A stretch of DNA of 64,000 nt. Origin: a virus. Where the stretch lies: positions 52,183 through 116,182 of the IMG/VR virus record IMGVR_UViG_3300043570_000570; one strand, written 5' to 3'. Of this stretch, positions 1 through 64,000 are shown in pieces. The translations under genes were made by a program, and so were the position numbers. The first letter of the stretch is position 1, and every line of letters begins with the position of its first letter. The notes beneath the pieces are model-generated. The model made no database searches. It saw nothing but the letters and a program-made list of their open reading frames with translations, and was not told the origin of the DNA.

Positions 1-1
1 T

Positions 2-409
2 ATCATCTAGATACTTAGTAGTAAGTTCTCCGTGTCTAATTAAGTCTATGGTTATTGGCTCAGAACATTTGTTTTCTTTAGCTATAGCGTAAGACGAAAT
101 ATAGAACATATAGTTTACTGCATCTTTCAAAGGGCAGTCATAGCCAATGTGAAAGAGATCGTTTGTTTTAATTGGTTTTAAAAGAACGTTAGATTGTTTT
201 AAGACTTGTAAGTCGTCAATCCGTTTTCTGATAGAATCATACCCTACTCTATAAACGTTGTTAGGATTAAGTTTAGTTTTAACCCAACTAACTTGAGCTT
301 TGTTGAGATAAACCATAATGTCTTCAATCGGGATATCAATGTTATCCTGACGGTTGACTTTGTTTATGGTTAGTTTAAACTCATAGATGAGTTCCTCAAC
401 TGAGATCAT
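2..409 (-). CDS. crAss-like tail ring / head-tail adaptor protein (partial, runs off window)
   Basis: Not in ORF track. ATG at 409 reads MISVEELIYEFKLTINKV...YLNKAQ...GYDSIRKRIDDLQVL, open to the window edge. LNxAQ and KRIDDL motifs and position two genes after the MCP fit crAss ring proteins. Confidence 0.65.
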   Translation of the reverse strand, partial: MISVEELIYEFKLTINKVNRQDNIDIPIEDIMVYLNKAQVSWVKTKLNPNNVYRVGYDSIRKRIDDLQVLKQSNVLLKPIKTNDLFHIGYDCPLKDAVNYMFYISSYAIAKENKCSEPITIDLIRHGELTTKYLDD

Positions 410-424
410 AGTTTTTGTTTATTT

Positions 425-1363
425 TTAGAGAGCGTCAATTCTAGCTTTATTCTTTAACTTATCCTTAAAGGAATCGTATTCTTCAGTGTGTTTAGGGTCA
501 GTTAAGAAAAGTTCAAACTCTTCAATTGACTTAGCCCATACATGCTCACCTTCGTATATGATAGAACCTTTAATTCTTACTATGTTTTTGTCTACTAGGT
601 CTTTAACAAGAGCCTTAACATCAAGCAAGTCATCACTATAAGAAGTGATTTTTGCAAACTGTTCAATAGGATCTCTGTCCATTGCACTAGCAGGTGTACG
701 TAAGAATTCATCTATAGCATTATAAACTTCTTCTTCTGTACTATCCATTGGCAATCCTAAGCCGATAAGTTTCTGAATCTTCTTACGCTTAACTGCAGTC
801 ATCTTATCAAGAGATGCAATAGCGCTGTTGATCTTTTTCTTGCGTTCAAAGGTTACCTTTGTTTCAACTTCTCCATTGTAAACATAAAACTTTACAATTG
901 AGGTGTCTACTTTTCCACTTTCAATGTCATCTAATGAATTGGCTACCATATCAGTCTCCATAATCCAATAGAAATTTACAGCTTCACGGGGGTTCTCCAT
1001 GTTAAAGATGTTTTCACCATCTTCTAGGGTAACTCCGTTTTCTTTCATTTCGTCATAGAACGTACTATTAGGTTCTAAAGATTCGTCAAGGATCGACTCA
1101 TAGTAATCTTTCAATTGCTTGATTCGTTGTACCTCAGCTTCTTTTACTTTAGGATCAAAGATGGCTCTGATTTTTGGAGAGTTCTCATCTAATCCTGTCC
1201 TAATAACTCCACGTGAATCTACACGAGGATAAAACTTTCTTGTTGTTCCTGGAATGAATGAATATCCATTCTGGTACAATGATCCTTCTAACGTACGCAT
1301 GTTAGAGGGTTCTCTTTTGTAAGGGCGAATAATGCGCATACCCTTAATGTTGTTGTTACTCAT
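425..1363 (-). CDS. Conserved crAss-like protein encoded directly after the major capsid gene
   Basis: 312 aa; synteny TerL-portal-acidic protein-MCP-this gene-ring protein. Confidence 0.6.
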   Translation of the reverse strand: MSNNNIKGMRIIRPYKREPSNMRTLEGSLYQNGYSFIPGTTRKFYPRVDSRGVIRTGLDENSPKIRAIFDPKVKEAEVQRIKQLKDYYESILDESLEPNSTFYDEMKENGVTLEDGENIFNMENPREAVNFYWIMETDMVANSLDDIESGKVDTSIVKFYVYNGEVETKVTFERKKKINSAIASLDKMTAVKRKKIQKLIGLGLPMDSTEEEVYNAIDEFLRTPASAMDRDPIEQFAKITSYSDDLLDVKALVKDLVDKNIVRIKGSIIYEGEHVWAKSIEEFELFLTDPKHTEEYDSFKDKLKNKARIDAL

Positions 1364-1445
1364 TTGGTTTGGTTTTTGGTTTAGGGGTTCTAATCTTTAT
1401 CTATTTGGGAGGAGTGATTAAACCCCTCCCTTATAGAATCGTTAA

Positions 1446-2975
1446 TTAGATACGAGGGAATTCTTTAATGATTACTGACTTAGTAGGATCTTCCAAGAAG
1501 ATACCGCAGAAGTCTTTCATCATGTAGGTGGAGTAAGGATCTTTGCTAGCAACAACAGTTTGTTGGCTTCCGAATCCTACTGAACCTGGGATATACTGAT
1601 AGTACATGTTAGGACGAGTAGACAATTTCACTTCACGAATTCCAGCGTCATCTTGACCACTGATATCCAAAATGATAAAGATTGGAGGAGTCTTCTTGTT
1701 AGGACCCAATTCCAAGAAAGTTGCATGCTCATTCAATTGCTCTAGTTCTACGAACTCAACTGGACCAGTTTCAGTAGTCATGAAGTGATCAAATTGGAAA
1801 GCATAACCTTGCTTCAAACGATCTTTACCATCCATGAACTTACCTGCATCTACCATGAAGTTCTGACCGTTGAAGTCTTTACGGATAGCAGTAGCTGCTA
1901 ATTCCATACCAGAACGGTTAGTGTAGATTTTAACGCTACGATCTTTGATCAACACACGGTTGTAGAACAAATCTCCAACAGCAGCACGAATCAAGTTCAA
2001 AGAGAACTGACCACGATCATAATAGATAACGTTACCCAAGTGAAGTTGTTGCCACAAACCTTGCTTAGCACGAGTTGGACGACCTTTTTCATCTTTAGCG
2101 TTACCTTGACGACCCCACATCAATGTGTTGGCCTTCATACGCATCATCTCCATACGAAGCAAACGAGATACTGTAGGCTCCCAACCAACAATCTTGGTCT
2201 TTTCGCCAACAGCCATAGCATCAGTTACAGAATAATAAGTAATGTCTAAAGGATTGCCTGTAGCATCTGTCTGCATACCCAATTTGGTTGCATCAGCCCA
2301 GTCAGTGATAGTGTGTTCAACACCATACTGTTGCAATACATCAGCCATAACTTCTAAGTTACCATCAAACAATCCCAAGCTAGAGAAAGAAGTGGTGAAT
2401 TCACCCAAGATGTTACCAATCTTGAAGTACTCAGTACCGATTTGTAAGAAACGTTGGTTAACGAAATCAGAACTAGAAGCACCAATTGCACGAGCACGGT
2501 ACTTAAAACCATTCTGATACTTTTCACCTTCAGCTACAACTTGGATCTGAGTTTCTTGCTCATAACGATGTGCAGTGATGATATCGTTTACAACGAATAC
2601 ATTTTTGTCAAACACAATCTCGAACTCTTGTCCATCAATACCAGGTTTAGCAATGCTAGAAGCCAAGTTAACAATAACTTTAGGCAATTCAGCACGCTTC
2701 TTGATTTTGTAAGTGAACACACCATTAGGATCGTTAACCATGTAGGGCTTACCGCTCTTCATAACTAGGTCGATCAAATCGTTAGAATACAATTTAGTGT
2801 CAGTGAATAGACGGATCATCATTTTGTCATACTGGTCAGGCTTAGTGCGCAACATAGTTTCTACAAAATTCTTGTCAGTCAATTTACCCAAACCATTCTT
2901 AGAATAGAATGAGCTGGTCATGTGGGCGTTAGCTATAACTCTCCCGTTAACCCTTGGAATACTTTGATTAGGCAT
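1446..2975 (-). CDS. Major capsid protein (crAss-like)
   Basis: 509 aa, strongly biased codons, LMWG...GLWQQL and C-terminal GIFLEDPTKS motifs, position after portal/scaffold. Confidence 0.88.
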   Translation of the reverse strand: MPNQSIPRVNGRVIANAHMTSSFYSKNGLGKLTDKNFVETMLRTKPDQYDKMMIRLFTDTKLYSNDLIDLVMKSGKPYMVNDPNGVFTYKIKKRAELPKVIVNLASSIAKPGIDGQEFEIVFDKNVFVVNDIITAHRYEQETQIQVVAEGEKYQNGFKYRARAIGASSSDFVNQRFLQIGTEYFKIGNILGEFTTSFSSLGLFDGNLEVMADVLQQYGVEHTITDWADATKLGMQTDATGNPLDITYYSVTDAMAVGEKTKIVGWEPTVSRLLRMEMMRMKANTLMWGRQGNAKDEKGRPTRAKQGLWQQLHLGNVIYYDRGQFSLNLIRAAVGDLFYNRVLIKDRSVKIYTNRSGMELAATAIRKDFNGQNFMVDAGKFMDGKDRLKQGYAFQFDHFMTTETGPVEFVELEQLNEHATFLELGPNKKTPPIFIILDISGQDDAGIREVKLSTRPNMYYQYIPGSVGFGSQQTVVASKDPYSTYMMKDFCGIFLEDPTKSVIIKEFPRI

Positions 2976-3004
2976 AGTAGTAATTTATTTTTGTTTTGTT
3001 TTGT

Positions 3005-4156
3005 TTATTTGAAATACTTTGAGAAGGCATCTTCGTTTGACTTGTTAGACGGTGAAGACTTCTTACTCTTAGTTTTAAGATTGTTGAACAGAGAATTGGT
3101 TTCATCTGTTACTGCTTTTCTTTTTACAGGAGACAAGTCCAAATTGCTTTGAACTAGTTTTGCTACAGCTAAGAACTTACTAGGATCTTCTTGACGCATA
3201 CGAGCTAGTTTGTATTCAAACTCACTAATACGTTGTCCGTTTGGAAGAACATGAGGCTTAGAAAGAACAAAGTCAAATAGTTCGTTTGCAGCTTGCTCAT
3301 TGATAGGATAACCTTCAATAGAACCTGAAGCAATTGCTCCATCTAATACATCTGCATATAACTGTTCTCTTTCTTCTTCTTTCTGTCTCATCACTTGAAC
3401 CCTTGCTTCACTCTCTTGGGCAAGTACTGCTCTTTCCTGTTGCATTTTCTCTACAAGTTTACCGTGGTATTTTTGAGAGTAGGCTTCTAAGCGATCATTG
3501 TCCCTAGCGTAGTTAAGTTGATCTTGGATTTCATCTTCGTCCATTCCTGTTTTAGCTAGATACAAACGGAAAACTCTTTCCTGATTTGATTCTACACTCA
3601 AGTCTACATTTTCTACAATCTGTTCGTTAGAGAACTTCTGTAAGTATTCTTGTACTGGAACTTTATTAATGAAGATATCTTCGATCATCTGTACTCCTGC
3701 TTCTCCGTAGGTTTCTGTTGCAAGTTGCTCTAGTTGATTCCAAGCCTTGTCTTCGATGGTATCATTCATCTTAGCTAAGAAGGTTTGTTCATTCCATTCG
3801 ATTTCTTCGCCTTCTTCTACATTAAGCATTCCTGCTTGTATAAGACCATTGGCAAAAACCTCAAATTGATTCTCTTCTCCTTCTTCATCTTCGTCATCCT
3901 CTAGGTTTACTTCTTCTTCCTCTTCTTCTGCAGGTGCAGGAGTAGTTTTCTTTTTAGGTAAAGGTAAATCATCATCTCCTAAAGGATCTTCAGAACCTTC
4001 TGGCTCTGTTTCCTCAGCTAGGGGATCGTAATTTTCCCCATTTAAGATGTCTGGTTTGACGTTGGCATTGGGATCTTCTGCGGCATCCTCGAAAGGATCA
4101 TCCACGGAAAAACTGTCAAAGAACTCTAAGTTCTCTAATGGATTATCATTAGTCAT
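3005..4156 (-). CDS. Acidic scaffolding-like protein
   Basis: 383 aa, very D/E-rich N-terminus then coiled coil; between portal and MCP. Confidence 0.65.
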   Translation of the reverse strand: MTNDNPLENLEFFDSFSVDDPFEDAAEDPNANVKPDILNGENYDPLAEETEPEGSEDPLGDDDLPLPKKKTTPAPAEEEEEEVNLEDDEDEEGEENQFEVFANGLIQAGMLNVEEGEEIEWNEQTFLAKMNDTIEDKAWNQLEQLATETYGEAGVQMIEDIFINKVPVQEYLQKFSNEQIVENVDLSVESNQERVFRLYLAKTGMDEDEIQDQLNYARDNDRLEAYSQKYHGKLVEKMQQERAVLAQESEARVQVMRQKEEEREQLYADVLDGAIASGSIEGYPINEQAANELFDFVLSKPHVLPNGQRISEFEYKLARMRQEDPSKFLAVAKLVQSNLDLSPVKRKAVTDETNSLFNNLKTKSKKSSPSNKSNEDAFSKYFK

Positions 4157-4292
4157 AATGGTTAGTTTGGTTTAATTCAAAAATAGTATTTTAAAAAATT
4201 AACACAAGAGATTAATTATTTATGATACGTTATATACAATATGTTGAAAAGGGGGATTTTGTAGCTCATAAACCCCCCAATTTCAGATCATT

Positions 4293-6746
4293 CTAGCGCT
4301 TTTTTGAGCCAGAATCGTATTTGTTTTTATTTGTTTGAGCTATTTTTAGCTTAGTGTCGATATCTTTCTCCTTGAGTGCTAGCTCTTTCTCTTTCAAACT
4401 CAGCTCTTTATTCTTAGTTACTTTCTCGAAAGTTTGTTTAGAAATATCTTGAGCTATTTTAGTTTGTTCAATTAAAAGTCCAGTAGTATCTACTTCTGGA
4501 TTATAAGAACCTTCGTTAGCAATACCTTGAAGTTGAACAATCTGAAGTTTGTTCTCACGATCTAACTGTTTGTTCATGTCATCACGTTGAGCTTCTTTCT
4601 CATCTTGGGCAGCTTCCATTTGCATCTTCTGCTGGAACTGTTCTTGTTGTTGTTGCAACTCTTGCTGTTTAAGTGCTTGATCTTGTTGACGGATAGCTTC
4701 TTTACGTTTCTGTACATCACCTAATGTCTTACGAAGACTTCTCTCAGAGTTAGCTGTAAACAAGTCTACCATTTCAGAAAGCTCTGCTCCATTCTGCATT
4801 GCAGGCTGAGCCAATTGCTTTAACTGCTCTAGAGTTACTTTGTCTTCTGCGTATGAGGATACAAATACAAACAACTCGTGAAGTAGTTCGTTCTTGCTTA
4901 CTCGTAGAAATACATTCTCTAATTCAGAGTTAAGATAGTTAAGCGTAGAAGTAGGTTTCTGCAATTCAATGTACTGAGCCATATCTAGAATAGTCTGATA
5001 TACTCTTTGAAGTACGTTGTCATGCCAAGCAAACCAAGTTTCTGTTTGAGCAAAAGATTGAATCAAAGCATTGTTAGCAGCTGTTGCTGTATCTGATGCC
5101 TGTGAGTTACCTAGACGTTGACGAGTAATACCCACTAACTCATAGGCCTCTAGACGAAGTTGTTGAGCTAATTGGATACGTGCTTGGATTTCTTGAGAAC
5201 GTGTAAGGTCAATACGAGAGAACTGGTTAAACTGTACAGCTCCTCCTGTATTCTCAATTGAAGTATCAATCAAAAGAGTACCTCTGTTCTTAGCATTCCA
5301 TAACATTGTCTCAATGGGATCTTGAGAGTCTTTTTTAGGAACTACCTTTAAGTCACCTAAGAATACAACACCAATCTCTTTTTCAAGTAATTCCCATAAC
5401 TGGTTCATACAAATGTTATAAAGAACCTGGTAAGGCTTAAGAAGATCTAGAAGAGATTTACCTTGAGTATTACGAGAAGTATTAATGATTCCTACTAATG
5501 GACAATCTTGGATAAACTCTAGAGGTTCTACGTTTACGTAGATATTAGCTCCAATTTTGATTCCTCTCCACCACTCATTGATCCAAAGTTCTTCAACAGA
5601 AATATCTCCTAGAGTTTTATCCATTTTGTACTCTTCAGATACAAACATCTCTTGTTGGTATCCTTCTTCATCTAGGTAAGTTCTTTTAAAGATTTTTTTC
5701 TTAGACTGCCAGTACGAAGTAATTACCGTATAGGCATGCTGAGAGTTAAAAGAAAATACGTTGTGATCAATACCTCCATTAGCAAAGTCACCTACGTTCT
5801 CAAACGTTAATTGCCACAAAGGATCGTTAGGATCTGGAAGTGCAGGAGCCATAGGAGAGTATTCGTTATTCCTTAAGTTCTGAAGAGAACGATCTCTTAA
5901 GTGTTCTACTTCTTCTCCTGTTAAGGTGTAGCGATCTACAATCTCAGTCATAGAAAGAACTTCAATAAGTCCTAGTGCCCAACAGTCTGTAGTGTACTGA
6001 GCATTACGATTGCCTAAGTACCATACGTTAGAAGGGTTCTCTACTTTATAATTAAATCCTAAGCGAGAATTATCAGGGTAGAAGTGGTGAAACTCTTTAC
6101 CTGTTACTAAGAAGTCTAGAAATGATTGTTGAGATTTATCTCTAAAGTTAAAATGATATTTAAGAGCATTAAGAGTTTTGTTACCCCATTCTTCAGCAAC
6201 TGAAGTATAATCCAAGATTTTATTCTGAATGTCTTGCTCCATCTGTGCTCTTTGTTCAGGATCAATTTCTTGTCCTTCTAGCTGAGCTTCTAAGTTTTTT
6301 AAGAAGTGTTCTTTAATTAACTCTGTTCTAAAGTCAATAGTTTCGTTAATCGCTTCATCATCTACAGCTTTTACTTTGTATTTGTGAGGACGGTTAATCA
6401 ACTCTCCTTTTAACTGATTGATAGGAGGGTTTACTATTGGATAGTGCTTTAAGTGCTGAGGAACATCTGGATCCTGGTTAGGAGCATCTTCCAAGTAACT
6501 AATTAGCTCTTGATAGTCTGCTACGTTTGTATAGTCAGCAAAGTTAAATTCACCGTTAAGTAAGCGGTAGTTCTTTCTAAATTCTACGTTCTGCTTGTAT
6601 TGTGCAAATGCAATATTTGCAAAGTAGTCCATAGTAGACTTTACCCAATGCTCAGACTGCTTCTCTTTTAAGCTTACAAATTGCTCAGGGTAGAAGTAGG
6701 CATGATTGACAGGGTCAGTATGCTCTTTAAATGCTTCAATAATCAT
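4293..6746 (-). CDS. Portal protein (crAss-like)
   Basis: 817 aa after TerL; HYPIVNPPIN.LKGE, EWWRGIKIG, KPYQVLYN, GITRQRLG motifs; Q-rich coiled-coil C-terminus. Confidence 0.9.
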   Translation of the reverse strand: MIIEAFKEHTDPVNHAYFYPEQFVSLKEKQSEHWVKSTMDYFANIAFAQYKQNVEFRKNYRLLNGEFNFADYTNVADYQELISYLEDAPNQDPDVPQHLKHYPIVNPPINQLKGELINRPHKYKVKAVDDEAINETIDFRTELIKEHFLKNLEAQLEGQEIDPEQRAQMEQDIQNKILDYTSVAEEWGNKTLNALKYHFNFRDKSQQSFLDFLVTGKEFHHFYPDNSRLGFNYKVENPSNVWYLGNRNAQYTTDCWALGLIEVLSMTEIVDRYTLTGEEVEHLRDRSLQNLRNNEYSPMAPALPDPNDPLWQLTFENVGDFANGGIDHNVFSFNSQHAYTVITSYWQSKKKIFKRTYLDEEGYQQEMFVSEEYKMDKTLGDISVEELWINEWWRGIKIGANIYVNVEPLEFIQDCPLVGIINTSRNTQGKSLLDLLKPYQVLYNICMNQLWELLEKEIGVVFLGDLKVVPKKDSQDPIETMLWNAKNRGTLLIDTSIENTGGAVQFNQFSRIDLTRSQEIQARIQLAQQLRLEAYELVGITRQRLGNSQASDTATAANNALIQSFAQTETWFAWHDNVLQRVYQTILDMAQYIELQKPTSTLNYLNSELENVFLRVSKNELLHELFVFVSSYAEDKVTLEQLKQLAQPAMQNGAELSEMVDLFTANSERSLRKTLGDVQKRKEAIRQQDQALKQQELQQQQEQFQQKMQMEAAQDEKEAQRDDMNKQLDRENKLQIVQLQGIANEGSYNPEVDTTGLLIEQTKIAQDISKQTFEKVTKNKELSLKEKELALKEKDIDTKLKIAQTNKNKYDSGSKKR

Positions 6747-6775
6747 TTTAGTATATTTGTTTTAGTTTAGTAGTA

Positions 6776-8785
6776 TTAGTATCTAAATGGGGATGAGGTT
6801 GTACGGAACAATGAGTTTCCTTTCTTCTCTCGGAAGTAAGCTTGGATTCTATTGTCGTCACTAGAGTTTGAAATAATAACCTGTGTAGTAAGAGTCTTAG
6901 CCATAGCTAAAGTTAATCCGAATGAAATAACTCGGTCAACGTTTAACTTAGGTGTAAACTTAATTAACTCCTTAATCAAGAGAGGATCTAAGATTCTAGT
7001 TACACCTAGTCTTTCTTTTATGATAGCTCCGTCTTCATCTCTTTCTACTTCTATTACTTCGGTTATGTACTCGATGATAAGAGACATCAAATAGTTCTTA
7101 ATGTCTTTAGTCATGTGAATACCATAGTCACGATTAACTGTAGAGTTAGGGTGGATATCATTTAGGAACTTAGGCGTCTTCTCTAGGACTTTAGGAGACT
7201 CGTTCTTATCTACACAATGCTGTATAAAACCATAGTCCATGTTTTCACAAAGAGTCTTAGCATTATAATACTTAAGAAGCATCTTAGTTGTCTCATACCA
7301 AGTCTCAATTTTCTTAGGACGACCTGTGTAACAAGCTACAACTATATTCTGCCAGCCTTCTCCACTTAAGTTATGGACCCTCTTATAAATATAAGTAGAA
7401 CCCAAAGAAGTTGAGTAGTGTGCCTGTGATTGTTTGTAAGGATCCGTTCCTGCTGTATAAAGTCCATAGGGGGCTTCTGAGAGAGGATATTCCCAAATCT
7501 GAACACAACCCTCAATAGGATCTGTAGACTTAACAGGGAAGTTAATAACAGGCTTCTTATCTGTAAACTTGTGTCTGATCTTTCCTTCAGAGTTAATGAA
7601 AAGTTCTACGTTGTCTGCTTGAATTTCTTGGGCACTTAGTTTCTGTAGTTGTTCTTGAAGTAAGTCTACAGGGAATATGTTCTGAGATAGTTCTAAGAAA
7701 CACTCTTCGTGATTTAAAGGATAGTACATTACTTCTTTTAAGTAAGCTTCTAATCCGTTTGATTTCTTAGTCTGTTCTCTAGACTTTAAGATAAGTTCTT
7801 TTCCTTTTTCTTCATCTGCTACCCAGATCTTAATTAGATCTAACTCAGAAGGATTTTCTTTACCTAAGTAAAGTCCTAGAGGAGTTTCTTGCTTTGGAAC
7901 TTTCAAAGAACGTGTACCTGGAATAAAGAGTCCATAAGACTTTCCTGTTTCATTAGATTCTACAGGAAGGAAGTTATAGGCTTCAGGATTGTTAAAGAGT
8001 TCTTCTAGGTCTGCTGCCTTAGTCATATCTCCAGAAGTTCCGATGACAAAAGGAGAACAACGCCATCCAAATGGACTGTCAAAACAAGGAGTAGTTGCCG
8101 CTAAGCAAGAAAGGATCTTTCCTTTTCCTCCTTCTTCTAAGAGAAATGAAGATAGAGTAAGACCTGCCGCTGCCTCCGTATTGTTGCCTTCATCAAAGTT
8201 ACGTACGTGGAACTTAGACCACTCATTACGAGAGTTAGTTCTCTTGTCTTTAAATCCTAAAGTTACCTGTCTCTTCCAGTCATCCTCAATACGAGGAAAT
8301 CTAAAGTAGTCAGGAAGGTTTCTAATACCTAAGTCTACGTAATCTGTGATTACTTTTAAGTCAGGTTGGTTAAGCGCAGATATCAAATTGTCAGAACCTT
8401 TCTGTGTAATGGCTTTGTGAGCCATATAAGAAGAAGTTAAAACTGACTTAGAGATACGTCTTGATCCTACCATCACAACTCCTTTCTTTCCGTCTACGTG
8501 ATTTTCTGCTTTGTGGATAGTCTCGTCTACTGCTAAATAGGTATCCCAAAGCTGAGGTTTGTCTAGCTTTCTAATTTGACGCTTACCTACCATTGTATCT
8601 ATGTATATAGACCAGTAGTTTAAATGCCAATAAATAAAAGGCGAGAAATAGAATCCATTAATAGTTACACCTTCTGTAATCTTTTTGTCTTCATTCTCCC
8701 AAAATGCATCATACTCCTCTGAGCCAATCTCAGGGAAGGACTTAACATTAATAAAGAATTCTGGACTTTCTAGATTAGCATGCAT
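6776..8785 (-). CDS. terL: Terminase large subunit
   Basis: Walker A-like GSRRISKS, Walker B LLEEGG, GTSG motif, nuclease GTDPY, C-terminal NVDRV; no intein-sized insertion. Confidence 0.92.
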   Translation of the reverse strand: MHANLESPEFFINVKSFPEIGSEEYDAFWENEDKKITEGVTINGFYFSPFIYWHLNYWSIYIDTMVGKRQIRKLDKPQLWDTYLAVDETIHKAENHVDGKKGVVMVGSRRISKSVLTSSYMAHKAITQKGSDNLISALNQPDLKVITDYVDLGIRNLPDYFRFPRIEDDWKRQVTLGFKDKRTNSRNEWSKFHVRNFDEGNNTEAAAGLTLSSFLLEEGGKGKILSCLAATTPCFDSPFGWRCSPFVIGTSGDMTKAADLEELFNNPEAYNFLPVESNETGKSYGLFIPGTRSLKVPKQETPLGLYLGKENPSELDLIKIWVADEEKGKELILKSREQTKKSNGLEAYLKEVMYYPLNHEECFLELSQNIFPVDLLQEQLQKLSAQEIQADNVELFINSEGKIRHKFTDKKPVINFPVKSTDPIEGCVQIWEYPLSEAPYGLYTAGTDPYKQSQAHYSTSLGSTYIYKRVHNLSGEGWQNIVVACYTGRPKKIETWYETTKMLLKYYNAKTLCENMDYGFIQHCVDKNESPKVLEKTPKFLNDIHPNSTVNRDYGIHMTKDIKNYLMSLIIEYITEVIEVERDEDGAIIKERLGVTRILDPLLIKELIKFTPKLNVDRVISFGLTLAMAKTLTTQVIISNSSDDNRIQAYFREKKGNSLFRTTSSPFRY

Positions 8786-8786
8786 A

Positions 8787-9104
8787 TCAACTGAATTGTT
8801 TCATCTTACCATTAATCTCTTGAGAACCTCTAGCTTCTGCTTTCTGTTCTTCCTTCTCTCTTAACCTATCTACTACTTCTAAAAGAGCTAAGTACTCTTT
8901 CATAGTATCTCTCAAAGATTTGATTTGAGATTCTTGGCTAGCAATAACCATAGGCATAGTTCCACCTTTAGCTGTTGGCTTCCATTCAATTCTATCTTTC
9001 AAAGAGTTAATAGGGTTGTTATCTATATACCCTCTCCACTCAGTTAAGCGTTGTTCTGCCCACTCTAGTTCTGCTGATATGTATGATAATTTCTTAACGG
9101 CCAT
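8787..9104 (-). CDS. Putative terminase small subunit
   Basis: 105 aa helical protein directly upstream of TerL; mainly positional. Confidence 0.45.
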   Translation of the reverse strand: MAVKKLSYISAELEWAEQRLTEWRGYIDNNPINSLKDRIEWKPTAKGGTMPMVIASQESQIKSLRDTMKEYLALLEVVDRLREKEEQKAEARGSQEINGKMKQFS

Positions 9105-9297
9105 TTGAGTATTTCTTTAAAAATTCTTCTTGAGACATATTCATGATGTCTTCTAGCACACGTGCATAGAATTCTTCATCTCTGCCTGTTTTACTATATG
9201 AGTATCCTGCTTTCCAAAATATCTTAAACGTCTCGAATAAGTTATCTTGTAAAGTAAAGTTTACATATGGCTGGGAGGTTGGTTGGTTGTCTGTCAT
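9094..9297 (-). CDS. Hypothetical protein
   Basis: 67 aa ORF tightly packed in the operon. Confidence 0.6.
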   Translation of the reverse strand: MTDNQPTSQPYVNFTLQDNLFETFKIFWKAGYSYSKTGRDEEFYARVLEDIMNMSQEEFLKKYSNGR

Positions 9298-9298
9298 C

Positions 9299-9427
9299 TT
9301 ATTTTGCTTTAGAAGAAACCTTAGTTAAAGGTTTGTCGGCAGGCAAGAAGTAGATCTGAACTCCACACTTGCTACCTGGTTTTTTGTCGCAACCGTTCTT
9401 GATGGTTACTGTTCTGTGCTTTTCCAT
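9299..9427 (-). CDS. Small hypothetical protein (42 aa)
   Basis: MEKHRTVTIKNGCDKKPGSKCGVQIYF... fills the gap between neighbours; below ORF-track cutoff. Confidence 0.45.
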   Translation of the reverse strand: MEKHRTVTIKNGCDKKPGSKCGVQIYFLPADKPLTKVSSKAK

Positions 9428-9783
9428 TTTAATTCTATTTTATGTAAAGGGTGTTCTGCGTTCCAATCTGCTATTCCACAATCTGAAGATAGAGATGCCG
9501 TTTTGTAGGTAGCGATGCAGCCACAAAACGAACAGTGAAGTTCACTTCTGTTAGTGCTGTAGTGCTTGCCTGTGAGTTGTACATACTCGGCAGAAGTGAC
9601 TGCGTTTCTCGAATTGTAGGGACAATTAATGCAAATGTCCATTCTGTCTGCGATAATGTTCTTCTTTTCATTGCTCAGTAGTTTGAATTGATTCGCTGTC
9701 TTCGTTGCTACTCCCTCCAATACTTTGTTCAAATTCTTTAGCCCCTTCAGGCTCAGGGCCATGTACTCTTTGTAAGGATTCAT
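9406..9783 (-). CDS. Cys-rich zinc-binding protein
   Basis: RMDICINCP...CSFCGC...KT...C pattern. Confidence 0.65.
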   Translation of the reverse strand: MNPYKEYMALSLKGLKNLNKVLEGVATKTANQFKLLSNEKKNIIADRMDICINCPYNSRNAVTSAEYVQLTGKHYSTNRSELHCSFCGCIATYKTASLSSDCGIADWNAEHPLHKIELKWKSTEQ

Positions 9784-10228
9784 ATAATTTCTGGTGGTTT
9801 AATATTTGTGTCTGGTATGTTCTATCCATATACTCTATTGTTTGTTGGTTGTAGAGTTTTTTAAATTGTCCTCTTTCGTATCTGTCTTTAAATAGTTTAA
9901 GCCAATCTCCCAGCATGTAGTAGTTAGCATAACCTCTGATTGCTGTGAGTCCTTGTCTTTCTGTTTCATAAGTTAACAGATACTCTGACTTAAGTTTCTT
10001 AGCTATTACCTTGATTGCTCTAGAAGGGTTAAATACTAAAACTCCTAATCCAGATAATCTTACTTTAACTGTAGGTAGTTCTACTATGTCCTCAATAGTC
10101 TTTTTTAGGTACCACTCGTATACAGTACTTACTTTATCAATAGTAAGACCCATTTCTTTTGCTACATCAGAGTAGGCAGCGTAAGTCTTAATTTCAATAG
10201 TTTCGTATGTATCTCTTATTGAGGTCAT
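9668..10228 (-). CDS. HU/IHF-like DNA-binding protein
   Basis: N-terminal VAKEMGLT...V...VRLSGLGVLVF resembles the HU/IHF fold; IHF-like genes are typical of crAss-like phages. Confidence 0.55.
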   Translation of the reverse strand: MTSIRDTYETIEIKTYAAYSDVAKEMGLTIDKVSTVYEWYLKKTIEDIVELPTVKVRLSGLGVLVFNPSRAIKVIAKKLKSEYLLTYETERQGLTAIRGYANYYMLGDWLKLFKDRYERGQFKKLYNQQTIEYMDRTYQTQILNHQKLYESLQRVHGPEPEGAKEFEQSIGGSSNEDSESIQTTEQ

Positions 10229-10578
10229 GCAGTTGCTACAGCTTCTTGTTTAAGAACAGGTTGATCTAAAGTAGAAAGAACCAGAGTAAGTGTGACACCT
10301 TGCTTGCTAGTAGGACACAATCTTGGGTTGACTGCATTCTTTTCTAAGATGCCCATCTTTCTTAACTTTGTTATCCCGTTAGAGATAACTTGGATTGATG
10401 TGTCAAACTCACTGGCGATTCTTTCTTTTACTACTTTATCTAAAGTACCGTAAAATGAACTATGGGCTAATATACTGGTGTACAGATCGGATAATCTATA
10501 TCCCGCAAGTCTTAGTAGTACATCAATGTATGCCTGATGTAACTTAACTCCTTCTTCGTATTTACGTGCTACTTTCAT
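10225..10578 (-). CDS. Winged-HTH DNA-binding protein, first gene of the packaging/capsid operon
   Basis: RIASEFDTSIQVISNGITKLRKMGIL HTH pattern. Confidence 0.6.
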   Translation of the reverse strand: MKVARKYEEGVKLHQAYIDVLLRLAGYRLSDLYTSILAHSSFYGTLDKVVKERIASEFDTSIQVISNGITKLRKMGILEKNAVNPRLCPTSKQGVTLTLVLSTLDQPVLKQEAVATA

Positions 10579-10601
10579 TGGTTGGTTTGGTTTAACATGA
10601 A

Positions 10602-10631
10602 CAAATATACTATCTTAACAAAAAAAGTCAA
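10602..10631 (-). promoter_or_regulatory. Bacteroidota-type promoter (TTGAC-N17-TATATTTG)
   Basis: TAnnTTTG -7 box; same 22-nt offset from TTGAC as other copies in the window. Confidence 0.7.
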
Positions 10632-10727
10632 GTTATATGTTAACTCAAAGAATACTTTTAACTTAAGATATTAACCGTGTTAACCCAACTCTTAACACCT
10701 ATGGTTATTTTAGTGAAAAACTATCTC

Positions 10728-10757
10728 TAGACAAAAAATAATTTAAGATTATATTTG
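10728..10757 (+). promoter_or_regulatory. Bacteroidota-type promoter (TAGAC-N17-TATATTTG), divergent
   Basis: Same spacing; just upstream of the 10775 ORF. Confidence 0.6.
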
Positions 10758-10774
10758 TACAAGGAGGATTTGTT

Positions 10775-11047
10775 ATGTCGATGGATAAAATTAAAAAACC
10801 AAATGCCCAGGAAGTATTTGATATTTTCTTACTAGCACTCCAAGATGAGCAAGTAAAGCTAGAAGGAGATATAGGAGGATTTAAATTAGCTCTCTATGAT
10901 GGCTTTAAAACATTTACTTATCGTAAGAAGTATAACGAAGAGATGCTATTTGACTACATTGAAGAAGCTTTAACAGAACTTTTAGATGAAGATCAACCTA
11001 TGCAACAGACTGACTACATGCATGCTCAGAAGTCAGCAGGAATTTGA
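10775..11047 (+). CDS. Hypothetical protein
   Basis: 90 aa, own promoter, opposite strand to neighbours. Confidence 0.6.
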   Translation: MSMDKIKKPNAQEVFDIFLLALQDEQVKLEGDIGGFKLALYDGFKTFTYRKKYNEEMLFDYIEEALTELLDEDQPMQQTDYMHAQKSAGI

Positions 11048-11099
11048 TTCCACAATTTATCCACAGAGCAAACAGTTGACTACAAAATGTAGTTACCTT

Positions 11100-11385
11100 C
11101 GTAGTGACATCACATCTTTGTGTTCGCAGACGAGGATTTAAAAGTAATCTGCTAGAAGTTGGATTGTATGAGTAGCCCTCAGAGGTGAAAAGAGGTTTCT
11201 CCGATAGTGTCAAAATGTTCTAATAAAGTTTACAGTGCTCTAACCTACAACTAATAGACCGTAGGCAATAAGTGGACAGAATAGAGACTTAGCTTCTGAG
11301 AGGCTATTTGGTTAAAAACTGCTGTAATATAAGTTAGAATAGAAAGTCAAAATAGACTACTTCTCGAAGAGAGAAGGAACCTATC
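11100..11385. ncRNA. Candidate structured non-coding RNA
   Basis: About 290 nt with no credible ORF; stem 11173-11185/11293-11306 (one bulge) plus hairpins 11126-11152 and 11244-11265. Confidence 0.35.
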
Positions 11386-11832
11386 CTATTTTAAACTTTC
11401 AAACCCATTCTTAAACGACTTCTCTAAAGCCTTAGAATAAGCTTTTCTGTTATGAGGAATACCTTCTACAGAAATAAACATAGCATTAACGTAAACTACT
11501 TTACTAGCTTCTCCTTGAAGAAGAATTCCATTTACGTTAATTTCTGTACTTACAATATATTCTCTTTTAAGAAACTGTAAGCCTACAATATTTACAAGTT
11601 GTTCAGGCATTGCAATGGATTTGATTTTTCCTGAAATAGGACTGCCCTCATTACATAATTGGTACTTTGAAGAAGCAATCTCTTCTAGAGTAGTTTGTGC
11701 TCCAAAGATTATAGGTCTTCCTCCTATCTCTGTTACAGTTGCAATTGAAGTTACAGTGTCAATCTTGTAGCATTGAGCACTCAGAGAAGTCATCATAGTG
11801 ACTAAAGCGGAAAGTATAAATAGTTTTTTCAT
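11386..11832 (-). CDS. Exported protein, possibly a distant CsgG/LptE-like alpha/beta fold
   Basis: Signal peptide ending LSA|Q; C-terminal helix SKALEKS echoes GKATRKSLE of the CsgG-like gene. Confidence 0.5.
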   Translation of the reverse strand: MKKLFILSALVTMMTSLSAQCYKIDTVTSIATVTEIGGRPIIFGAQTTLEEIASSKYQLCNEGSPISGKIKSIAMPEQLVNIVGLQFLKREYIVSTEINVNGILLQGEASKVVYVNAMFISVEGIPHNRKAYSKALEKSFKNGFESLK

Positions 11833-11896
11833 GTTTTAGGATAATTTATATTCTGCCAAAAGTATAAAAATAAAACAGTTTTGGCAACCTATAGGT

Positions 11897-12880
11897 TTAG
11901 TAAGTTACTGCTCCAGAGTATCCAGGAGCTATTATGTAGAGATTTAAAGTTCCTCCACTAGTTAAAGTAGAAGTTGTATGAGTGGAAACTCCAGGATACG
12001 TTCCTCTTACATTAGTAGCTGCGGCTTTGATAGCATTGTATTCAGTTAAAGTAAAGATACGTACATCAGGAGCTGTTCTCCATTTAGAAAATCTTCCTGC
12101 TTTTCTTGCAGCTACATAATACTTATCTGCTACAGAGATTATCTTGTCATCATTGACATCAAACATATGGAAAGATAAACCATTTCTACTAGTCTTATTT
12201 AAAACTACATTGGCTACTGCTTGAATATCTGTATTAGTGTAGGCTTGGATTCTAGTGGGAGCATTTACTTCTATATAATATTCTTTAGAAGGATCATAAG
12301 CTTCTGAAATCGAGTAGTAGCCAGCAGAGTTAGTATAGATTGTTTTGTAGAGAGCCCAAGAAGAAGTTGTAACTAAATACTCAAACTCTAGTACGTAAGC
12401 TAGATTGTTATTATTGTTTAGGTCATTCCATCTACCATTAGATACAAACTGTACATAGTCTTCATTACCTGAGTTGTTAGGTTCTCCACTGTTCCAGTTC
12501 TTATAAGAGTAAGTTTCTCCTGTTACCCATCTCCAAGTTCCTTCTGTTACTTCATCTGTTAAACCTATCCAGCCAGAAGGCCATAAAGCAAATAAAAAAC
12601 TTTGTTCTCCTGATGTTGTAATAGTTACTAAGTGACCACCCATATTAGAACAGTTAGTTCTAGCTGTAGTCCAAGTAGCACTACCTGTAGAACGGTAATA
12701 AGAGTGTCCTCCGTAGTTCTGTTGATTAGTGAATCCTGTAATGGTTTGGTTTGTTCTTCTGTAGAGCTTTATAGCCACATTAGAAGCACCAGAACCATTT
12801 GCATTATACAAGTATCCAGAGTAGGTAAATTGTGCACTCAGTGAGTTCACAAAGAAGAATAGAATAACAACCCATCTCAT
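11897..12880 (-). CDS. Exported C-type lectin protein with dockerin-like Ca-binding module
   Basis: Signal peptide LSA|Q; CTLD motifs GGHLVTI, WIGL, EPN, WND; DVNDDKIISVAD loop; no T9SS tail. Confidence 0.85.
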   Translation of the reverse strand: MRWVVILFFFVNSLSAQFTYSGYLYNANGSGASNVAIKLYRRTNQTITGFTNQQNYGGHSYYRSTGSATWTTARTNCSNMGGHLVTITTSGEQSFLFALWPSGWIGLTDEVTEGTWRWVTGETYSYKNWNSGEPNNSGNEDYVQFVSNGRWNDLNNNNNLAYVLEFEYLVTTSSWALYKTIYTNSAGYYSISEAYDPSKEYYIEVNAPTRIQAYTNTDIQAVANVVLNKTSRNGLSFHMFDVNDDKIISVADKYYVAARKAGRFSKWRTAPDVRIFTLTEYNAIKAAATNVRGTYPGVSTHTTSTLTSGGTLNLYIIAPGYSGAVTY

Positions 12881-14349
12881 ATTAATAACTTTGCTCCCAT
12901 TAAGATTTGAAAGTTAAGAATGTCTTGACCTGCAACATAAGTTCCTCCTCCTGTAATACCTAAGCCAAATGTCTTTGTCATTTTCCAGGTCAAATTTACA
13001 AAAGGAATTACAATCGGTTTAGCTTTAAATAAAGATTCTGTATAATACTTAGAATAAGGAGAATAAATACCAGCCATAATAACTGTAGCATCTATATGCT
13101 TAGTGAGTTTTCCTTTGTACATAAAACCTCCTATAACAATAGTAGAGATCATTTGTTCTCCATAGAGTTTACCGTAAGTTCCAGCAACTCCGTAAAGTGC
13201 TGTAAGATTCTTAATTGAATTTACTCTAACAAACAGAGCTGTGTTAGAGAAGGCTTTAGGCATCAGACTCATTCCATCTGATACTACACTAATGTGTTTA
13301 TGCCCTTTTTTGTTTGCTCCTATCCAAGAGCGTACGCATGAGATATTACCGATCTTAGCATTAAGCATGTAATCGGCTGAAAACCCAAGAGAAGAAGTAC
13401 CATCCCCTTTTACTCTTGTAAAGGAAGCAGTACCTCTTGCATCTTGTGCTCCATCAGACTTAGTCTGAATACCAACTAAATCACCAGTTACTAAGATCGC
13501 AGGCTTAGCAACTTCGGCTTTAGCTTTATTGGCTGCTTTCGCAGTACCACTAGACTGAGACTTTTGTTGCTCAGTCTTAGTTTCTTCTACTTTTTGTTCT
13601 GAGGGTTTCTCGGTTTGTACTTCCGTTTTTTCTTCGGTTTTACCACTACTTCCTGAGCCACTTCCGCTCCCACTGCTACCACTGGAGCTTCCACTACTGC
13701 TTCCGCTACTACTTCCACTACTGGAGCTGGAGCCACTGCTTCCTGAAGTACCATCTCCGCTGCTTCCTGAATTGGGATCTGGGGAATTTCCACTTGAGGT
13801 TCCTGAGGTTTCTGAGGAGTTAGATCCACCGTTTGTTTGTCCACTTTCTCCTGACGAGCTGCCAGAAGAATTAGAATTACTAGAGCTACTGCTAGTACGA
13901 TTCCGAGAGTTAGTTCGATTGTCATTGTTATTGGTTTTATTGTTGGTTCCTACGTTAGTCCCTGAAGAAGTACTTCCACCTACATCTACGTTAACACTTC
14001 CTACATTTGATATAGCCCCTAAGTTCATAACATTACTTACAATGTTTAAGGTCGCATTTGTAGTCGTGGTTGTTGTAGTGGTTACTCCAACTCCTTGACA
14101 GGGTGATGTATTTTTATACTTCAAATATACACTATTTATCCAACTATCAAATGTTCCGTCTGTTAATTCTGTATAAGAGAAAGTTTGGACCTGTCCATAG
14201 TAAGCAATTACTATAGGACTAGACATATTTGCGTTAATAAATTTTAATTCCTGCGTGCAAGGGTCTGTGTATGAATACATAAAGCTCTGACCTTTTAGGG
14301 ACAGAGCTAGTATGCAAAAGATTAATAATATTTTAGTTTTTAAATACAC
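12877..14349 (-). CDS. Exported protein with Ser/Gly linker and C-terminal beta-barrel-like domain
   Basis: Signal peptide LKG|Q, ~100 aa S/G/N low-complexity linker, ~200 aa of alternating amphipathic strands. Confidence 0.6.
   Translation of the reverse strand: MYLKTKILLIFCILALSLKGQSFMYSYTDPCTQELKFINANMSSPIVIAYYGQVQTFSYTELTDGTFDSWINSVYLKYKNTSPCQGVGVTTTTTTTTNATLNIVSNVMNLGAISNVGSVNVDVGGSTSSGTNVGTNNKTNNNDNRTNSRNRTSSSSSNSNSSGSSSGESGQTNGGSNSSETSGTSSGNSPDPNSGSSGDGTSGSSGSSSSSGSSSGSSSGSSSGSSGSGSGSGSSGKTEEKTEVQTEKPSEQKVEETKTEQQKSQSSGTAKAANKAKAEVAKPAILVTGDLVGIQTKSDGAQDARGTASFTRVKGDGTSSLGFSADYMLNAKIGNISCVRSWIGANKKGHKHISVVSDGMSLMPKAFSNTALFVRVNSIKNLTALYGVAGTYGKLYGEQMISTIVIGGFMYKGKLTKHIDATVIMAGIYSPYSKYYTESLFKAKPIVIPFVNLTWKMTKTFGLGITGGGTYVAGQDILNFQILMGAKLLI
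13587..13925 (-). CDS. Candidate overprinted membrane-anchored protein nested in 12877..14349
   Basis: Alternative frame, same strand: N-terminal TM helix, E/V/P/A-rich stalk, basic tail KPKKKRKYKPR; A-rich leader AATAAAACCAATAACA-ATG. Confidence 0.45.
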   Translation of the reverse strand: MTIELTLGIVLAVALVILILLAARQEKVDKQTVDLTPQKPQEPQVEIPQIPIQEAAEMVLQEAVAPAPVVEVVAEAVVEAPVVAVGAEVAQEVVVKPKKKRKYKPRNPQNKK

Positions 14350-15022
14350 CTGCCTTAATGAGATTTTGAATCACATTAGTACAAGCAGTTTCTAGAGACT
14401 TTCTGGTAGCTTTACCGACAGTACTTTGAGAAAATTTCATATCGTCAAGAGACTTTAAGAAAGATTCGCCTATCTTTTGTGATTCGCCTTCTCCAGATCC
14501 AATGTATATCTGACCTGTCTTTGCGTCAACAAAACGGACTTGTAAGCGAATAAAGGTAGTGACAGCAACTTTTGACTTAAGACCTTCAGCTTGCTCGTCT
14601 TCATCAACAGCAAAATCAGCCACAGTAACATACACAAAATAGTGAGCAGGTTTAATCTTACCTTTTCCATCAATGGGTTCATCAAATACACCTTTCTTTG
14701 AAGCTTTGAACTGAGTCACCATCCTCTCCTTGATTTCAGCCTTCTCCTCAGTAAATACAAAACGATTTGTTTCATCTAAATAGTCTAATACGGATTCTGC
14801 AAAACCTAAGCCTACGTTCTTTTCCTGTAAAGCAGGATACAAACTTAAGACTTTTGTCATGTCTACACTAACTACTTGAACTGTTTTTTTAATAGAATCT
14901 GTATAACCAGATACACTAGAGATGTCCTTAGATACTACAGGCTCATCATCTGTGGTTGTTTTCATACTACCACAACCAAACAATACAACAGTCAATAACA
15001 GACTACCAAGGCTCTTCATCAT
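14333..15022 (-). CDS. CsgG/HfaB-family outer-membrane lipoprotein
   Basis: Likely start MMKSLGS (15022); lipobox LFG|C; L.ETNRFVFTE, VRFVDAKTGQI and GEGE motifs of CsgG-like proteins. Confidence 0.8.
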   Translation of the reverse strand: MMKSLGSLLLTVVLFGCGSMKTTTDDEPVVSKDISSVSGYTDSIKKTVQVVSVDMTKVLSLYPALQEKNVGLGFAESVLDYLDETNRFVFTEEKAEIKERMVTQFKASKKGVFDEPIDGKGKIKPAHYFVYVTVADFAVDEDEQAEGLKSKVAVTTFIRLQVRFVDAKTGQIYIGSGEGESQKIGESFLKSLDDMKFSQSTVGKATRKSLETACTNVIQNLIKAGVFKN

Positions 15023-15314
15023 CTGGCTTTGGTTTAGTTGCTGGAGCAGGAGCAGCTGCAGGAGCAGCCTTCTCTTTAATAATGACAGTGTTACCACCAC
15101 CAGTATTTGCTTGTTGCTTTTGTTCGTTGTTCGTAGTGATGTTAATCACAGGTGCAGGGGCTGCTACAGCAGTTGGAGTTTCTGGCTTTTCATCTTCGCC
15201 ACCACCTAAGTGAGTAGCAAACCAAGCACCTCCTGCTGTAACAGCAGTGGTGATTGCTCCAATGATTGTTTTTTTGATAGCGGACATACCGCTTTCTTCT
15301 TTTTCTTCTGACAT
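15003..15314 (-). CDS. Small single-TM Pro/Ala-rich protein
   Basis: Likely start MSEEKEE (15314); stop overlaps the CsgG-like start. Confidence 0.65.
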   Translation of the reverse strand: MSEEKEESGMSAIKKTIIGAITTAVTAGGAWFATHLGGGEDEKPETPTAVAAPAPVINITTNNEQKQQANTGGGNTVIIKEKAAPAAAPAPATKPKPDDEEPW

Positions 15315-15318
15315 GATA

Positions 15319-15669
15319 TTATGAATTAGTTGTGTTTGATAGTGATTCTCCGTCTTCCTCATCGACCTTCTGTATTAACATCTTGTCTCTGTCTTCAGAG
15401 TTAAACCAATAGTCAACTACTTTGTTTAAGTTACCTACAAAGGCACCCAAGAGAATAAGTAGCAATTCTTTCCAGTCTTCTCCAATAGAAGCTCCCATAA
15501 ATACTGCTGCATTGATTCCAAGAATAATTAAAGTAAACAAACCTAACACAATAGCGGTAATTTTCCAACGATTGGCTTGCATTTGTTGTAGCATGTAGTA
15601 GAACCTGTTTTTAGGATCTACTGCTACTGGTTCTGCTTGGGTAAGACCAAGTGCTTTTTTTATGTTCAT
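15319..15669 (-). CDS. Two-TM inner-membrane protein
   Basis: Two hydrophobic helices; ATGA overlap with the upstream gene. Confidence 0.7.
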   Translation of the reverse strand: MNIKKALGLTQAEPVAVDPKNRFYYMLQQMQANRWKITAIVLGLFTLIILGINAAVFMGASIGEDWKELLLILLGAFVGNLNKVVDYWFNSEDRDKMLIQKVDEEDGESLSNTTNS

Positions 15670-17567
15670 TTTTGTACAATTATTTTAGAATGTAATACTT
15701 CTGTCTCAGTAGTTACAGAAAGAATATAAACGCCATCAGAGAGACGATCTAGGTTTGCACTATACTTGTACTTACCTGCGGGCATACGTTGTTTTAAAAG
15801 AGTCTCTATGCGTCTTCCTACCTCATCTGAGATAGCCATGTCTACGTTAGAGTCTTCTTTAATCTTGAATTGGACTTGGATGTTTCCTTCTGTAGGGTTA
15901 GGGAATACTATAATAGAGTTTAAGTCGTTAAGCGAAATAGTTCCTTTGTTGACTCTACGAACTTCAATGATTCCCATAGCAGGAGTAATGTTCATATCCT
16001 TAGAGTCTTTATCTCCTACGTATTTAGCACCTGTCCACAAAGCTGCACTTGCCCAAGAGTCTTGGGGTTTTTTAGCAATGAACTGAACTTTAAAAGCTTG
16101 TTCTCCATCGTTAAGCATGTTCTCGTTAGTTAAGTCAGCACCTCCCCAAGAAACCATTCCATTAGAAGGGTTCATGTAGGTAGTCCACTTCATCATCTTT
16201 TCAGAGTTCTCAATACCTTTAAACTCTAAGTAAGCTGTGTCGTACCTAAGATCTAACTGTAATGCACCTAAGTTCTTTCCGTTAGTCAAAACTTTAACAG
16301 GAACGTTAACTAGGTTTCCTTCTTCTACACTTACTTTAGGCATATTTACCTCAATAGTTTCTGCAGGGAAATCATAACTTACAGTTTCGTCAATAATGTA
16401 ACGCTTTGCGTTAGCTTGATTAGTAATTTTAATAGGAGTCAAACGAGCCATCTTAAATCCTGTAGCATTGGCGTCTCCCTTAACAGCTACGTAGTAAGTG
16501 ATAGAATCATTACCATCTACACTGTAAGTAAAGTTATTTATAGTAGAGTATGTGGAGGTCAAGTTAGATGTGGCGCCATTGATTGCATTGTATTCAGCAA
16601 CTGTAAAGAACATTACGTCTTTTTTAGAGTTAGGCCATGCAGTAAATCTACCTGCCAATCTTCCGTAAACAGCGTATACGTCAGCAATAGAAATATCTCC
16701 AGTAGTTCCGTTTACATCCATTGTGTAGTAATCAAAGCCTGTAGGAGTGTATTGACCTAAGATAGATTGATTAATCTTCTGTGCATCTGCAGTAGAGAAT
16801 ACATTACCTGGGATCATTGTGTCTCCTTTAACTACAATGCGTACATCCCAATAAGTAGTATCTAGGAATTTCTTAAACACAGTAACACCCAATGAGTTAG
16901 TCTTTTGTGAAGCAATCTGAGACCAAGTTGAAGAACCTTTAGCTCTCTTCTCTAAACTAACAGTTAAGTTCTTAGCATCTGTACCAGTTACGTTTTTAAA
17001 CTTAGTAGCAAAACGCAATACTTTCTGATTGAAACGTCCACCGTAAGAGTAAACTACCAAAGTAGTATCGTTACCCCAGTTAGTAGCAGCTCTGTTAGAG
17101 AATGACTTAACACCTGATACTTTTAAAGTCTTGATAGAATCTAAACTATTCCATACAGTTTCACCTGCGTGAGTAAAAGTCAAATCAAATGTAGCTCCGT
17201 TAGAATAGTTAAAAGTAGAACTAGATCCTGTGTAAGCCAAAGTAACTGTCAAGAATCCTTGTAGGTTACTATCTACATACTGAAGGTATTGATCAGAAGC
17301 AGAAATCTTAAGAGAAGGCACAACTCCTGTAAAAGCAGTCTTATCATAGAATACACGGAATTGCATACCTGTAATCTTCTCTGAAGTAGAAGTATTGTAG
17401 AAATGCAGAGGAGCAACTGTTTGACCTACAGTAGTTGTTGCTACTTGATAGCCTGAGTCAATTACTACCCAGTGACCTGTACCTGGAGAGGTAGCAGAAG
17501 ATTGTGCTGATGCATTGCCAACCAACAATGTGAGCACTCCGATGAGGACTTTGATTATTTTATTCAT
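15666..17567 (-). CDS. Cohesin-CnaB-like-dockerin-cohesin protein with T9SS type A C-terminal sorting domain
   Basis: Signal peptide ASA|Q; cohesin-like ITGMQFRVFYD and VNVPVKV...LGALQLDLRYD; dockerin-like STADA...DVNGTTGDISIAD; CTD VFPNP...GR...LSDGVYIL...KIIVQK. Confidence 0.85.
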   Translation of the reverse strand: MNKIIKVLIGVLTLLVGNASAQSSATSPGTGHWVVIDSGYQVATTTVGQTVAPLHFYNTSTSEKITGMQFRVFYDKTAFTGVVPSLKISASDQYLQYVDSNLQGFLTVTLAYTGSSSTFNYSNGATFDLTFTHAGETVWNSLDSIKTLKVSGVKSFSNRAATNWGNDTTLVVYSYGGRFNQKVLRFATKFKNVTGTDAKNLTVSLEKRAKGSSTWSQIASQKTNSLGVTVFKKFLDTTYWDVRIVVKGDTMIPGNVFSTADAQKINQSILGQYTPTGFDYYTMDVNGTTGDISIADVYAVYGRLAGRFTAWPNSKKDVMFFTVAEYNAINGATSNLTSTYSTINNFTYSVDGNDSITYYVAVKGDANATGFKMARLTPIKITNQANAKRYIIDETVSYDFPAETIEVNMPKVSVEEGNLVNVPVKVLTNGKNLGALQLDLRYDTAYLEFKGIENSEKMMKWTTYMNPSNGMVSWGGADLTNENMLNDGEQAFKVQFIAKKPQDSWASAALWTGAKYVGDKDSKDMNITPAMGIIEVRRVNKGTISLNDLNSIIVFPNPTEGNIQVQFKIKEDSNVDMAISDEVGRRIETLLKQRMPAGKYKYSANLDRLSDGVYILSVTTETEVLHSKIIVQK

Positions 17568-17578
17568 GTGTTTTAGTT

Positions 17579-18043
17579 TTACTTAATTTTACTTAGTTTG
17601 TGTATTTGTTCTACAGCGTTTGCCTGTAACCAAGGCTCTGGGGTTGGTAGTTTGTTTATAAAACTTAACTCGTATATGTAGCACTTAAGTTCTTCTTCTT
17701 CTAGACTCTGAGTTACTGGATGTAACAAATAGTTTAAGTGAAGACTCTCATGTACTAGAACGCAAGCTAAGTTGGCTATTGAGTTCATCTTTGCATCTCC
17801 TACGGCTATGTAAATAGTGTTTCCGTCTTGAGAGATGTTATTAGAAGAATAGGGACTAATCCAAAAGTCTACTATGTCGCAGACATCTATTAATCTAATG
17901 TATACATTGACATCTGTTTGAGCAATTAATGCTAAGGCTGAGTCTACCTTTAAATCCCAACCATCCCCTGCCTTCATCACTTTAATCTGAGAAAAGCAGG
18001 GAATAGAAAGAATTAGAAAAAGACTAATTAGTACAGATTTCAT
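17579..18043 (-). CDS. Exported HExxH zinc metallopeptidase-like protein
   Basis: Signal peptide CFS|Q; VLVHESLH with downstream EE. Confidence 0.7.
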   Translation of the reverse strand: MKSVLISLFLILSIPCFSQIKVMKAGDGWDLKVDSALALIAQTDVNVYIRLIDVCDIVDFWISPYSSNNISQDGNTIYIAVGDAKMNSIANLACVLVHESLHLNYLLHPVTQSLEEEELKCYIYELSFINKLPTPEPWLQANAVEQIHKLSKIK

Positions 18044-18710
18044 AATCTTCTACTAGATAGATTCTTTTTGCTTTATGTTTTAATTTCTTACATTCTCTGA
18101 TATTAGAAGCAGCCACTCCTACAAACTTTGCAGCTTCTTTAGAGTTTAAGAAGATGTGGGTTTCTCCTGTAATAGTGTTAGTTAACTTAAGATTTTTTTT
18201 ACTATTAGAAATACTTTGTTTTATAAGATATTCTTCTGTCTGTAGTTTTCCTCCATAATTAGGATTGTTACTACCAGAAGAAGATTCTGATATCTTACTT
18301 AAAGACTCTGTAGAGTGTCTCTTTCCATAGAACGCATTGTTTATTCCTATAGCTTTTAAAGACATAAGTTGTTTTGTACCTAATGACAAAACTTTTTTCT
18401 TTTCATGCGTAGGGGTTAGATAACAGTTTAAACCATTCTCTACACTACAAAAGTGTTCTTGATAGTATCTTTCTCTTTCTAATAGATTTTCACTAGAACA
18501 AAATTCTAGTATTTCAATCTTGTGTAAGTCAACACCATGCTTTACCAAAGAATTATAAATAGCTCTTTGTTTCTTAACTCTATTTGGGGTTAAGTAGTAA
18601 CTACAACGTATACGCAAGTTAACAGCCTCACCTACATAGATTTTGCCTGTAGGAGAAGTTATCTTGTATATACCTGAGGTACTAGGAAACCCCAAAATAG
18701 AATCATGCAT
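18024..18710 (-). CDS. GIY-YIG homing endonuclease with NUMOD3-type repeats
   Basis: SGIYKI...IYVG, ERERY, N.FYGKRHS.ES..KIS, NPNYG. Confidence 0.88.
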   Translation of the reverse strand: MHDSILGFPSTSGIYKITSPTGKIYVGEAVNLRIRCSYYLTPNRVKKQRAIYNSLVKHGVDLHKIEILEFCSSENLLERERYYQEHFCSVENGLNCYLTPTHEKKKVLSLGTKQLMSLKAIGINNAFYGKRHSTESLSKISESSSGSNNPNYGGKLQTEEYLIKQSISNSKKNLKLTNTITGETHIFLNSKEAAKFVGVAASNIRECKKLKHKAKRIYLVEDYEICTN

Positions 18711-18711
18711 A

Positions 18712-19269
18712 TTATTTAATGTCTTCTGATTTAATCAAAGTGTAGGTAAAAGAATCTCCCTGTAATTTAGCACCTTTCTCGCAGATTGCAAGAAATTTAT
18801 CAAAATCAGCAATCTTTTTAAACACCTGGCAACCATGTGACCAGTCGCCAACTTGCTGACTATCAACTCCTGCTTTGTGAATGTTGATACCAAATACACC
18901 AGTCTCAGTTTTATCTTCTTGGTATACTCCGTCTTTAGTATAGTCACGGAATACAGTAAGAGGAGCTTTCTGCTTAAGACACTTGTATTTACCTTGGTGA
19001 AGACCTACACCATGTGATCCTGGATATTGTCCTGGTTTAACACGAGCAGTTCCACCACCGTTATCTGTGGTACAAGGCCAGATATGGAACTTCCATTCTC
19101 CGCCTTCTTTATAGCTCAAAGTCATCCAATCATCAAATGCATTGGTAACTTTTTGTCCTGTAGCACTATTACGAATACCAATTACATTGATATTAAATTC
19201 TCCGTTCTCGAAGTATTTGTGCCCTTTAGCTTTAACAGCTGCTTCGATTTGTTCTCTAGTAAAACTCAT
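18712..19269 (-). CDS. Endolysin-like peptidoglycan enzyme (L,D-transpeptidase-like catalytic motif)
   Basis: GINIH...WSHGCQV His/Cys motif; next to a holin-like gene. Confidence 0.7.
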   Translation of the reverse strand: MSFTREQIEAAVKAKGHKYFENGEFNINVIGIRNSATGQKVTNAFDDWMTLSYKEGGEWKFHIWPCTTDNGGGTARVKPGQYPGSHGVGLHQGKYKCLKQKAPLTVFRDYTKDGVYQEDKTETGVFGINIHKAGVDSQQVGDWSHGCQVFKKIADFDKFLAICEKGAKLQGDSFTYTLIKSEDIK

Positions 19270-19311
19270 AGTATTTTATATTTTAGTTTATAGTTTATAG
19301 TTTATAGTAAA

Positions 19312-19560
19312 TTAATCTTCGCTAGGTGCTTCTGGCTTCTTCATAATCTTCTCAACAGAAGTCAAACCTAAACAACCAAAAGCCAACAAAGCAACTGCAT
19401 CCACCAAAGGAACAGAAGGAGCAAAGTGAGCTTCGGTAAAAGAGTTAGCGTACAATGTAGCGCATAGTGTAACTGTGCATGCTAATCCGCACAATCGTTT
19501 CATGGAGACAACACCCTTCTCATCTTTGAAGAGTCCGCCAATAAAGTTTAATAGTTTCAT
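19312..19560 (-). CDS. Holin-like two-TM protein
   Basis: 82 aa, S.KR motif then two TMs, directly upstream of the lysin. Confidence 0.6.
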   Translation of the reverse strand: MKLLNFIGGLFKDEKGVVSMKRLCGLACTVTLCATLYANSFTEAHFAPSVPLVDAVALLAFGCLGLTSVEKIMKKPEAPSED

Positions 19561-19731
19561 ATGTTACCTTTTTTATTCTTTAAGAATTTAATAATGTCTT
19601 CTATGACCCACTTAGAAAGTAGGACAGTGAGAAAAACAGTTAAACTCACCAATACAGTAATATCTGAGAAAATGTTCAAAGCAACTTCGGACTTTCATAG
19701 ATAGTAGAGGTGAGAAAAGGTTGGTTATGGG

Positions 19732-19761
19732 CAAAGATAAAACTTTAAAAAAATAAGTCAA
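19732..19761 (-). promoter_or_regulatory. Promoter TTGAC-N17-TATCTTTG for the holin/lysin/surface cassette
   Basis: Same spacing as other copies. Confidence 0.65.
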
Positions 19762-19828
19762 CTGCTTAACTATAAAACAAAAAACCCCCAGATTTCTCTG
19801 AGGGTCTTAATAAATTACTTAATGTTAA

Positions 19829-20122
19829 TTAAAGTACTTCTGCTTGCGTAAAGGGAACAACAGGGGTCTCATCAGACTCAGTAGCAATGTGCTCATAAGT
19901 CTCCAAGTTGATTTGACCTTTACCGTAGGTCTCTTCAATCTTCTTAAAGAATTCGGTTTGTTCTTTGTTTACTTCTTTCATTATGTCCATTACTTGAGCT
20001 TTTACAGACTCAAGATCAGACAATTGAAGTTCAATTTTACCCAAGTCCATAATTACGTTCTGGGTTTTCTGTTGGAAGCCTTTGATTGCTTCGATTTCTT
20101 GTTGGTTTAATTTAGTTGCCAT
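19829..20122 (-). CDS. Coiled-coil hypothetical protein
   Basis: 97 aa; LG.IE...YGKGQINL pattern. Confidence 0.65.
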   Translation of the reverse strand: MATKLNQQEIEAIKGFQQKTQNVIMDLGKIELQLSDLESVKAQVMDIMKEVNKEQTEFFKKIEETYGKGQINLETYEHIATESDETPVVPFTQAEVL

Positions 20123-20200
20123 AGTATCTTTAATATAAATTTAGTTGGTTTATGCAAATATAATTCCTTTTGATAGATTAATGACAAATTGTCTAAACAA

Positions 20201-20488
20201 TTAAGCTTTTTCTAAGCCCAATTCTTCGATAGACCAATCAGCAATTACTGAATCATCAGTACCCCAAGTAGATACAATTGCTTCAGGAACGCTTAAGTTA
20301 CCTTCTGTCAAAGTGGCACCTACGCTTACTACTTCAACTCCTTCAGAGTCAGTAGAGGTAGATTCAGCTTTGATAGCCCAGTACAAAGAGATGCTACTAG
20401 GAAAAAGAGAGAAAGAAAGAACTGTTAAGTCCAAGTACTCGCCAGCACCTTTACCAGGTACGTTAACGGATTTAATTTTTGTTGCCAT
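20201..20488 (-). CDS. Small tail-fibre-associated protein
   Basis: EGNL...WGTDDS.I..W...LGL pattern typical of fibre-adjacent phage genes. Confidence 0.55.
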   Translation of the reverse strand: MATKIKSVNVPGKGAGEYLDLTVLSFSLFPSSISLYWAIKAESTSTDSEGVEVVSVGATLTEGNLSVPEAIVSTWGTDDSVIADWSIEELGLEKA

Positions 20489-20554
20489 AGGTATAAAAGA
20501 ATTATATAATATTTATTTTACAGTTTAAATTTATAAAAATAAGTCAAGCACTAA

Positions 20555-20629
20555 TTACACCAAAAGAAAGGTCAGCATAATGACTGACGCAATTATCAAA
20601 GCGATCCAACTACGACCGCTTAGTTTCAC
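20555..20629 (-). pseudogene. Truncated remnant of a histidine-kinase N-terminus
   Basis: GTG-start MKLSGRSWIALIIASVIMLTFLLV* vs MKLSIRSKVSVVIASVIMLAYLSFQ of 25092..26294 (14/24 identical); GTGA overlap with the upstream stop. Confidence 0.7.
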
Positions 20630-20967
20630 AAAGTGATGATTTCTACCTGTGTTGGATAAATCAAATCCAAAGCATTGAATACTGCGTTCACCAAAAGCAC
20701 TTCGGCTGATTTGGTTTCGTAATCCGCAACACTCAACTCCAACCCTGAGAAAGTAGTGTTAAAATCCTCAATCCCTTGAATCGGTGCTTTGCCTTCTGCC
20801 AATGCTTGTACACTTGCAAAAACAAATGTTGCGATTTGGGCGGGGATGATTCCGTCTTTTTGACTTTTTACATCTGCGTAACCTTCTGCGATTACAACGA
20901 TTGAACCCGATGGGATTGATAAACCGCTTGTAAGGTTTACGCTTGTATTGATTTGAATTGCTTTCAT
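20626..20967 (-). CDS. Tail-fibre-associated hypothetical protein
   Basis: 113 aa directly after the fibre, with the same atypical codon usage. Confidence 0.6.
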   Translation of the reverse strand: MKAIQINTSVNLTSGLSIPSGSIVVIAEGYADVKSQKDGIIPAQIATFVFASVQALAEGKAPIQGIEDFNTTFSGLELSVADYETKSAEVLLVNAVFNALDLIYPTQVEIITL

Positions 20968-20988
20968 ATATTTACAAAATTAAGTGTT

Positions 20989-22485
20989 TTACGCTAAAAG
21001 GATTTTTTGTGCTACCCCGTTAATTATTACATCCCAAGTTTTTGTTTGTAATGCGGTTGCAGTTGTTACTGCACCTGCGTTTGTTCCTGTACTACCGAAC
21101 ACACATTGGTTTGCTGCGGTTGCAGTTGCGTCTTTACCAAGAATTACGCTTCCACTAAAATTACCGCTTTGACAATTTTCGCCAATAGCGGTATTTGAAT
21201 TTCCTGTAGTGTTGTTTGACAATGCTTGTCTGCCTACTGCGGTATTAAAAGCACCCGTAGTTGAAGTTAACGCCGCATAACCTAATCCTGTATTTCTTGA
21301 ACCTGCCGCACCTGCTAACGCCTGATAACCTAATGCTGTAGTTTGAGTTCCTGTGGTAATATTAAGTCCTGCTTGATAACCTACTGCGGTATTTTCACCT
21401 CCCGTACTTAAAAGCAAAGATTGATAACCAATTGCGGTTACACCCGTGCCTGTGGAGTTGGCTTTTGCGGCTTCATAACCAACTGCCGTATTATTCTCAC
21501 CTGCGTTATTAAACAACGATGAATGACCGATTGCCGTACTTTTCGCACCTCCGCCTTGTCTTAGCGCCTGATAACCAATAGCGGTAATTCCCGAACCAAA
21601 AACATTGGAAAACGCTGCCTCATAACCTACCGCCACATTGCTTGTTCCATTTTGGTTTGAATTCATACTACTAAATCCAAATGCAGTATTATAAACGCCT
21701 GTGTTGTTTGCATTTAAAGAAGATTGACCCATTGCAGTATTGCCCGAACCCGTGCTATTGGCAATTAAAGCCAATCTACCAAATGCCGTGTTTGATGCTA
21801 TTGCGTTTTTCCCTAAATTGTAAACGCTGCCATCATCAGTTACTTGCAAACTTGCAACTCCGCTACTATTCTGTACCAAAAGCGATGTAGTGGCGGATGT
21901 TGAGCCACTGCCACGAACTTGTAAACGAGCGGTAGGTGCTGATTGTTGACCAATGTATACACCTTCGGGGTAAAGTCTACCACCGCCTGACCCTTGATAG
22001 TTAGCCCATTGCATTGCATATGTACCAACACCCGAACCCGCATTTAATAACATACCAAATCCACCCGCATTTGTATTTCGTAACCGAGCAAATACATCAC
22101 CATTGATATTTTGCGAAACATCTAATCCACAAAGTGGCGAATTAGTCCCAACTCCCAACCTATTATTGGTATCATCCCAAAAGAAGTTAGCGGCATCACT
22201 TGAAAATGCAGAGCCATCGCTGAACTGAATTGCACCTGCGACTCCGCTTGGGTTTGCTGCGATTGTTATGTTGCCACTTCCCAACAAACTTGTTGAGTTT
22301 ATTGTCTTGATATTCGTTCCCGAAACAAGTGAATCTTGTTTGGTAGCAAGAGCCGTAAGAGCAGGAAGAGAGATAGGAAGGTTGTCTAGCTTTACCTTCT
22401 TAGTTAGGTCGTTAGCTATATCTACTGTTACAAGTAAGTCGTTACCTGTTGGAGCAATTAACTCTGGAAAGTCTGTTATTCTCAT
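20989..22485 (-). CDS. Tail fibre / receptor-binding protein with NTAxG beta-roll repeats
   Basis: Many NTAVGYxA repeats (YadA-head-like); FWDDTNNRLGVG and KQDSLVSGTNIKTIN fibre modules. Confidence 0.8.
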   Translation of the reverse strand: MRITDFPELIAPTGNDLLVTVDIANDLTKKVKLDNLPISLPALTALATKQDSLVSGTNIKTINSTSLLGSGNITIAANPSGVAGAIQFSDGSAFSSDAANFFWDDTNNRLGVGTNSPLCGLDVSQNINGDVFARLRNTNAGGFGMLLNAGSGVGTYAMQWANYQGSGGGRLYPEGVYIGQQSAPTARLQVRGSGSTSATTSLLVQNSSGVASLQVTDDGSVYNLGKNAIASNTAFGRLALIANSTGSGNTAMGQSSLNANNTGVYNTAFGFSSMNSNQNGTSNVAVGYEAAFSNVFGSGITAIGYQALRQGGGAKSTAIGHSSLFNNAGENNTAVGYEAAKANSTGTGVTAIGYQSLLLSTGGENTAVGYQAGLNITTGTQTTALGYQALAGAAGSRNTGLGYAALTSTTGAFNTAVGRQALSNNTTGNSNTAIGENCQSGNFSGSVILGKDATATAANQCVFGSTGTNAGAVTTATALQTKTWDVIINGVAQKILLA

Positions 22486-22540
22486 TTAGTTTAGTTTTTA
22501 ATTATACTTTAATTATACTTTAGTTGTACTTTAGTTACAC

Positions 22541-23188
22541 TTAAGCAGTATAGGTTCTAGTGTATGATGTTATGGCTGCTCCTTTAGCAAGAATAGGCAT
22601 TAGATTAGTTCTGTTGTAGAAGCTACTTGTTAGGCTTTTTCCTGAAGAGTCACTTATAGGTACTCTAGCCTCGTAAGTATATGTAGGCATTTCTATAGGT
22701 TGGTAGCTTTGAGTTTGGATAGATTCGTTACTTTGGCTCTTCAAGGAGACAAAGGATGGGCCAGATTGGCTTTCTATAGTAACCTCTTCGTAGGTTCCTT
22801 GTGTAGTTATAGTTAAGAAAGCCTGACTCTGTAATTCTCCTTCAGCATAGTTTCTTATTGCTTCTTCTACGTATTCTGCTTGTGTGTAGGTACCTTCAAA
22901 TAAAACTGTGTTTAATGGAAGAGAGTTATTTGCTAAGAGATTAGATTCTATGTAGATCTCTACAAATAGTTCAAAATCTTTGGGGTTTCTTATTTTATTT
23001 CCTGTCTTAACTTTAAGTTTAGTTTTAGTGCTATCTAAAGTTATTTGAGGATGAAAACTGCCTATTAAAGTAAACTTCAACCTACTTAAGTCTGCATTGT
23101 TTAAATAAACAGACTTAGGTTTATCTTTTATTACAAGAGACAGTAGGTTTTCTAGAAAATTATTAGATATAGTATATCTAGTAGACAT
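22541..23188 (-). CDS. Hypothetical (possibly structural) protein
   Basis: 215 aa, preceded by a promoter at 23214-23243. Confidence 0.55.
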   Translation of the reverse strand: MSTRYTISNNFLENLLSLVIKDKPKSVYLNNADLSRLKFTLIGSFHPQITLDSTKTKLKVKTGNKIRNPKDFELFVEIYIESNLLANNSLPLNTVLFEGTYTQAEYVEEAIRNYAEGELQSQAFLTITTQGTYEEVTIESQSGPSFVSLKSQSNESIQTQSYQPIEMPTYTYEARVPISDSSGKSLTSSFYNRTNLMPILAKGAAITSYTRTYTA

Positions 23189-23213
23189 TAGTAGAGATCA
23201 ATACGTATTATTA

Positions 23214-23243
23214 CAAAGATATAAAAATGCAAAATAAAGTCAA
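23214..23243 (-). promoter_or_regulatory. Promoter TTGAC-N17-TATCTTTG
   Basis: Same spacing as other copies. Confidence 0.65.
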
Positions 23244-23294
23244 GGGAAGTGCATAGATGGGTAGCAGAAGATAGTAACTCTTACTACTATGATC

Positions 23295-23870
23295 TTACTT
23301 CTGAAACCTCAGATAATCTGTAGTACCTGGATCTTCGTTCTTGAAATAATAGACTTCCTTTACTTTACCGTACTTGATAGTCTTTAAAAATCCATCAGGG
23401 ATAGTAGCTCCTGTTGGTAATCTTAAGCTAGTTTTAGAGTAGACCATCTTGATCTCTACCTCAACACTCTGACTCTTAGAAAGCTCTCTTTCTCTTACTT
23501 CTAATAGTCTCCAAGCTCCTCTGTTTAACTTCTCGTGCTGAAGAACACAGTTAAGGTAAGAAAAGGTTTGCCATAAGGTAGGTCTATCACAGTTAAAATC
23601 AGCTGCTGGAGCACAATGTCCCTTATCCCATACATTTCCTTCATAGTCTTTTCCGTCTGAAGTCTTAATAGAGTCGTTAGTGTAGAAGTCCATTCCCTTT
23701 CTAGGATAAGAACCCAAGGGACATTGGACAATGTACCAAACTCGCTTAGGCTGTTGTAAGATCTCTGAGTAAACACAAGAGTATATAGGAGTCTTTACAA
23801 AGACAGAGTCTCTCTGAGAGTAACTAGTACCTAGTACTAGAAAACTTAAAATAAAAAGTAATTGTTTCAT
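23295..23870 (-). CDS. Exported DNA/RNA non-specific endonuclease (NucA/EndoG family)
   Basis: Signal peptide SYS|Q; DKGH active site, TF.YLN, Q...LNRG.W..LE, IPDGF. Confidence 0.9.
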   Translation of the reverse strand: MKQLLFILSFLVLGTSYSQRDSVFVKTPIYSCVYSEILQQPKRVWYIVQCPLGSYPRKGMDFYTNDSIKTSDGKDYEGNVWDKGHCAPAADFNCDRPTLWQTFSYLNCVLQHEKLNRGAWRLLEVRERELSKSQSVEVEIKMVYSKTSLRLPTGATIPDGFLKTIKYGKVKEVYYFKNEDPGTTDYLRFQK

Positions 23871-23897
23871 TGTTTAATTTTTTAGTTGTTTCATTGT

Positions 23898-24065
23898 TTA
23901 ATTAAAAGTGTTTCTGTCTTTCTTAGCAAACGCTTGATCTATAAAAAAAGTTAGACCAAACATAATAATAATAGTCATTGCTGCATTAAAGACGCTTACA
24001 ACATACATCTCTGCTTCTTTAGAAGTTTCTACTACTGATAGTAACGTGGATAAAATTAGTGTCAT
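23898..24065 (-). CDS. Small membrane protein (55 aa)
   Basis: MTLILSTLL...NAAMTIIIMFGLTFFID; ATGA-coupled to the upstream stop; not in ORF track. Confidence 0.55.
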   Translation of the reverse strand: MTLILSTLLSVVETSKEAEMYVVSVFNAAMTIIIMFGLTFFIDQAFAKKDRNTFN

Positions 24066-24646
24066 TTTTTTGAGTCTTTTGAATCTTTTGAATCTTTGGA
24101 GTCTTTTGAATCTGTCATGTGTTTAACTCCCATTATTGTTCCGATAATAGAAAAACAGTTGGTTAGAATAATACCAAACATATTACTCCAGGTACTCTCG
24201 ATGATCTTAGAGTCTAGTCCTCTGCTTAGTACGAAAAGATAAAGTACAGTAGTAAGTATACAAACAGCACCTACAGCTCCCAAAGCTACCTTTACTATCA
24301 AACCAATAAGCTCAAACTGGGTTTTTTTCTGAAGTGTTTCTAAATCATCAACTGCCAATTCTCTCAACTTCTCAGACTCAGACAAAGCCTGCTTTAGTTC
24401 AAGCATTAGTTTTTCTTTCTCTGCTTGGCTCTCTATTAGGTCTTTGTTCTGGGACTGTACTTGCTTAGTTACTTCTAGTCTTTTTCTACGAGTGTCTTGG
24501 TCTTTGGTCTTAGCCTCGTCTAAGTAGTCTTGAAAGTTTTTATCCTGAGTTTTTACTACCTTAAGTAAGTTTCCCTCTAATGCAATCTTCTTAGATTTGT
24601 AGAGGGAGACAAGAGAGCTTTCAATATCTTTACCAAAGGATATCAC
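24062..24646 (-). CDS. Coiled-coil plus two-TM membrane protein in the two-component operon
   Basis: GTG start abutting the receiver stop; C-terminal (KDS)n tandem repeat. Confidence 0.7.
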   Translation of the reverse strand: MISFGKDIESSLVSLYKSKKIALEGNLLKVVKTQDKNFQDYLDEAKTKDQDTRRKRLEVTKQVQSQNKDLIESQAEKEKLMLELKQALSESEKLRELAVDDLETLQKKTQFELIGLIVKVALGAVGAVCILTTVLYLFVLSRGLDSKIIESTWSNMFGIILTNCFSIIGTIMGVKHMTDSKDSKDSKDSKDSKK

Positions 24647-25084
24647 TTACTTATATACTTTAAAGGAAGCAGTTTTATTCTTATACCCCTCATAGTCCTT
24701 ACGAAAAGATTCTAGTCTAGGTTCAATCTCATCTGACTTGATGATCCAGAACTGAGCACCTACAGCTTTTGCTTTTTCTATTTCTTGTTTATCATCAGAA
24801 CTAGAAATAATCCCTATCACCACTCCGTTGCCGTACTCAAAGTTAATCTTACGAATCAACTCTATGCCGTCAAAAGAAGAACCAATAATATTAAGGTCTA
24901 CAAAAACGCATTCAGGTCTTTCATCTGCAGGTCCTTCAACAAACCATCTCTTAAACAATCTATCAGCTTCATCAGAAGAAGTTAGAGTTTGCAGAGAAAG
25001 AGTAATGTCTAATAAGCTACAAGAATCCTCAAACACTAAGTGAAAAAGGTCTTCGTCATCTACGAGTAATATTGAGTCTATCAT
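24647..25084 (-). CDS. Single-domain response regulator (CheY-like receiver)
   Basis: ILLVDDE, phospho-Asp in VFVDLN, DGIEL, ISSS, GA..WIIK; no output domain. Confidence 0.9.
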   Translation of the reverse strand: MIDSILLVDDEDLFHLVFEDSCSLLDITLSLQTLTSSDEADRLFKRWFVEGPADERPECVFVDLNIIGSSFDGIELIRKINFEYGNGVVIGIISSSDDKQEIEKAKAVGAQFWIIKSDEIEPRLESFRKDYEGYKNKTASFKVYK

Positions 25085-25091
25085 ATTTTGT

Positions 25092-26294
25092 TTATTTTAC
25101 TTTTATCTTAAGTTTAGTTCCTGTTTCTGGTTCTTCTAGTTTCTCAGCTGTTACTTCAAACTTATGTTCTTCCATAATAGCTGTACATATGTTTAACCCT
25201 AGTCCTGTACCTGCCTCTGTCTGACCTTCTTTCCTCTTATAAGGCTTAGACCACTGTACAAAATCTTCCTGAGACATTCCCCTTCCATTATCTTCAATAA
25301 CTAAAAAATTCCCTTCAGCAAAAATACGTACTAACTTAGTGCTAGAGTCGTTATATTTTAAACCGTTTCTTATTAAATTATCAATCGCTGTACAGAACAA
25401 AGATTCGTTTACTTCAATCTCAGGTAACTCTTCAATAACTACTTGCTTCTCGTAAGAAGTAGAAGATAGGTAGCTGTGTAGAATGTCTTTTAGATTGTGT
25501 TGCTGAACCTCTAAGTGAGCATCTTGCTTAACCAAGTTAGTAAACTCTTTAACTCCGTTATAAACCTTTTGAGTGTGAATCAATCCTTCTGTAATCATTC
25601 TTAGCGGAGCATCTATCTTTAACTCTTTAATCTGCTCTTCAGTCAGTCTTCTTTTTAAGGAAGAAAGTCCCCTAGGAATATAAGTGTTAATTCCTGAGTG
25701 CATATCATGTCTTAAAATCTTAGCAGCATGTTCCAAATAGGAATTCTTTTTAGCAACCTCTGCCTCAATTCTCTTTTTCTCAGTAATCTCCGTAGCAATT
25801 AAAAGAATTTTATAAACCTCTCCGTAAGGATCTTTAATAGGATTGAAGTTTCCATAAAGCCAAGTATTGCCAAACTCATACTCTCCTTGCTTGAAATAGC
25901 CTATTCTTAAATGTGTCCAGAACTCTAACCAATCTCTCTTAGAAGAGTTGTCTAACTCCCTATGACTTTTAACCTCACCAAATATTCGCTTAAACCTGTC
26001 ATTCATACTTAACACTTCTCCATAAGTATCAAACTCTACTAGTAAGTTAGAATTATTAATTGCTTTAAAAGTAGCATCTACACTCTGAAACTTATACCTA
26101 GCTCTCCTTACAAACTCTATAGCAGGATAAAAGAAAAAAGGTAAAAACCCTACTATACACCAATACCCTACTAAATCCCGCTGGTAACTAGAATCTGTGT
26201 ACTTGAAAACAATAGCACTCTGAAAACTTAAATAAGCCAACATTATCACAGAAGCAATAACAACTGATACCTTAGACCTTATACTTAGTTTCAT
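25092..26294 (-). CDS. Membrane sensor histidine kinase (2 TM, PAS/PAC-like, HisKA, HATPase)
   Basis: H-box LRHDM, N-box NLIRNGLKY, G1 EDNGRGM, G2 GTGLGL. Confidence 0.92.
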   Translation of the reverse strand: MKLSIRSKVSVVIASVIMLAYLSFQSAIVFKYTDSSYQRDLVGYWCIVGFLPFFFYPAIEFVRRARYKFQSVDATFKAINNSNLLVEFDTYGEVLSMNDRFKRIFGEVKSHRELDNSSKRDWLEFWTHLRIGYFKQGEYEFGNTWLYGNFNPIKDPYGEVYKILLIATEITEKKRIEAEVAKKNSYLEHAAKILRHDMHSGINTYIPRGLSSLKRRLTEEQIKELKIDAPLRMITEGLIHTQKVYNGVKEFTNLVKQDAHLEVQQHNLKDILHSYLSSTSYEKQVVIEELPEIEVNESLFCTAIDNLIRNGLKYNDSSTKLVRIFAEGNFLVIEDNGRGMSQEDFVQWSKPYKRKEGQTEAGTGLGLNICTAIMEEHKFEVTAEKLEEPETGTKLKIKVK

Positions 26295-26367
26295 CTTTTA
26301 AAGTTAATTGGATGACACAAATATAAGCTAACTTTAAATAAATCAAAGTCTTGTCTCTGAAAACTTA

Positions 26368-26570
26368 TCTCCCCAAAATTTTTAGACCCCCCATCCCAAA
26401 ATTTCTCCCAAAATTTTTTCTAAAATTTTTAGACCCCTAAAATTTTTTATGTTCATAGGAGGGTGGGACCAAAATTTTATACCCCCGTCAACTTGATTAT
26501 ATCTATATGAGGGTGGGGGACACCAATTTAACATACCCCATCCCAAAATTGGCGCTAGGGGTACCCCCTA
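26368..26570. repeat. Repeated CC(C)AAAATTT(T) / C-tract cluster at the late/early strand switch
   Basis: Several AAAATTT units, two AAAATTTTTAGACCCC, two CCCCATCCCAAAATT and G/C runs in a divergent intergenic region. Confidence 0.6.
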
Positions 26571-26590
26571 TAAAACGCTATAAAAAAAAT

Positions 26591-26914
26591 ATGAAAACAA
26601 ATCTAGACTTCGATGGTAAGACAATCAATGAGATTGGCTTAGAAATGACAAATGTGTTTCGTACACAAGGTGCAACAAAGGCTCCAGGCTTCAACATTCT
26701 CACGGGTGAGAAAGATGAACAAGGCAAAGAGCAAGTGGTGTTTGTTTGGTTGAGTAAGAATTTGAATGCTCAATGGGAAGATGAACGCTTTAAAACGGTT
26801 GCTGGCAACTCAGTGGTTCTTGAAGTAACCTTCAAGGAAACAGGGCATAAGGCACTTGTTTGTTGTACTCCTCAAATCCGCAACAAAATGGCGGATGCAG
26901 AAGTGTGGGATTAA
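26591..26914 (+). CDS. First early-region protein, hypothetical
   Basis: Likely start MKTNLDF after an A-run (ORF-track start 26507 lies within the repeats). Confidence 0.65.
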   Translation: MKTNLDFDGKTINEIGLEMTNVFRTQGATKAPGFNILTGEKDEQGKEQVVFVWLSKNLNAQWEDERFKTVAGNSVVLEVTFKETGHKALVCCTPQIRNKMADAEVWD

Positions 26915-27307
26915 CCCACACTTTGTGGGACAAAGGGTAACTTAACTGTTTAACCTTGCCATTTTACTGTGCATTCTTCTCATTTATCTATGAAATGATA
27001 GTTTTTTTGGTCTCAGCCCGGTAAATAACGAGACAAGACTAAAGAATTCTATCATTTTATGGTATATATGTAGTGGTAAATAGTGGGGAATCACTCCCTT
27101 CAATCTTCTATTTATCACTTAAAAGTGGGTAATTGTGGGGTTGACATGGTACGTTATGAATAATTTGTTGTTCTTATGTTAAATTAGACAACTATTAACC
27201 TCTATAACCTCATTACCCTGTCTTATGCTTTTCTCTTATCTTCTCTTACGTAGTAATCATCATTAGCCTGATGATTCCTTAACTGATTCTAAGCGAACTT
27301 TACGCTT

Positions 27308-27369
27308 GGTCGACTATGCGACCTTAAATAGCCTTTAGGCATAGTGCGTCACTATATGAGTGGGTATGG
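27308..27369 (+). ncRNA. Pistol self-cleaving ribozyme
   Basis: P1 GGTCG/CGACC, loop ACTATG pairing with CATAGT (pseudoknot), TTAAATAG linker, GCG, P3 TCACT/AGTGG, GT cleavage site 27364-27365; P2 (CCT/ATGG) imperfect. Confidence 0.8.
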
Positions 27370-27524
27370 AAACAATAATTAAAGAGTATTACTTAACTGA
27401 AGGAAGTAAGTTAGTAAATTATAGCATAGGTACTAATGGTGTTGATTGTTGGTTTGATACTAATGATATTAGACAACACAGATGTTTATCTATTGAAGAT
27501 TTTGAACTTATTAAGGGGGCTTAA
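27366..27524 (+). CDS. Early mini-gene (52 aa)
   Basis: METIIKEYYL...LIKGA*; ATG lies in the pistol P2 strand. Confidence 0.6.
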   Translation: METIIKEYYLTEGSKLVNYSIGTNGVDCWFDTNDIRQHRCLSIEDFELIKGA

Positions 27525-27554
27525 TCGCCTCCTTTAAACTTTAATAAAAAGAAT

Positions 27555-27686
27555 ATGAAAACAATAGAACAAACAATTGATAGTTTAGAACAGCAAGTAA
27601 GAGATACATATCCTTCATGGAATAATGAAATGATTAGGTCTAAGGCTGTTAGAATGTATTATTTAAATGAAGAGTTGGGAGCTTAG
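27555..27686 (+). CDS. Early mini-gene (43 aa)
   Basis: MKTIEQTIDSLE...EELGA*, A-rich leader. Confidence 0.6.
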   Translation: MKTIEQTIDSLEQQVRDTYPSWNNEMIRSKAVRMYYLNEELGA

Positions 27687-27712
27687 TCTCCCTTTACTTT
27701 AACTAAACAAAT

Positions 27713-27862
27713 ATGAAAAACTATAGAGTCACCTACTATAATACAGAATATAGCATTAAGTCTATTTCTGTTATGGCTTTTACTCAAGAAGAAGCAAGAA
27801 CTTATGTATATAGTCACATAGAAGATTGTGTTCAAACACTCTCTGCTGAATATATATACTAA
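27713..27862 (+). CDS. Early mini-gene (49 aa)
   Basis: MKNYRVTYY...AFTQEEAR..., A-rich leader. Confidence 0.6.
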   Translation: MKNYRVTYYNTEYSIKSISVMAFTQEEARTYVYSHIEDCVQTLSAEYIY

Positions 27863-27867
27863 ACATT

Positions 27868-27969
27868 ATCAAAGAGTAGTAACACTGCATGTAAACTGGT
27901 TATCCTTGATTACAGTATGCAGACCTTTACATAGTAAATCAAGCTATGTTATGTATTGGACTCTTTGAT
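27868..27969 (+). ncRNA. Unassigned three-way-junction RNA with kissing loops
   Basis: 10-bp closing stem and two inner hairpins whose loops CTTGATT/AATCAAG are complementary. Confidence 0.55.
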
Positions 27970-28114
27970 TACTTTAATGCATCATAACCTACTTCACAAG
28001 GGTAGGCAGTTGTAATAACAGTATAGAGTCTGGAGAACCAAGCGTAAGCTGGACATAGGTAGTTCTCATGAAGCTGCGGAAGCTACTATTACAACTGAAT
28101 GCAGAGTGAAGTAA
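27969..28114 (+). ncRNA. Twister ribozyme (type P1, long P5 insertion)
   Basis: P1 TTACTT/AAGTAA, TAA cleavage loop 27975-27977, P2 TGCA/TGCA, P4 CCTAC/GTAGG with TCACAAG loop, 3' GAGTG (CAC/GTG pseudoknot), 11-bp P5 28007-28017/28087-28097. Confidence 0.85.
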
Positions 28115-28211
28115 ACTACAAGGTATGGTATATCCTACTAACACGTCTAGAGGACCTTGTAGTTCTTTTATACCTAAGGGTATTATACCAACTAGTATAA
28201 ACTAAACAGAT

Positions 28212-28424
28212 ATGAAGAAATTTATAATATTCTCTACGTTAAGTCAAGCAAAGAATTACATTAAGCGTAATCTTCCCACCTATAACCATGATGATGGATG
28301 TGGGTGTTGCTATAGTTATTCTTATCCTTTAATACAGGGTAAGCGTATTGTCTATGTTAATAGTTATTCTAACATGGGTAATCCAACTACTGAAGTAACT
28401 GTCATTGGCAGATACAAAAGATAA
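28212..28424 (+). CDS. Early hypothetical protein (GCGCC motif)
   Basis: 70 aa, A-rich leader. Confidence 0.6.
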   Translation: MKKFIIFSTLSQAKNYIKRNLPTYNHDDGCGCCYSYSYPLIQGKRIVYVNSYSNMGNPTTEVTVIGRYKR

Positions 28425-28581
28425 ACACTCTACTGGCTATAGAGTGTATAAAATGTCGTGATTGGCCACACGTCAAGGCAAATGAAGATGTCTTTGAAAC
28501 ACAAAGATGTTTCTAAAGGGGATTAGTGAACTAATGATCTAATCCCTCATCTTTTTTAACTAATTAACTAATTAAAAAAAT

Positions 28582-28809
28582 ATGAAACTACTTATACATT
28601 TTGGGAAGTCACTGTTGATGATAGTGATCCCTATTGCTTTTGCTGTTGTGTCTTCTATTATTATAAGCGCAATGTTCGCCTGTGTTTCTGTTCTTATGGG
28701 ACATAACACTTTCTTTAACTCTTTTCAAGCATTAATAGCCAATGTCACCTTTGTGATGTCTATTATTACCTTGATTATGTGGCTTATCTATCAATCTAAT
28801 GAACTTTAA
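28582..28809 (+). CDS. Small two-TM membrane protein
   Basis: Hydrophobic 75 aa. Confidence 0.6.
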   Translation: MKLLIHFGKSLLMIVIPIAFAVVSSIIISAMFACVSVLMGHNTFFNSFQALIANVTFVMSIITLIMWLIYQSNEL

Positions 28810-28822
28810 ACCAAACAAAAAT

Positions 28823-29026
28823 ATGAAAATTAAACCGTCCACATTCTTACTTGTCATCGCTGTATGTGCAGGTATGGTATTTATCATGGCTCTTCCTGAT
28901 GTTATTAGTAGCATGGGAACACAAGCCTTTACTTATGTGTTTACTACAGAAGTTTTAACTTTATGTTTACTTACAGTAGTAGGACACTTTTATCTTAAGT
29001 CTCTTAAAGAAGAAGGTAATGATTAA
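28823..29026 (+). CDS. Small two-TM membrane protein
   Basis: Likely start MKIKPST after an A-rich leader. Confidence 0.55.
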   Translation: MKIKPSTFLLVIAVCAGMVFIMALPDVISSMGTQAFTYVFTTEVLTLCLLTVVGHFYLKSLKEEGND

Positions 29027-29169
29027 TCAACAAGTACTAAGCGTTATGAAGCCTAGAATCCCTTCAGGTAAAATCCTTGCAAGAGGATATGACAAAGAAG
29101 GTAGATTAATTATGGTAAGACTTAATAGTGCTGGCTTTAAAGGCTGGCACTTTCTCTAAAACTAAAACT

Positions 29170-29367
29170 ATGAACTACGATTCAATTCAAGATGAGCTTA
29201 CAGAACTCTATCAAGAGTTAAATGCTGCAGAAAATGACTTACATATTTCTTGTAAGTCATCTCTTTTATTAGATTCAGGAGAAGAAAACTGGGTACGAGA
29301 TCAACAACGTTTAATTGCTGCTCTGCGTGCTAAAATTCAATCTTTAACTATTTTAATATCAAAGTAA
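29170..29367 (+). CDS. Hypothetical coiled-coil protein
   Basis: Likely start MNYDSIQ. Confidence 0.55.
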   Translation: MNYDSIQDELTELYQELNAAENDLHISCKSSLLLDSGEENWVRDQQRLIAALRAKIQSLTILISK

Positions 29368-29458
29368 TGGAAAAACAATTATTTATCATTGACGGCTACA
29401 GAATCTGGGCTTTGACCTATGAAGATGCTTATGCTAACTACTTAGTAATTTCAAGACT

Positions 29459-29635
29459 ATGAAACCAGAAAATCCTTTTAGCGAAAGTACGGCCTTCAAA
29501 GCCCTTGTATGGTTCTCTTTAATAACTGTAATTTGCATTTGTTTAGAGAGTTGTGCAACTTCTAAAAATGTACCACATGGTTGTGGTAAAAAATCTAAGC
29601 GTTACTATCACGGAGAATTCCTAGAATATAGATAA
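29459..29635 (+). CDS. Small putative lipoprotein (58 aa)
   Basis: Hydrophobic stretch then LES|C; ATGA-coupled to a 31-aa ORF at 29367..29462. Confidence 0.5.
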   Translation: MKPENPFSESTAFKALVWFSLITVICICLESCATSKNVPHGCGKKSKRYYHGEFLEYR

Positions 29636-29642
29636 CCTTAAT

Positions 29643-29714
29643 GTCCCTTTCGTCTATTGGTAGGACAGCAGGATTTCATCCTGTTAAAGGTGTGTTCGAT
29701 TCACCCAGGGGATA
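29643..29714 (+). tRNA. tRNA-Glu (TTC), slightly degenerate, no encoded CCA
   Basis: Acceptor GTCCCTT/AGGGGAT, D arm, anticodon stem GCAGG/CCTGT with loop ATTTCAT, GTTCGATTC T-loop with one stem mismatch. Confidence 0.8.
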
Positions 29715-29729
29715 CTAAACTAACTAACT

Positions 29730-30044
29730 ATGAAAAAACTGTTCTTAATCTTAATCGTATGTGGCTTCAGTAATCTGAAAGCCCAACTATTCCCTATTAA
29801 AAGTCTAGAAGGTATGATGCCTCTTACTTTATCCGATACAATGTTTGTAGAGGATCTAATAGGCGAAGGAAAACATCCTTCACCTAAAGTTTTAAATTGC
29901 TTTGTCTTTAAATTCTCTGAATGGAACTACGTTATAACATATAAGCTAACAGATCGTGATCAGCTATATATTATTAAGGATGGTTACATAGGAGATATTT
30001 ACATATTCAAGGATAACAAAGTAGAAATACTTAGAGAAGATTAA
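29730..30044 (+). CDS. Exported hypothetical protein
   Basis: Signal peptide LKA|Q. Confidence 0.6.
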   Translation: MKKLFLILIVCGFSNLKAQLFPIKSLEGMMPLTLSDTMFVEDLIGEGKHPSPKVLNCFVFKFSEWNYVITYKLTDRDQLYIIKDGYIGDIYIFKDNKVEILRED

Positions 30045-30098
30045 ATTAGATTAAACATTAAACAAACAAACTAAAAACAAAAAACTAAAAACAAAATT

Positions 30099-30722
30099 AT
30101 GACTTACGAAGATTTCAAATCAACAAACCTTGCTTTTGCTAGTAAAGCCTTCCGCAACTCTGGTATCAAAGCACCAATTACTGTTATGTTCGAGTGTTAT
30201 ACTCCTGCTAACCTATCTGTTCACCAACGTATGATTAGCCGTGGTCTTGGTGGTAATTTAACCAACCGTATGACTGCTCTATTAAACTTCACAGAAGAAA
30301 ACTTCAACAGCGACTTTGGTCAGTTTGGAATTAACGCTGATGATGTAACTGGTGATTATTCAACAGCTATTCCTGTTAACGTAAACACTTCTCAGTTGTA
30401 TGGTGAAGACTTAATCCTTCGCAGGGTAGATACTACTGATTCTGCTATTGTAAGCAATCCTGATGGTTCTATTAAGCCTCAGTGGTCTATTAAGACTGTT
30501 AATGGTCAAGAATTGACTTTTGAAGGTGCTCTTATCTACACTACTGTAGAGTTTGCTGAGCCAGGTATGTCTAACGCTACTATTAAGCAAGATCAAAACT
30601 TGTCTCGTAGTATTACTAATATGTCTAGTGGTGCTTCTATTGGTGCTCTTAAGGAAAATAAGGCTCCTAAAGCAAAAGTAACAGAAGAAGTACTTGCTGA
30701 TAATACACAAGCAGCATTCTAA
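30099..30722 (+). CDS. Likely highly expressed hypothetical protein (possibly nucleic-acid binding)
   Basis: 207 aa, biased codons, long AAAAC leader, C-terminal F. Confidence 0.55.
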   Translation: MTYEDFKSTNLAFASKAFRNSGIKAPITVMFECYTPANLSVHQRMISRGLGGNLTNRMTALLNFTEENFNSDFGQFGINADDVTGDYSTAIPVNVNTSQLYGEDLILRRVDTTDSAIVSNPDGSIKPQWSIKTVNGQELTFEGALIYTTVEFAEPGMSNATIKQDQNLSRSITNMSSGASIGALKENKAPKAKVTEEVLADNTQAAF

Positions 30723-30892
30723 TTAACAAGGCCATAAACTAATAATTATTTATTATTGGTCTTAAGTCAGGATAGATTAGCGTTTATCCTGACTACCAAG
30801 AACTAACAAACGTTAGTTATCTTAAACTATTGCTGAACTCACACTATAGTTTTTCATATTTTCTATATTAAAGCAATCATATCTGTTAGGGT

Positions 30893-30925
30893 AAAAAGGG
30901 GAAGAGTGTGAGCTTCCCTTTTTTT
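30893..30925 (+). terminator. Intrinsic terminator whose loop is complementary to an upstream 8-mer
   Basis: AAAAAGGGGAAG-agtgtgag-CTTCCCTTTTTTT. Confidence 0.75.
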
Positions 30926-30977
30926 ATTACTTTATTGCTTTAATTTATCTCGAACCTAATAATTAAACCTATACAGA

Positions 30978-31352
30978 ATGAGAAAAAGAATTATCAAAGC
31001 AGAAAAAGTGTACTCAGCTAGTCCTGAGTTTCCTATCAATGTACTTCCTATTCAAGGAAGGACTAAGCGATTTATCTCTAAAAAACTAGAGAGAGTTAGA
31101 GAAGTTGAAATCAGTAACATGTTTAAACATCTCACCATTGACTCTATCTTAGATGAGAAAAGGTATTTAAAGACCTTAACTCAGCTTCCTACTAAACAAA
31201 CTATCATTCCTGTAAGGGAAGAAGTAGTTGTACCTCAAGACTACGAAGTAATACCAGACATTGTTCTAGGTAATATTAGAGTAGGTAAAAACTATCTTAA
31301 GACTTTTATTGAGCGACTTGAAGTTGTATCAGTAATTGATTGGCAAGACTAA
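30978..31352 (+). CDS. Hypothetical protein
   Basis: 124 aa. Confidence 0.55.
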   Translation: MRKRIIKAEKVYSASPEFPINVLPIQGRTKRFISKKLERVREVEISNMFKHLTIDSILDEKRYLKTLTQLPTKQTIIPVREEVVVPQDYEVIPDIVLGNIRVGKNYLKTFIERLEVVSVIDWQD

Positions 31353-31372
31353 AACAAACTAACAGATAAATT

Positions 31373-31903
31373 ATGTCATTTAACTTTCAAGACTATTCAG
31401 TCAAAGAAGATGTCAGAGAGATTATCAGTCAGAAGTACACAGGTGGGGATATATTATCCCTGCCTGCTGACAACTTTCTCTTTGAGTCTAAGTTTCCTAA
31501 TGCTAAAATCACTTGTTGTGAACTAGACACAGAAACTTACAAACGTGGTAGAAAATTTAAACCACAGAATGTAGAGTATTTAAACAGAGACGTCTTCACC
31601 CTTAAGGGCAGATATGACTTTGTATGGCTAGACTTATGTATTAATCTAAGTCCAATGCTTGTAAATACCTTCATTTCTTACTTTCAAGATTCAACAGCTA
31701 AGACTATTTGTCTAACCATTCAAGGTAAAAGAGAATTATTTGGAAACAAATTAAAATTCTATGGAGCTAAAGATCTTGATGACTTTCGTTACAATGTATT
31801 TCCTAAACTATTAGAAGACTTTAGTGGATACAAAGTAACTGAAATCTACCGCTATCTAAGCCCTAACAAGAGCCCAATGATAGTGTATTCATTTGAAAAA
31901 TAA
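31373..31903 (+). CDS. Class I SAM-methyltransferase-like fold protein
   Basis: ITCCELD, DVF, YDFVWLD motifs; glycine-rich motif I degenerate. Confidence 0.5.
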   Translation: MSFNFQDYSVKEDVREIISQKYTGGDILSLPADNFLFESKFPNAKITCCELDTETYKRGRKFKPQNVEYLNRDVFTLKGRYDFVWLDLCINLSPMLVNTFISYFQDSTAKTICLTIQGKRELFGNKLKFYGAKDLDDFRYNVFPKLLEDFSGYKVTEIYRYLSPNKSPMIVYSFEK

Positions 31904-31950
31904 CAAAAAAACAAAAACAAAAACAAAAACCTAAAAAAAAACAAAAAATT

Positions 31951-32397
31951 ATGGAAAATCAAACACAAACAATCAATTACAAGCCATTTCACAAGTTAAA
32001 CTTTAGTGAGCAGGCAATTAGTGAGTTACTTACAGAGTTTAAAGCTGGTAAAAAATCTTCTGAGGTAAAAGCTAAGTATCCTCAGTATTTTGAATCAAGA
32101 AATGCAGGTATTATTTATGTTGTAAGAACTGAAATGATTAAACAAGGTTTAATTTCAATGAGTGAACCTGCAGCAAGAATGGTTGCAACTAAAAGGCGTT
32201 TGCAGAAACAAAAAGCACGTAAAGCATATAAAATGGCTTTAGGAGCTATCCAAACACCTACAGTAGCTCCTAAAGTATCTACAATCAAAGAAAGCGTAGC
32301 TAATTCTATGATTAAGATAGATTTCCACGGAACTATCATCCATATCGAGAGAACTAGTAGTATTATTATTACTAAAGATCAAATTGTAGTTCGTTAA
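31951..32397 (+). CDS. Hypothetical basic protein
   Basis: 148 aa. Confidence 0.55.
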   Translation: MENQTQTINYKPFHKLNFSEQAISELLTEFKAGKKSSEVKAKYPQYFESRNAGIIYVVRTEMIKQGLISMSEPAARMVATKRRLQKQKARKAYKMALGAIQTPTVAPKVSTIKESVANSMIKIDFHGTIIHIERTSSIIITKDQIVVR

Positions 32398-32489
32398 TTA
32401 ATCAATCTAGGGTAGGAGAGATCTTACCCTAGGTTCCAATTGGCATAGTTGTTGCCTTAATTTATGTTTAACCTCTAATATTAAAAATC

Positions 32490-32987
32490 ATGTATTACAA
32501 ACAAAATCAAGACCTTAGCTTTTCAAAAGTGCCAAATTTCAGAAACCTATTCTACGGTTCTTTAATTATTAATGTTATCTTTGCTGTACTTCTGTTTATG
32601 GCATTCACAACTCCAGATAAACCTATCTACAAGACTAAAATTGTAAAAGAAATCGTAACAGAAAAAGATGTAGTTCTTAATGATTCAGGTATTACAGCTG
32701 AGTTGACAAAGAGTGGAGTAATCTTAGCTGCTGTTGCATGTTTACAGTCTAAAATAGAAAGCAATCATGGTAAGTCTAACGTAGGTATCCAAGCAAAGAA
32801 CTTGTTTGGTATTACCTATCACAGATGTAAACATGTAGCTGGTAAGCATGGAGTTTATGCTCGTTATGATAGCTATCGAGACAATATCAAATGCTATGCT
32901 CACATTCAAGCTAGATATCTTAAAAATATTGATGGAAAATATGCTTCCGACCCTGGATATGTAGAAAAACTTAAATCATTTAAGTAA
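32490..32987 (+). CDS. Membrane-anchored GH73 glucosaminidase/FlgJ-like muramidase
   Basis: Q..IES..G.S, NLFGI, YASDPGY motifs; N-terminal TM. Confidence 0.82.
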   Translation: MYYKQNQDLSFSKVPNFRNLFYGSLIINVIFAVLLFMAFTTPDKPIYKTKIVKEIVTEKDVVLNDSGITAELTKSGVILAAVACLQSKIESNHGKSNVGIQAKNLFGITYHRCKHVAGKHGVYARYDSYRDNIKCYAHIQARYLKNIDGKYASDPGYVEKLKSFK

Positions 32988-32991
32988 TTAC

Positions 32992-33021
32992 TTGACAAAT
33001 GGGGAGTAATGCGTATATTTG
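32992..33021 (+). promoter_or_regulatory. Promoter TTGAC-N17-TATATTTG of the LAGLIDADG gene
   Basis: Same spacing; ATG a few nt downstream. Confidence 0.65.
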
Positions 33022-33026
33022 TACAT

Positions 33027-33815
33027 ATGAAAAGACTTACCCCTGAACAAAAAGCAGAAATGATTGAACTTTACACTTCTGGTCAAATAAAAGTACCTAA
33101 AAAATTAGATGAAAAATACAATATCTTTCCAGGATCATGCTACAATCTCCTAAAAAGAAGAGGTCTTATTAAATATAGTATAGCAGATCAACTGAGATGT
33201 TTTAATGAAAATTATTTTGATAAAATTGAATCAGAAAAACAAGCTTATTTTTTAGGATTAATTGCTGCTGATGGCACTGTATCTAGTAGTAAAAATACTA
33301 TATCTATTACTTTAAAAGTAGAGGATGGATTATATTTGTTAGAAGAACTCAAAAAAGAAATTAGTTCAACAGGTAAAATAAGTATTTATAACGACAAAAG
33401 AGATAATTATGTAAGAAAACCTATGTGTATGATGCAATTTACCAGTATGCATACCAAAACAGTTTTTTGTGAACTAGGAATATCTCCGAATAAAACATCT
33501 AATCTATGCTATCCTAAAATAAACAAAGAATTAGATAGACACTTTATAAGAGGATTTATAGATGGAGATGGATCTTTTCACTATAAAAGAGGAATACTTG
33601 TTTTTGCTTTAGTAGGCACAGAAGAAATCTTAAGAAGTATTCAGGATATATTCTACACAGAAATAAACGTAGAATATACAAAACTTATACAACATATTAC
33701 TGGAGTATACTATTTAAGATTAGGACACAAAAACACATTAAAGTTAAGAGAGTGGTTATATAAAGACTGTTCTGTAGCAATGAAACGAAAACAAAATTAT
33801 AACGACAGATTATGA
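33027..33815 (+). CDS. LAGLIDADG homing endonuclease (free-standing)
   Basis: AYFLGLIAADG and FIRGFIDGDG double motif. Confidence 0.88.
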   Translation: MKRLTPEQKAEMIELYTSGQIKVPKKLDEKYNIFPGSCYNLLKRRGLIKYSIADQLRCFNENYFDKIESEKQAYFLGLIAADGTVSSSKNTISITLKVEDGLYLLEELKKEISSTGKISIYNDKRDNYVRKPMCMMQFTSMHTKTVFCELGISPNKTSNLCYPKINKELDRHFIRGFIDGDGSFHYKRGILVFALVGTEEILRSIQDIFYTEINVEYTKLIQHITGVYYLRLGHKNTLKLREWLYKDCSVAMKRKQNYNDRL

Positions 33816-34882
33816 TAACAAGAGACCTAGTACAACATCAGGCTTTAAAAGAAGCCATGCAATTTAAAAGAAGTGGATTACAACTGGCAACAGGTGCAGG
33901 TAAGACAAAAGTAGGATTAGACTACATAACTGTCTTACCTGATACTTATAAAGTGCTAGTAGTAGCTCCTAAAGTAGATATCTTTAAGTCTTGGATTGAT
34001 GACGCTAAAAAGTTTGAAGTAGAAGAACTCCTAGATAGGATTACATTCTCTACTTATCTTTCTATAACTAAGCACAATCCTGAGGAGTATGATATTGTTA
34101 TCTTAGATGAAGCACACTCTCTTAAAGCGACTGCTTTACCTTTTCTTAATAGTTACAGAGGAAGGATTCTAGGCTTAACAGGAACTCCTCCTAAGTACCT
34201 GACTTCAGAGAAAGGTCAACTTATGATGGAATACTACCCTATTAAGTATGTATTTAAGACAGACAAAGCTGTAGAGAATGAGATTCTTAATGACTATCAC
34301 ATATTCGTTCATTACTTAGATTTAAATAGAAATAAAACTATGCAAACTAAGCAAGGATGGATGACCAGTGAAAGAGCACAGTATGATTGGATTACTAGAG
34401 AGATTGATGGAGCTATTGGAAACAGTCTAATGTTTAAGACTATCCAAAGAATCAACTTCTTAAAACAGTTTGACACTAAGGAACATTATGCAAAGAATCT
34501 TCTAGAAGAACTAGACCAAAAAGAAAAAGTTATAATCTTTGCAAACACCATAGATCAAGCTGAAAGACTGTGTAAGCACTCTCACCACTCTAAGAACAAA
34601 AATAGTCCCTTAGAAGGCTTTAAAACAGGTGAAATCACTAGATTATCTTGTGTAGAGCAACTAAGCGAGGGTGTTAACATCCCTAATCTTAAAAATGCTA
34701 TCATTCTTCACTCTTATTCAGGAGGTTCTCCTAAAGCTCAACAGAAGTTTGGGCGTATGTTACGCTTACCTACAGATCAGACAGCTACAGTTCATATACT
34801 TTGTTATCGTAACACAGTAGATGAGAAGTGGGTATCAGATAACTTAAAGAATTACGACCAGAACAAAATAACTTACATTTAA
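33812..34882 (+). CDS. Superfamily 2 DExH helicase
   Basis: ATGAGKT, DEAH, LTGT, EGVNIP, Q.FGR.LR. Confidence 0.9.
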   Translation: MITRDLVQHQALKEAMQFKRSGLQLATGAGKTKVGLDYITVLPDTYKVLVVAPKVDIFKSWIDDAKKFEVEELLDRITFSTYLSITKHNPEEYDIVILDEAHSLKATALPFLNSYRGRILGLTGTPPKYLTSEKGQLMMEYYPIKYVFKTDKAVENEILNDYHIFVHYLDLNRNKTMQTKQGWMTSERAQYDWITREIDGAIGNSLMFKTIQRINFLKQFDTKEHYAKNLLEELDQKEKVIIFANTIDQAERLCKHSHHSKNKNSPLEGFKTGEITRLSCVEQLSEGVNIPNLKNAIILHSYSGGSPKAQQKFGRMLRLPTDQTATVHILCYRNTVDEKWVSDNLKNYDQNKITYI

Positions 34883-34899
34883 CCTAAAACTAACTAAAT

Positions 34900-35118
34900 A
34901 TGAAATCCTCAGAACAACTATTACATGAATTAGACCTGCTAATTGAAGCAGACTTCCAGAAAGCAAAAGCTGAATTGGAGCAATTAAAGAACAGTCCTAG
35001 TGTGTTTACTATCTTTACATTAGAAGAAAATAATGTAGATGAAACTTTTGACCAAATTAATAGTATATTTGCTATTGATGAAGACTCTCACGACAATGCA
35101 AAAGATACATTCGCTTAA
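34900..35118 (+). CDS. Hypothetical protein
   Basis: 72 aa acidic. Confidence 0.5.
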   Translation: MKSSEQLLHELDLLIEADFQKAKAELEQLKNSPSVFTIFTLEENNVDETFDQINSIFAIDEDSHDNAKDTFA

Positions 35119-35263
35119 GAGCAAGATGACTCCTGCATTCATTGACCACTGTAACGAGAAAGGAATTGACCTTGTTAAGTGGTACAGGTGGCAGCTTCAC
35201 TTAATCTGGGAACAAAGAAAAATAAATAGAAAATACACTAATCTACACTAACTTAAACTAATC

Positions 35264-35494
35264 ATGTACAGAGTTAATTACCAATTCGACAAACACAACG
35301 TATCTATCTTAATGTTAGCTATCAAAGACGGAGATTCATGGAAGCAATTAAATGATCCCGAACTAGAAGATAAGATTAACGCTAGGATTAAAAATGTATC
35401 TCAAACCTATGACACTGATAAAGGTGGCTTTGGAGAAATGCATTTAACAGATAAGTTGACTTTCATCACAGGTACTATAGATCTAAACAAATAA
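35264..35494 (+). CDS. Hypothetical protein
   Basis: 76 aa. Confidence 0.55.
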   Translation: MYRVNYQFDKHNVSILMLAIKDGDSWKQLNDPELEDKINARIKNVSQTYDTDKGGFGEMHLTDKLTFITGTIDLNK

Positions 35495-35497
35495 AAC

Positions 35498-35725
35498 ATG
35501 GAAACTCTTATTATTGGATTATGTATCCTAGTTAGTGTGTCTGCAGTATCTATGGCTGTTCTTTTTCTTTTTTTTAGGGGAAAAGTTAACAATATGCCTC
35601 AAGGAAATATTGTGTATGATCACATAGCAGAAGAATTGCCTAAGAAAGTAGTTAAGCGAAAAAAAGCCACTACTAACGCTAAACGTAAGTATAAAAAGAA
35701 TGATGAAAAAGGTTCTGTGGCTTGA
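35498..35725 (+). CDS. Single-TM protein with basic tail
   Basis: N-terminal TM, KRKYKK tail. Confidence 0.55.
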   Translation: METLIIGLCILVSVSAVSMAVLFLFFRGKVNNMPQGNIVYDHIAEELPKKVVKRKKATTNAKRKYKKNDEKGSVA

Positions 35726-36047
35726 TGATATTAGAAAGCCCTCTGATCCACTCTTTAAGATTTGGATTGCAGTAGCCTTCGGAGAGGACGTAGATGTTAT
35801 TTGGGTAAAGAGTTACAATGAGTATGTAAAATACTTAACCAATAACTCTATGCCTTACGGAATTTCATTCGATCATGACTTAGGAGCAGAACTCTCAGGC
35901 TTAGATTGTGCTAAGTGGCTAATAGAATACTGTATGAACAATGCAGTCAGGCTACCGAAATACTTTGTACACTCAGCCAATCCTGTAGGCAAAGAAAACA
36001 TACAGGGTTATTTAGATAACTATTTAAAATTTACAGAGCCCTCTTAA
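35700..36047 (+). CDS. Cyclic-phosphate-processing receiver-domain protein
   Basis: LWLDD.R, ISFDHDLG, G.DCAKWL, VHSANPVG..NI signature. Confidence 0.8.
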   Translation: MMKKVLWLDDIRKPSDPLFKIWIAVAFGEDVDVIWVKSYNEYVKYLTNNSMPYGISFDHDLGAELSGLDCAKWLIEYCMNNAVRLPKYFVHSANPVGKENIQGYLDNYLKFTEPS

Positions 36048-36062
36048 CTGAGGGCTTTTTTG
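36036..36062 (+). terminator. Intrinsic terminator overlapping a stop codon
   Basis: AGCCCTC-ttaact-GAGGGCT-TTTTT. Confidence 0.75.
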
Positions 36063-36147
36063 ACTTATGAGAAACTTAATTAAAAAACTTAACTTCTTGT
36101 GGACTATAGACACTCATGTGCATATGACCCAAGGTAAACTTTAACTT

Positions 36148-36771
36148 ATGAAAATTAATAAAGATAGTAAATTCTACAAACCGCTTACTTTACAAGAACG
36201 TTTACAGAATCTTAAGTATTTCTTTCTGTTCTGGAAAGGACGTAATAAAGGTATAGTTTGTACCCGCAGTATTAAATTAGATGACCTACGCTATATCTTC
36301 TTTCCTAAAGACTTTCATGAGAAGTATAGCTACTTAGGTTCAGTACCTTACAATGAAGACGGCTCATACTTTAAAGCATTGTTTCCGTTAGTATTAGCAA
36401 TGGATTATGAAGGAAGACATAAACTATGTCCTAAGTGGTTTTTACGTTTCTTAGAAGTGTTTGGTAATGACAGATCTATTGTTAGAGTTCGTAACTTTAC
36501 TTTGCATAACCTGCACAGGAAACTAACTAAAGGCATGCGTTTTATTGATTATAAAACTAAATGGGAGGACTATGACTTAAGGATTAGTATCTCAGCGCCT
36601 AAACACTTACAAGATCTAGCTGATGACATAGAACACGGTTATTACAGTAGGGGTAAACAAGAAGAGTTAGTAGCTGACATTAAGAAACTAGATCCTAATG
36701 CAAGTATTATCTGGGGTAGCGTTGATAGATTACATAAACAATTAGAAAAATTAGAAGAAAAACAACCGTAA
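36148..36771 (+). CDS. Hypothetical protein
   Basis: 207 aa. Confidence 0.6.
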   Translation: MKINKDSKFYKPLTLQERLQNLKYFFLFWKGRNKGIVCTRSIKLDDLRYIFFPKDFHEKYSYLGSVPYNEDGSYFKALFPLVLAMDYEGRHKLCPKWFLRFLEVFGNDRSIVRVRNFTLHNLHRKLTKGMRFIDYKTKWEDYDLRISISAPKHLQDLADDIEHGYYSRGKQEELVADIKKLDPNASIIWGSVDRLHKQLEKLEEKQP

Positions 36772-36830
36772 AAATGGCAAAACTAAAAAAAGAGATACAA
36801 ACAGTGACAAACAATAAACAAAAACCAATT

Positions 36831-37292
36831 ATGAAAAAATTACTAATCATCGCCCTCTTATTTGTCTCTAACTTAAGTTACGGACAGTGGATAGTTAAAA
36901 CTGTCGACAACAAACTAGACAATCCCTACAAGATTGCTTACTGCATGACCTCTGACAAGAAGGCATTACTTAAACTAGAAAAAGTAGGAGATCAACTCTA
37001 TTTCTACTTAACAGGAAGTTACTTCTGTGATGAGTCTTTACAAACAGACATAGCCTTGATAGTAAACGGAGAGTCAAAGCGTTACACTTTCACTTGTACT
37101 AAATCTGCCGATAACAACACTGTGTTTATCCTAGATGACATTACCTCATTATTTAACGATGACTTCCTCACAGACTTTAAGAAATGTTCTTCTGCCATAG
37201 TAAGAGTAAATGAAACCTACTGCACAACAGAAGTCTACAAGTTTACAATGTCTGGTTCCACCAACGCCATTAATGTAATGTCTAAGCAATGA
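36831..37292 (+). CDS. Exported hypothetical protein
   Basis: Likely start MKKLLII; signal peptide SYG|QW. Confidence 0.65.
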   Translation: MKKLLIIALLFVSNLSYGQWIVKTVDNKLDNPYKIAYCMTSDKKALLKLEKVGDQLYFYLTGSYFCDESLQTDIALIVNGESKRYTFTCTKSADNNTVFILDDITSLFNDDFLTDFKKCSSAIVRVNETYCTTEVYKFTMSGSTNAINVMSKQ

Positions 37293-37558
37293 CAAACAAT
37301 AAACAACAGACGGCAGTGGAGTGGTTGGCAGAACAAATGGAAATTTTACATTATGATTATTGGGCTGAACATATATCAAAAGATGAAAAAAATCAAAGGT
37401 TAAAGCAATTAAAAGAACAAGCCAAAGAAATGGAGAAGGAAAGAATTGAAACTGCATACAACAAAGGAACAGTTCATGGAATTGATTATCCTGAAAGTAC
37501 ACTACCAATAACTGGTGAACAATACTACAACAAAACCTACGGAGGAGATGAGCAATGA
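37289..37558 (+). CDS. QTAVEWL-family small phage protein
   Basis: MTNNKQQTAVEWL...QAKEMEKE.I..AY...YYNKTY. Confidence 0.7.
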   Translation: MTNNKQQTAVEWLAEQMEILHYDYWAEHISKDEKNQRLKQLKEQAKEMEKERIETAYNKGTVHGIDYPESTLPITGEQYYNKTYGGDEQ

Positions 37559-37782
37559 CATATGATGAATTAATGGCTGATATTGTATTTAAAATAGAGG
37601 AATACGAATCACGAAATAATAAAAAGCCGATTGGTATTTTAATGAATGAATCAACAAAAGACTTCATGATAAGGTCTGTTATTAAAGACTATGAAGGTAT
37701 TGTAAAAGTTGAAACATTTATGGGTATTAAAATATTCATTTCTAACCATTCAGGAATAGCCCAAGTAAATTTAGTAATTTAA
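37555..37782 (+). CDS. Hypothetical protein
   Basis: ATGA-coupled cassette gene. Confidence 0.55.
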   Translation: MTYDELMADIVFKIEEYESRNNKKPIGILMNESTKDFMIRSVIKDYEGIVKVETFMGIKIFISNHSGIAQVNLVI

Positions 37783-37798
37783 CATACGGAGGTAACAA

Positions 37799-38011
37799 AT
37801 GATTGAAACAAAACGATGTTACGTAAAAAGTGGAGCAGAAAGATGGGATTATGATTTGAATCCTCCCCAATGTGAAGTCATTGACTATTGGGTTATGCTT
37901 GGAGAGCAAAAAATATTTAATTTCCCTTATTATGAAGATGCGCTTGATTACGCAAACAAATTAAATAATGCCATTGATTCGGTTAATAAAACATACAGAG
38001 GTAAGAAATGA
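37799..38011 (+). CDS. Hypothetical protein
   Basis: Cassette gene ending NKTYRGKK. Confidence 0.55.
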   Translation: MIETKRCYVKSGAERWDYDLNPPQCEVIDYWVMLGEQKIFNFPYYEDALDYANKLNNAIDSVNKTYRGKK

Positions 38012-38301
38012 AACTATACACACAACATCAATTGCTAAACACTGCTGAGGCAATCAAAAATTACTACGAGAATAATCCAGATACTGCACAAGAAATGGTA
38101 AAAAAACATCTTATGAATTTGTCACCCGTTACTAAAAAAAGAACTCTCATCATCTACAATACCAAAGAAACAACTGAAGAAGAAGCAAGGCATCTATTAG
38201 AGATTTTAAATTGTGATGATTCAACCTTATGGGATAACGCAGACCATTGCGGAGTTCAAGTAATTGAAGTACCATTAGACAACGGAGGAGGTGAGCAATG
38301 A
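38008..38301 (+). CDS. Hypothetical protein
   Basis: Cassette gene ending GGGEQ. Confidence 0.55.
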   Translation: MKLYTQHQLLNTAEAIKNYYENNPDTAQEMVKKHLMNLSPVTKKRTLIIYNTKETTEEEARHLLEILNCDDSTLWDNADHCGVQVIEVPLDNGGGEQ

Positions 38302-38522
38302 CAAACAATAAACAACAGACGGCAGTGGAGTGGTTAATTGAAAAGTGTGCTTGTGCAGATTTAAGACCTGAACTTTGGGAGATCATCAAACAACAAGCGA
38401 GGGAGATGCACAAACAGGAAATAACCCAAGCGTGGAAAAAAGGAGATGGGGAATTTGATAAAGTATCGGATAAAATGAGTTTGGAATACTACGAACAAAC
38501 CTACGGAGGTAACAATGACTAA
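38298..38522 (+). CDS. QTAVEWL-family small phage protein (paralog)
   Basis: First 13 aa identical to 37289..37558. Confidence 0.7.
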   Translation: MTNNKQQTAVEWLIEKCACADLRPELWEIIKQQAREMHKQEITQAWKKGDGEFDKVSDKMSLEYYEQTYGGNND

Positions 38523-38841
38523 AGAATCTATATCTTCCTTTATTGAAAAGCTACTTAGTGAAGTATCTCCTGAACAAATGGAAGCTACAAGCAAACAAAT
38601 GGAGCCTCTAGGTCCTAAAGCAGAAGCTCATGACTTAGTTCTATCTTTTTATTACAGCCTTCCTAATAACGGAAGTTTAAATCATGGTATTAATAGCTGT
38701 GACTCTCGTTATAAGGAAGGTGTTGTATGTGCTGGACTAGCTACTAAGCGAATTATCTTAGCCCTAGAAGCCCACAGTTGGCAAAACAGAAATGAAATAG
38801 CACACTATAAGGAAATTTTAAAAGAAATAGAACTACTATGA
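38515..38841 (+). CDS. Hypothetical protein
   Basis: 108 aa. Confidence 0.55.
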   Translation: MTKESISSFIEKLLSEVSPEQMEATSKQMEPLGPKAEAHDLVLSFYYSLPNNGSLNHGINSCDSRYKEGVVCAGLATKRIILALEAHSWQNRNEIAHYKEILKEIELL

Positions 38842-39188
38842 GTAAAATAAAACAAACTAAAATACCAATGCTAATGACTACAGATAATGTACTTAAGGTT
38901 GCTGTTCAGCAAGGAGTAATTGAGGATGATTATAATTGGAAGTTAGTTAGAGAACGTGATGGCTTAGTTAATCAATCTAAAGAAATTCTTTGGTTAGAGT
39001 TTGATGAGAAAGGTAACTTTAAAGAGAAACATGATGAGCCTGCTATAGGACGTGGATTACTTATGTCTCCTTTTAATCCTTACTTTACTTGGCAGACAAC
39101 TTCTGTCACAGAAATCTATGAGCAGAAAGAAAACTATCTTAAATTTAAAACAGGTAATAGCGTTTATGAACTCTACAAATTAACTTAA
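38838..39188 (+). CDS. Hypothetical protein
   Basis: WQTT.VTEI...FKT.NSVYEL pattern. Confidence 0.6.
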   Translation: MSKIKQTKIPMLMTTDNVLKVAVQQGVIEDDYNWKLVRERDGLVNQSKEILWLEFDEKGNFKEKHDEPAIGRGLLMSPFNPYFTWQTTSVTEIYEQKENYLKFKTGNSVYELYKLT

Positions 39189-39374
39189 TCTATGAAAACA
39201 CTATTACTATTTATTTTTAAACTGACTTTATTAATCTGTTTATTTTTCTTAGGATTTATAGGGCTTATAGTCAACATAGGCTACCTATTTATAGAACTAT
39301 TTGATAGTTGGATTAATGCTGTCTGTGGTAAAATAGAAGATAAACTTGACAAATTAAGAGTACTTTAGATTATT

Positions 39375-39596
39375 ATGACAATAGAAACAGAATTAAAACT
39401 AGATTTACAAGGTTATACTCCTAGACAATATGCTGCTCTTATTCTAAAAGATGACTTTGGCTACAGCCATGAGAAAGCAGGAATACAACTAGGTATTAGC
39501 CGTTATGCATTTGCTATACTCTATAAAAGAGCTAAAACTAAACCAGACACCCTCTATGCTCACAGAAATATCTTACTACTGCGAAAAGCGACCTGA
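39375..39596 (+). CDS. Small sigma-region-4-like HTH protein
   Basis: TPRQ..ALIL...GYSHEKAG.QLGIS......Y.RAK. Confidence 0.55.
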   Translation: MTIETELKLDLQGYTPRQYAALILKDDFGYSHEKAGIQLGISRYAFAILYKRAKTKPDTLYAHRNILLLRKAT

Positions 39597-40032
39597 GTTC
39601 TTTGACTTTATCTCAAACCACTTTAAAGTTGTATTTACAGAGAAATCCTTTAATGATTCCAACTTATCCGTGCATGCTATCCAAGATGGATATGATATAG
39701 CAGCTGTATTGTTAATGAAGAAGAAAAAAGTAGGATACCGTATTACCTTTATTCACGTAGCAGAGAAGTATCAAAGACAAAGAATAGGTAAGTTTCTTTT
39801 ATCTTTAGCTCATGAACATGCTTTAAGGGAAAATAAGAGCCCTGTGAATATAATCACTAGAGTTAAAGCAAATAACTTAACTTCGTTAAACTTCTTTATT
39901 AATGCAGGATACACTTTTAAAACTTTTGAGTGTAAACATGAAACAATTGAGACTAACGGAGACATTACAACAACAACTAAACCAGCTTATATATTAACTT
40001 ATGACTTCAGAAACGAGATTATTGTTAAATAG
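39556..40032 (+). CDS. GNAT-family acetyltransferase
   Basis: IHVAEKYQRQRIG acetyl-CoA motif, N..S..FF...GY; likely start MLTEIS. Confidence 0.8.
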   Translation: MLTEISYYCEKRPEFFDFISNHFKVVFTEKSFNDSNLSVHAIQDGYDIAAVLLMKKKKVGYRITFIHVAEKYQRQRIGKFLLSLAHEHALRENKSPVNIITRVKANNLTSLNFFINAGYTFKTFECKHETIETNGDITTTTKPAYILTYDFRNEIIVK

Positions 40033-40402
40033 GATTAAAACTCCTGATGGTACTATTTTGACTTCTTACAATAGACATGACTACCTAACCCATAAAGACA
40101 CTATAACCAAAGAGGTTCTTATGGTAGATGGAGGTAATGACTATATAAGAAGGCATGTAGGTACTTACGAAGAGCTAAGCGTCTATGACGATGGCTCACA
40201 CATTACTAGAAGGTCTGCTTTACATTGGGGTACTAGAGGTAGGGATGGTAAACAACCCTTAGTTTATAAACCAATCAAAGACCTAGACTCAGATCATATA
40301 GAAGCTATTCTAAAAACACAAACCCAACTCTCTGAGTTTTATAAGGAAGTGTTTAAAGAAGAGTTGAAATATAGATTTGACGAAAAAGCAGAAAAGCTTT
40401 AA
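40001..40402 (+). CDS. Conserved phage hypothetical protein
   Basis: S..RHDY...VDGG.DY.RR, WGTRG.DG. Confidence 0.65.
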   Translation: MTSETRLLLNRIKTPDGTILTSYNRHDYLTHKDTITKEVLMVDGGNDYIRRHVGTYEELSVYDDGSHITRRSALHWGTRGRDGKQPLVYKPIKDLDSDHIEAILKTQTQLSEFYKEVFKEELKYRFDEKAEKL

Positions 40403-40411
40403 CTTTGAGTT

Positions 40412-40633
40412 ATGTCACCAGAAACTCAAGCCCTTGCCTTAGAGATTGAAATCAAAAGTTTAGGATTTCAAGTAGATAGAGCAATGTACAGAAAAATTGC
40501 TAACCTTATAATAGACAAGATTATACTAGAGTACGAAGATATGTCTAAGTACTTTGATGGAAATAACAAGTCTATTAACAATGCTGTATTATATTGGAAA
40601 CAAGTTAAACAACACACTAACGATGAGGTGTAA
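40412..40633 (+). CDS. Hypothetical protein
   Basis: Preceded by TAACTTTG; YWKQVK tail. Confidence 0.55.
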   Translation: MSPETQALALEIEIKSLGFQVDRAMYRKIANLIIDKIILEYEDMSKYFDGNNKSINNAVLYWKQVKQHTNDEV

Positions 40634-40753
40634 ACTTAGACTGATTAGATTTAAAATAAACAACACTAACTGTATGAGTAGCACTCAGTTCCTCGCCTAC
40701 TCTCTTCTCTCTATTTCCCTTTTGTCCATAGTAATAGCATTGTTTGCTAATCT

Positions 40754-40969
40754 ATGGAGTATCTTTGTGGAATGGAGTACACACTAAGTGAAGAAGGTAC
40801 AGTCATTGAATTTCATCTGATTGTTAAGACAATGCACAAAAACGAAGATTACAAGTTTTACTCGGAAAAAGAACGAGATAAAGCACACAAGAAAGCCCTA
40901 GGAGAAAAGAATTTATTACTCGTTCATTGTTACAAACACGACAGCGAAGAAACACCAGAAAACACTTAA
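40754..40969 (+). CDS. Hypothetical protein
   Basis: Followed by a terminator. Confidence 0.5.
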   Translation: MEYLCGMEYTLSEEGTVIEFHLIVKTMHKNEDYKFYSEKERDKAHKKALGEKNLLLVHCYKHDSEETPENT

Positions 40970-40990
40970 ACTAAACTTAAACTTAAACAT

Positions 40991-41015
40991 AAAGCACCTC
41001 TAGGGGTGCTTTTTT
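40991..41015 (+). terminator. Intrinsic terminator
   Basis: AAAGCACCTC-tag-GGGTGCTTTTTT. Confidence 0.7.
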
Positions 41016-41046
41016 CATTTAAACTAAACTAAACTAAAACCAAAAT

Positions 41047-43047
41047 ATGCCAAACCAACAAATTATTGATGATCCATTCTCCTCGGAGTTTATGGAAACT
41101 GCAAACAAAGAAATGCAAACTATTCATGTATCTGCTGCATCTCTTCGTAAAAGAAGAGTAAGGCAGGATAAGTTTGTTCTACACCCTGACTTAAAGAAAA
41201 GATTAATTAAACTTATTAGTACTAATGTACCTGAGCAAGTGAAAGCAATTGCTCAGCAAATTATAGATTTAACGCATGTACCTACTTTAAACAAGTATTG
41301 TAACTATCTAGGGTTATCTCAAGCTGACTATACTAAAATTTCTTATTTAGATGAAGACCGTAAGAATCGTTTAAATGGTCAAGTGGGTATTCAACACATT
41401 ATTAAGCCTGGAACAGAAGCTGTATTTCATTATAAAAGAAATTACGTAAGTCATGAACCTAATCATGGTCACTATGATTGTAAACTAGTTTTAACTGCTA
41501 GACACTTAGGAGGAGATGTTTTTCCTATTAAGGGATTTGTACTTGAAAACAAAGAATTTACAGTAACTTCTTATCTATGGGAAAATAGCCAAAGAACACA
41601 GAATGAACATGTTTTTAACTTTGAATTTAAAAATACCTTCTTGGAAAAAGATTCAAGGCCTCTAAGGATTAGAAACTCTAGGTTAGTGTCTAGTGCATCT
41701 TTTCATGTAGATCAATCAGGATACGAAGGTACTGGAGGATATAATCTATTAGGCGTAAGTTTTAATAAAACTGAAACTAAAGTTAAAGAAGTATGGAACT
41801 ACAAACAAAGATACCACACTTCAGTAGGTAAGATTGTTCGTAGGTTATTTGGAGATACTTATAGCGATAGAGATATTACTGCTTTTGCAGAAGCCTATGC
41901 TAGTCTAATTACTGTAAGCAACCCTTTGTATGATTTTGCTATTATTGACGGAGATGCTATCAAAGATGCTTATCATTTTGAGAACTATGCAGCTCAATCA
42001 GGTACTCTAGGAAGCTCTTGTATGCGTCACAGATCATGTCAAAACTACTTTGACATCTATACTAAGTTTCCAGACAAAGTAAGGATGGCTGTACTTAAAA
42101 GAGGTGGTAAGATTGCTGCTCGTTCTATTATGTGGAACATTGAAGGTAAGTTTATGTTTGACCGTATTTACTATACAACAAACGAAACACAAAACTTACT
42201 CAAGAACACATTAGAAGCTGCAGGATACTCTACTCTTTTCTCTGTAGGAAGAATCTACTCTATGGAGATAGATTTAGAAGGAATAAATAAATTCCCTTAT
42301 TTAGATACTTTATGTAACTATGACCTAGCTAGAAAAATACTTACCAATGGTTGTATAGATGGTCTTCGTTATGAGTTTAGAAACACTGGGGGTGATTACT
42401 ATCAATATAATTGTCAGGGTGAAGAGGAGGATAGTGACTATACCTGTAGTTGCTGTGATAATACTGTACATTATGATACTACTATTTACGTTGAGAGAGG
42501 TCAATATCGTGATCTAAGAGTATGTGAAGATTGTGCTATTTACTCAGATTCAACTGGAGAGTATCATACCATTGAAGATGACACAGTTATCACTTATCAA
42601 GATGATTCTATCTTAACAGATGAAGGTATTAGGTTAATTGATGATAGATGGGCACACCAAGATGATCCTGAACTTAGGCAATTTGAGAATGGCTTTGGTT
42701 ATTTTATCTTAGATGAACATGACTATCTAACTGATGGCAATGTATATTATTATCCAAATGATGAGACTAAGCCAGAAAATCTTTATGATAGTGAAGAAGT
42801 AAATAGGAGAAACAGCAAGAGACTATCTGAGATTATAACAAATAATTCTATTATTAACATCCATAGTAGTAGTAATGTTGGTATTGGAAGTTTAGGTATT
42901 GGAACCTATCTACTAAATACAAATACTATTACTAGTACTACTAATTACTCAAATTTTTCTTTTGTAAACGAAAATCAACCTGAATCAGAAGAAATAATAG
43001 AAGTAGAAGCGATGGTACAAGACAATAATGAAGAACACTTAATTTAA
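41047..43047 (+). CDS. Large conserved phage protein (GTL.SSCM motif, C-terminal CxxC pairs)
   Basis: 666 aa; GTLGSSCMR, FDRIY, FPYLDT, CSCC/CEDC. Confidence 0.6.
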   Translation: MPNQQIIDDPFSSEFMETANKEMQTIHVSAASLRKRRVRQDKFVLHPDLKKRLIKLISTNVPEQVKAIAQQIIDLTHVPTLNKYCNYLGLSQADYTKISYLDEDRKNRLNGQVGIQHIIKPGTEAVFHYKRNYVSHEPNHGHYDCKLVLTARHLGGDVFPIKGFVLENKEFTVTSYLWENSQRTQNEHVFNFEFKNTFLEKDSRPLRIRNSRLVSSASFHVDQSGYEGTGGYNLLGVSFNKTETKVKEVWNYKQRYHTSVGKIVRRLFGDTYSDRDITAFAEAYASLITVSNPLYDFAIIDGDAIKDAYHFENYAAQSGTLGSSCMRHRSCQNYFDIYTKFPDKVRMAVLKRGGKIAARSIMWNIEGKFMFDRIYYTTNETQNLLKNTLEAAGYSTLFSVGRIYSMEIDLEGINKFPYLDTLCNYDLARKILTNGCIDGLRYEFRNTGGDYYQYNCQGEEEDSDYTCSCCDNTVHYDTTIYVERGQYRDLRVCEDCAIYSDSTGEYHTIEDDTVITYQDDSILTDEGIRLIDDRWAHQDDPELRQFENGFGYFILDEHDYLTDGNVYYYPNDETKPENLYDSEEVNRRNSKRLSEIITNNSIINIHSSSNVGIGSLGIGTYLLNTNTITSTTNYSNFSFVNENQPESEEIIEVEAMVQDNNEEHLI

Positions 43048-43059
43048 AAAAACAAAAAA

Positions 43060-44481
43060 ATGACTTATAAATATAAAAGCAAAGAACTAGGTGAAGTAGA
43101 TGATACATTAAAAGGAAATTTCCCTGTAGACTTTGATCTACTGTTTGATATTATGTATCAACAAAGCCCCACCTACCAGCCAGAGATGGAGAAGCTTAAA
43201 AAGGATTGGCTTATTAATCTTATTTCTCAAATAGACGGAGTAACAGTAGAAGAGAAAGGCGGTAATATCTATTGCACAAAAGGAGAAGCTGAGTATTATC
43301 CTACTGTAGTAGCTCATTATGACACAGCTCAAGACTATCATGTAGGCATGCGTATCTTTAAGACAGATAAGTGGATTTTCGGCTTTGATGACTTCAGAGG
43401 CGAACAATGTGGCTTAGGTCTCGATGACTCTGTAGGTGTATGTTTTGCTATTCAAATGCTTAAGATGATGCCTGTATGTAAGGTATTCTTGCCTTATGGT
43501 GAAGAAAGGGGTTTATTAGGTACTAACTGTTGTGATATGACTTTCTTTAACAACTCTCTAGTAGTTACTCAGCTAGATCGCAGGTCTTATACAACAGACT
43601 TCATCCAGTATACTAATGGGTATCAAGTGTGGAATCCTGAACATCTTACCCTTATTAAACCTTTGATGGACAAATATGGATACAAGCCTGCTTCAGGTAC
43701 AGCTACTGACGTAGGTGGACTTCGTAGAAGGGGACTTAAAGTTTCTTCTCACAACTTATCTTGTGGTTATTTTAACGAGCATGGAGATAGTGAGGTAGCT
43801 AGTGTTAATCTAATGATTAATGCTTTTAGCTTTGCTTATGAGATGCTTACAATGTTGGCTGAAAGAAACATTCCACTCGAATTTCCTCTTCCTTCTTTTG
43901 ACCTTCCTAAGCATTCTGGTAAAAAGTCACATAGTAGTGAATCTCATCTAGGCTTAGGTGCTAAGCAAATTAGCATGTGGGACGTCTATGATGATTATTA
44001 CTACGATCAGGTTAAGGGAGACTTTGTAAAAATAGAAGATAAAACAAAAGATCCCTTCTATTGGGAAGATGATGGGAAGACCTCTAAAGACGTTAAATCT
44101 GTTGAAGATGACATGGATGACCTTGAAGCCTATGAAGCCTACAATGAATGGGTTATGAGTGTTTATCCTGAGATGTCTTTACCTGCACATAGGAAAGAAC
44201 TTACTCACCTCTCTCACTATTACTGTGCAGATGGAGTAGACTTTAAAGTAAAAGACCTATCCTCTACAACAGTAGATGAAGCTCTTATGGATGAAGGTGT
44301 ATGTCCTATTTGTTTAGGACATGCTATACATATCACGAATGACTTGTTACTTGAAACTTCCTGTTCAGATTGTGAGAGTATTTTTAACATACCAAAAGAC
44401 ATGGTAGAGTCCTATGAATACGACTTTCACCAAGTATGGCTTGGTAAGAAGGATTTCTTAGAGATTAGAGGATTAGCTTAG
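43060..44481 (+). CDS. M28/M20-type zinc peptidase with C-terminal zinc ribbon
   Basis: AHYDT, G.DD..G, GEE.G, Q.DRR, TD, SCGY..EH; CPIC...CSDC. Confidence 0.82.
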   Translation: MTYKYKSKELGEVDDTLKGNFPVDFDLLFDIMYQQSPTYQPEMEKLKKDWLINLISQIDGVTVEEKGGNIYCTKGEAEYYPTVVAHYDTAQDYHVGMRIFKTDKWIFGFDDFRGEQCGLGLDDSVGVCFAIQMLKMMPVCKVFLPYGEERGLLGTNCCDMTFFNNSLVVTQLDRRSYTTDFIQYTNGYQVWNPEHLTLIKPLMDKYGYKPASGTATDVGGLRRRGLKVSSHNLSCGYFNEHGDSEVASVNLMINAFSFAYEMLTMLAERNIPLEFPLPSFDLPKHSGKKSHSSESHLGLGAKQISMWDVYDDYYYDQVKGDFVKIEDKTKDPFYWEDDGKTSKDVKSVEDDMDDLEAYEAYNEWVMSVYPEMSLPAHRKELTHLSHYYCADGVDFKVKDLSSTTVDEALMDEGVCPICLGHAIHITNDLLLETSCSDCESIFNIPKDMVESYEYDFHQVWLGKKDFLEIRGLA

Positions 44482-44535
44482 GCTATTCCTTTAATCGTAA
44501 ATCATCTATTAAATAAGTAGAATCAAAAGAATATT

Positions 44536-44805
44536 ATGGACATAGAACATTATGGAGATAGTCTGGAATCAACCCCAGACTATCTTTTTATGAGAAAAAT
44601 GTGGATAGAAGACTTGGAAAAAGTTGAAGAATCCCTTATCTTTGTAGACCCGCCTAAGTTTAATAAAGAGAAATTATTCAAAGGCATAAACGTAATTTTA
44701 ACCACAACAGAAAATGAAGAAAACATTCTACGAAGTCCTATGGGAACTAGCAGTCAAAGAGAAAATGATAGACAAGTGGATTTACGAAGACAAACTTCTG
44801 AATAA
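44536..44805 (+). CDS. Hypothetical protein
   Basis: 89 aa, long overlap with the next gene. Confidence 0.4.
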   Translation: MDIEHYGDSLESTPDYLFMRKMWIEDLEKVEESLIFVDPPKFNKEKLFKGINVILTTTENEENILRSPMGTSSQRENDRQVDLRRQTSE

Positions 44806-45262
44806 TGGAACCACTTTTAGTTGGACACCTAAAGCACTAGAAGAACTTGACATAAGTCAGGTAATATCTGCACTTAAAGTTGCTAGACACTCTGATCCTG
44901 TTAAAGTAATTGCAAATCCAACACCACAACCTGAAATACCTATTACATGGGTAACAGAGTTTATCGCTAAGTTTAGTACAAAGAACATAGGAGTATCAGG
45001 AAAGACTACTGACAAGGTAAGTGTAGTTAAGCGATTGATTAAATTCTTAACAGAGTACGACTATACCTTAGACGAGATAGCCAGAGCTACTGACCTTTAC
45101 ATAGATACCTTGAAAGGACAAGGATCTATTAAGTTTATCAGAGAGTGTGGTTATTTTATCTCTAAGAAGATAGATGGAGTGGAACAAAGCGACTTAGCTA
45201 AGTGGTGTGAAGAGTTAAAGAATGGTAGTGGACCTGCCTATAATAGTCATCAAATCTTATAA
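44714..45262 (+). CDS. Replication-module protein upstream of the helicase
   Basis: 182 aa; positional. Confidence 0.55.
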   Translation: MKKTFYEVLWELAVKEKMIDKWIYEDKLLNNGTTFSWTPKALEELDISQVISALKVARHSDPVKVIANPTPQPEIPITWVTEFIAKFSTKNIGVSGKTTDKVSVVKRLIKFLTEYDYTLDEIARATDLYIDTLKGQGSIKFIRECGYFISKKIDGVEQSDLAKWCEELKNGSGPAYNSHQIL

Positions 45263-45264
45263 GG

Positions 45265-46371
45265 ATGAACTTTGAAAGTATAATAGCTCAGATTGAGAGA
45301 AACAAAGAAATTAAGGATGCAGGAGGAATAACTTCTATTGCTCCTCCATTTCCTAGGTTGGCTCAATACTACGGAGGCTTTACTAAAGGTTCTATTACTT
45401 GTATTACTGCTGCATCAGGTGTAGGTAAGTCAAAGTTTGCAAAATACATGACTATCGTAAACATCTATAAAGCAACAAGAAATACAGAAATCACTCCTAA
45501 GATATTTTATTTTGCCTTAGAAGAGAGTGCTACAGATTTCTGGATGTCTTTTATATCTATTTATTTACATCAGAATTACAATCTTACTGTCACTGTACAG
45601 CAATTAAAGTCTATAGGAAACTATAAAGTAAGTTCTGAGTTAATGACTAAGATAAAAGCTGCAGAAACCTTTATCACTAATTTACAAAACATTGTAGATG
45701 TAGTAGATTATATAAGGAATCCTACAGGTATAGCTAAGTATGTAAAAGCATACTTTGACAACCCACAGATAGGAGAAAACATCTACAAAGACTTAGATGA
45801 TGGTAGAAGAATTACTACAGGCTACAGATACAGATCTGAAGACCATTGGGTATTCTTTGTACTAGACCACATTAGTCTCTTATCTAATGAGATAACTCCT
45901 GACACTAAGATGAAGTTAAGTTCTTATCAGACTTTTGACTTTATGATTAAGGATTATGTGCTAGACGTGTTTTCTAAGCGATATAAGATGGCTAATATCA
46001 TTGTCCATCAGCAGACTCCTGCATCAGAAAAGCAAACTTACACTTACAAGGGACAGTTAATGGAAGAGAAACTAGAACCTTCTATGGAAGAACTCCACAT
46101 TAACAAAGGTGTACACCAAGACTACGAAGTAGTTCTGGGTATATTTAGTCCTGCAAGATATAACATAGCAGTTCATAATGGCTATGATGTATCTCTATTA
46201 GGTAACAAATACCGCTCTCTTAAATTCCTTAAAGACCGCTACTATGGCTTAGAAAATTCAAGCGTAGGACTTTACTTTAATGGAGCTAACGGAAAGTTTG
46301 ACGAGTTACCAAAGCCTGAAGAGATGAATAATCCTGTAGGCAATCATTATGAAAGATATTTAAAAATGTAA
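45265..46371 (+). CDS. DnaB-like (SF4) replicative helicase
   Basis: AASGVGKS, FALEE, VLDHISL, HQQ, LKDRY. Confidence 0.85.
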   Translation: MNFESIIAQIERNKEIKDAGGITSIAPPFPRLAQYYGGFTKGSITCITAASGVGKSKFAKYMTIVNIYKATRNTEITPKIFYFALEESATDFWMSFISIYLHQNYNLTVTVQQLKSIGNYKVSSELMTKIKAAETFITNLQNIVDVVDYIRNPTGIAKYVKAYFDNPQIGENIYKDLDDGRRITTGYRYRSEDHWVFFVLDHISLLSNEITPDTKMKLSSYQTFDFMIKDYVLDVFSKRYKMANIIVHQQTPASEKQTYTYKGQLMEEKLEPSMEELHINKGVHQDYEVVLGIFSPARYNIAVHNGYDVSLLGNKYRSLKFLKDRYYGLENSSVGLYFNGANGKFDELPKPEEMNNPVGNHYERYLKM

Positions 46372-46401
46372 AATTGTAAAATTGTAAAATTGTTAAAATC
46401 A

Positions 46402-46722
46402 ATGAATAAAAAAGAAGAGTTTAGTCCAGAATTAGTCCAAGTACTCACCCATATGTGTAGTATGATTGGAGAAAATTACGAGGAAGTAGATTTTAATTCT
46501 CCTACCTGGTATTGGGAACACACTTGGACAATGGAGAAGGAAGAAGAGTTTATAGATTGGCTAGCTAAATTACTTTATGACAACAGTAAAGTAAGAAAAG
46601 CAATCTTAAGTTTCCCTTCTAAAGATAAAAAGCGTTGCCAAGCAGGAGCAAGATTCTTTGCTTCTATGTACGGTTGGAAAATAATAACTGAAGATTTAGA
46701 TAAACTACTAGAGACAAAATAA
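46402..46722 (+). CDS. Hypothetical protein
   Basis: Likely start MNKKEEF. Confidence 0.55.
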   Translation: MNKKEEFSPELVQVLTHMCSMIGENYEEVDFNSPTWYWEHTWTMEKEEEFIDWLAKLLYDNSKVRKAILSFPSKDKKRCQAGARFFASMYGWKIITEDLDKLLETK

Positions 46723-46740
46723 ACAAAATAAACTAACTAT

Positions 46741-47445
46741 ATGTCAAGCAAACTAATCGCTATCGTAGGTCCCTCAGGTACTGGTAAATCCACATCTGTA
46801 AGGACTCTAGACCCAAAAGAAACATTTATTATTAATGTAGCAAGGAAAGAATTGCCTTTCAAAGGAGCAGAAAAACTTTACAATCTCGAATCTAAAAATT
46901 ACATGGAGGTAGATGACATCAATCAAATCACCGCATTGTTACAACAGATTAGCGAGAAAGCTCCTCACATCAAAAACATCATCATGGATGATGCTATCTA
47001 CTCTATGTCTTTCCTTATGATGAAGAAAGCCAATGAGATCGGTTTTGGTAAGTTTGTTACCCTTGCAAAAGATGTAACTAATATGCTTACTAGTGCTCGT
47101 AAGCTTCGTAATGACCTTAAAGTATTCTACATCACCCACTCAGAGAACATTGAAGATGATGGACATATCGTAGGTCAGAAGATTAAGACAATAGGCAAAG
47201 CATTGGATAACCAAATCGTACTAGAAGGATTGTTTACTATCTGTCTTTATACTCACGTAGGTGAAGATAAAGATGAGAAAGCAACTTATCACTTTGTAAC
47301 CAATCGTTTTAAGAATTACCCTGCTAAAAGTCCTATGGATATGTTTGCAGAAACTCTTATCCCTAACGACTTGCAAACAGTATGTGATACAATAGATAGT
47401 TATTATGCAGAAGAAGTACCAGTACCCGTAAAAAGCAAAAAATAA
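46741..47445 (+). CDS. AAA/P-loop ATPase (Sak4-like)
   Basis: GPSGTGKST, IIMDD, KIKTIGK.LD, AKSP. Confidence 0.85.
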   Translation: MSSKLIAIVGPSGTGKSTSVRTLDPKETFIINVARKELPFKGAEKLYNLESKNYMEVDDINQITALLQQISEKAPHIKNIIMDDAIYSMSFLMMKKANEIGFGKFVTLAKDVTNMLTSARKLRNDLKVFYITHSENIEDDGHIVGQKIKTIGKALDNQIVLEGLFTICLYTHVGEDKDEKATYHFVTNRFKNYPAKSPMDMFAETLIPNDLQTVCDTIDSYYAEEVPVPVKSKK

Positions 47446-47474
47446 AACAAAACAAAACAAAACAAAATTAAATT

Positions 47475-48320
47475 ATGAAATTCGATCAATTAGAAACCAG
47501 AGAGCCTGGAGCAGGCAAGAAAATGTACACAGGATTTGCTCCTGTTCAAGTTGTAAGTGTTAATCCTACAGCTAAAGAACTTGCAAAAATCCTAGGTATT
47601 GAAGAGGACAAAGTTAAAGAACCTACCTATGAGTCAGAGAACGGAATGCGTCTTGACTTTTGGTATGTAAATCATCCAGACTTTAAAACAGATTTGCGTG
47701 GTAAGTTTACTTTGTGGGTAAACAATGACACCCGTATGTCTCAAGCAGGTAAGAAACAATTCATTGACAACTACACTAAGACTTCGTGGGCTGAGAACCT
47801 TGCTACTTTAAGTGAGTATCAAGCATCTATTGACCCTTCTCGTAGTTTAGATATGAAGAGTGTACGTGAAGCTAAGGGCGGTGAAGAAACAGTTTATTCT
47901 TTGCTTAAGGCTTATGGTAACATCTCTCCTAAAGAAAAGCCATTTGTTCTTGACAACTGGGCTTCTATTGCTAAAGGTAAAGGCAATGAGTTAGTAGACT
48001 TCTTTGCTCACTTTAATAAAGCCAACATGGGTGTTAAAGTTCTTTTAGGAATTAAAGACGAAAAATATCAAGACGTATGCACTAAAGTATTTGTTAACGT
48101 ACAAGGTAAAATTACCGACTATGTAGCTAAGCAAATCACTGGTGAGTATGGCTTTAAGAGTTTCTACGGAAGTTTTACTTTCAAAGAATACACTGAGAAT
48201 AATGCTCCTGACGCAAATGAAACTGAAACTCCTTTCAAAGAGTCAGAACCTATGATGAGTTGGGATACTAGTGAAGTAGCAACTAGTCCTGTTAGCACAG
48301 ATATCAACGATATCTTCTAA
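47475..48320 (+). CDS. Putative ssDNA-binding protein (crAss-type)
   Basis: Y.G...V.V.SVNPT, RLDFW, acidic tail ending DIF; follows the Sak4-like ATPase. Confidence 0.6.
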   Translation: MKFDQLETREPGAGKKMYTGFAPVQVVSVNPTAKELAKILGIEEDKVKEPTYESENGMRLDFWYVNHPDFKTDLRGKFTLWVNNDTRMSQAGKKQFIDNYTKTSWAENLATLSEYQASIDPSRSLDMKSVREAKGGEETVYSLLKAYGNISPKEKPFVLDNWASIAKGKGNELVDFFAHFNKANMGVKVLLGIKDEKYQDVCTKVFVNVQGKITDYVAKQITGEYGFKSFYGSFTFKEYTENNAPDANETETPFKESEPMMSWDTSEVATSPVSTDINDIF

Positions 48321-48349
48321 AATTAAAAGTAATCTATTCTCTTTTTTAG

Positions 48350-48379
48350 AAAAGGGGTTACTTTTGTGACCCCTTTTTT
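48350..48379 (+). terminator. Intrinsic terminator
   Basis: AAAAGGGGTTA-cttttg-TGACCCCTTTTTT. Confidence 0.7.
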
Positions 48380-48406
48380 ATTGAAGGAGGGTTAAAAACA
48401 ACACTT

Positions 48407-49396
48407 ATGGATCTCTCAAGCATTGAAATAAGACCTAATGTAAAGACGTTATACGCTTTACTAGGGCAAGAAAACCTAATGTCTTTTTACTTCGGTGAGA
48501 AAATAGACTTGAGAAAGAAATATAAGAATCCATTCAGATCTGATAAGCATGCTACCTGTTTCTTTAAGTGGAGTCAAGGAGGTAATCTGTATTTTGTAGA
48601 TTATGCTACGGAGAAAGTACACTACAATGCAATTGACATAGCTCAAATGAGTACTAGCTACGAGTATCCAGACATTCTATATAAAATAGAATCAGATTTC
48701 CAACTTAAGAACTTTAGTTTAGAAGATAGACTTAGACTAGAGATGGAAGTATCCACTCTTAAAAGTGCTAAGCCAGCAGAGGTAAAGCCTGCATCCATCA
48801 AAGTTACAGTTACAAAATTTACACAGAAAGACTTAGAGTACTGGCTTCAATTCGGAGTAACAGAAAAGATTCTTAAGTTCTATGATGTAAGGAAAGTAGA
48901 CAAAGCTTGGATAGCAGATAACATCTGGTACATTAGTAATACGTTTGACCCCTGTTATCGGTATAAGGAAAAAGATAAGTTTAAACTTTATCGTCCCTAT
49001 GCAGAAAAGAAAGTTAAATTTAGAACTAATTTCTTTGGAGGTATGCTAGAGGGTTATACTCAGCTACCACACAAAGGAACTATTCTAATCATTACTAAAG
49101 GCACTAAAGATGTTATGACCTTACACTCTATTGGAGTGAATGCTGTTGCTGTTAGAAGCGAAACTACACCTATATCAGAGAATGCTTACGAGTTACTTAA
49201 AGCAAGATTTGATAATATGTATGTATGGTTTGACGCTGATAGAGCAGGAGAAGAAGGAGCAAAGAAGATTTCAGAGACGTATGGCATTCCTGTACTATAC
49301 CACCACGGGAGTTTAGGAAAAGACATAAGTGATATTTACAAAAACCACGGAAGAGAAAAATTAATAAAGATATGCCAAGAATTAAGGATATTATAA
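48407..49396 (+). CDS. DNA primase (Toprim)
   Basis: NPFR.D..ATC N-terminal domain, IITKGTKDV, FDADRAG, KDISD. Confidence 0.85.
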   Translation: MDLSSIEIRPNVKTLYALLGQENLMSFYFGEKIDLRKKYKNPFRSDKHATCFFKWSQGGNLYFVDYATEKVHYNAIDIAQMSTSYEYPDILYKIESDFQLKNFSLEDRLRLEMEVSTLKSAKPAEVKPASIKVTVTKFTQKDLEYWLQFGVTEKILKFYDVRKVDKAWIADNIWYISNTFDPCYRYKEKDKFKLYRPYAEKKVKFRTNFFGGMLEGYTQLPHKGTILIITKGTKDVMTLHSIGVNAVAVRSETTPISENAYELLKARFDNMYVWFDADRAGEEGAKKISETYGIPVLYHHGSLGKDISDIYKNHGREKLIKICQELRIL

Positions 49397-49986
49397 ACGA
49401 AGCTTTAGAAATTGCTTTTGACAAGTTAGAAGTAGAAGCACTAGTACGATATAATATTATGTTGTTAGTTTTAAAGAAAACTAAAAACAAACAGTATTAT
49501 AGTAAAGTAATAAATGACATCAATCCAGAAGAGCTAAGATTAAAACGCAAGTTGGCAATGATAAAAGCACACGAACTTAAAGTAAATTTAGATAAGTTTT
49601 CAGAGTTTGAGTTGGGAGTCATGCATATTGTTTGTGATATAAATGCAATGACTGTAAAGGATTTTACAATAAATAGCCGTAAACGTGAGCTAACAGAAGC
49701 AAGATTTCATTTTGCAGCTGTACTTTTAATACACTTTAACTACACTTACAAGAAGGTAGGTACTTTGTTAGGAAGAGATCACTCTACGATTATACATTCT
49801 ATGAAACAACATTTAAACTTTTCTAGTTCTATTAAAAGTTACAAAACAAGATACAATCAAATCATAAACATGATGGAAGAAACGTATCCAGGACTTATGA
49901 GTACTACTCTTAATCCTAATATTATTGTTAGAAGGACTCCGCTCAAAAGAAGTAAGCTAATCAATAAAGATGCAAAAACTAATTGA
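49372..49986 (+). CDS. Protein with DnaA C-terminal (domain IV) HTH
   Basis: SRKREL..AR, G.LLGRDHSTIIHS. Confidence 0.8.
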   Translation: MPRIKDIINEALEIAFDKLEVEALVRYNIMLLVLKKTKNKQYYSKVINDINPEELRLKRKLAMIKAHELKVNLDKFSEFELGVMHIVCDINAMTVKDFTINSRKRELTEARFHFAAVLLIHFNYTYKKVGTLLGRDHSTIIHSMKQHLNFSSSIKSYKTRYNQIINMMEETYPGLMSTTLNPNIIVRRTPLKRSKLINKDAKTN

Positions 49987-50671
49987 TATTCCAGACGATT
50001 GGTATCATCACTTAAAAGACACAATAGAAAGTCCTTACTTTAATACCTTAGGAAGATTCATTGCTAATGAGAGAAAAACTAAAACTATCTTTCCTTACAA
50101 GGATGAAGTCTTTAAGGCTTTTAATTTAACTCCTTTTCAGAAAGTAAGAGTTGTTATCTTAGGAATGGATCCTTATCCAGGTAGAAATGTAGGGGAACCT
50201 ATTGCTCACGGATTAGCTTTCTCTCCTAGAAAGAAAACTTATGTGACTCCGTCTTTAAGAATGATCTACAAACGAATCAAAGAAGACATTTATCCTGATG
50301 AACTAAGCTTCCCCACTGATATGAATATAGAATCATGGGCTAAGCAAGGAGTTCTTATGCTAAATGCTGCTTTGACTATCGAAGAAGGTAAGTCAGGTTC
50401 TCACTTAGAGCCTTGGAAACAGTTTACAGAAGCTGTATTCAAAACACTAAACGAGAATACTGCAGGACTTATTTTCTGTTTCTGGGGAAAGGACGCTTTA
50501 AAGTTTGCTCCTCTTATTAACGATGATGTACACCACGTATTAGTAGCATCACATCCTGTTTCTGCCGTATACAAAGGTGGAGATTGGGAGTGTGATCACT
50601 TTAAAAGAATTAACCAAATACTCATGGCCAGTAATCCAGACGATATAGACTGGCTAGAGAACTTAAAATAG
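49970..50671 (+). CDS. ung: Uracil-DNA glycosylase (family 1)
   Basis: VVILGMDPY, AHGLAFS, WAKQGVLMLN, FWG, SHP. Confidence 0.93.
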   Translation: MQKLIDIPDDWYHHLKDTIESPYFNTLGRFIANERKTKTIFPYKDEVFKAFNLTPFQKVRVVILGMDPYPGRNVGEPIAHGLAFSPRKKTYVTPSLRMIYKRIKEDIYPDELSFPTDMNIESWAKQGVLMLNAALTIEEGKSGSHLEPWKQFTEAVFKTLNENTAGLIFCFWGKDALKFAPLINDDVHHVLVASHPVSAVYKGGDWECDHFKRINQILMASNPDDIDWLENLK

Positions 50672-50691
50672 ATTAAAATAAAACAAAGAAA

Positions 50692-50895
50692 ATGAATTGG
50701 CAAGATTACGAGTCCTTAGGACATTTAGAATTAAAAGGAAAATTAGTAGAGTATCTATCTAATAGAACTAAAATAATAAAAGAAATGGAGCAAAGCAGTG
50801 AGTATGAGTACTGTGAGATCCAAGGAAGAATTAAAGAATTAGACGAATTAATCAACTTTATCGAAAATATTAAAAAACAAACCACTAAATTATGA
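50692..50895 (+). CDS. Hypothetical protein
   Basis: 67 aa. Confidence 0.5.
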   Translation: MNWQDYESLGHLELKGKLVEYLSNRTKIIKEMEQSSEYEYCEIQGRIKELDELINFIENIKKQTTKL

Positions 50896-51740
50896 ACAAA
50901 CAACAATTGCTAGAATCATCTAGAACGAATTGGACTGTAGCAAAGAAACCTTTGTTTGGTCCTGATGGAGAAACTACTCCTGCTTATGGAGTATTCCGTG
51001 AAGACAACAATAATTGTCTTGGTGTAGTAGGATCTAAATATGTTCCTACTCAGAATGAAGAAATCCTTGATATGCTTTTAGAAGCTGCCGCTAGAGTTAA
51101 TATTTCTGGGGAAAGAGGTGGGTTTCTGGGGAATGGACAAAAGGTCTATTATCAGTTTCCTTTAATGGATGTACAGATTGGAGGATCCTTTAACAAACGA
51201 TTCCTAACAGCTCTTACTTCACATGATGGTAGTGCTCCTATGGGCTTTGGAACTACTAACGTAACTGTAGTATGCTCTAATACTTTTTATATGGCTCTTA
51301 GAGACTCTCAACGTGTAAGACATACTAAGAATTCTCATGAGCGTTTAGGCTTGATCATCTCTCAGTTGCAAAACTCTCTTACACAAGAAGAACAGTTTAT
51401 CGAAAAGCTAGTAGAACTTAGTAAGATTTACATTCCTGAAGCAGTTACAGATGAATTTATCATTAACATTATAGGAGGAGACGGTGAAGCTTCTAGGGGT
51501 AAAAATCGTATTAACGACTTTAGAACAGCTTTGACTACCGAATATGAGACACACGAGAACACAGCTTACGCTTTGTTTAACGCTACTACTCGTTTCACTA
51601 ACTATATGATGGGACATAAGAGTATTGAAGCTAAGCGTGAGTCTCTAATTCACGGAACTGCCTACAACATTAACAACAGAGGCTTAGAATTAATTTCTGA
51701 AACCTACACCCCTCTCTACACACCTGAGTTATCTTTGTAA
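50892..51740 (+). CDS. DUF932-family protein
   Basis: LGVVG..Y.P.QN, SHDG, VVCSNT, RHT, ALFNA.T. Confidence 0.85.
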   Translation: MNKQQLLESSRTNWTVAKKPLFGPDGETTPAYGVFREDNNNCLGVVGSKYVPTQNEEILDMLLEAAARVNISGERGGFLGNGQKVYYQFPLMDVQIGGSFNKRFLTALTSHDGSAPMGFGTTNVTVVCSNTFYMALRDSQRVRHTKNSHERLGLIISQLQNSLTQEEQFIEKLVELSKIYIPEAVTDEFIINIIGGDGEASRGKNRINDFRTALTTEYETHENTAYALFNATTRFTNYMMGHKSIEAKRESLIHGTAYNINNRGLELISETYTPLYTPELSL

Positions 51741-51809
51741 CTGTCTCTTGCATGCCAAATAAGATTAGGGGGTCATTAGATCCCCTTTTCTTTATTATAT
51801 TTGTATACT

Positions 51810-52457
51810 ATGTTAAAGAGAACAGCAACAAAAAAGATTCCAGTCAAAGGAATACCTGAACCTAAGGAAATTCAAAAGCCTTGTTCAGACTGTGGGAAGG
51901 TAAAAGCCATAGCCAACAAAACAAAGAGGTTATGTGCTACGTGTGTAATGAAGGACAAGAAAGAAAAGCAGAAAGTCCGTAAAGAGATTAAGCGTAAATT
52001 AGAAAAAGAAACAATCAGTCAAAGTAAACTAGACCAGATAACTTCTTGGTTAGTTAGAGGAGCACATATTAATAAATGCCATGCTTGTGAAATCACACTA
52101 GATCCTAAAGGACTACAGTGTGCTCACTTTGTAGGTAGAACTAAGGTTGCTACTCGCTACCACCTAACTAATCTTTTGCCTGCTTGTCCTAGATGTAATC
52201 TATATACTCCTCACCACGTGTGGAACTTAGGTAAGTCTTTAAACAGGATATGGGGAACTGATACTACGGAAGATATGCTACAGCTTTCTAATAAGATTTT
52301 AAAATTAAGTAACTACGATAGAAAACTTATCTATGACGTTTATAGAACCTGCCTTACAGATATCGAACAAGGAAACTATAGCCAAGATCAGAAGTATCAA
52401 AAGTTACACCAAGCACTGAAGGATTATAACAAGATAGTGGAACCCTTATTAAAATGA
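51810..52457 (+). CDS. NinG/Rap-like Zn-finger HNH endonuclease
   Basis: CxxC pairs, QCAHFVGR...TRY...N...C..CN. Confidence 0.78.
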   Translation: MLKRTATKKIPVKGIPEPKEIQKPCSDCGKVKAIANKTKRLCATCVMKDKKEKQKVRKEIKRKLEKETISQSKLDQITSWLVRGAHINKCHACEITLDPKGLQCAHFVGRTKVATRYHLTNLLPACPRCNLYTPHHVWNLGKSLNRIWGTDTTEDMLQLSNKILKLSNYDRKLIYDVYRTCLTDIEQGNYSQDQKYQKLHQALKDYNKIVEPLLK

Positions 52458-54424
52458 TTTATCTAGTAACAAAACAAAACATTTCCCTACCTGATATAAC
52501 TCTCTGCACAGTACAAGAATCTTTAGATTACCTTAAAGACCTAGAATGGGTTGCTATAGATACAGAAACTTCTGGATTTGATGCATATACCTGTAAGCTA
52601 TACACACTTCAGCTAGGTGACAATGACAATCAGTTTGTAGTTGACTTGACTACGATTGATATCAATGACTACAAACAGCTCTTAGAGACTCAAGGAGTCA
52701 TTGGTCATAACTTAAAGTTTGATTTAAAGTTCTTATATCATCAGAGAATTGTACCAACTAAGGTATACGATACCTTTTTAGGCGAAAAAACATCTCGTTT
52801 GGGTATAGAAAGTCATAGGTGTTCCTTAGCTGCTTGTGTAAAACTACATTGCGGAGTTATATTAGACAAAGAGGAAAGAAAACATATTACAGGCAATCTA
52901 ACAGAAGGCTTTGTAAAGTATTCTGCTTATGACGTAAAATACCTACATTCTATTAAAGATGCTCAAGAGACAATTCTATTTGCTGCTGGTGCTAAAGTAT
53001 CAATCGAGTTAGATAATCGCTTTGTTTTAGTTTTAGCTTACATAGAGTATTGTGGTATGAAGCTAGACGTAGATAAGTGGACTAACAAGATTCACAAAGT
53101 ACAGACTCAAGCAGATGCAGCTACTAGAATGTTGAATGAGTTTATCTTTCTTAACAACATGGATAAATTTATTGACTATCAGCTAGATATTTTCTCTAGT
53201 CAAAACAAAGTCAAGATTAACTGGAACTCACCTTCTCAGGTAGTGCAGTTCTTTGAGACTATTGGAGTAAATACTACTGTAGTTGACAAAGGAGTTAAGA
53301 AGCATACAATAGAAGCAAACCACTTAGTAAAGTTTCAAGACAAACATCCTATTATTAAGATTTATCTTTCCTTTAAAGAAGCCCAAAAAGACATAGGCAC
53401 CTATGGTTATAACTGGATTGAGCAAATCAACCCTATAAGCGGTAGAATACACACTCAGTTCAAACAGTTGATGAACACAGGTCGCTTATCTAGTGGAGGT
53501 AAGTCAGGAACAACCAAGAACTTTAACTTCCAAAACATTCCCTCAGATGAAGAAACACGTAGTTGTTTTGTAGCAGAAGAAGGAAACTCACTAGTAGGCT
53601 GTGACTATACAGGTCAAGAACAGATTGTACTAGTAAACAAGTGTTTGGATGATAACTTACTTGAGTTCTATGATAAAGATTTGGGTGACATGCACGCTTT
53701 TATTGCCTCTAAGATGTATGAAGAGTTGGATGGAATGGATTTAAACGAGATTAAAAAGAAACACAAAGAAAAAAGACAGGCTGCTAAGGTAGCTGGCTTT
53801 GCTATTAACTATGGAGGGTCAGGAATAGGTATAGCAGAACAACTAGGACTAAGCGTAGAACAAGGTAATAAAATTTATGAATCCTATTTTCTAGCATTTC
53901 CTGGGCTTAAAGCATACTTTGACGAAACTAAGAAGTTCGGAATTGAGAATGGTTATGTATTAATCTCTCCTGTTACAGGCAAGAGATCCTACGTAGATTA
54001 TTACGATGAGTTTTTACAAGTTAAAAACGAACTAGACAAAGACTTCTGGGAAAGATATAAAAAGATCAAGAATTCAAACACTCCTACAGCAGTTGCTATG
54101 AAAGAGAAAGTTTCTAAATTCTTTAGCAAAAGGGGAGACATAGAAAGAATGTCCCTTAACTATGGAATACAAGGAGAATCTGCAGAGATAACTAAACTAG
54201 CATGTGTTTACTTTTGGTCAAGGTATCTAGTACCTAATGATCTTTTATTTAAAGTTAAGATTGTTAACGTAATTCATGACGAGATTCTAGTAGAGTCCCC
54301 TGAGGGGATTGTGCAACAAGTTGCTGCACAATTAGAAAAATCAATGGTAGATTCAGGAGCTAAGTTTTGTACGAGAGTACCACTTAAAGCAGATCCTTGT
54401 ATATCGCCTTATTGGAGTAAGTAA
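52454..54424 (+). CDS. polA: DNA polymerase family A with 3'-5' exonuclease
   Basis: DTET, HNLKFD, TGRLSS, DY.GQE, R..AK...F...YG, IQG, IHDE. Confidence 0.95.
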   Translation: MIYLVTKQNISLPDITLCTVQESLDYLKDLEWVAIDTETSGFDAYTCKLYTLQLGDNDNQFVVDLTTIDINDYKQLLETQGVIGHNLKFDLKFLYHQRIVPTKVYDTFLGEKTSRLGIESHRCSLAACVKLHCGVILDKEERKHITGNLTEGFVKYSAYDVKYLHSIKDAQETILFAAGAKVSIELDNRFVLVLAYIEYCGMKLDVDKWTNKIHKVQTQADAATRMLNEFIFLNNMDKFIDYQLDIFSSQNKVKINWNSPSQVVQFFETIGVNTTVVDKGVKKHTIEANHLVKFQDKHPIIKIYLSFKEAQKDIGTYGYNWIEQINPISGRIHTQFKQLMNTGRLSSGGKSGTTKNFNFQNIPSDEETRSCFVAEEGNSLVGCDYTGQEQIVLVNKCLDDNLLEFYDKDLGDMHAFIASKMYEELDGMDLNEIKKKHKEKRQAAKVAGFAINYGGSGIGIAEQLGLSVEQGNKIYESYFLAFPGLKAYFDETKKFGIENGYVLISPVTGKRSYVDYYDEFLQVKNELDKDFWERYKKIKNSNTPTAVAMKEKVSKFFSKRGDIERMSLNYGIQGESAEITKLACVYFWSRYLVPNDLLFKVKIVNVIHDEILVESPEGIVQQVAAQLEKSMVDSGAKFCTRVPLKADPCISPYWSK

Positions 54425-54693
54425 TGAAAGTTGAAGAAATTAAGGAGGTAAGAAGAACTTATCTCCTAGCGAGAGCATTAAACACACAGTACCAGTTCAT
54501 TCGTGAGTTTGTTAATCCTGATTTAAAGAAAGCAATTAATGAAGCTAAGGCAAAGAATGCCCACTTTATTAAGATTCTAGACGGATATCTAGAAAAGAAA
54601 GATTTAAATCAAATTGCAGAAGACGAAGAACTGGCATTTTTATTATTAGAAGAATTAGAAGAATTAGAAAAACAAAAACAAAACAAAAATTAA
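54424..54693 (+). CDS. Hypothetical protein
   Basis: 89 aa. Confidence 0.55.
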   Translation: MKVEEIKEVRRTYLLARALNTQYQFIREFVNPDLKKAINEAKAKNAHFIKILDGYLEKKDLNQIAEDEELAFLLLEELEELEKQKQNKN

Positions 54694-54698
54694 AAATT

Positions 54699-55244
54699 AT
54701 GGGATCAACTACATTTTATGAAAGAAAAATAGCGGCTAGTATGAAAGACGCTTACAACAATGCAATAGAAGACGCTACTGATGAGTACGGTAATGATCCG
54801 TACAATGGAACCATTAGTACAACTAATGGTTTTGTAGACGTTACTAAGAAGTTTAAAGAGTCAGGCAAGAAACTAAGTGAATTTATTGACTCCGCACAAG
54901 ACGTTATGGATAAAAGAGATTGTTGGGGTATCTGCACTGTAGAACCTAAATTAAACAGCAACAAGATTAAAAGCCAAGTAGAAATAATTCCTCAGGTAGG
55001 TAGACGTGTTTGGGAAACTAGATACGAAGTACAGGCAGAAGGAAGACTTATTGGAAGTCATCCATTACAAGCAGGAGCAATTAAGATGGCCAGAGACTAC
55101 ACAGAACGTACTAAGATTAGTAGTCACATTACTAGAGTTAACGTTTTAAAAGAAGGCGAGAAAAATGTAGCCTTTGTAAACTATAAGCCTAGTAGTGATG
55201 AACGTCAAGGAGAATATGTATTCTTTGGTTGGGCAGCAGACTAA
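54699..55244 (+). CDS. Conserved phage hypothetical protein
   Basis: MG...A..EYG.D.YNGTI.T...FFGWA pattern. Confidence 0.65.
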   Translation: MGSTTFYERKIAASMKDAYNNAIEDATDEYGNDPYNGTISTTNGFVDVTKKFKESGKKLSEFIDSAQDVMDKRDCWGICTVEPKLNSNKIKSQVEIIPQVGRRVWETRYEVQAEGRLIGSHPLQAGAIKMARDYTERTKISSHITRVNVLKEGEKNVAFVNYKPSSDERQGEYVFFGWAAD

Positions 55245-55264
55245 TAATAAACAATAATTAAACA

Positions 55265-55702
55265 ATGATTAACCGCATCTATATGCCAGCTACTCTCTCC
55301 CTTAACATAGATGGAACTATTCATCTTAAGGGAGATAGAGAGTTGATGCAGTCGTACTTTAGAGAATTGACAAAAGGAGATCCTGCGGTGGATGTAGAAG
55401 TTTGTATAACTAGATTAGATTCTAAAAAAACAAACCCTCAGTTGGCTTATTTCTACAGCACTCTAGTACCTATCATTCGAGGAGGATTTGAAGCCCTTAC
55501 AGGCGAAGTATACACCAAAGAAGAGGTAGTCACTTATCTTAAGGACAAGTTCTTCTACGAGGAGATTATGTTCCAAGGTCAATTTATTAAAACACCACTC
55601 TCACTTTCCAAAGGAAAAAAAGAAGAAGTTAATGAATTTATTAAGCAAGTAATTAACTTTGCAACAGATACTCTTGGAGTGCCTGTACCTGAATTAAATT
55701 AA
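55265..55702 (+). CDS. NinB/YbcN-like protein
   Basis: Q.AY.Y, LK.KF, S......E...FI..V..FA...LG..VP. Confidence 0.6.
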   Translation: MINRIYMPATLSLNIDGTIHLKGDRELMQSYFRELTKGDPAVDVEVCITRLDSKKTNPQLAYFYSTLVPIIRGGFEALTGEVYTKEEVVTYLKDKFFYEEIMFQGQFIKTPLSLSKGKKEEVNEFIKQVINFATDTLGVPVPELN

Positions 55703-55715
55703 TTAAACTAAAATT

Positions 55716-55982
55716 ATGTTATATATAATAGAACCAAGAACAGAAACAGACAGAGTGGAAGCCGTGGGCTTACCTGATGTCAACTATCATTACGGAGAAA
55801 ACATTGTTACCTACAATGACCATGAATCAAGCGAAAGTATTCAATTGGGTACTCTTGTTAACTGCAATGGAGTAACTTGTGTAGTTACTGAACTATCTTC
55901 AATGAAGTTTGGAAGAGTTGTCTTAACTGTAAAACCAGTAGATGCTACTCCTAAAACTACTACAGGTGCTTTAATGCGTTAA
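55716..55982 (+). CDS. Hypothetical protein
   Basis: 88 aa. Confidence 0.55.
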   Translation: MLYIIEPRTETDRVEAVGLPDVNYHYGENIVTYNDHESSESIQLGTLVNCNGVTCVVTELSSMKFGRVVLTVKPVDATPKTTTGALMR

Positions 55983-55984
55983 TC

Positions 55985-56308
55985 ATGACTGAACAAGCTT
56001 TACGTTACAACACAGGAAAGAGACAATGGTCTTTAGTAGACTTTAAGTCTCTAGAGTCTATGGTAGAAGTCCTTGAGTTTGGTGCAGAAAAGTATGAGCG
56101 ATTTAACTGGTATAAAGGTATGCCTGTAACACAACTAAGCGAGAGTTTGCTTAGGCATATGTTTGCTTTTCTTTCAGGAGAAGACAAAGACCCTGAATCA
56201 GGAGTAGATCACTTAGGTCATATTATGTGTAATGCTATGTTTCTCTCCTACGTAATGAGAGAAAAGTCTCACTATGATGATAGAAACCATGAAATTTCAA
56301 CTAAATAA
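55985..56308 (+). CDS. dATP/dGTP diphosphohydrolase-domain (DUF5664) protein
   Basis: GK..WSL, FGA.KY...NW.KG, RH, GE..DPESG..HL.H. Confidence 0.85.
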   Translation: MTEQALRYNTGKRQWSLVDFKSLESMVEVLEFGAEKYERFNWYKGMPVTQLSESLLRHMFAFLSGEDKDPESGVDHLGHIMCNAMFLSYVMREKSHYDDRNHEISTK

Positions 56309-56464
56309 CTTCTTTTATGGAACCAGAGGACAACGAGGTTATCCTTATTGGTTCTTTTATTTAATACCAACGATAAGCATAAGCCGTACATCTTCGTTAT
56401 ATAACTTTAATATACACTTATGCTTTCTTTGGTTTGTTTTAACCGTATCAATTGAGAAAAAGAA

Positions 56465-57433
56465 ATGATTTTAAATCAAGATTACCTAAGCAGTAGAGCA
56501 ATAAGTCAAAGTAGGCTTAAAAAAATCCTACAACATCCTAACCTATACTATAATTACGATCCTAAGTCTGACACAGAAGAACCAGCAGATGTAACATTGA
56601 TAGGAGATGGAGTAGACTTAATTATTACACAAGGAGAAGAAGTCTTCCAAGAAGAATTTCTAATCAGCACAGTAGAAAGACCAACAGCTCAGATGGGAGA
56701 CTTTGTATGGAACCTATTTATCAATAGACATGATTCCAATGCAGAACAAATCGCTTATGAGACTGTAGGGTTTAAAAGAGATACTCTTCCTAAAGTAAGA
56801 GAAAGATTTGAGAAAGAAGGTAAAGCCTATTATGATCACCTAATTGAAGCAGATGGAAGAAAAGTAATTTCTCCAGCACAATTAGCTACAATCTATAATC
56901 TGGTAGAATCTTTGAAGAATCATCCTTTTAGTTCTAAGTTTATCTTAGGCAATGACCAATATAAAATCTTTACACAGCAGGCCCTTACTTTTGAGTACTT
57001 GGGATTTGAGTGTAAGGCTCTTTTAGACTTAGTAGTTGTGGACGTAGACAATAAGTTTTTATATCCTATTGACTTAAAGACTACTACTACTTCTTTAAAC
57101 TATTGGACAGACACTCTTATGAAGTATCGTTATGATCTTCAGGGAGCATTCTATACAGAAGCTTTAAAGCAAACAGATACAAGTATCTATGGAGAAGGTT
57201 TAACTGTTAAGAACTTTAGGTTCTTGGTAGAAAGCCAAAAATTCCCTGGTAGTCCGCTTATCTATGAGTTATCAGATGAAGCAATGACAGTAGGTAAAGA
57301 AGGAGGAGTATATCAAGGTAAGAGTTACGAAGGCTTTCATCAAGCCCTAGAACGTTTACGTTGGCATATTGACAGTGATTTGTGGAACTATACTAGAGAA
57401 GACTATAGAAACAATGGAATCAGAATTGTATAA
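56465..57433 (+). CDS. PD-(D/E)XK exonuclease (RecE/DUF3799-like)
   Basis: S.S.LK, CKALLD, IDLKTT, Y.YDLQ.AFY. Confidence 0.85.
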   Translation: MILNQDYLSSRAISQSRLKKILQHPNLYYNYDPKSDTEEPADVTLIGDGVDLIITQGEEVFQEEFLISTVERPTAQMGDFVWNLFINRHDSNAEQIAYETVGFKRDTLPKVRERFEKEGKAYYDHLIEADGRKVISPAQLATIYNLVESLKNHPFSSKFILGNDQYKIFTQQALTFEYLGFECKALLDLVVVDVDNKFLYPIDLKTTTTSLNYWTDTLMKYRYDLQGAFYTEALKQTDTSIYGEGLTVKNFRFLVESQKFPGSPLIYELSDEAMTVGKEGGVYQGKSYEGFHQALERLRWHIDSDLWNYTREDYRNNGIRIV

Positions 57434-57875
57434 TAAAGTAGTGGATACGAGTTTAAACTATACTACAAGATTTCTAAGCCCCTTGATATTTACAGCAAGG
57501 GGTGATGAGTCTTTAAGAGTATTGTTAAACTTCGGCTTAATTAATGTTTATGTAGATGACTACGGATACAAGTCTAAGTATCTATACTGTCTTTTTTACT
57601 TGTTTAAGCCTACAGACAAAGCTGCGTTTGAGGAATTCCAAAAGAAGATTACCAGCTTTGACTCTTTCTATGACTACTATGAGGTAGAAGATAAGATAAT
57701 GTTTGTCTTTAGAGTTAATTCTATCTACAGAAGAGACATTGAGATGTTTAAGCAGAATAGATTCCATGACATGTCTGAAGATTATAAACTTCTATTTCAC
57801 AGAAATATAAAATTTAATGACATAGATATGGATTTACCAAAAGAAATTTATAGATTTGAAGAGTTTTTAACATAG
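57414..57875 (+). CDS. Hypothetical protein
   Basis: Likely start MESELYN. Confidence 0.6.
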   Translation: MESELYNKVVDTSLNYTTRFLSPLIFTARGDESLRVLLNFGLINVYVDDYGYKSKYLYCLFYLFKPTDKAAFEEFQKKITSFDSFYDYYEVEDKIMFVFRVNSIYRRDIEMFKQNRFHDMSEDYKLLFHRNIKFNDIDMDLPKEIYRFEEFLT

Positions 57876-57878
57876 ACA

Positions 57879-58319
57879 ATGCATAAGATACCAATCATTT
57901 ACAGCTCAAAAGTAGGAAATAAAGCACTTCTTTACTTAGATTTAACTAAAAGAATTGCTCAAGAATCTTACTGTGAAAGACTCCAAGTAGGAGCTCTTAT
58001 TGTAAAGAATGGAAACATTATCTCCTTTGGTTATAATGGAACACCTTCAGGATTTCCTAATGTTTGTGAAGTAAACAATGTAACTCTTGAATACGTGTTA
58101 CACGCAGAATCTAATGCAATCACTAAAGCATGTAAGAGTCCCATAAGTACAGAAGACGCAACTATGTACTGTACTCATGCATGCTGTGTGCATTGCGCTA
58201 AGTTGGTAATTCAAAGTGGAATCGTTACATTTGTATACATTGAAGACTACAGAGATAGATCAGGACTAGAACTCTTGATTGCTGCAGGTCTAGATGTAGT
58301 AAAAGCAGAACTAAAATAA
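57879..58319 (+). CDS. dCMP deaminase (ComEB-like)
   Basis: VGA.IV, GYNG.P, HAE.NAI, CCVHC. Confidence 0.9.
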   Translation: MHKIPIIYSSKVGNKALLYLDLTKRIAQESYCERLQVGALIVKNGNIISFGYNGTPSGFPNVCEVNNVTLEYVLHAESNAITKACKSPISTEDATMYCTHACCVHCAKLVIQSGIVTFVYIEDYRDRSGLELLIAAGLDVVKAELK

Positions 58320-58327
58320 AAAGAAAA

Positions 58328-58609
58328 ATGAGCATAAAATTATTTGGACACAGAGTATTACTTAATCGTCCTAAGAGAGAAGAAAGACTTATCCAACTTA
58401 CACCAGAGATGGAAGAAGAAATGAACATGAAAGAACTAATAGGTTTAAAGCACTTAGAAGTTCATACTGTTGGAGAAGAAGTAACCAATGTAAAAGTAGG
58501 CGATGTAGTGTACGTAAACTTAATGTATCTTCAGTCTGCTGAACTAGTAGAAGTAGATGGTGCAGAAAGAATCATGGTAAGAGATAGCGATATTGCTTTC
58601 ACTTGGTAA
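58328..58609 (+). CDS. groES: GroES-like co-chaperonin
   Basis: L.GHRVL, V..VG..V..VKVGDVV, VR..DI. Confidence 0.8.
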   Translation: MSIKLFGHRVLLNRPKREERLIQLTPEMEEEMNMKELIGLKHLEVHTVGEEVTNVKVGDVVYVNLMYLQSAELVEVDGAERIMVRDSDIAFTW

Positions 58610-58627
58610 TCAATTAAAAATAAAAAT

Positions 58628-58954
58628 ATGTTATTCTATTATACAGAAAGAGAAAAAATCGAGAGTGGAGAAGAGATGGAACTTATCATTAAGAAAGGTT
58701 ACTCCTTCGAACTCAGTAAGGTCTTAATGACCTACCCTACAGATGATGGCTTAGCTATTGTTCTAGAAGGAAGTGCTGACAAACTTAACCCTGTAGACTA
58801 TCAATATAAAATTGATCCTGCTACTAAGCAAAAAGTTCCAGTAAAAATCACTAAATTTGAAACCACCAGTGAGCCTATAGTATTAGAGTTGAAGTCAAAA
58901 GAAGAAATTCTTGCATTCTTCAGCCTAACAGGAGGACCACAGGAGGTTAAGTAG
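58628..58954 (+). CDS. Hypothetical protein
   Basis: 108 aa, followed by a hairpin at about 59019-59045. Confidence 0.6.
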   Translation: MLFYYTEREKIESGEEMELIIKKGYSFELSKVLMTYPTDDGLAIVLEGSADKLNPVDYQYKIDPATKQKVPVKITKFETTSEPIVLELKSKEEILAFFSLTGGPQEVK

Positions 58955-59074
58955 TTTTAGTAATTTTAGTAATTTTAGTAATTTTAGTTTTAGTTTATTT
59001 AGTTTTTTAACCAACCAGGAAGGGGAATCAAAAGTTCCCCTTTCTTTATTTTTTTAATCTATTATATTTGTGCT

Positions 59075-61462
59075 ATGGCTGGAAATCCGCTTAATATAGA
59101 CGAATTAAAGCAGTATACTGTACAATTTCCAGGGGTACCACAATTACCTTCTGGATATTTCTTTGCTACTCCTGTAACAGGAAATGGTCCATTAGCCTAT
59201 CGTTTGTTTGATGCTTCTTATATTTCTTTAGGAATCATCGACCCTAATAGATTGGGAACAGGATCTACAGGAGCAGGTAATCTTTACTTAGCAGATGATG
59301 GGACTTGGAAAGCTGTTCCAGGTGGAGTAACTACTCTTGATGGATTATCAGATGTAACAATAAGTGCACCTGCTAATGCTCAAGTCTTAGCTTATAACTC
59401 TACTACTTCTCAGTGGGAGAATCAAACTCCTGCTGGTGGTGGAGGTGGAGGCGACATGAGTAAGAGCACGTATGATGTCGATAATGACGGAGTAGTAGAT
59501 AGTGCTGAGACCATCCAAATTGTAGTAAGAAATTCTACTGGCACTACTTTAACTAAAGGTACAGTAGTTTATTTAAGTGGAGCAACAGGCAACAGACCTA
59601 ACGCTGTAAGAGCACAGGCTGATACCGAAGCTACCTCTTCTAAGACAATAGGTATAGTTGTAGCAAACATCACAAATAACGCAGATGGTTATGTTGCAGT
59701 AAATGGAACTCTTCACGACTTAGACACTTCTGCATTTACGGCTGGAGATTCTGTTTGGTTGTCTGCCGCTACAGCAGGGGCATTTACAAGTACAATTCCA
59801 GCAGAACCCAATCATACAGTATTTATCGGGTATATTGCTAGAGCTCACCCTACTCAAGGTCGTTTGGTTATCTTGATTCAGAACGGCTATGAGTTGAATG
59901 AGTTACACGGAGTTCAAATTGCTTCTGAGGCCAACAACGACCTCCTTGTCTACGAGTCTTCAACTACTCTTTGGAAGAACAAAAGCATATCTACCATCTT
60001 CGGAGGTACTCCCCTCATCACAGTTCCTACCCTAGCACAAGTAACCACAGCAGGGAACACCACCACCAATGCGATTACTGTAGGTGGGCTTACGGTTGCT
60101 ACTAATCTTATCTACACAGATACGGTTAATGGGAGAGTTGGTATTGGTACAACGGGAACTGTCCCTGGGATTTTACTAACAATAAATGGAAGTGTTTCAA
60201 TTGCGGCAGGTCAAAGTTTGAAATTAGACCCTAGTGCAAACATATATATGGTTGCCGCTTCTAGTCAATTTAGAGTGTATACTGGCTCAATAGCAGCAAT
60301 ATCTATACCGAATACTGGCAACGTCCTCATAAACTCTACTACCGATGCAGGATATAAGTTAGATGTAAATGGGACTGCTAGAATACAAGGTAATACAACA
60401 ATTACAGGTTCAGCAACTAATAGTTTATTAGTAAAAGGATCAGGAACAACTTCTTCTACAAATGCTTTTGTTGTGCAAAATAGTGCTGGGTCAACATTTT
60501 TAACAATTACCGATGATGGCGTATTTAAATGGGGTGTAAATAATAATAGTTTTTGGTTAAATAGCGGTACTACATTTTTTAATGCAAATGGAACAACCTC
60601 ATATTTTCAACCAAGTAGTGCGGGATTTAGATTTTACAATGTTCAAACTGGTATTTTTGGATACAGTGGTAATACAATAGCTCAATCATATTTCAAATTA
60701 ATTGCAGATACTTTTGTATTAGGAATAAACAGCACAATTAACAATTCAGCCCAAGTTCAATTCGATTCAACAACAAAAGGTTTCCTACAACCAAGAATGA
60801 CCAATGGGCAAGTGTTAGCAATCACTACGCCTGCGACTGGTCTTCAAGCATACGACACCACAAACAACAAAAACTTAGTCTACAACGGAACTCTTTGGCA
60901 GAACATAGCAACTGAAAGTTGGGTCTCAGCACAAGGTTATACTAGTAATGTAGGAACAGTAACTTCAATAGTTGCTGGTACAGGTTTAAGCGGAGGAACT
61001 ATAACAACCACTGGAACAATAGCGTTGGCAAATACTGCTGTAACAGCAGGTGCTTATACTAACGCAAACATCACCGTAGATGCTCAAGGTAGGATTACTT
61101 TGGCAGCTAACGGAAGTAGTGGAGGTGGAGGTAGCTCAACTACCGTAGTAGTAAATGGAATGTCTACTAATACTATTTTGTATCAGTCTGCTACTAGTTT
61201 CTTTGTAGGTTTACTTAAGATAGAATACTACGCTGTTGACAATGTAACTCAAGACAAACAAGAAGCAGGTATGTATGTAGCGACTTTTAATAATGCAGCT
61301 ACTCCTCAATCTAGCATAAGTCAAGCAGGTGTAACAACAATAGGAGGGGGAGTGATTCTGAACTTTACTTCAGGATTTGTAGGAGGAACTATTCCTACTG
61401 TCTATGTAGACAATAATAATCTAAATGCTTACTCTGTAGTATTTAAAGTTACTGAACTTTAA
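59075..61462 (+). CDS. Long tail fibre / spike protein
   Basis: 795 aa G/T/S/N-rich; LDGLSDVTI, NGYELNELH.V, GRVGIGT, STTKGFL.PRMT, ITVDAQGRIT.A modules; own TATATTTG promoter box. Confidence 0.8.
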   Translation: MAGNPLNIDELKQYTVQFPGVPQLPSGYFFATPVTGNGPLAYRLFDASYISLGIIDPNRLGTGSTGAGNLYLADDGTWKAVPGGVTTLDGLSDVTISAPANAQVLAYNSTTSQWENQTPAGGGGGGDMSKSTYDVDNDGVVDSAETIQIVVRNSTGTTLTKGTVVYLSGATGNRPNAVRAQADTEATSSKTIGIVVANITNNADGYVAVNGTLHDLDTSAFTAGDSVWLSAATAGAFTSTIPAEPNHTVFIGYIARAHPTQGRLVILIQNGYELNELHGVQIASEANNDLLVYESSTTLWKNKSISTIFGGTPLITVPTLAQVTTAGNTTTNAITVGGLTVATNLIYTDTVNGRVGIGTTGTVPGILLTINGSVSIAAGQSLKLDPSANIYMVAASSQFRVYTGSIAAISIPNTGNVLINSTTDAGYKLDVNGTARIQGNTTITGSATNSLLVKGSGTTSSTNAFVVQNSAGSTFLTITDDGVFKWGVNNNSFWLNSGTTFFNANGTTSYFQPSSAGFRFYNVQTGIFGYSGNTIAQSYFKLIADTFVLGINSTINNSAQVQFDSTTKGFLQPRMTNGQVLAITTPATGLQAYDTTNNKNLVYNGTLWQNIATESWVSAQGYTSNVGTVTSIVAGTGLSGGTITTTGTIALANTAVTAGAYTNANITVDAQGRITLAANGSSGGGGSSTTVVVNGMSTNTILYQSATSFFVGLLKIEYYAVDNVTQDKQEAGMYVATFNNAATPQSSISQAGVTTIGGGVILNFTSGFVGGTIPTVYVDNNNLNAYSVVFKVTEL

Positions 61463-61474
61463 GAAGATTTAAAG

Positions 61475-61705
61475 TTAAAGTCTTAATAGTCTTGGGTATT
61501 CTAATCCATTTGCTATAACCACATCCATTCCTAGTATGCTTTCTATTGTAATGTCTTCTTCATCTTCTACACCCATTTCTTTCAGTATCTCTTCAAACTG
61601 ATCCTCTGTGATTAGTATTACGTTAGGTCTTATTCCTAGCCCATCTTTTTCTGAGTCTAAGTAAAACTTATTTTTTAATTTATCTATATCTGCTAGGGTA
61701 ATCAT
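61475..61705 (-). CDS. Hypothetical protein
   Basis: 76 aa acidic. Confidence 0.55.
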   Translation of the reverse strand: MITLADIDKLKNKFYLDSEKDGLGIRPNVILITEDQFEEILKEMGVEDEEDITIESILGMDVVIANGLEYPRLLRL

Positions 61706-61718
61706 AACTTTTTTAATT

Positions 61719-63053
61719 TTATTTAAAGCGAATATAAAACGAATATATTAAATCCGTATCTTTTTCTACTAAATCAAATGAAACTCCTGGATATCCTGGA
61801 CCAAAGTTATTCATTACCCACTTAGAAGAGCCATACATAGAGAGAACATTACGGTATCTAAACTTATAGACTTGTTGCATACTCTCTGTATGTAAGTCTC
61901 CTTTTACTATCGAAATATTTTTATTCTCTCCTAGACCATGGTGATCTATGTATTTATTAAGGAAATTTTCTGCTTTTTCTGTTAAGAAAAGGGGAAGACC
62001 ATGCTTAAGATCCTCAGAATCTTTGCCATGAGTAAAGATAAACGTGTGTTTGCCATAATCAAAATGTTCTAAAAACTTCTCCATTATCGTTACTTTGATA
62101 AAAGGATAAGCTGTATTTAAATAAAGAGTGAGTGCTTGATTTGTAATATAACCAAAGGAACCTGAGTGGTTGTCCTCTGTCTGCATAATTGCATGAATGT
62201 TATTTGCAAGATTCTTTTCTTGCAATTCATCGAAAAATCTTTTGTGAGCATAAAGGTAAGTCATAAAAGACTCCTTGTTGTTCATGTTTTGAGGTAGTTG
62301 GTGTCCTCCTCTAGTAGTTAAGCCACTCCAACCATCTAATGAATCTCCTAAATCACAAATAAAAAGATCTTCTAGTCTTCCGTAGATCTTTACTTGCTTC
62401 TCTATCTCTTCTAATACTCTCATCATTCTTACTTCGAAGATGTCTTCGTTGTATTCGTTGTTGAAAATAGAGTTAGGGTGAGTAAGCGCTCCTACATGCT
62501 TGTCACTCATATAGACAAATAAAGCCCTTTTAGAGGCCACAGGAGTCTTCTTAGGAGTAGGGCAAGGACTTATGTTAGATTCTAAGAAAACCTCTCTTAG
62601 AACGGCTTCTATGTCTTCAGGTAAACTATCCTCAGGCTTTATAGAAGCAAATAAGGCTGACACTAGCCAACCTGATTGTTTTTCTTTACTCCAATACTGT
62701 ACTAATCTCCACTTAGTAGTATCTATTTTGTGGATCTTAATAATCTCTTCAGCAGATCTAGGTTGCTCAGAGACTAGTTTAGATACTTCTAGAGTACCTT
62801 TATCTAAGTTCTCATCGTAAGTTCCTAGAGTATGGTTAGACAACACAGGAGAAGTAGCAGTTGGCTGATATAAAGAATCCTCCCTAAGTAGATGAGCCAT
62901 TGCTGTTCTTTTTAAGTCACGAACTCTTTTTCCTCTTAGAAGATTGTTTATTTCTGGCTGATAGTTGAAGCGGATAGCAACTTCAACAGCTGTCTCGGTT
63001 GTATTTGGATTGTCAATGTAGTATTGAACAATCTGTTTAGAGATTGGGATCAT
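61719..63053 (-). CDS. Calcineurin-like metallophosphoesterase
   Basis: SDKHVG, LGDSLDG, NH, THG, GDLH. Confidence 0.8.
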   Translation of the reverse strand: MIPISKQIVQYYIDNPNTTETAVEVAIRFNYQPEINNLLRGKRVRDLKRTAMAHLLREDSLYQPTATSPVLSNHTLGTYDENLDKGTLEVSKLVSEQPRSAEEIIKIHKIDTTKWRLVQYWSKEKQSGWLVSALFASIKPEDSLPEDIEAVLREVFLESNISPCPTPKKTPVASKRALFVYMSDKHVGALTHPNSIFNNEYNEDIFEVRMMRVLEEIEKQVKIYGRLEDLFICDLGDSLDGWSGLTTRGGHQLPQNMNNKESFMTYLYAHKRFFDELQEKNLANNIHAIMQTEDNHSGSFGYITNQALTLYLNTAYPFIKVTIMEKFLEHFDYGKHTFIFTHGKDSEDLKHGLPLFLTEKAENFLNKYIDHHGLGENKNISIVKGDLHTESMQQVYKFRYRNVLSMYGSSKWVMNNFGPGYPGVSFDLVEKDTDLIYSFYIRFK

Positions 63054-63063
63054 AGGCAGAGAG

Positions 63064-63423
63064 TTAAAGTATTAACCCTATGGTTAACAAAGCTATAGCA
63101 ATTAATCCACCTTTCAAAACATTTTTAAGTGTTTTAATAGTTTCTGCTTGAGATTTAACTTTAGTATCTAAGCGAACTATCTCTACTTTAGCGGTATCTA
63201 GAGCTAATCTAAAGTTAGGAATAATAGAATCTTTATATAAAGATAACTGTACACTGTCAGTCTTAACAATTTTTTTAAGACTTACTACTCTCTCACGTGC
63301 TTGAATTCCCTTAAGGAATTCGTTATTCAACTCCTTTAGCGGTAAGCTGTCTAGAGATTGTGAGTAGATACTTTGTGCCGTCAATATCAGGCATAGTGTC
63401 AATAGCGATTTGAATGGTGTCAT
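63064..63423 (-). CDS. Spanin-like exported coiled-coil protein with C-terminal TM
   Basis: Signal-like N-terminus, coiled coil, hydrophobic C-terminus; overlaps the upstream gene. Confidence 0.5.
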   Translation of the reverse strand: MTPFKSLLTLCLILTAQSIYSQSLDSLPLKELNNEFLKGIQARERVVSLKKIVKTDSVQLSLYKDSIIPNFRLALDTAKVEIVRLDTKVKSQAETIKTLKNVLKGGLIAIALLTIGLIL

Positions 63424-63640
63424 ACTTTAAGGTGATTTTTTCGTAAGTTCTATACTCTTCGTGTTTTATGTGCTCTAAGGAGTCTATCTTCTCAAAGTAA
63501 GTATCATTTGCTTTATCAATAGAATCTATAAAAGAGATTACTTGATTGGTGTCTTGTTCTTGTACGTACTCATACCTGTATAAAAGGTAGACAATAGCAA
63601 AGAAGAAGATAAAGTTAAGTTTAATCGAGAGGTTTTTCAT
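63323..63640 (-). CDS. Spanin-like (inner membrane) protein
   Basis: N-terminal TM plus coiled coil, after the holin. Confidence 0.5.
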   Translation of the reverse strand: MKNLSIKLNFIFFFAIVYLLYRYEYVQEQDTNQVISFIDSIDKANDTYFEKIDSLEHIKHEEYRTYEKITLKYDTIQIAIDTMPDIDGTKYLLTISRQLTAKGVE

Positions 63641-64000
63641 TATCGTGCTTGAATTTGTGTTGATCTATCTTTTCTAAAATTTGAGAGAGTACACTGTTGT
63701 CTATGATTCCTACTGTGTGAGCATTTTTAAGCGCACTTATCAGCTGAAAAACAATAAAGGGAGCACATAAAGTTTCGCTTAGCCAAAAAGTTCCATCAAA
63801 CCCCTTCTCAATCATCAAGACACCCGTAAGTATAATTACCCAAGCAAACAAAGTCTGAAGTACCTTAAGTGCTTTTCTAGTTTGAAAACCAATCTTTTTA
63901 GTTCCTGCCCATACCCCAAAAAATCCATCTATAAACACAACAGCAACTACAGCTAAGTACTGTTCAGCATTATCTGCTCCTAGATTAAGGAAGTAAGCTC
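63621..64000 (-). CDS. Phage holin family protein (5' end outside window)
   Basis: Frame open to the window edge (...QYLAVVAVVFIDGFFGV); several TMs; D.FFG and IS.LKN..G motifs. Confidence 0.7.
   Translation of the reverse strand, partial: AYFLNLGADNAEQYLAVVAVVFIDGFFGVWAGTKKIGFQTRKALKVLQTLFAWVIILTGVLMIEKGFDGTFWLSETLCAPFIVFQLISALKNAHTVGIIDNSVLSQILEKIDQHKFKHDNEKPLD

What the first reader, a model, noticed from the sequence alone, without database searches (positions are those of the whole stretch)
11897..17567. The lectin gene is a paralog of the scaffold's middle section with a C-type lectin inserted
Seen: 633 aa DVNGTTGDISIADVYAVYGRLAGRFTAWPNSKKDVMFFTVAEYNAINGATSN vs 327 aa DVNDDKIISVADKYYVAARKAGRFSKWRTAPDVRIFTLTEYNAIKAAATN. 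Upstream, both share N..G..A.N....L..R and W......TNS.G; in the short protein a ~125-aa CTLD sits between these two halves. Established: EPN plus WND indicates Ca-dependent mannose/glucose/GlcNAc-type binding. Inference: a swappable cargo subunit, so related phages may carry other domains in that loop.
Basis: partly seen in the sequence, partly recalled or inferred. Interest (0 to 1): 0.72.

Follow-up and report, generated by a model that had tools for sequence, protein, structure and literature searches.

The report
Swappable sugar-binder spliced into phage module
An uncultured crAss-like phage makes two exported proteins that share one docking-type module. In the smaller protein a sugar-binding C-type lectin domain is spliced into a loop of that module, and related phages carry other sugar-binding domains at the same spot, so this looks like a natural plug-in system whose function has not been tested.

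Summary

**Paralogy.** The 327-aa lectin and residues about 180-375 of the 633-aa cohesin/T9SS protein share a roughly 190-residue module: a beta-sandwich followed by a dockerin-like calcium loop. BLASTP gives E 6e-14. A profile of scaffold-type modules gives E 2e-29.

**Insertion.** The lectin's first 30 mature residues match the first two strands of the module (16.2 bits, against at most 9.3 in 2000 shuffles). The rest of the match resumes after residue 172. The C-type lectin domain therefore sits in the loop between strands 2 and 3.

**Other cargo at the same point.** Related phages carry PA14, a roughly 195-aa NIDO-like domain, or a lectin domain with a LamG domain nested inside it. Others have an uninterrupted module with the cargo fused in front.

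**Context.** The gene occupies a fixed slot in a conserved eight-gene cassette of exported proteins; 63 of 64 loci have the scaffold upstream.

**Exchange.** Cargo type switches at least 12 times on the tree of the neighbouring gene, but only about twice per type on the cargo's own flanks. Whole cargo genes are what phages exchange.

**Untested.** Docking of the module to the scaffold's cohesins, surface display and sugar specificity are all inferences.

The scan's first-stage readers had already noted this cassette on this same genome.

The parts
11897..12880 (-). Cargo subunit gene (327 aa): signal peptide, split module and inserted C-type lectin domain
   Evidence: ORF. Pfam Lectin_C. More than 1800 homologues in metagenomes, the best 120 at 84-100% identity.
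12833..12880 (-). Sec-type signal peptide of the cargo subunit (aa 1-16, MRWVVILFFFVNSLSA)
   Evidence: Read from the sequence: a basic start, a hydrophobic core and SLSA|Q. No predictor was run.
12752..12832 (-). N-terminal half of the module (aa 17-43): first two beta-strands of the sandwich
   Evidence: The scaffold-only HMM hits lectin 16-46 at profile positions 4-34. The isolated segment scores 16.2 bits against at most 9.3 in 2000 shuffles. The AF2 lectin model has strands at 17-23 and 36-43.
12365..12751 (-). Inserted C-type lectin domain with short Thr/Ser-rich linkers (aa 44-172). EPN is at 133-135 (nt 12476-12484) and WND at 151-153 (nt 12422-12430).
   Evidence: Pfam 64.7 bits. PDB sequence hits to CD23, Mincle, DC-SIGN and MBP-A at E 1e-14 to 1e-19. 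Foldseek hits to C-type lectin domains, TM to target 0.6-0.7. Motif positions.
11900..12364 (-). C-terminal part of the module (aa 173-327): remaining sandwich strands, dockerin-like helices with the calcium loop DVNDDKIISVAD (aa 241-252, nt 12125-12160), and terminal strands
   Evidence: HMM 88.5-103.7 bits. D241, N243, D245 and D252 are invariant in all cargo alleles aligned.
15666..17567 (-). Scaffold gene (633 aa): signal peptide, cohesin-like domain 1, uninterrupted module, cohesin 2, T9SS type-A C-terminal sorting domain
   Evidence: Pfam Cohesin 41.7 bits and Por_Secre_tail 44 bits. TIGR04183 40.2 bits. AF2 mean pLDDT 75.9. Foldseek hits to cohesins at E 1e-11, TM to target about 0.8.
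16443..17030 (-). Uninterrupted paralogous module in the scaffold (aa 180-375). The loop at 210-215 (nt 16923-16940) corresponds to the insertion point.
   Evidence: Weak profile hits to transthyretin-like proteins for aa 181-226 (E 0.002) and to a dockerin, 4uyp_B, for aa 249-294 (E 0.77).
12877..14349 (-). p490: signal peptide, small N-domain, Ser/Gly-rich linker and a C-terminal domain that may be an outer-membrane barrel. It lies immediately upstream of the cargo slot in all loci.
   Evidence: Synteny. ESM Atlas features are nearest KdgM/OmpL and Tsx barrels at 0.95, a lead only. No PDB or Pfam hit.
14333..15100 (-). p255: predicted lipoprotein (LFGC lipobox), conserved cassette member
   Evidence: The CsgG resemblance is only E 0.04 in 2 of 8 members, and there is no PDB hit.
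15003..15669 (-). p119 and p116: two small membrane proteins of the cassette
   Evidence: Conserved synteny. No family hit.
11386..11832 (-). p148: small secreted protein that follows the cargo slot
   Evidence: Conserved synteny.
17579..18043 (-). p154: small secreted protein with an HESLH motif, usually at the head of the cassette
   Evidence: Only a weak metallopeptidase hit, E 0.25.

Best explanation
Shown. The 327-aa protein is a paralogue of the central module of the 633-aa cohesin/T9SS protein. That module is a transthyretin-like beta-sandwich followed by a dockerin-like, one-calcium-loop helical part and closing strands. In the 327-aa protein a cysteine-poor C-type lectin domain with animal-like EPN/WND calcium-site residues is spliced, through short Thr/Ser linkers, into the loop between strands 2 and 3 of the sandwich. 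The gene sits in a fixed cargo slot of a conserved eight-gene cassette of exported and membrane proteins. In other phages the same slot holds the same module with PA14, a NIDO-like domain or a lectin-plus-LamG nest at the identical loop, or with the cargo fused in front. Whole cargo genes are exchanged frequently between otherwise near-identical phages.

Inferred. Late in infection both proteins are exported by Sec. The scaffold reaches the surface of the Bacteroidota host through its T9SS sorting domain. The shared module acts like a cellulosomal X-module-dockerin pair that plugs into the scaffold's cohesins, so that an interchangeable glycan-binding head is displayed. That head might serve receptor masking, adhesion or glycan capture.
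For: Paralogy:
- BLASTP E 6e-14.
- Scaffold-only HMM E 2e-29, plus a collinear N-terminal hit of 16.2 bits against at most 9.3 in 2000 shuffles.
- The break point is the same, profile position about 33/34, in seven insert-bearing proteins.

One domain:
- Uninterrupted modules align end to end.
- The AF2 scaffold module has pLDDT 83-91, with the insertion point in the loop at 210-215.

Cargo variety:
- PA14 at 40.8 and 27.5 bits, Laminin_G_3 nested in the lectin domain, and lectin variants.
- A third insert type in 32 loci, with NIDO as an Atlas lead at 0.92.
- Tandem CTLD + Ig_7 + module.

Cassette:
- The gene order is the same in more than 100 IMG/VR loci.
- 63 of 64 cargo loci with enough flank have the scaffold upstream.
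- The cassette is also in the cultured Flavobacterium phage immuto.

Exchange:
- 19 changes of cargo type, at least 12 forced by well-supported branches, on the tree of the p490 C-domain.
- 11-17 changes on every other cassette gene.
- 4 changes in all on the cargo's own flanks.

Docking-type parts:
- Cohesin above the Pfam cut-off, with Foldseek TM to target about 0.8.
- Dockerin_1 sub-threshold hits in 4 of 13 modules, best E 1.7e-4.
- The calcium ligands D, N, D, D are invariant.
- T9SS CTD above cut-off.
Against: - No test of module-cohesin binding was possible.
- Dockerin_1 never reaches its curated cut-off: best 18.9 bits against 22.9. The lectin itself gives no Dockerin hit at E 0.1 or better. 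Only one of the two canonical calcium loops is present.
- The AF2 model of the lectin is poor (mean pLDDT 53.5, C-terminal half below 50). That the halves pack together in this protein is therefore inferred from the paralogue and from uninterrupted homologues.
- The cargo has no T9SS sorting domain, so how it would cross the outer membrane is unknown.
- The scaffold's cohesins do not co-vary with cargo type. This neither supports nor excludes docking.
- Contigs assembled from mixed populations could inflate the count of switches.
Confidence: 0.72

Rival explanations
1. The paralogy and the insertion are real, but the shared module is not a cohesin binder. It anchors both proteins to a third partner: the p490 barrel or stalk protein, the lipoprotein, or a host envelope component. 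The cohesin-like domains would then serve another role.
For: - The module fails the Dockerin_1 cut-off and has a single calcium loop.
- p490, p255, p116, p119 and p148 are as strictly co-conserved with the cargo as the scaffold is.
- Cohesin trees do not track cargo type.
Against: - The module occurs only in proteins of cassettes that also encode cohesins: 63 of 64 loci.
- A sandwich followed by a dockerin-like calcium loop is the layout of cellulosomal X-module-dockerin pairs (established knowledge).
- No candidate partner domain was identified in p490 or p255.
Confidence: 0.2
2. The two proteins share only a common calcium-binding (dockerin/EF-hand) motif. The lectin is an ordinary two-domain protein with no split domain.
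For: A plain global MAFFT alignment of the four proteins does not place the N-terminal strand correctly. The second BLASTP segment alone is not significant, E 0.6.
Against: - The homology spans about 160 C-terminal positions, far beyond the 12-residue loop.
- The N-terminal 30 residues match the start of the module significantly and collinearly.
- Uninterrupted homologues join the two halves directly.
- Three unrelated inserts share the same break point.
Confidence: 0.03
3. The complex does not act on the living infected cell. It acts at or after lysis: the glycan-binding heads coat receptor glycans on debris and neighbouring cells, or are picked up by released virions, and so change adsorption.
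For: - The cassette lies in the late, structural orientation, between the fibre and lysis-type genes (p185, phrog_3000/endolysin-like) and terminase, portal and capsid.
- Frequent allele exchange is typical of host-interaction genes.
- The major head protein has a weak cohesin-like stretch of 13.6-15.9 bits, below the cut-off.
Against: - All evidence is circumstantial.
- The capsid cohesin signal is below threshold.
- An association between cargo type and fibre type could not be tested, because the fibre gene is not conserved in the flanks.
Confidence: 0.25

Closest known systems
Cellulosomal scaffoldins with cohesins, and X-module-dockerin (XDoc) dyads such as Clostridium thermocellum CipA and Ruminococcus flavefaciens CttA
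   Same: A multi-cohesin scaffold protein that also carries its own beta-sandwich plus calcium-loop module, and a second protein that carries the same kind of module joined to a functional domain. The cohesin fold is confirmed: Pfam above cut-off and Foldseek TM to target about 0.8. The calcium loop fits the pattern DxNxD....D.
   Different: - It is encoded by phages of Bacteroidota, not by Firmicutes cells.
- The scaffold ends in a T9SS sorting domain instead of SLH or sortase anchoring.
- The dockerin-like part has one calcium loop and stays below the Dockerin_1 cut-off.
- The cargo is a lectin-type domain rather than an enzyme, and it is nested inside the sandwich rather than fused in tandem.
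- Binding is untested.
Animal calcium-dependent carbohydrate-recognition domains of the EPN type (MBP-A, DC-SIGN, CD23, Mincle, langerin)
   Same: Strong sequence and fold similarity: E 1e-14 to 1e-19 and about 30-38% identity in Foldseek alignments. The EPN, a downstream glutamate (within NED, 139-141) and WND residues of calcium site 2 are present and conserved in most homologues.
   Different: It has one cysteine only, so none of the canonical disulfides. It is inserted into another domain. It is made by a phage with a bacterial signal peptide. Its sugar specificity is unmeasured.
Nested-domain architectures, such as the PA14 domain inserted into glycoside hydrolase family 3 beta-glucosidases and other enzymes (from my own knowledge)
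   Same: A compact binding domain whose two ends lie close together is spliced into a loop of a host domain. PA14 is itself one of the alternative inserts here. A related jumbo phage has PA14 nested inside Laminin_G_3.
   Different: Here one fixed loop of one small module accepts at least three unrelated domain families, and one double nest, within a single orthologous gene slot.
Phage C-type-lectin-fold variable proteins of diversity-generating retroelements (Bordetella phage BPP-1 Mtd)
   Same: A phage-encoded lectin-fold domain in a gene that varies between close relatives.
   Different: No template/variable repeat pair is present in the window. The domain is a canonical animal-type CTLD rather than the Mtd type. 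Variation comes from exchange of whole gene alleles, not targeted mutagenesis. The protein has a signal peptide and is not a fibre.
T9SS type-A C-terminal-domain cargo proteins of Bacteroidota
   Same: The scaffold carries a Por_Secre_tail/TIGR04183 domain above both curated cut-offs.
   Different: It is phage-encoded. The lectin subunit has no such domain, so it would need to ride along with the scaffold or use another route.

Membership tests
C-type lectin domain (Pfam PF00059) | Profile match above the curated cut-off, and the CTLD fold | tested here: met
   64.7 bits against 22.6. 171 PDB sequences at E 0.001 or better, the best at 1e-19 to 1e-23. Foldseek hits to CTLDs at probability 1.00, although the model is of low confidence.
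C-type lectin domain, calcium-dependent mannose-type subgroup | Calcium site 2 residues: EPN, a downstream Glu/Asn, and WND | tested here: met
   EPN 133-135, NED 139-141 and WND 151-153. They are conserved in P0172, P0151, immuto gp013 and close homologues, and lost in P0175.
C-type lectin domain, canonical | Two conserved disulfide bridges (four cysteines) | tested here: not met
   A single cysteine, C77, in the whole protein.
C-type lectin domain, calcium-dependent mannose-type subgroup | Measured calcium-dependent binding of mannose, GlcNAc or glucose | not testable with these tools
   Needs a glycan array or ITC.
Cohesin (Pfam PF00963) | Profile match above the cut-off, and the cohesin jelly-roll fold | tested here: met
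   Scaffold aa 405-527: 41.7 and 39.5 bits against 24.1. Foldseek hits to type I cohesins at E 1e-11, TM to target about 0.8. The N-terminal domain (aa 23-178) reaches only 19 bits, so it is cohesin-like and unconfirmed.
Dockerin type I (Pfam PF00404) | Profile match above the curated cut-off (22.9 bits) | tested here: not met
   Best 18.9 bits, in the L008 cargo. 4 of 13 modules match at E up to 10, best 1.7e-4. The window's lectin and scaffold give no hit at E 0.1 or better.
Dockerin type I (Pfam PF00404) | Two tandem calcium-binding loop-helix repeats | tested here: not met
   There is one complete loop, DVNDDKIISVAD. The preceding helix (TDIQAVANVVL) lacks the front of a loop.
Dockerin type I (Pfam PF00404) | Calcium-dependent binding to a cohesin | not testable with these tools
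   No multimer prediction or binding assay was available.
T9SS type-A sorting domain (PF18962 / TIGR04183) | C-terminal profile match above the cut-off | tested here: met
   Scaffold aa 554-632: 44-47 bits against 27, and 40.2 against 23. The lectin subunit has none.
Transthyretin-like / CarboxypepD_reg-like beta-sandwich | Profile or fold match of the sandwich part of the module | tested here: inconclusive
   The PDB profile hits transthyretin-like proteins at E 0.002-0.09 for aa 181-226. Pfam Transthyretin, CarboxypepD_reg, SdrD_B and TTR-52 match only at E 0.02-0.1. Structure aligners for single domains were not available.
PA14 (PF07691), alternative insert in related phages | Profile match above the cut-off inside the same loop | tested here: met
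   P0155 40.8 bits and P0170 27.5 bits against 24. The position lies between the module halves.
NIDO (PF06119), third insert type | Profile match | tested here: inconclusive
   No Pfam hit at E up to 10. There is only an ESM Atlas feature lead: 0.92, with NIDO on 12-14% of cluster members.
Diversity-generating retroelement target | A template repeat matching the variable region | tested here: not met
   No repeat of the lectin-domain DNA elsewhere in the window.

The most novel reading that the evidence does not exclude
Phages of Bacteroidota carry a portable, self-contained surface-display kit. It would consist of a T9SS-exported cohesin scaffold plus a plug-in subunit whose docking module accepts interchangeable glycan-binding heads in one loop. 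Phage populations would shuffle the heads, as whole alleles, to re-target what the infected cell or its debris sticks to or hides. This would be a viral analogue of the cellulosome, used for adhesion or receptor masking rather than catalysis.
Probability: 0.3. Interest if true: 0.85.

Novelty: new variant of a known kind. Interest (0 to 1): 0.68.

Why it matters
If the module docks on the cohesins, this would be a cohesin-dockerin-type assembly system encoded by viruses and wired to the Bacteroidota T9SS. I found none described in four full-text searches of the held library.

The cargo protein is also a clean natural example of one small domain loop that tolerates at least three unrelated inserted domains and one double nest. 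That is useful as a design template for displaying binders.

The frequent exchange of lectin, PA14 and NIDO-like alleles between near-identical phages points to strong, changing selection on which glycan is bound. That makes the question of what phage-exported lectins do during infection directly testable, because a cultured relative carries the same cassette: Flavobacterium phage immuto on Flavobacterium sp. LMO8.

Tried and rejected
- **Global MAFFT alignments.** Aligning the two window proteins with the immuto proteins, or with uninterrupted modules, put the N-terminal strand against the end of the lectin domain. I replaced them with profile searches.
- **AlphaFold of the lectin.** A 14-row alignment gave a poor model, pLDDT 53.5. 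It was used only for secondary structure and for the lectin-domain fold hit.
- **Structure aligners.** The pdb_via and pdb_via_wide libraries were not on the machine, so the module's fold could not be classified by structure.
- **The look-up of encoding contigs.** Contexts were taken from IMG/VR with the search for related loci instead.
- **Neighbouring proteins.** Profile searches of the lipoprotein p255 and the p490 C-domain against PDB found nothing. The CsgG resemblance stays at E 0.04 in 2 of 8 members, so I do not call it CsgG.
- **PHROGs.** No family for any of the eight cassette proteins.
- **Megablast.** The region has no match among deposited phages.
- **DGR hypothesis.** Rejected, because there is no template repeat.
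- **Tail-fibre link.** P0158 (Mtd_N plus module) suggested one. I rejected it as a probable chimera: its front matches a 1167-aa fibre without the module, and its back matches cassette cargo.
- **Fibre association.** A link between cargo type and fibre tip could not be tested, because the fibre is not conserved in the fetched flanks.
- **Cellular genomes.** A scan of 185,579 species genomes with a single degenerate peptide pattern found only one hit. It is a phage contig binned into a Sphingomonadaceae MAG. The first attempt, with the module alignment, had no usable pattern.
Full report
**What is there**

Window 11897-12880(-) encodes a 327-aa protein and window 15666-17567(-) a 633-aa protein. 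Pfam finds a C-type lectin domain in the first, at aa 68-163 (64.7 bits). In the second it finds a cohesin (best stretch 405-527, 41.7 bits; two stretches in all) and a T9SS type-A sorting domain (554-631, 44 bits). TIGR04183 agrees on the sorting domain.

The window belongs to a 116-kb IMG/VR virus record estimated 98% complete. Portal, large terminase and DNA polymerase genes are present. The major head protein is of the Crassvirus family (E 3e-27). This is therefore an uncultured crAss-like phage. The T9SS signal points to a Bacteroidota host.

**Check of the observation**

- BLASTP aligns lectin 172-304 with scaffold 212-349: 33% identity, E 6e-14.
- A search of the phage's own genome with the lectin finds exactly this one second copy.
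- The DNA keeps a 46-nt trace at 76% identity.

That search found only 62 clusters. I aligned the modules and built profiles from them.

A profile made only from scaffold-type modules hits the lectin in two collinear pieces:
- profile 4-34 matches lectin 16-46;
- profile 22-186 matches lectin 159-320, at 88.5 bits and E 2e-29.

The isolated N-terminal segment scores 16.2 bits, against a maximum of 9.3 in 2000 shuffles of the same residues. So the similarity is not confined to the calcium loop. About 129 residues (44-172) lie between the two halves.

**One domain, split**

In the scaffold, and in four other proteins (P0150, P0153, P0158, P0176), the two halves are joined by a 5-8 residue turn.

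The AlphaFold model of the scaffold has mean pLDDT 75.9, with 83-91 across most of the module. It shows strands at 183-192 and 202-209, a loop at 210-215, strands at 216-222, 228-234 and 240-246, then helices, then closing strands. The lectin's break point maps onto the loop at 210-215.

The lectin's own model is poor (pLDDT 53.5). It does place strands at 17-23, 36-43 and 176-205, with the best local confidence there.

Weak profile hits call the sandwich transthyretin-like (E 0.002). The helical part is dockerin-like: Dockerin_1 matches 4 of 13 modules, best E 1.7e-4, and never reaches the cut-off. The calcium ligands of the loop DVNDDKIISVAD are invariant across all cargo alleles aligned.

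**The inserted domain**

It resembles animal carbohydrate-recognition domains closely. CD23, Mincle, DC-SIGN and MBP-A match at E 1e-14 to 1e-19, and the fold hits agree. It keeps EPN (133-135), NED (139-141) and WND (151-153) but has a single cysteine. From established C-type lectin biochemistry, EPN predicts ligands of the mannose, GlcNAc or glucose type. That remains a prediction here.

**Other cargo at the same point**

They do:

| Protein or locus | What occupies the loop | Evidence |
|---|---|---|
| P0155, P0170 and loci L004-L007 | PA14 | Pfam 40.8 and 27.5 bits |
| L008 and 31 further IMG/VR loci | A roughly 195-aa domain with no Pfam hit; NIDO is an Atlas lead at 0.92 | |
| P0162 | A further insert of about 190 aa, no Pfam hit; not matched by the L008-type insert in phmmer | |
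| P0151 | The lectin domain with a Laminin_G_3 domain nested inside it | |
| L132-L135 | Module uninterrupted; a lectin domain and an Ig_7 domain are fused in front | |

The profile break point is the same in all insert-bearing proteins. The junctions are short Thr/Ser-rich linkers.

**Context**

In every locus with enough flank the gene order is p154, scaffold, (p116), p119, lipoprotein p255, p490, cargo, p148. Of 64 cargo loci with more than 6.5 kb upstream, 63 have a full scaffold.

The cultured Flavobacterium phage immuto, a 160-kb myovirus, has the same set, with the lectin gene moved to the front and the scaffold in two reading frames. All eight products have signal peptides, a lipobox or membrane segments by inspection.

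A single degenerate pattern found the cargo family in only one of 185,579 species genomes. That hit is a mis-binned phage contig.

**How the alleles move**

On a tree of the neighbouring p490 C-domain (82 loci), cargo type changes 19 times, and at least 12 changes are forced by branches with SH-aLRT of 95 or more. The window's nearest neighbours include a locus with the NIDO-like type.

Every other cassette gene, including each scaffold domain and the downstream p148, shows 11-17 changes between the lectin and NIDO-like types.

On a tree of the cargo's own module flanks, with the insert left out, there are only 4 changes in all. Flank identity between the window's allele and NIDO-like alleles is 72-78%, against a median of 80% within lectin alleles.

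So domain replacement in the loop happened a few times. Since then, whole cargo genes have been exchanged often between near-identical phage backbones. One caveat: these are metagenome assemblies, and some switches could be chimeric.

**Mechanism**

Shown:
- the paralogy and the split-domain architecture;
- the alternative inserts;
- the fixed slot in the cassette;
- the allele exchange;
- cohesin and T9SS-domain membership.

Inferred:
- Sec export of both proteins;
- T9SS delivery of the scaffold to the cell surface;
- the shared sandwich-plus-calcium-loop module acting like a cellulosomal X-module-dockerin pair that plugs into the scaffold's cohesins and displays a glycan-binding head.

Against the docking step, the module fails the Dockerin_1 cut-off and has one calcium loop. 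The cargo lacks a T9SS signal. No binding or multimer test could be run. A rival is that the module binds p490, the lipoprotein or the envelope instead.

What the displayed head is for is open. Receptor masking, adhesion, and action on debris after lysis are all possible. The late-gene position and the allele turnover fit a role in host interaction.

**Novelty**

Four full-text searches found no description of a phage-encoded cohesin/lectin cassette or of this nested architecture. I class it as a new variant of a known kind: cohesin-dockerin-type modular assembly, and nested domains. First-stage notes of this scan already flagged the cassette on this same genome. I checked the parts of their reading that bear on this finding.

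Noticed in passing
window 2457-2660 (inside major head protein gene 1446-2975, - strand): The Crassvirus-type major head protein (Pfam Crass_capsid, E 3e-27) gives a weak cohesin-like stretch at aa 106-173 of 13.6-15.9 bits, below the 24.1-bit cut-off. If real, capsids could be a docking partner for the module. It may equally be beta-sandwich noise.
   Followed up: partly
L010:7545-8819 (IMGVR_UViG_3300046779_001841, a 316-kb phage): A 425-aa protein with a PA14 domain (56.5 bits) nested inside a Laminin_G_3 domain (47 bits) and no docking module. Nested glycan-binding domains seem to be a habit of these phages.
   Followed up: partly
protein P0151 (558 aa, metagenome): Triple nesting: Laminin_G_3 lies inside the C-type lectin domain, which lies inside the sandwich loop of the module.
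   Followed up: partly
window 12877-14349 (-), p490: The C-terminal roughly 210 aa look like a small outer-membrane beta-barrel by ESM Atlas features only (KdgM/OmpL and Tsx, 0.95). There is no PDB or Pfam hit. The N-domain is separated from it by a Ser/Gly-rich linker of about 170 aa whose length varies between loci.
   Followed up: partly
window 17579-18043 (-), p154: A small secreted protein with an HESLH (HExxH-type) motif that usually heads the cassette. The only hit is a weak metallopeptidase match, E 0.25.
   Followed up: no
L131 (RFPL01000028.1, MAG labelled Sphingomonadaceae): A 16.5-kb contig carrying the whole cassette, nearly identical to the window phage, is binned in an alphaproteobacterial MAG. 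This is probably a mis-binned phage contig. Its lectin gene is split over three frames.
   Followed up: partly
L003:8394-10218 (Flavobacterium phage immuto gp014/gp015): The scaffold is annotated as two adjacent genes: cohesin 1 plus module, then cohesin 2. My phmmer piece for the T9SS domain did not hit it, and the lectin gene lies upstream instead of after p490.
   Followed up: no
L011:6227-9827 (IMGVR_UViG_3300043395_000996, a 180-kb phage): A divergent cassette in which a 638-aa protein has an N-terminal PA14 (20.6 bits, below the 24-bit cut-off) and a dockerin-like stretch (17.4 bits, below the 22.9-bit cut-off), next to p119-, p116-, lipoprotein- and p490-like genes. It may be a one-chain version of scaffold plus cargo.
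   Followed up: partly
protein P0158 (266 aa) and L136:9001-12501: An Mtd_N tail-fibre N-terminus joined to the module. The fibre part matches a 1167-aa fibre without the module, and the module part matches cassette cargo. It is therefore probably an assembly chimera and not a fibre tip.
   Followed up: yes

Follow-up and report, generated by a model that had tools for sequence, protein, structure and literature searches.

The 64,000-nt stretch of viral DNA analysed here (the window) contains a block of five minus-strand open reading frames, all of them co-oriented, as a preliminary description of this DNA had reported. The first encodes a 400-aa sensor histidine kinase (HK; 25092–26294), identified by its HATPase_c domain and invariant motif boxes. 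It is followed by a 145-aa stand-alone receiver with a complete phospho-acceptor pocket (RR; 24647–25084) and by a 194-aa coiled-coil protein with two transmembrane (TM) helices (CC; 24062–24646), which we characterised through an AF2 model and domain-swap fusions, and which starts with a GTG that abuts the RR stop codon. The block ends with an open reading frame for a 55-aa single-TM peptide (tm55; 23898–24065), the start of which overlaps the CC stop codon, and a 191-aa Endonuclease_NS nuclease (23295–23870), recognised by Pfam and by alignment of its active site. Both ends of the operon are bridged by contigs from four independent lake-water runs, with zero differences.

Upstream of HK, on the same strand, the box TATATTTG (26318–26325) fits the Bacteroidota −7 consensus TAnnTTTG; by our reading of the sequence it sits 23 nt before the HK ATG, with a TTTG 18 nt further upstream. 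The promoter-like box of the preliminary description is present, but TAnnTTTG occurs in the window about as often as expected (85 seen, 81 expected), so we regard TATATTTG as just a plausible consensus match and candidate promoter. A scan for sigma-70 promoters and terminators yielded no more sites than did shuffled sequence.

The window is part of a 116,182-bp IMG/VR record, estimated to be 98% complete, and belongs to a crAss-like lake phage. That it is viral follows from this record and from the portal, terminase, major head protein and DNA polymerase genes inside the window. Its TerL is 30–39% identical, over >90% of its length, to those of Leptolyngbya phage Lbo-JY46, Cellulophaga phi4:1 and phi17:2, and crAss-like phages; this similarity, together with PHROGs matches of portal, terminase and head proteins, places the genome, by sequence comparison, in a crAss-like / Cellulophaga phi4:1-like lineage. 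When the region was compared with 50,697 phage records by Megablast, no match was returned.

The kinase and the stand-alone receiver

The N-terminus of HK has two TM helices with an outer loop of ~12 aa, and these are followed by a PAS-like domain, a putative DHp domain with the H-box His196, and HATPase_c. Pfam recognises the last of these clearly (PF02518; 48.9 bits, cutoff 26.4, E 1e-12). The PAS match in the window HK is weak (PAS_8, E 0.06), and homologous 2TM+PAS kinases of relatives match PAS_9 and PAS_3 with E values of 1e-12 and 9e-13, respectively. There is no Pfam HisKA match in the window HK, and phmmer aligns its residues 195–384 to HK853 (3dge/2c2a), beginning in the DHp of the latter. 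The H-box LRHDMHSGINTY, which contains His196, is invariant in 94 of 94 unique kinases, as are the N-box and the G1 and G2 boxes; the motifs DNLIRNGLKYN, DNGRG and GxGLGL are likewise invariant across HK homologs. A tblastn search of cultured phages with HK found just weak partial HATPase matches.

The sensor part of the kinase is swapped between clades, taking the form of GAF+PAS+PAS, PAS+PAS, 2TM+PAS or TM helices only, while RR and CC remain constant. The preliminary description had the phage sensing an envelope or metabolic cue; we consider an envelope cue less likely than a cytoplasmic one, since most sensor modules in the family are PAS and GAF domains that lie in the cytoplasm.

The Pfam Response_reg score of RR (PF00072; 29.9 bits) falls just below the cutoff of 30.2, nearly all of its homologs carry precomputed Pfam matches, and its best match in the PDB is a receiver (3ilh, E 2.6e-4). 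A search of the PDB with an RR profile recovered only a designed TIM barrel, which we discarded as spurious. The residues D9/D10/E11, D63, S94–96 and K116 do not vary in any of the 74 unique receivers. The C-terminus of RR is a conserved tail of ~20 aa; as previously noted, there is no output domain. The earlier suggestion that HK and RR are a complete phage kinase–receiver pair is supported, and the pair is conserved.

Such pairs had been called unusual in lytic phages. That holds for cultured phages, in that tblastn of RR against the 50,697 phage records of INPHARED detected no homolog, but it does not hold for uncultured phages: at least 251 IMG/VR stretches match the CC half of the module, and metagenomes contain thousands of near-identical receivers. 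Among 185,579 species genomes, the receiver is found on only two MAG contigs, one of which (L057, 13.5 kb) is probably a mis-binned phage; the other (L058) carries a frameshifted copy.

The trio and its membrane protein

Of 137 related viral loci, 98 keep HK, RR and CC strictly contiguous, and most of the remaining loci differ just by a second kinase or by one or two inserted genes. The dN/dS values of the trio (0.04–0.10; 0.07–0.10 for HK) correspond to purifying selection. The trio is kept as a fixed unit by hundreds of uncultured phages, and these alignments and gene orders mark HK–RR–CC as the conserved core of the block. When phages and bacteria were compared, as the preliminary description had advised, conservation was borne out: gene order is fixed in viral loci, CC is virus-only (its Atlas clusters are 100% viral), and bacterial assemblies yielded only the two receiver-bearing MAG contigs. 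In a search of 1.84 billion proteins, the CC family comprised 259 clusters. The label ‘GLE1-like’ on the Atlas clusters of CC is an automatic coiled-coil name and is uninformative. PADLOC returned no match for any module protein or variant.

The two other genes of the block are distributed very differently from the trio. Homologs of tm55 directly follow CC in only two clades, and we propose that tm55 is a clade-specific membrane partner. The nuclease matches Endonuclease_NS (PF01223; 67.7 bits, cutoff 23); its catalytic (K/R)GH histidine (His85 in DKGH) and Mg-binding Asn107 align with those of EXOG, EndoG and Serratia nuclease. We read its N-terminus as a hydrophobic, signal-like stretch with a Gln after it, and we predict on this basis that it is exported, as Serratia nuclease is; it differs from characterised members of this family (NucA among them) in being shorter, phage-borne and located at the end of a signalling/lysis block. 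Only 2 of 46 lineages (group 2 and L060) carry the nuclease, and in the second of these its gene overlaps a GH19 endolysin gene at the end of the latter, so that it looks like a lysis-cassette accessory. The nuclease is clade-specific cargo outside the signalling core.

CC begins with a small domain (LEGNxLK) and a basic helix (RRKRLEVTKQVQxQN), followed by a coiled coil of variable length that runs unbroken into TM1; then come a short loop, a nearly invariant, polar TM2 (STWSNMFGILLTNxFSIIGTIMGVK) that contains GxxxG, and a Lys-rich tail. The AF2 model (pLDDT 77) depicts one helix from residue 36 to 142, extending into TM1, and a second from 147 to 191, which together form a hairpin; an N-in/C-in orientation is predicted from charge distribution alone. 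Holins and antiholins are small membrane proteins with one or more TM helices and a charged C-terminal tail, and CC shares these traits in its two C-terminal TM helices and Lys-rich tail. It belongs to no holin family, with zero matches in Pfam, PHROGs and NCBIfam, and a Foldseek comparison of the model with the PDB gave nothing below E 1.

Instructive variants place the two ends of CC within a pathway. The coiled coil and TM hairpin are found fused to sensors in P0155 (GAF), P0173 (PAS-PAS) and P0180 (PAS), and the loci that carry such fusions (L059–L061) have no HK or RR within 6 kb; this arrangement argues that the CC hairpin is the output of the pathway. A LOV-type cysteine motif, sought by eye in the PAS domains of the fusion proteins, is absent from P0173. 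At the opposite end, the N-terminal domain of CC is also the N-terminal module of HisKA–HATPase kinases (P0250, P0252, P0258 and P0261), and so it behaves as an input domain. Viral scans with P0250, P0258 and P0261 for fusion contexts returned nothing or ordinary CC genes only, and a metagenome scan for the context of the fusion between the CC N-terminal domain and HisKA–HATPase returned only generic kinases.

The structure prediction that the preliminary description had suggested, of RR with the 194-aa protein, gave weak support for a complex. For RR and CC residues 1–112 the ipSAE was 0.44, as compared with 0.01 for the best control; the runs agreed in 100% of contacts, and partner pLDDT was at least 85. 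Of 80 solved complexes 58 attain that mark, as do 2 of 110 mismatched pairs, and values at or below 0.60 account for only 7 of the 80 solved complexes but for both of the mismatched pairs that pass. Considering the fixed gene order (in about 100 loci), the sensor–hairpin fusions and this weak complex prediction, CC is the most likely target of RR; the earlier proposal of signalling to the membrane protein survives in that form.

Lysis genes near the trio and a proposed relay

Among relatives, the neighbours of the trio include Phage_holin_4_1, Amidase_2, GH19, Peptidase_M15_3 and cl4-type lysins fused to PG_binding_1. In 29 of 46 dereplicated lineages, the trio has a holin or an endolysin (four or five endolysin types occur) no more than four genes away. 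Lysis genes occupy 40 of 346 gene slots near the trio but 7 of 357 more distant ones (Fisher p 2e-7, odds ratio 6.5, in a test that counts related, non-independent lineages). The other 17 groups have no recognised lysis gene within four genes; many of these loci are short.

The window itself is organised differently. Its nearest lysin-like gene, ten genes downstream of the module, encodes a 185-aa cl4-type putative endolysin (18712–19269, minus strand) that matches phrog_3000 and phrog_33083 ‘endolysin’ and that in relatives is fused to PG_binding_1. The partner gene of this lysin in relatives (cluster cl11) is represented here by an 82-aa single-TM protein (19315–19560, minus strand) with no family match, which is possibly the holin of a distal lysis pair. 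A Phage_holin_4_1-type holin, cut by the contig end (63633–63995, minus strand), is about 37 kb from the trio and is paired with a cl12 protein that has a signal and a C-terminal TM helix (63166–63465, minus strand). In the nearest relatives the HK block directly follows this holin–cl12 pair; in the window a 444-aa exonuclease-like gene is found there. In the window the block is thus displaced from the holin, a position that independent assemblies confirm. Lysis timing, among the roles that had been suggested, is the best supported, since the trio of relatives is located within lysis cassettes or next to them, but in the window the trio is not beside lysis genes.

We propose, with a probability of about one half, that these three genes form a phosphorelay that acts on the CC hairpin and is likely to set the time of lysis by the state of the infected cell. 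HK would read a mostly cytoplasmic cue through exchangeable PAS and GAF modules, with TM helices in some clades, and would phosphorylate the single-domain RR. Phosphorylated RR may then dock on the small N-terminal domain of CC, and the signal would run along the rigid coiled coil into TM1 and change the state of the two-helix hairpin. The hairpin, with its predicted class II holin/antiholin topology, would most likely promote or delay membrane permeabilisation, and the time of lysis would thereby depend on the state of the infected cell; the nuclease would probably be released or active at lysis. Phosphotransfer, RR–CC binding, the membrane effect, its direction (trigger or brake) and the signal are the elements of this scheme that we infer.

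We suggest more tentatively that CC itself might be a signal-gated holin or antiholin, opened or held shut either by the phosphorelay or by a fused GAF/PAS sensor. Class II holins and pinholins, such as S21, have two TM helices, an N-in/C-in topology and a charged C-terminal tail. CC has two TM helices, the same predicted topology and a charged tail, and in relatives it lies beside endolysins, but it has no detectable homology to these holins, and pore formation by CC is hypothetical. We know of no described holin with an N-terminal domain and coiled coil like those that make up the 110–165-aa cytoplasmic part of CC.

The relay might instead control some other membrane function: superinfection exclusion or immunity, in which CC would block the entry of DNA from other phages or act as a conditional depolarising effector in the membrane, or the modulation of host transport or energy state. 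Accessory genes are known to accumulate around lysis genes, and such a hot spot could by itself account for the position of the trio. Small membrane proteins with genes near those for lysis are common among exclusion proteins, no holin family includes CC, and 17 of 46 groups lack a recognised lysis neighbour. Furthermore, the module behaves as a movable cassette, located after holin–cl12 in L002–L010 and beside the early region and tail-fibre genes in the window. On the other hand, the adjacency persists across several replacements of the endolysin type; one-component GAF–hairpin variants also adjoin lysis genes, with an endolysin two to three genes away in L060 and L061; and PADLOC matches nothing in the module. 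We therefore think a non-lysis role unlikely: a functional link explains the persistence across endolysin swaps, and the position of the GAF–hairpin variants, more easily than a hot spot does.

Another possibility is that RR acts mainly on host two-component, motility or secretion machinery, or as a phosphate sink, with CC an accessory anchor or an unrelated neighbour. RR is the best conserved gene of the module (72–94% identity across clades, versus 52–81% for HK and 42–94% for CC), so that contact with a conserved host protein is also possible; stand-alone receivers are known as phosphate buffers, an example being DtcB of Detocs (bioRxiv 10.1101/2023.01.24.525353). We nevertheless judge this reading to be quite improbable: the phage supplies its own kinase, CC always follows RR, no PADLOC or Detocs model is matched, and the sensors fused to the hairpin in phages that lack HK and RR place that hairpin at the end of the pathway. 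Least probable is the preliminary picture of five genes as one system, in which an envelope cue would be passed via the membrane protein to a nuclease acting on incoming or extracellular DNA: although all five share one orientation with little space between them, both in the window and in seven close relatives, and the nuclease has an intact active site and a predicted export signal, it is missing from 44 of the 46 lineages that keep the trio, its sole other copy overlaps an endolysin gene, sensor modules are mainly cytoplasmic, nothing ties RR phosphorylation to export or activity of the nuclease, and nothing points to destruction of incoming DNA.

Relation to known systems

In its signalling components, the trio resembles classical HisKA two-component systems with single-domain receivers (CheA/CheY acting on FliM; DivJ–PleC/DivK): the kinase has H, N, G1 and G2 boxes, the receiver combines a full acidic pocket with Ser/Thr and Lys, the output would rely on protein contacts without DNA binding, and PAS and GAF modules are exchangeable. 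The trio differs in that it comes from lytic-type phages, its RR is divergent, and its presumed target is a virus-only protein without known relatives. Bacterial LytSR/LytST, which controls the holin-like and antiholin-like Cid/Lrg proteins (PMC3507848), is also a two-component system with a holin-like membrane-protein output; however, LytR/LytT binds DNA and acts on transcription of a cellular operon, and homology is limited to generic two-component domains. Since the phage RR has no DNA-binding domain, any control must be post-translational.

Lysis inhibition in T4, which involves the holin T and the antiholins RI and RIII (PMC11413866), and in Vibrio phage ICP1 (PMC7182436), offers a parallel in which phage sensing adjusts lysis time via membrane proteins encoded with lysis genes. 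There is no sequence relationship; T4 senses superinfection by a periplasmic antiholin without phosphorylation, whereas the trio would use a phospho-receiver and a kinase whose PAS or GAF sensors are cytoplasmic. The bacterial anti-phage system Detocs (DtcA/DtcB/DtcC; bioRxiv 10.1101/2023.01.24.525353) likewise combines a kinase, a stand-alone receiver and an effector, which in some cases is transmembrane. In Detocs the effector has its own receiver and the free receiver is a buffer; in contrast, CC has no receiver domain, and the phage proteins match no PADLOC model. Finally, Alteromonas myovirus V22 encodes a CheY-like auxiliary gene product, CDS-30, two genes from the amidase CDS-28 (PMC7289586). 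This is a free receiver-type gene near a cell-wall amidase in a cultured lytic phage, but CDS-30 has no homology to RR that tblastn detects, and V22 is not reported to have a kinase or CC-type partner. The trio would join bacterial-type sensing to a virus-only membrane hairpin; our literature search found no published description of it, nor any paper on a two-component system within the lysis cassette of a phage or on a sensor-fused holin.

If the proposed phosphorelay is correct, many environmental phages sense host physiology and act on it post-translationally through a widespread virus-only module: this would be a sensor-to-membrane switch that is both compact and modular, and single-domain receivers would gain a new class of output. 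Because of the sensor–hairpin fusions, the idea can be tested directly in heterologous hosts, so that phage culture is unnecessary. Lysis timing determines phage burst size and fitness, and to our knowledge no plastic lysis clock is well understood apart from T4-type lysis inhibition and a few analogues. Were CC to be signal-gated, many uncultured aquatic phages would adjust their latent period to a signal from the infected cell (metabolite, redox or energy), and would possess a programmable lysis clock with exchangeable sensors.

The five-gene block and its conserved core

The block in the window consists of five tightly spaced open reading frames on the minus strand, the first separated by 212 bp from its divergently oriented neighbour: a 400-aa sensor histidine kinase (HK, 25092-26294 (-)), a 145-aa stand-alone receiver (RR, 24647-25084 (-)), a 194-aa coiled-coil protein with two transmembrane (TM) helices (CC, 24062-24646 (-)), a 55-aa single-TM peptide (tm55, 23898-24065 (-)) and a 191-aa nuclease (23295-23870 (-)). 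These are exactly the genes listed in the preliminary description, and its domain assignments stand after Pfam and active-site alignment: HK has a HATPase_c domain and a conserved H-box with no match to Pfam HisKA, RR has every catalytic residue (29.9 bits against a Pfam cutoff of 30.2), and the nuclease clearly belongs to Endonuclease_NS, its catalytic His and Asn being retained. Both ends of the operon are bridged by contigs from four independent runs with zero differences, so the arrangement is real. The promoter-like box proposed earlier, TATATTTG, is present, but TAnnTTTG is no rarer in shuffled sequence than in the window itself. The stretch between HK and the divergent gene (26370-26445 (-)) has GGGGTCTAAAAATTTT(G/A) in two to three direct copies, with A/T-rich runs between them; they may be an operator or phage promoter element.

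The window spans bases 52183-116182 of an IMG/VR virus record (116,182 bp; estimated completeness 98%), and this DNA is met again in lake-water metagenomes of 2020 to 2024. Among the window's genes are those for a major head protein, portal, large terminase and DNA polymerase; terminases of Leptolyngbya phage Lbo-JY46, Cellulophaga phages phi4:1/phi17:2 and crAss-like phages share 30-39% identity with the one encoded here.

An IMG/VR scan with HK yielded 55 loci and a later scan with a CC-containing protein 80 more; the open reading frames of all loci were labelled by HMMs built from our own alignments. By this labelling, 98 of 137 loci have HK-RR-CC in strict contiguity; most of the others depart from it only by a second kinase or by insertion of one or two genes for membrane proteins, or are truncated at a contig end. 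RR is the most conserved component (72-94% identity across clades; HK 52-81%, CC 42-94%), no catalytic residue varies in the unique sequences (74 receivers, 94 kinase cores), and all three genes have dN/dS values of 0.04-0.10 when set against the nearest relatives. By comparison, tm55 directly follows CC in two clades only, and outside the window's own clade the nuclease is present only at L060, where its gene and the end of a GH19 endolysin gene overlap. The conserved unit is thus this trio and not all five genes.

Two further neighbours were observed. A 62-94-aa single-TM protein (L054:351-551 and homologs, neighbour cluster 6; 10 dereplicated groups) is always immediately upstream of short/2TM kinases, and may be a membrane co-sensor or antiholin. 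A calcineurin-like metallophosphoesterase (Metallophos, E 1e-16) is encoded one to three genes upstream of HK in four dereplicated groups (L108:3012-3698 and three other lineages).

Interchangeable sensors and CC as the probable output

The kinase core is constant and its sensor part is swapped between clades: GAF+PAS+PAS without TM helices, PAS+PAS, 2TM+PAS+PAS, 2TM+PAS (as in the window) or TM helices only. From its N-terminus, CC has a small conserved domain, a basic helix, a coiled coil that accommodates insertions of 0-55 residues, TM1 and a nearly invariant, polar TM2; in the AlphaFold2 model, one unbroken helix begins at residue 36 and includes TM1, and a hairpin follows. The most telling result, from the profile search, is that sensors are in some proteins fused straight to the coiled coil and TM hairpin: GAF (P0155), two PAS (P0173) or one PAS (P0180). 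Since, in addition, no kinase or receiver lies within 6 kb of the GAF-hairpin loci, the hairpin acts like an output open to direct control by sensors. The N-terminal domain, which with the coiled coil is fused to a HisKA-HATPase core in P0250, P0252, P0258 and P0261, behaves as an input module; in the trio it would most plausibly receive phosphorylated RR. Complex prediction weakly supports binding of RR to CC(1-112): ipSAE is 0.44 (best control, 0.01), contacts agree 100% between runs and partner pLDDT is at least 85; of 80 solved complexes, 58 pass the ipSAE mark, as do 2 of 110 mismatches, and only 7 of the 80, together with both of those mismatches, pass it at 0.60 or below. In a separate 348-aa protein (P0192), the N-terminal domain and coiled coil are joined to a FecCD-type ABC permease; a third output type and a chimeric assembly are both candidate explanations.

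An effectively phage-restricted module

The module is effectively phage-restricted. CC Atlas clusters are 100% viral, and a CC profile search of 1.84 billion representative proteins returned 259 CC clusters only. Among 185,579 species genomes, RR was carried by two MAG contigs only; no RR homolog was found in the cultured phages of INPHARED.

Three assemblies deserve comment. L057 (Verrucomicrobia MAG contig WBXG01000047.1, 13.5 kb) encodes kinases of 546 and 407 aa with a 245-aa exported protein between them, then RR and CC, with topoisomerase-sized genes farther along; it is probably phage DNA that was binned with the MAG. L058 (Alphaproteobacteria MAG contig CBCXTS010000020.1, 7668-8995) has a degraded trio (kinase fragment of 93 aa, RR split 98+65 aa, CC split 98+90 aa), reflecting either a decaying copy or sequencing frameshifts. 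L038 and L039 (IMGVR_UViG_3300044568_006268, 129 kb, and _003163, 294 kb) are IMG/VR records of different length in which one locus recurs at the same coordinates (93964-107019); concatenation or duplication during assembly may account for the 294-kb record.

Association with lysis genes

Neighbour clustering and annotation place the trio usually in or adjoining a lysis cassette, its neighbours including a Phage_holin_4_1 holin and endolysins of the types PG_binding_1+Amidase_2, PG_binding_1+GH19, Peptidase_M15_3 and cl4 (phrog_3000/phrog_33083). A holin or endolysin lies at most four genes from the module in 29 of 46 dereplicated lineages, often immediately before HK or after CC; lysis genes occupy 40 of 346 near gene slots versus 7 of 357 far ones (odds ratio 6.5, Fisher p 2e-7, a value that overstates independence because the lineages are related). 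GAF-hairpin phages too have an endolysin two to three genes away. That adjacency outlasts repeated replacement of the lysin type favours a functional link. We also noted that the cl4-type domain (18712-19269 (-); L043:3589-4386), with its motif DVNIVGVRN...KVTNxFDD, matches phrog_3000 and in some phages occurs fused to PG_binding_1, yet neither Pfam nor NCBIfam has a family for it; this looks like an endolysin catalytic domain that is not yet catalogued.

The window's copy is the least informative on this linkage. In its closest relatives (L002-L010) the same five-gene block directly follows the holin and cl12, a protein with a signal and a C-terminal TM helix. In the window, a holin-cl12 pair (63166-63995 (-)) is followed by a gene for a 444-aa exonuclease-like protein (61719-63053 (-); phrog_22398, with weaker matches to DNA-repair exonuclease PHROGs), which fills the slot between cl12 and neighbour cluster cl21 where those relatives have the whole block. 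The block itself lies ~37 kb away, where it heads the tail-fibre operon and has a new upstream region, and the nearest lysin-like gene to the trio (18712-19269 (-)) is ten genes downstream; from this change of site, the block behaves as a movable cassette. Holin-cl12 pairs (-), both cut by the contig end, stand at each end of the 116-kb record: the start copy (genome 1-841) is 92-95% identical in DNA to L003, L005 and L007, the end copy (window 63213-64000, genome 115395-116182) only ~73%. The locus may be truly duplicated, or the assembler may have joined two alleles of it across a genome that is circular or permuted.

The most likely role of the trio, at a probability of about 0.5, is to control lysis or membrane permeabilisation in response to a signal; CC may either trigger or delay lysis. 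Its hairpin resembles class II holins and antiholins in general features but not in family: CC matched no holin family in Pfam, PHROGs or NCBIfam, and no solved fold in the PDB by Foldseek. Two rival readings, that the trio serves exclusion or another membrane function and that RR acts on a host target, are retained mainly because the window's copy sits away from lysis genes; the persistent adjacency elsewhere favours lysis control. The preliminary observation is confirmed, and its interpretation borne out in part only.

Closest in logic to the trio, but not homologous, are T4 lysis inhibition (PMC11413866), ICP1 lysis inhibition (PMC7182436) and LytSR/LytST-Lrg/Cid control (PMC3507848); Detocs shares the three-gene layout, again without homology. 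Our literature search found no paper that describes a lysis cassette containing a phage two-component system. The parts of the trio are ordinary two-component domains, and the module would combine two known kinds of mechanism, two-component signalling and regulated phage lysis, through a putative, undescribed and virus-only membrane effector, CC.

Follow-up and report, generated by a model that had tools for sequence, protein, structure and literature searches.

A phage pistol ribozyme whose P2 helix takes in the start codon of a small gene, with a predicted cut one nucleotide before it

What could a self-cleaving ribozyme be doing when its predicted cut falls a single nucleotide before a start codon, and when that start codon is itself one strand of the ribozyme? 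The question arises at a pistol element in a phage, and it bears on the wider one of what pistols, and most bacterial and phage self-cleaving ribozymes, are for. The geometry of this locus gives a sharp prediction, in which cleavage would yield a message that begins 5'-HO-U-AUG and would free a start codon paired by the ribozyme. Because at least ten unrelated genes of related phages are preceded by this layout, the role of the pistol becomes directly testable. The DNA analysed here, a stretch of 64,000 nt referred to below as the window, forms the right-hand part of a virus record in IMG/VR that is 116 kb long and has a CheckV completeness of 98%. The phage encodes a portal protein, a large terminase and a family-A DNA polymerase, and a comparison with INPHARED finds no deposited phage with DNA similarity to it. 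Minus-strand genes stop at 26294, and a plus-strand series of very small ORFs runs from 27366 onward. The 52-aa ORF at its head is the first small gene of this rightward block, which is probably early, to judge from its position and the sizes of its ORFs.

Assignment of the element to the pistol class (Rfam RF02679; Weinberg 2015; Harris 2015, PMC4604425) follows from a full-length match of 27308-27369 on the plus strand to model positions 1-68, with 47.8 bits against a gathering score of 34.5. A preliminary description made from the letters of the DNA had proposed this check with Infernal and the Rfam model, and the pistol elements that it had listed in order are each found where it placed them (Table 1). 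Its prediction of a cut one nucleotide before ATG 27366 agrees with the Rfam alignment, which puts the scissile G27364/U27365 there and reads the ATG, as it had also proposed, as part of the 3' strand of P2. The 116-kb record contains no second pistol, and a hand-made pattern for the pistol core gives one match in the window against none in 100 shuffles. Other Rfam families, searched over 26200-31000 at E up to 1, return only a tRNA-Glu and an L20-leader match at chance level (20.9 bits where the cut-off is 58.7, with an E of 0.99). The nucleotides of the pistol core (AAA linker, A-G, UUAGG, GCG and G-U) are all present, and they are invariant or nearly so in the alignment of related pistols termed A2, where the G of the scissile site is nearly invariant and the U invariant. 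G27346 corresponds to the general-base G40 of env25; the roles of pistol G40 and A32 are taken from PMC5408937. By family membership, 27308-27369 is a genuine pistol ribozyme, with cleavage predicted.

Table 1. Features at the pistol locus and on its 3' side (window coordinates; a slash separates the two strands of a helix or the two sides of a predicted cut).
Feature	Position	Strand	Basis or remark
Leader hairpin AAUCAUCA / UGAUGAUU, 6-nt loop	27255-27276	+	Read from sequence
Hairpin AAGCG-N7-CGCUU abutting pistol P1	27291-27307	+	Conserved in six 'type A' loci
Pistol P1 hairpin, GGUCG / CGACC	27308-12 / 27319-23	+	Rfam alignment
P1 loop, 6 nt = 5' strand of pseudoknot	27313-27318	+	Rfam alignment
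Pseudoknot, 6 bp, ACUAUG / CAUAGU	27313-18 / 27340-45	+	Perfect in window
Conserved linker UUAAAUAG	27324-27331	+	A19-A21, A23 and G24 invariant in alignment A2
P2 5' strand, CCU(U)	27332-27335	+	1 nt shorter than CCAU of L013/L123
UUAGG junction, CAUAGU (27340-45) and GCG (27346-48)	27335-27348	+	Invariant columns
P3 hairpin UCACU AUAUG AGUGG, 5 bp, immediately 5' of G/U	27349-27363	+	Rfam alignment
Predicted scissile G/U	27364-27365	+	Rfam model positions 63-64
AUGG, start codon + G = P2 3' strand	27366-27369	+	Rfam alignment
52-aa ORF, small conserved family (GVDCWF..RQHRC)	27366-27524	+	60 homologous clusters
8-bp hairpin with stop UAA (27522-24) in loop, then UUUAAACUUUAA	27513-27534	+	Sequence
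Predicted small ORF, 43 aa	27555-27686	+	ORF list; between the two predicted cuts
Predicted small ORF, 49 aa	27713-27862	+	ORF list; between the two predicted cuts
Twister-like element	27969-28114	+	Covariation over 17 distinct copies in related loci
Twister-like P1 UUACUU / AAGUAA, then predicted site U27975/A27976 A	within 27969-28114	+	
Twister-like P2 UGCAU / AUGCA; P4 CCUAC / GUAGG with loop UUCACAAGG	within 27969-28114	+	
Twister-like long P5 stem with insert, then GA-GUG	within 27969-28114	+	

The meaning of this geometry depends on whether ATG 27366 opens a gene, as the preliminary description had supposed, and comparative analysis bears the supposition out. The 52-aa product has 60 homologous protein clusters, with E values down to 4e-27 and lengths mostly of 50-54 aa, and their alignment holds 13 invariant columns (GVDCWF, HRC and others) with Met-1 conserved in at least 90%. 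Pairwise comparison of the window with 14 homologous loci gives dN/dS of 0.13-0.45 in 13 of the 14 pairs, the nearest pair having too few changes. An in-frame TGA at 27357-59 leaves only GTG 27360, inside P3, or ATG 27366 as possible starts, and homologues that lack any ribozyme start at a Met aligned with ATG 27366. Taken together, these comparisons identify the ORF as a real gene starting at ATG 27366. Searches of Pfam and PHROG give no family for it, for its neighbours (including 27555-27686 and 27713-27862) or for six other ORFs opened by a pistol-associated AUG.

Relatives of the 52-aa ORF were compared at 7 viral and 49 metagenome loci. Pistols above the cut-off end exactly on the ATGG of this ORF at seven of them (L011, L012, L013, L014, L015, L016 and L019). 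At L009 a pistol leaves about 38 nt before the same ORF, and at L022 a different pistol leaves 19 nt. Some 40 more distant loci have relatives of the ORF behind a plain A-rich leader with no pistol, and the ribozyme is therefore dispensable for the gene.

The arrangement recurs before other genes and is no peculiarity of one locus. A scan with the pistol core followed by GGTATG yields matches in 23 viral contigs and 12 genome contigs. True pistols account for 16 of the 23 viral matches; 14 of these were run against Rfam and score 46-69 bits, and the other two (L129 and L131) are identical to L123. The remaining seven (L122, L124, L130, L132, L135, L136 and L142) are chance matches in coding DNA and were rejected. 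Three genome-contig matches (L257, L261 and L263) have P1, pseudoknot and P3 recognisable by eye; two of them, L257 and L263, also pass the motif script and represent two further ORF families verified in this way only. For eight other unrelated ORF families, the AUG lies at the end of a pistol that Rfam confirms (46-69 bits). In all, ten ORF families, the window's included, are opened by an AUG that follows the G/U; they span 50-150 codons and are unrelated by BLASTP. At L133 and L138 the AUG after the pistol is not a start. An ORF of at least 50 codons follows the G/U in 10 of 12 AUG contexts, compared with 5 of 70 frames after ordinary pistols (Fisher p = 8e-8). The fusions occur in related freshwater phage contigs.

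The pistols at these loci show strong covariation. In an alignment of 21 related pistols, 94.5% of cells are paired and 18 of 20 pairs have changed on both sides, a level reached in none of 500 shuffles. P1 and the pseudoknot are each 99% paired over the 21 pistols, with both-side changes in 4/5 and 6/6 pairs, respectively, and P3 is 94% paired with covariation. Two sub-lineages can be told apart by different P1, pseudoknot and P2 sequences, and both retain the fusion to the start codon. Ordinary pistols lie a median of 22 nt from the upstream stop and 74 nt from the next start, and the idea that pistols in general sit near start codons was accordingly rejected (Wilcoxon p = 0.9). Since ordinary pistols show no such bias, start-codon fusion is a trait of this lineage and not of the class. 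The presence of one lineage at the starts of ten unrelated families indicates, from comparison of sequences, that the coupling of pistol and start codon is not accidental.

The preliminary description missed the 3' side of the locus, where a second structured element lies. Its 17 distinct copies share, in this order, P1, a U/AA site, P2, a YC dinucleotide, P4 with a loop UU-NNN-AAGG, a long P5, the 3' strand of P2, GA, a triplet complementary to the NNN of that loop, and the 3' strand of P1. An insert in P5 ranges from tens of nucleotides to about 150. In our own parse of the 17 copies, paired cells number 84/85 in P2, 85/85 in P4, 115/119 in P5 and 77/102 in P1, and the loop-to-3' pseudoknot (T1) is paired in 44/51. 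T1 covaries between CAC:GUG, CCA:UGG and CCC:GGG, of which CCC:GGG is also the canonical form of the twister pseudoknot. UAA and GA occur in every parsed copy; L2 carries the dinucleotide UC or CC, whose candidate partner in L4 reads GG, not GC.

The published twister plan (PMC5408937) comprises P1, P2 and P4, two pseudoknots (T1 and T2), a P5 that is optional, and cleavage between U and A; the element fits this plan but also departs from it. Shared with twister are P1, a candidate U/A-A site, P2, P4 with a U-NNN-AAG loop, the covarying 3-bp pseudoknot from that loop to L1, the optional P5, and a GA that would contain the catalytic G. Unlike twister as reviewed (PMC5408937), the GC:GC of T2 reads YC:GG, P5 carries an insert, and the Rfam models fail. 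The models twister-P1 (RF03160) and twister-P5 (RF02684), searched at E up to 10, find no match in the complete virus record, no twister model, twister-P3 (RF03154) included, matches 26200-31000 at E up to 1, and even the shortest copy (L261) has no Rfam twister match at E up to 10. The element is called twister-like here, and not a member of the class, because of this lack of an Rfam match and because the L2 GC is YC.

The position of the element relative to the pistol-associated genes is regular. It begins 7-30 nt past the ORF stop in 10 of 18 informative loci where a pistol ends on an AUG, and in 2 more of the 18 a second pistol stands at +10 after the stop. Farther off, after extra small ORFs, it lies 444 nt past the stop in the window and 322 nt past it in L014. 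The two predicted cuts delimit 27365-27975 in the window, 611 nt with up to three small ORFs, and in the closest relative (L011) they would release a single-gene RNA of about 170 nt.

Initiation at ATG 27366 has to be viewed against the habits of the host. An SD-like motif is present at only 2 of the window's 62 long ORFs, the regions upstream of these ORFs are A-rich and G-poor, and ATG 27366 has no SD in front of it. The phage encodes a 633-aa protein with a C-terminal sorting domain of T9SS (PF18962, 44 bits, cut-off 27), a secretion system not known outside Bacteroidota. With SD sites almost absent, this T9SS-tailed protein makes a host from the Bacteroidota likely; one related contig binned with a Chitinophagaceae genome points the same way. 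Bacteroidota have no SD sites, and upstream adenines together with low mRNA structure tune their initiation (PMC6847099); leaderless mRNAs exist in Flavobacterium psychrophilum, where they make up about 5.5% of mRNAs (PMC9723704). Among the genes of the window ATG 27366 is exceptional in being preceded by GAGUGGGU and paired in P2, with the A-rich context missing. A sigma-70 scan for promoters gives hits only at chance level, and the Bacteroidota TAnnTTTG box is absent from 26295-27310.

These features can be combined into a mechanism that we think has about an even chance of being right, in which the cuts would shorten the leader of the message to 1 nt, beginning with a 5'-OH, and would release the AUG from the pairing that holds it in the uncleaved RNA, for translation of the leaderless type. 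The preliminary description had likewise suggested that self-cleavage could gate translation. The pistol, assumed to be catalytically competent, would form the 5' boundary of the first small gene in the rightward block. In the primary transcript the start codon would be locked in P2, with more than 300 nt of G-rich, structured leader in front of it, until self-cleavage at G27364/U27365 strips that leader. The weak P2, of 2-4 pairs, would then fall apart, and the product mRNA would begin 5'-HO-U-AUG with an A-rich, unstructured start suited to leaderless-type translation in an SD-independent host, probably of the Bacteroidota. A second ribozyme would bound the 3' side, the twister-like element here and a second pistol in some relatives, and both cuts would excise a defined message, 27365-27975 in the window and a single gene in most relatives. 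Family membership, covariation, the coding nature of the ORF, repetition of the fusion and the lack of SD sites are established from the sequences; that the RNA is cut in vivo, that its AUG comes free, that the product is translated and that the gene is early are inferred. Energy-based folding agrees in outline: a plain fold of the uncleaved RNA, which differs from the pistol fold, gives G27368-A27370 a pairing of at least 90%, and no pairing is predicted over the first 24 nt of the 3' product.

The most serious competitor, which we consider unlikely though worth weighing, holds that the ribozyme serves processing or insulation only. Cleavage would separate a leader RNA or an upstream cistron, or the 5'-OH and 2',3'-cyclic phosphate ends would set stability; the overlap with the AUG would reflect genome compaction, and the cut product would be poorly translated, its expression lowered or merely tolerated. 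Several observations fit. Hammerheads and other ribozymes that flank phage genes have been read as transcript punctuation (PMC3088659), and ordinary pistols adjoin upstream stop codons, not starts. The long, conserved, hairpin-rich leader could itself be a functional product. Most pistol-AUG copies are preceded by 300-670 nt without an ORF, and in the six 'type A' loci the leader hairpins are conserved in position: L014, L123 and L137 have a hairpin of other sequence at the place aligned with 27255-27276, and G:C has become A:U in the hairpin of 27291-27307 in L137 and L140. Leaderless mRNAs, moreover, need a 5' phosphate in E. coli and those with a 5'-OH are poor templates there (Giliberti 2012, as summarised in PMC11698992), and initiation complexes of an archaeon likewise become weaker when the 5' phosphates are lost (PMC11698992). 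Given this dependence on 5' phosphates in E. coli and in an archaeon, a 5'-OH end could make a poor template. Compaction, however, leaves unexplained why the ribozyme ends exactly on AUG(G) before ten unrelated ORFs, at loci with hundreds of non-coding bases to spare upstream. The uncleaved AUG, furthermore, is paired and lacks the A-rich context of every other gene, so that the uncleaved form should be the worse template. Under the mechanism of AUG release, the retained U supplies the A of the AUG with a 5' phosphodiester, which may substitute for the 5' phosphate.

RtcB ligase acts on 5'-OH and 2',3'-cyclic phosphate ends, exactly those predicted for the excised RNA. An extension of the AUG-release mechanism that we regard as a long shot is that the excised minimal mRNA is circularised or otherwise end-healed by a host enzyme; if true, this would be a natural ribozyme-made circular or end-protected phage mRNA with no conventional leader in an SD-less host. 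A search of the phage for RtcB or an RNA ligase gives only a sub-threshold P-loop match. A neighbouring 'kinase' considered as a polynucleotide kinase was rejected, being a histidine kinase.

The other feature of the locus that invites a different reading is the short P2. In the register of the Rfam model, 2 of its 4 pairs in the window are non-standard; the best register gives CC:GG with U.U/U-A, i.e. 2 G-C pairs. In L013 and L123, CCAU pairs perfectly with AUGG, which fixes the register and shows that the window, with CCU before the conserved UUAGG junction, is one base shorter, as the preliminary description had correctly noted. The calculated duplex energy with AUGG is -0.4 kcal/mol in the window and -1.9 kcal/mol for CCAU. 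The shortness of P2 might suggest an impaired or conditional ribozyme, one that cleaves slowly or only under some condition or factor and whose main role would be to repress or time translation of the first early gene through its structure. A P2 of 2 G-C pairs and a U.U would suit such a role, and slow phage hammerhead variants have been proposed as conditional (PMC3088659). We consider this improbable on comparative grounds. The 5' strand of P2 takes three forms in the lineage (CCAU, CCU and (G)CAU), ranging among relatives from a perfect CCAU:AUGG to a 3-bp CAU:AUG, and it is 79% paired in A2. CCU is the commonest, in 8 of 16 AUG-type copies in A2, and it stands beside different, freely covarying P3 stems and different ORFs; the other sub-lineage has a P2 of only CAU:AUG. 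A very short P2 is thus the norm of the lineage and no defect. The nucleotides invariant in A2 are all intact in the window, including the equivalents of G40 and G53-U54. The earlier suggestion that the short P2 lowers activity consequently finds no support, and CCU is probably tolerated.

Some sequence is also shared between loci. The nearly identical 'type A' leader and pistol stand before different ORFs, and the first 12 nt, ATGGAAACAATA, are common to three otherwise unrelated ORFs (those of the window, of L126/L141 and of L134/L139), which places junctions inside the first codons. That the pistol and leader are just a mobile promoter or leader module, recombining at or inside start codons with cleavage unlinked to initiation, is very improbable as a full account, since it would explain the spread but not why the ribozyme ends on the AUG or why two sub-lineages distinct in P1, pseudoknot and P2 both keep the fusion, and it is in any case compatible with AUG release and not exclusive of it.

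Set beside known systems, the locus combines familiar parts in an unfamiliar order. P1, the 6-bp pseudoknot, the AAA linker, GCG, P3 and the G/U are those of the pistol class, whose association with phage genes is already known; unlike that class at large, the 3' strand of P2 here is the start codon, P2 has 2-4 pairs, and the arrangement recurs before ten unrelated ORFs. Among natural systems the HHphage hammerhead of the haloviruses HF1 and HF2 (Perreault 2011, PMC3088659) comes closest by analogy. It stands 13 nt before a start codon, just upstream of a first ORF, and makes the 5' end of an early, polycistronic mRNA, the mapped transcript end lying at most 3 nt from the cut (PMC3088659). Here such an end is predicted only, the ribozyme is a pistol and not a hammerhead, and the HHphage virus is archaeal, with its start codon outside the ribozyme. 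Clustered prophage hammerheads also place ribozymes on both sides of single phage genes, and they have been read as cutting long transcripts to single-gene mRNAs (Perreault 2011, PMC3088659). The present loci differ from them in having a pistol on the 5' side and a twister-like element or pistol on the 3' side, with predicted cuts 1 nt before the AUG and about 15-40 nt past the stop. In fungal and plant RNA viruses, 5'-UTR ribozymes enable cap-independent translation (Lopez-Galiano et al., PMC13725137; bioRxiv 10.1101/2024.05.16.594327). These likewise lie upstream of an ORF, and their self-cleavage is required for or induces initiation (PMC13725137), but they belong to RNA viruses of eukaryotic hosts, are of the hammerhead, HDV or twister type, and leave the start codon outside the ribozyme.

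The pistol class, its association with phages and phage genes flanked by ribozymes have all been described before. A literature search found no paper on a pistol whose P2 is the start codon, and found neither the recurrence before ten gene families nor the pairing with a 3' twister-like element described. Synthetic insulators of the RiboJ type offer a parallel from design, a ribozyme stripping the 5' leader and making expression independent of upstream context; RiboJ retains a hairpin and an RBS after the cut, unlike the U-AUG product predicted here. The lambda cI mRNA is leaderless and translated from an AUG at its 5' end, and as a primary transcript it carries a 5' triphosphate in place of the 5'-OH of a cleavage product. 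The locus offers a compact natural system in which to ask whether ribozymes define the ends of phage mRNAs, whether 5'-OH, near-leaderless RNAs are translated in Bacteroidota, and whether the excised RNAs become circular. A further yield is a twister-like motif with covariation that escapes the current models of Rfam. Two smaller observations concern the surroundings of the fusions: the pistol-AUG ORFs of relatives end, like that of the window, in a hairpin whose loop holds the stop codon, and the 'freshwater-1' RNA is present at one related locus.

In two related loci that carry the same fusion of ribozyme and reading frame as the window (L015 and L016), the gene whose start codon lies in the pistol P2 strand is followed by a second pistol, which begins 10 nt 3' of its stop codon, so that one small gene has a pistol on both sides. 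The next ATG after this second ribozyme is left with an 18-nt A-rich leader. Coordinates of these and the other features are collected in the table.

Features in the window and in related contigs
Feature	Location	Strand	Remarks
Second pistol	L015 1670-1730		62.5 bits
Second pistol	L016 903-963		60.8 bits
Stop-in-loop hairpins and downstream bases	window 27513-27550, 27677-27705	+	also L123 4125-4150 and others
Twister-like element	window 27969-28114	+	covariation in P2, P4, P5 and loop pseudoknot
Gene-poor DNA between divergent arms	window 26295-27307		~1 kb
Two-component pair and nuclease genes	window 23295-26294	-	
633-aa and 327-aa proteins	window 11897-17567	-	domain matches
tRNA-Glu(UUC)	window 29643-29715	+	sits among small ORFs

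The structured RNA that lies 3' of the small gene in the window, the twister-like element, occurs in 17 distinct copies among related loci and is not recognized by Rfam's twister models. Its cut site is predicted at U27975|A27976, and from the predicted cuts positions 27365-27975 would be bracketed by this element and the pistol. Each small ORF ends with its stop codon in the loop of a G+C-rich hairpin, 3' of which stands UUUACUUUAA or UUUAAACUUUAA. The UUACUU that follows the hairpin serves in relatives as the P1 strand of the twister-like element; at the first two copies in the window the remainder is missing, as if the element had been reduced to its initial bases. A junction of the two RNAs is seen on the reverse strand of L144, a contig from the pistol-core pattern scan. 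There, the 5' half of a twister-like element (UUACUUUAAUGCACC), 25 nt 5' of the pistol, passes directly into pistol P1, as if through insertion of one predicted ribozyme into the other or recombination between the two.

The first 12 nt 3' of the pistol cut (window 27366-27377), ATGGAAACAATA, encoding M-E-T-I, are identical in three otherwise unrelated ORFs (those of the window, L126/L141, and L134/L139), suggesting that the module common to these loci may reach four codons into the gene. On the 5' side, the final 330 nt of the gene-poor region contain hairpins whose position is conserved in six related loci; no promoter was recognized in this region, and its 135-aa ORF (26507-26914) matches neither a homologue nor a known family. 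A second type of conserved leader, a hairpin (G)GCCAUUAUAUGGCU followed by AAnACAUUGAnUAAC, lies immediately 5' of the pistol in three scan contigs (L126, L128, and L143) and immediately 5' of the ATG, with no ribozyme, in L020, a locus that encodes a relative of the window ORF.

The phage also encodes a two-component pair. Its histidine kinase matches HATPase_c at 48.9 bits, and its partner is a receiver domain that stands alone and scores 29.9 bits, slightly below the cut-off. The pair is followed by a DNA/RNA non-specific endonuclease (67.7 bits). The 633-aa protein combines a cohesin domain with a C-terminal T9SS sorting domain, and the 327-aa protein contains a C-type lectin domain; both are unusual cargo for a phage and point to a Bacteroidota host. 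A related contig (L123 8602-8663) carries the Rfam 'freshwater-1' RNA (84.4 bits).
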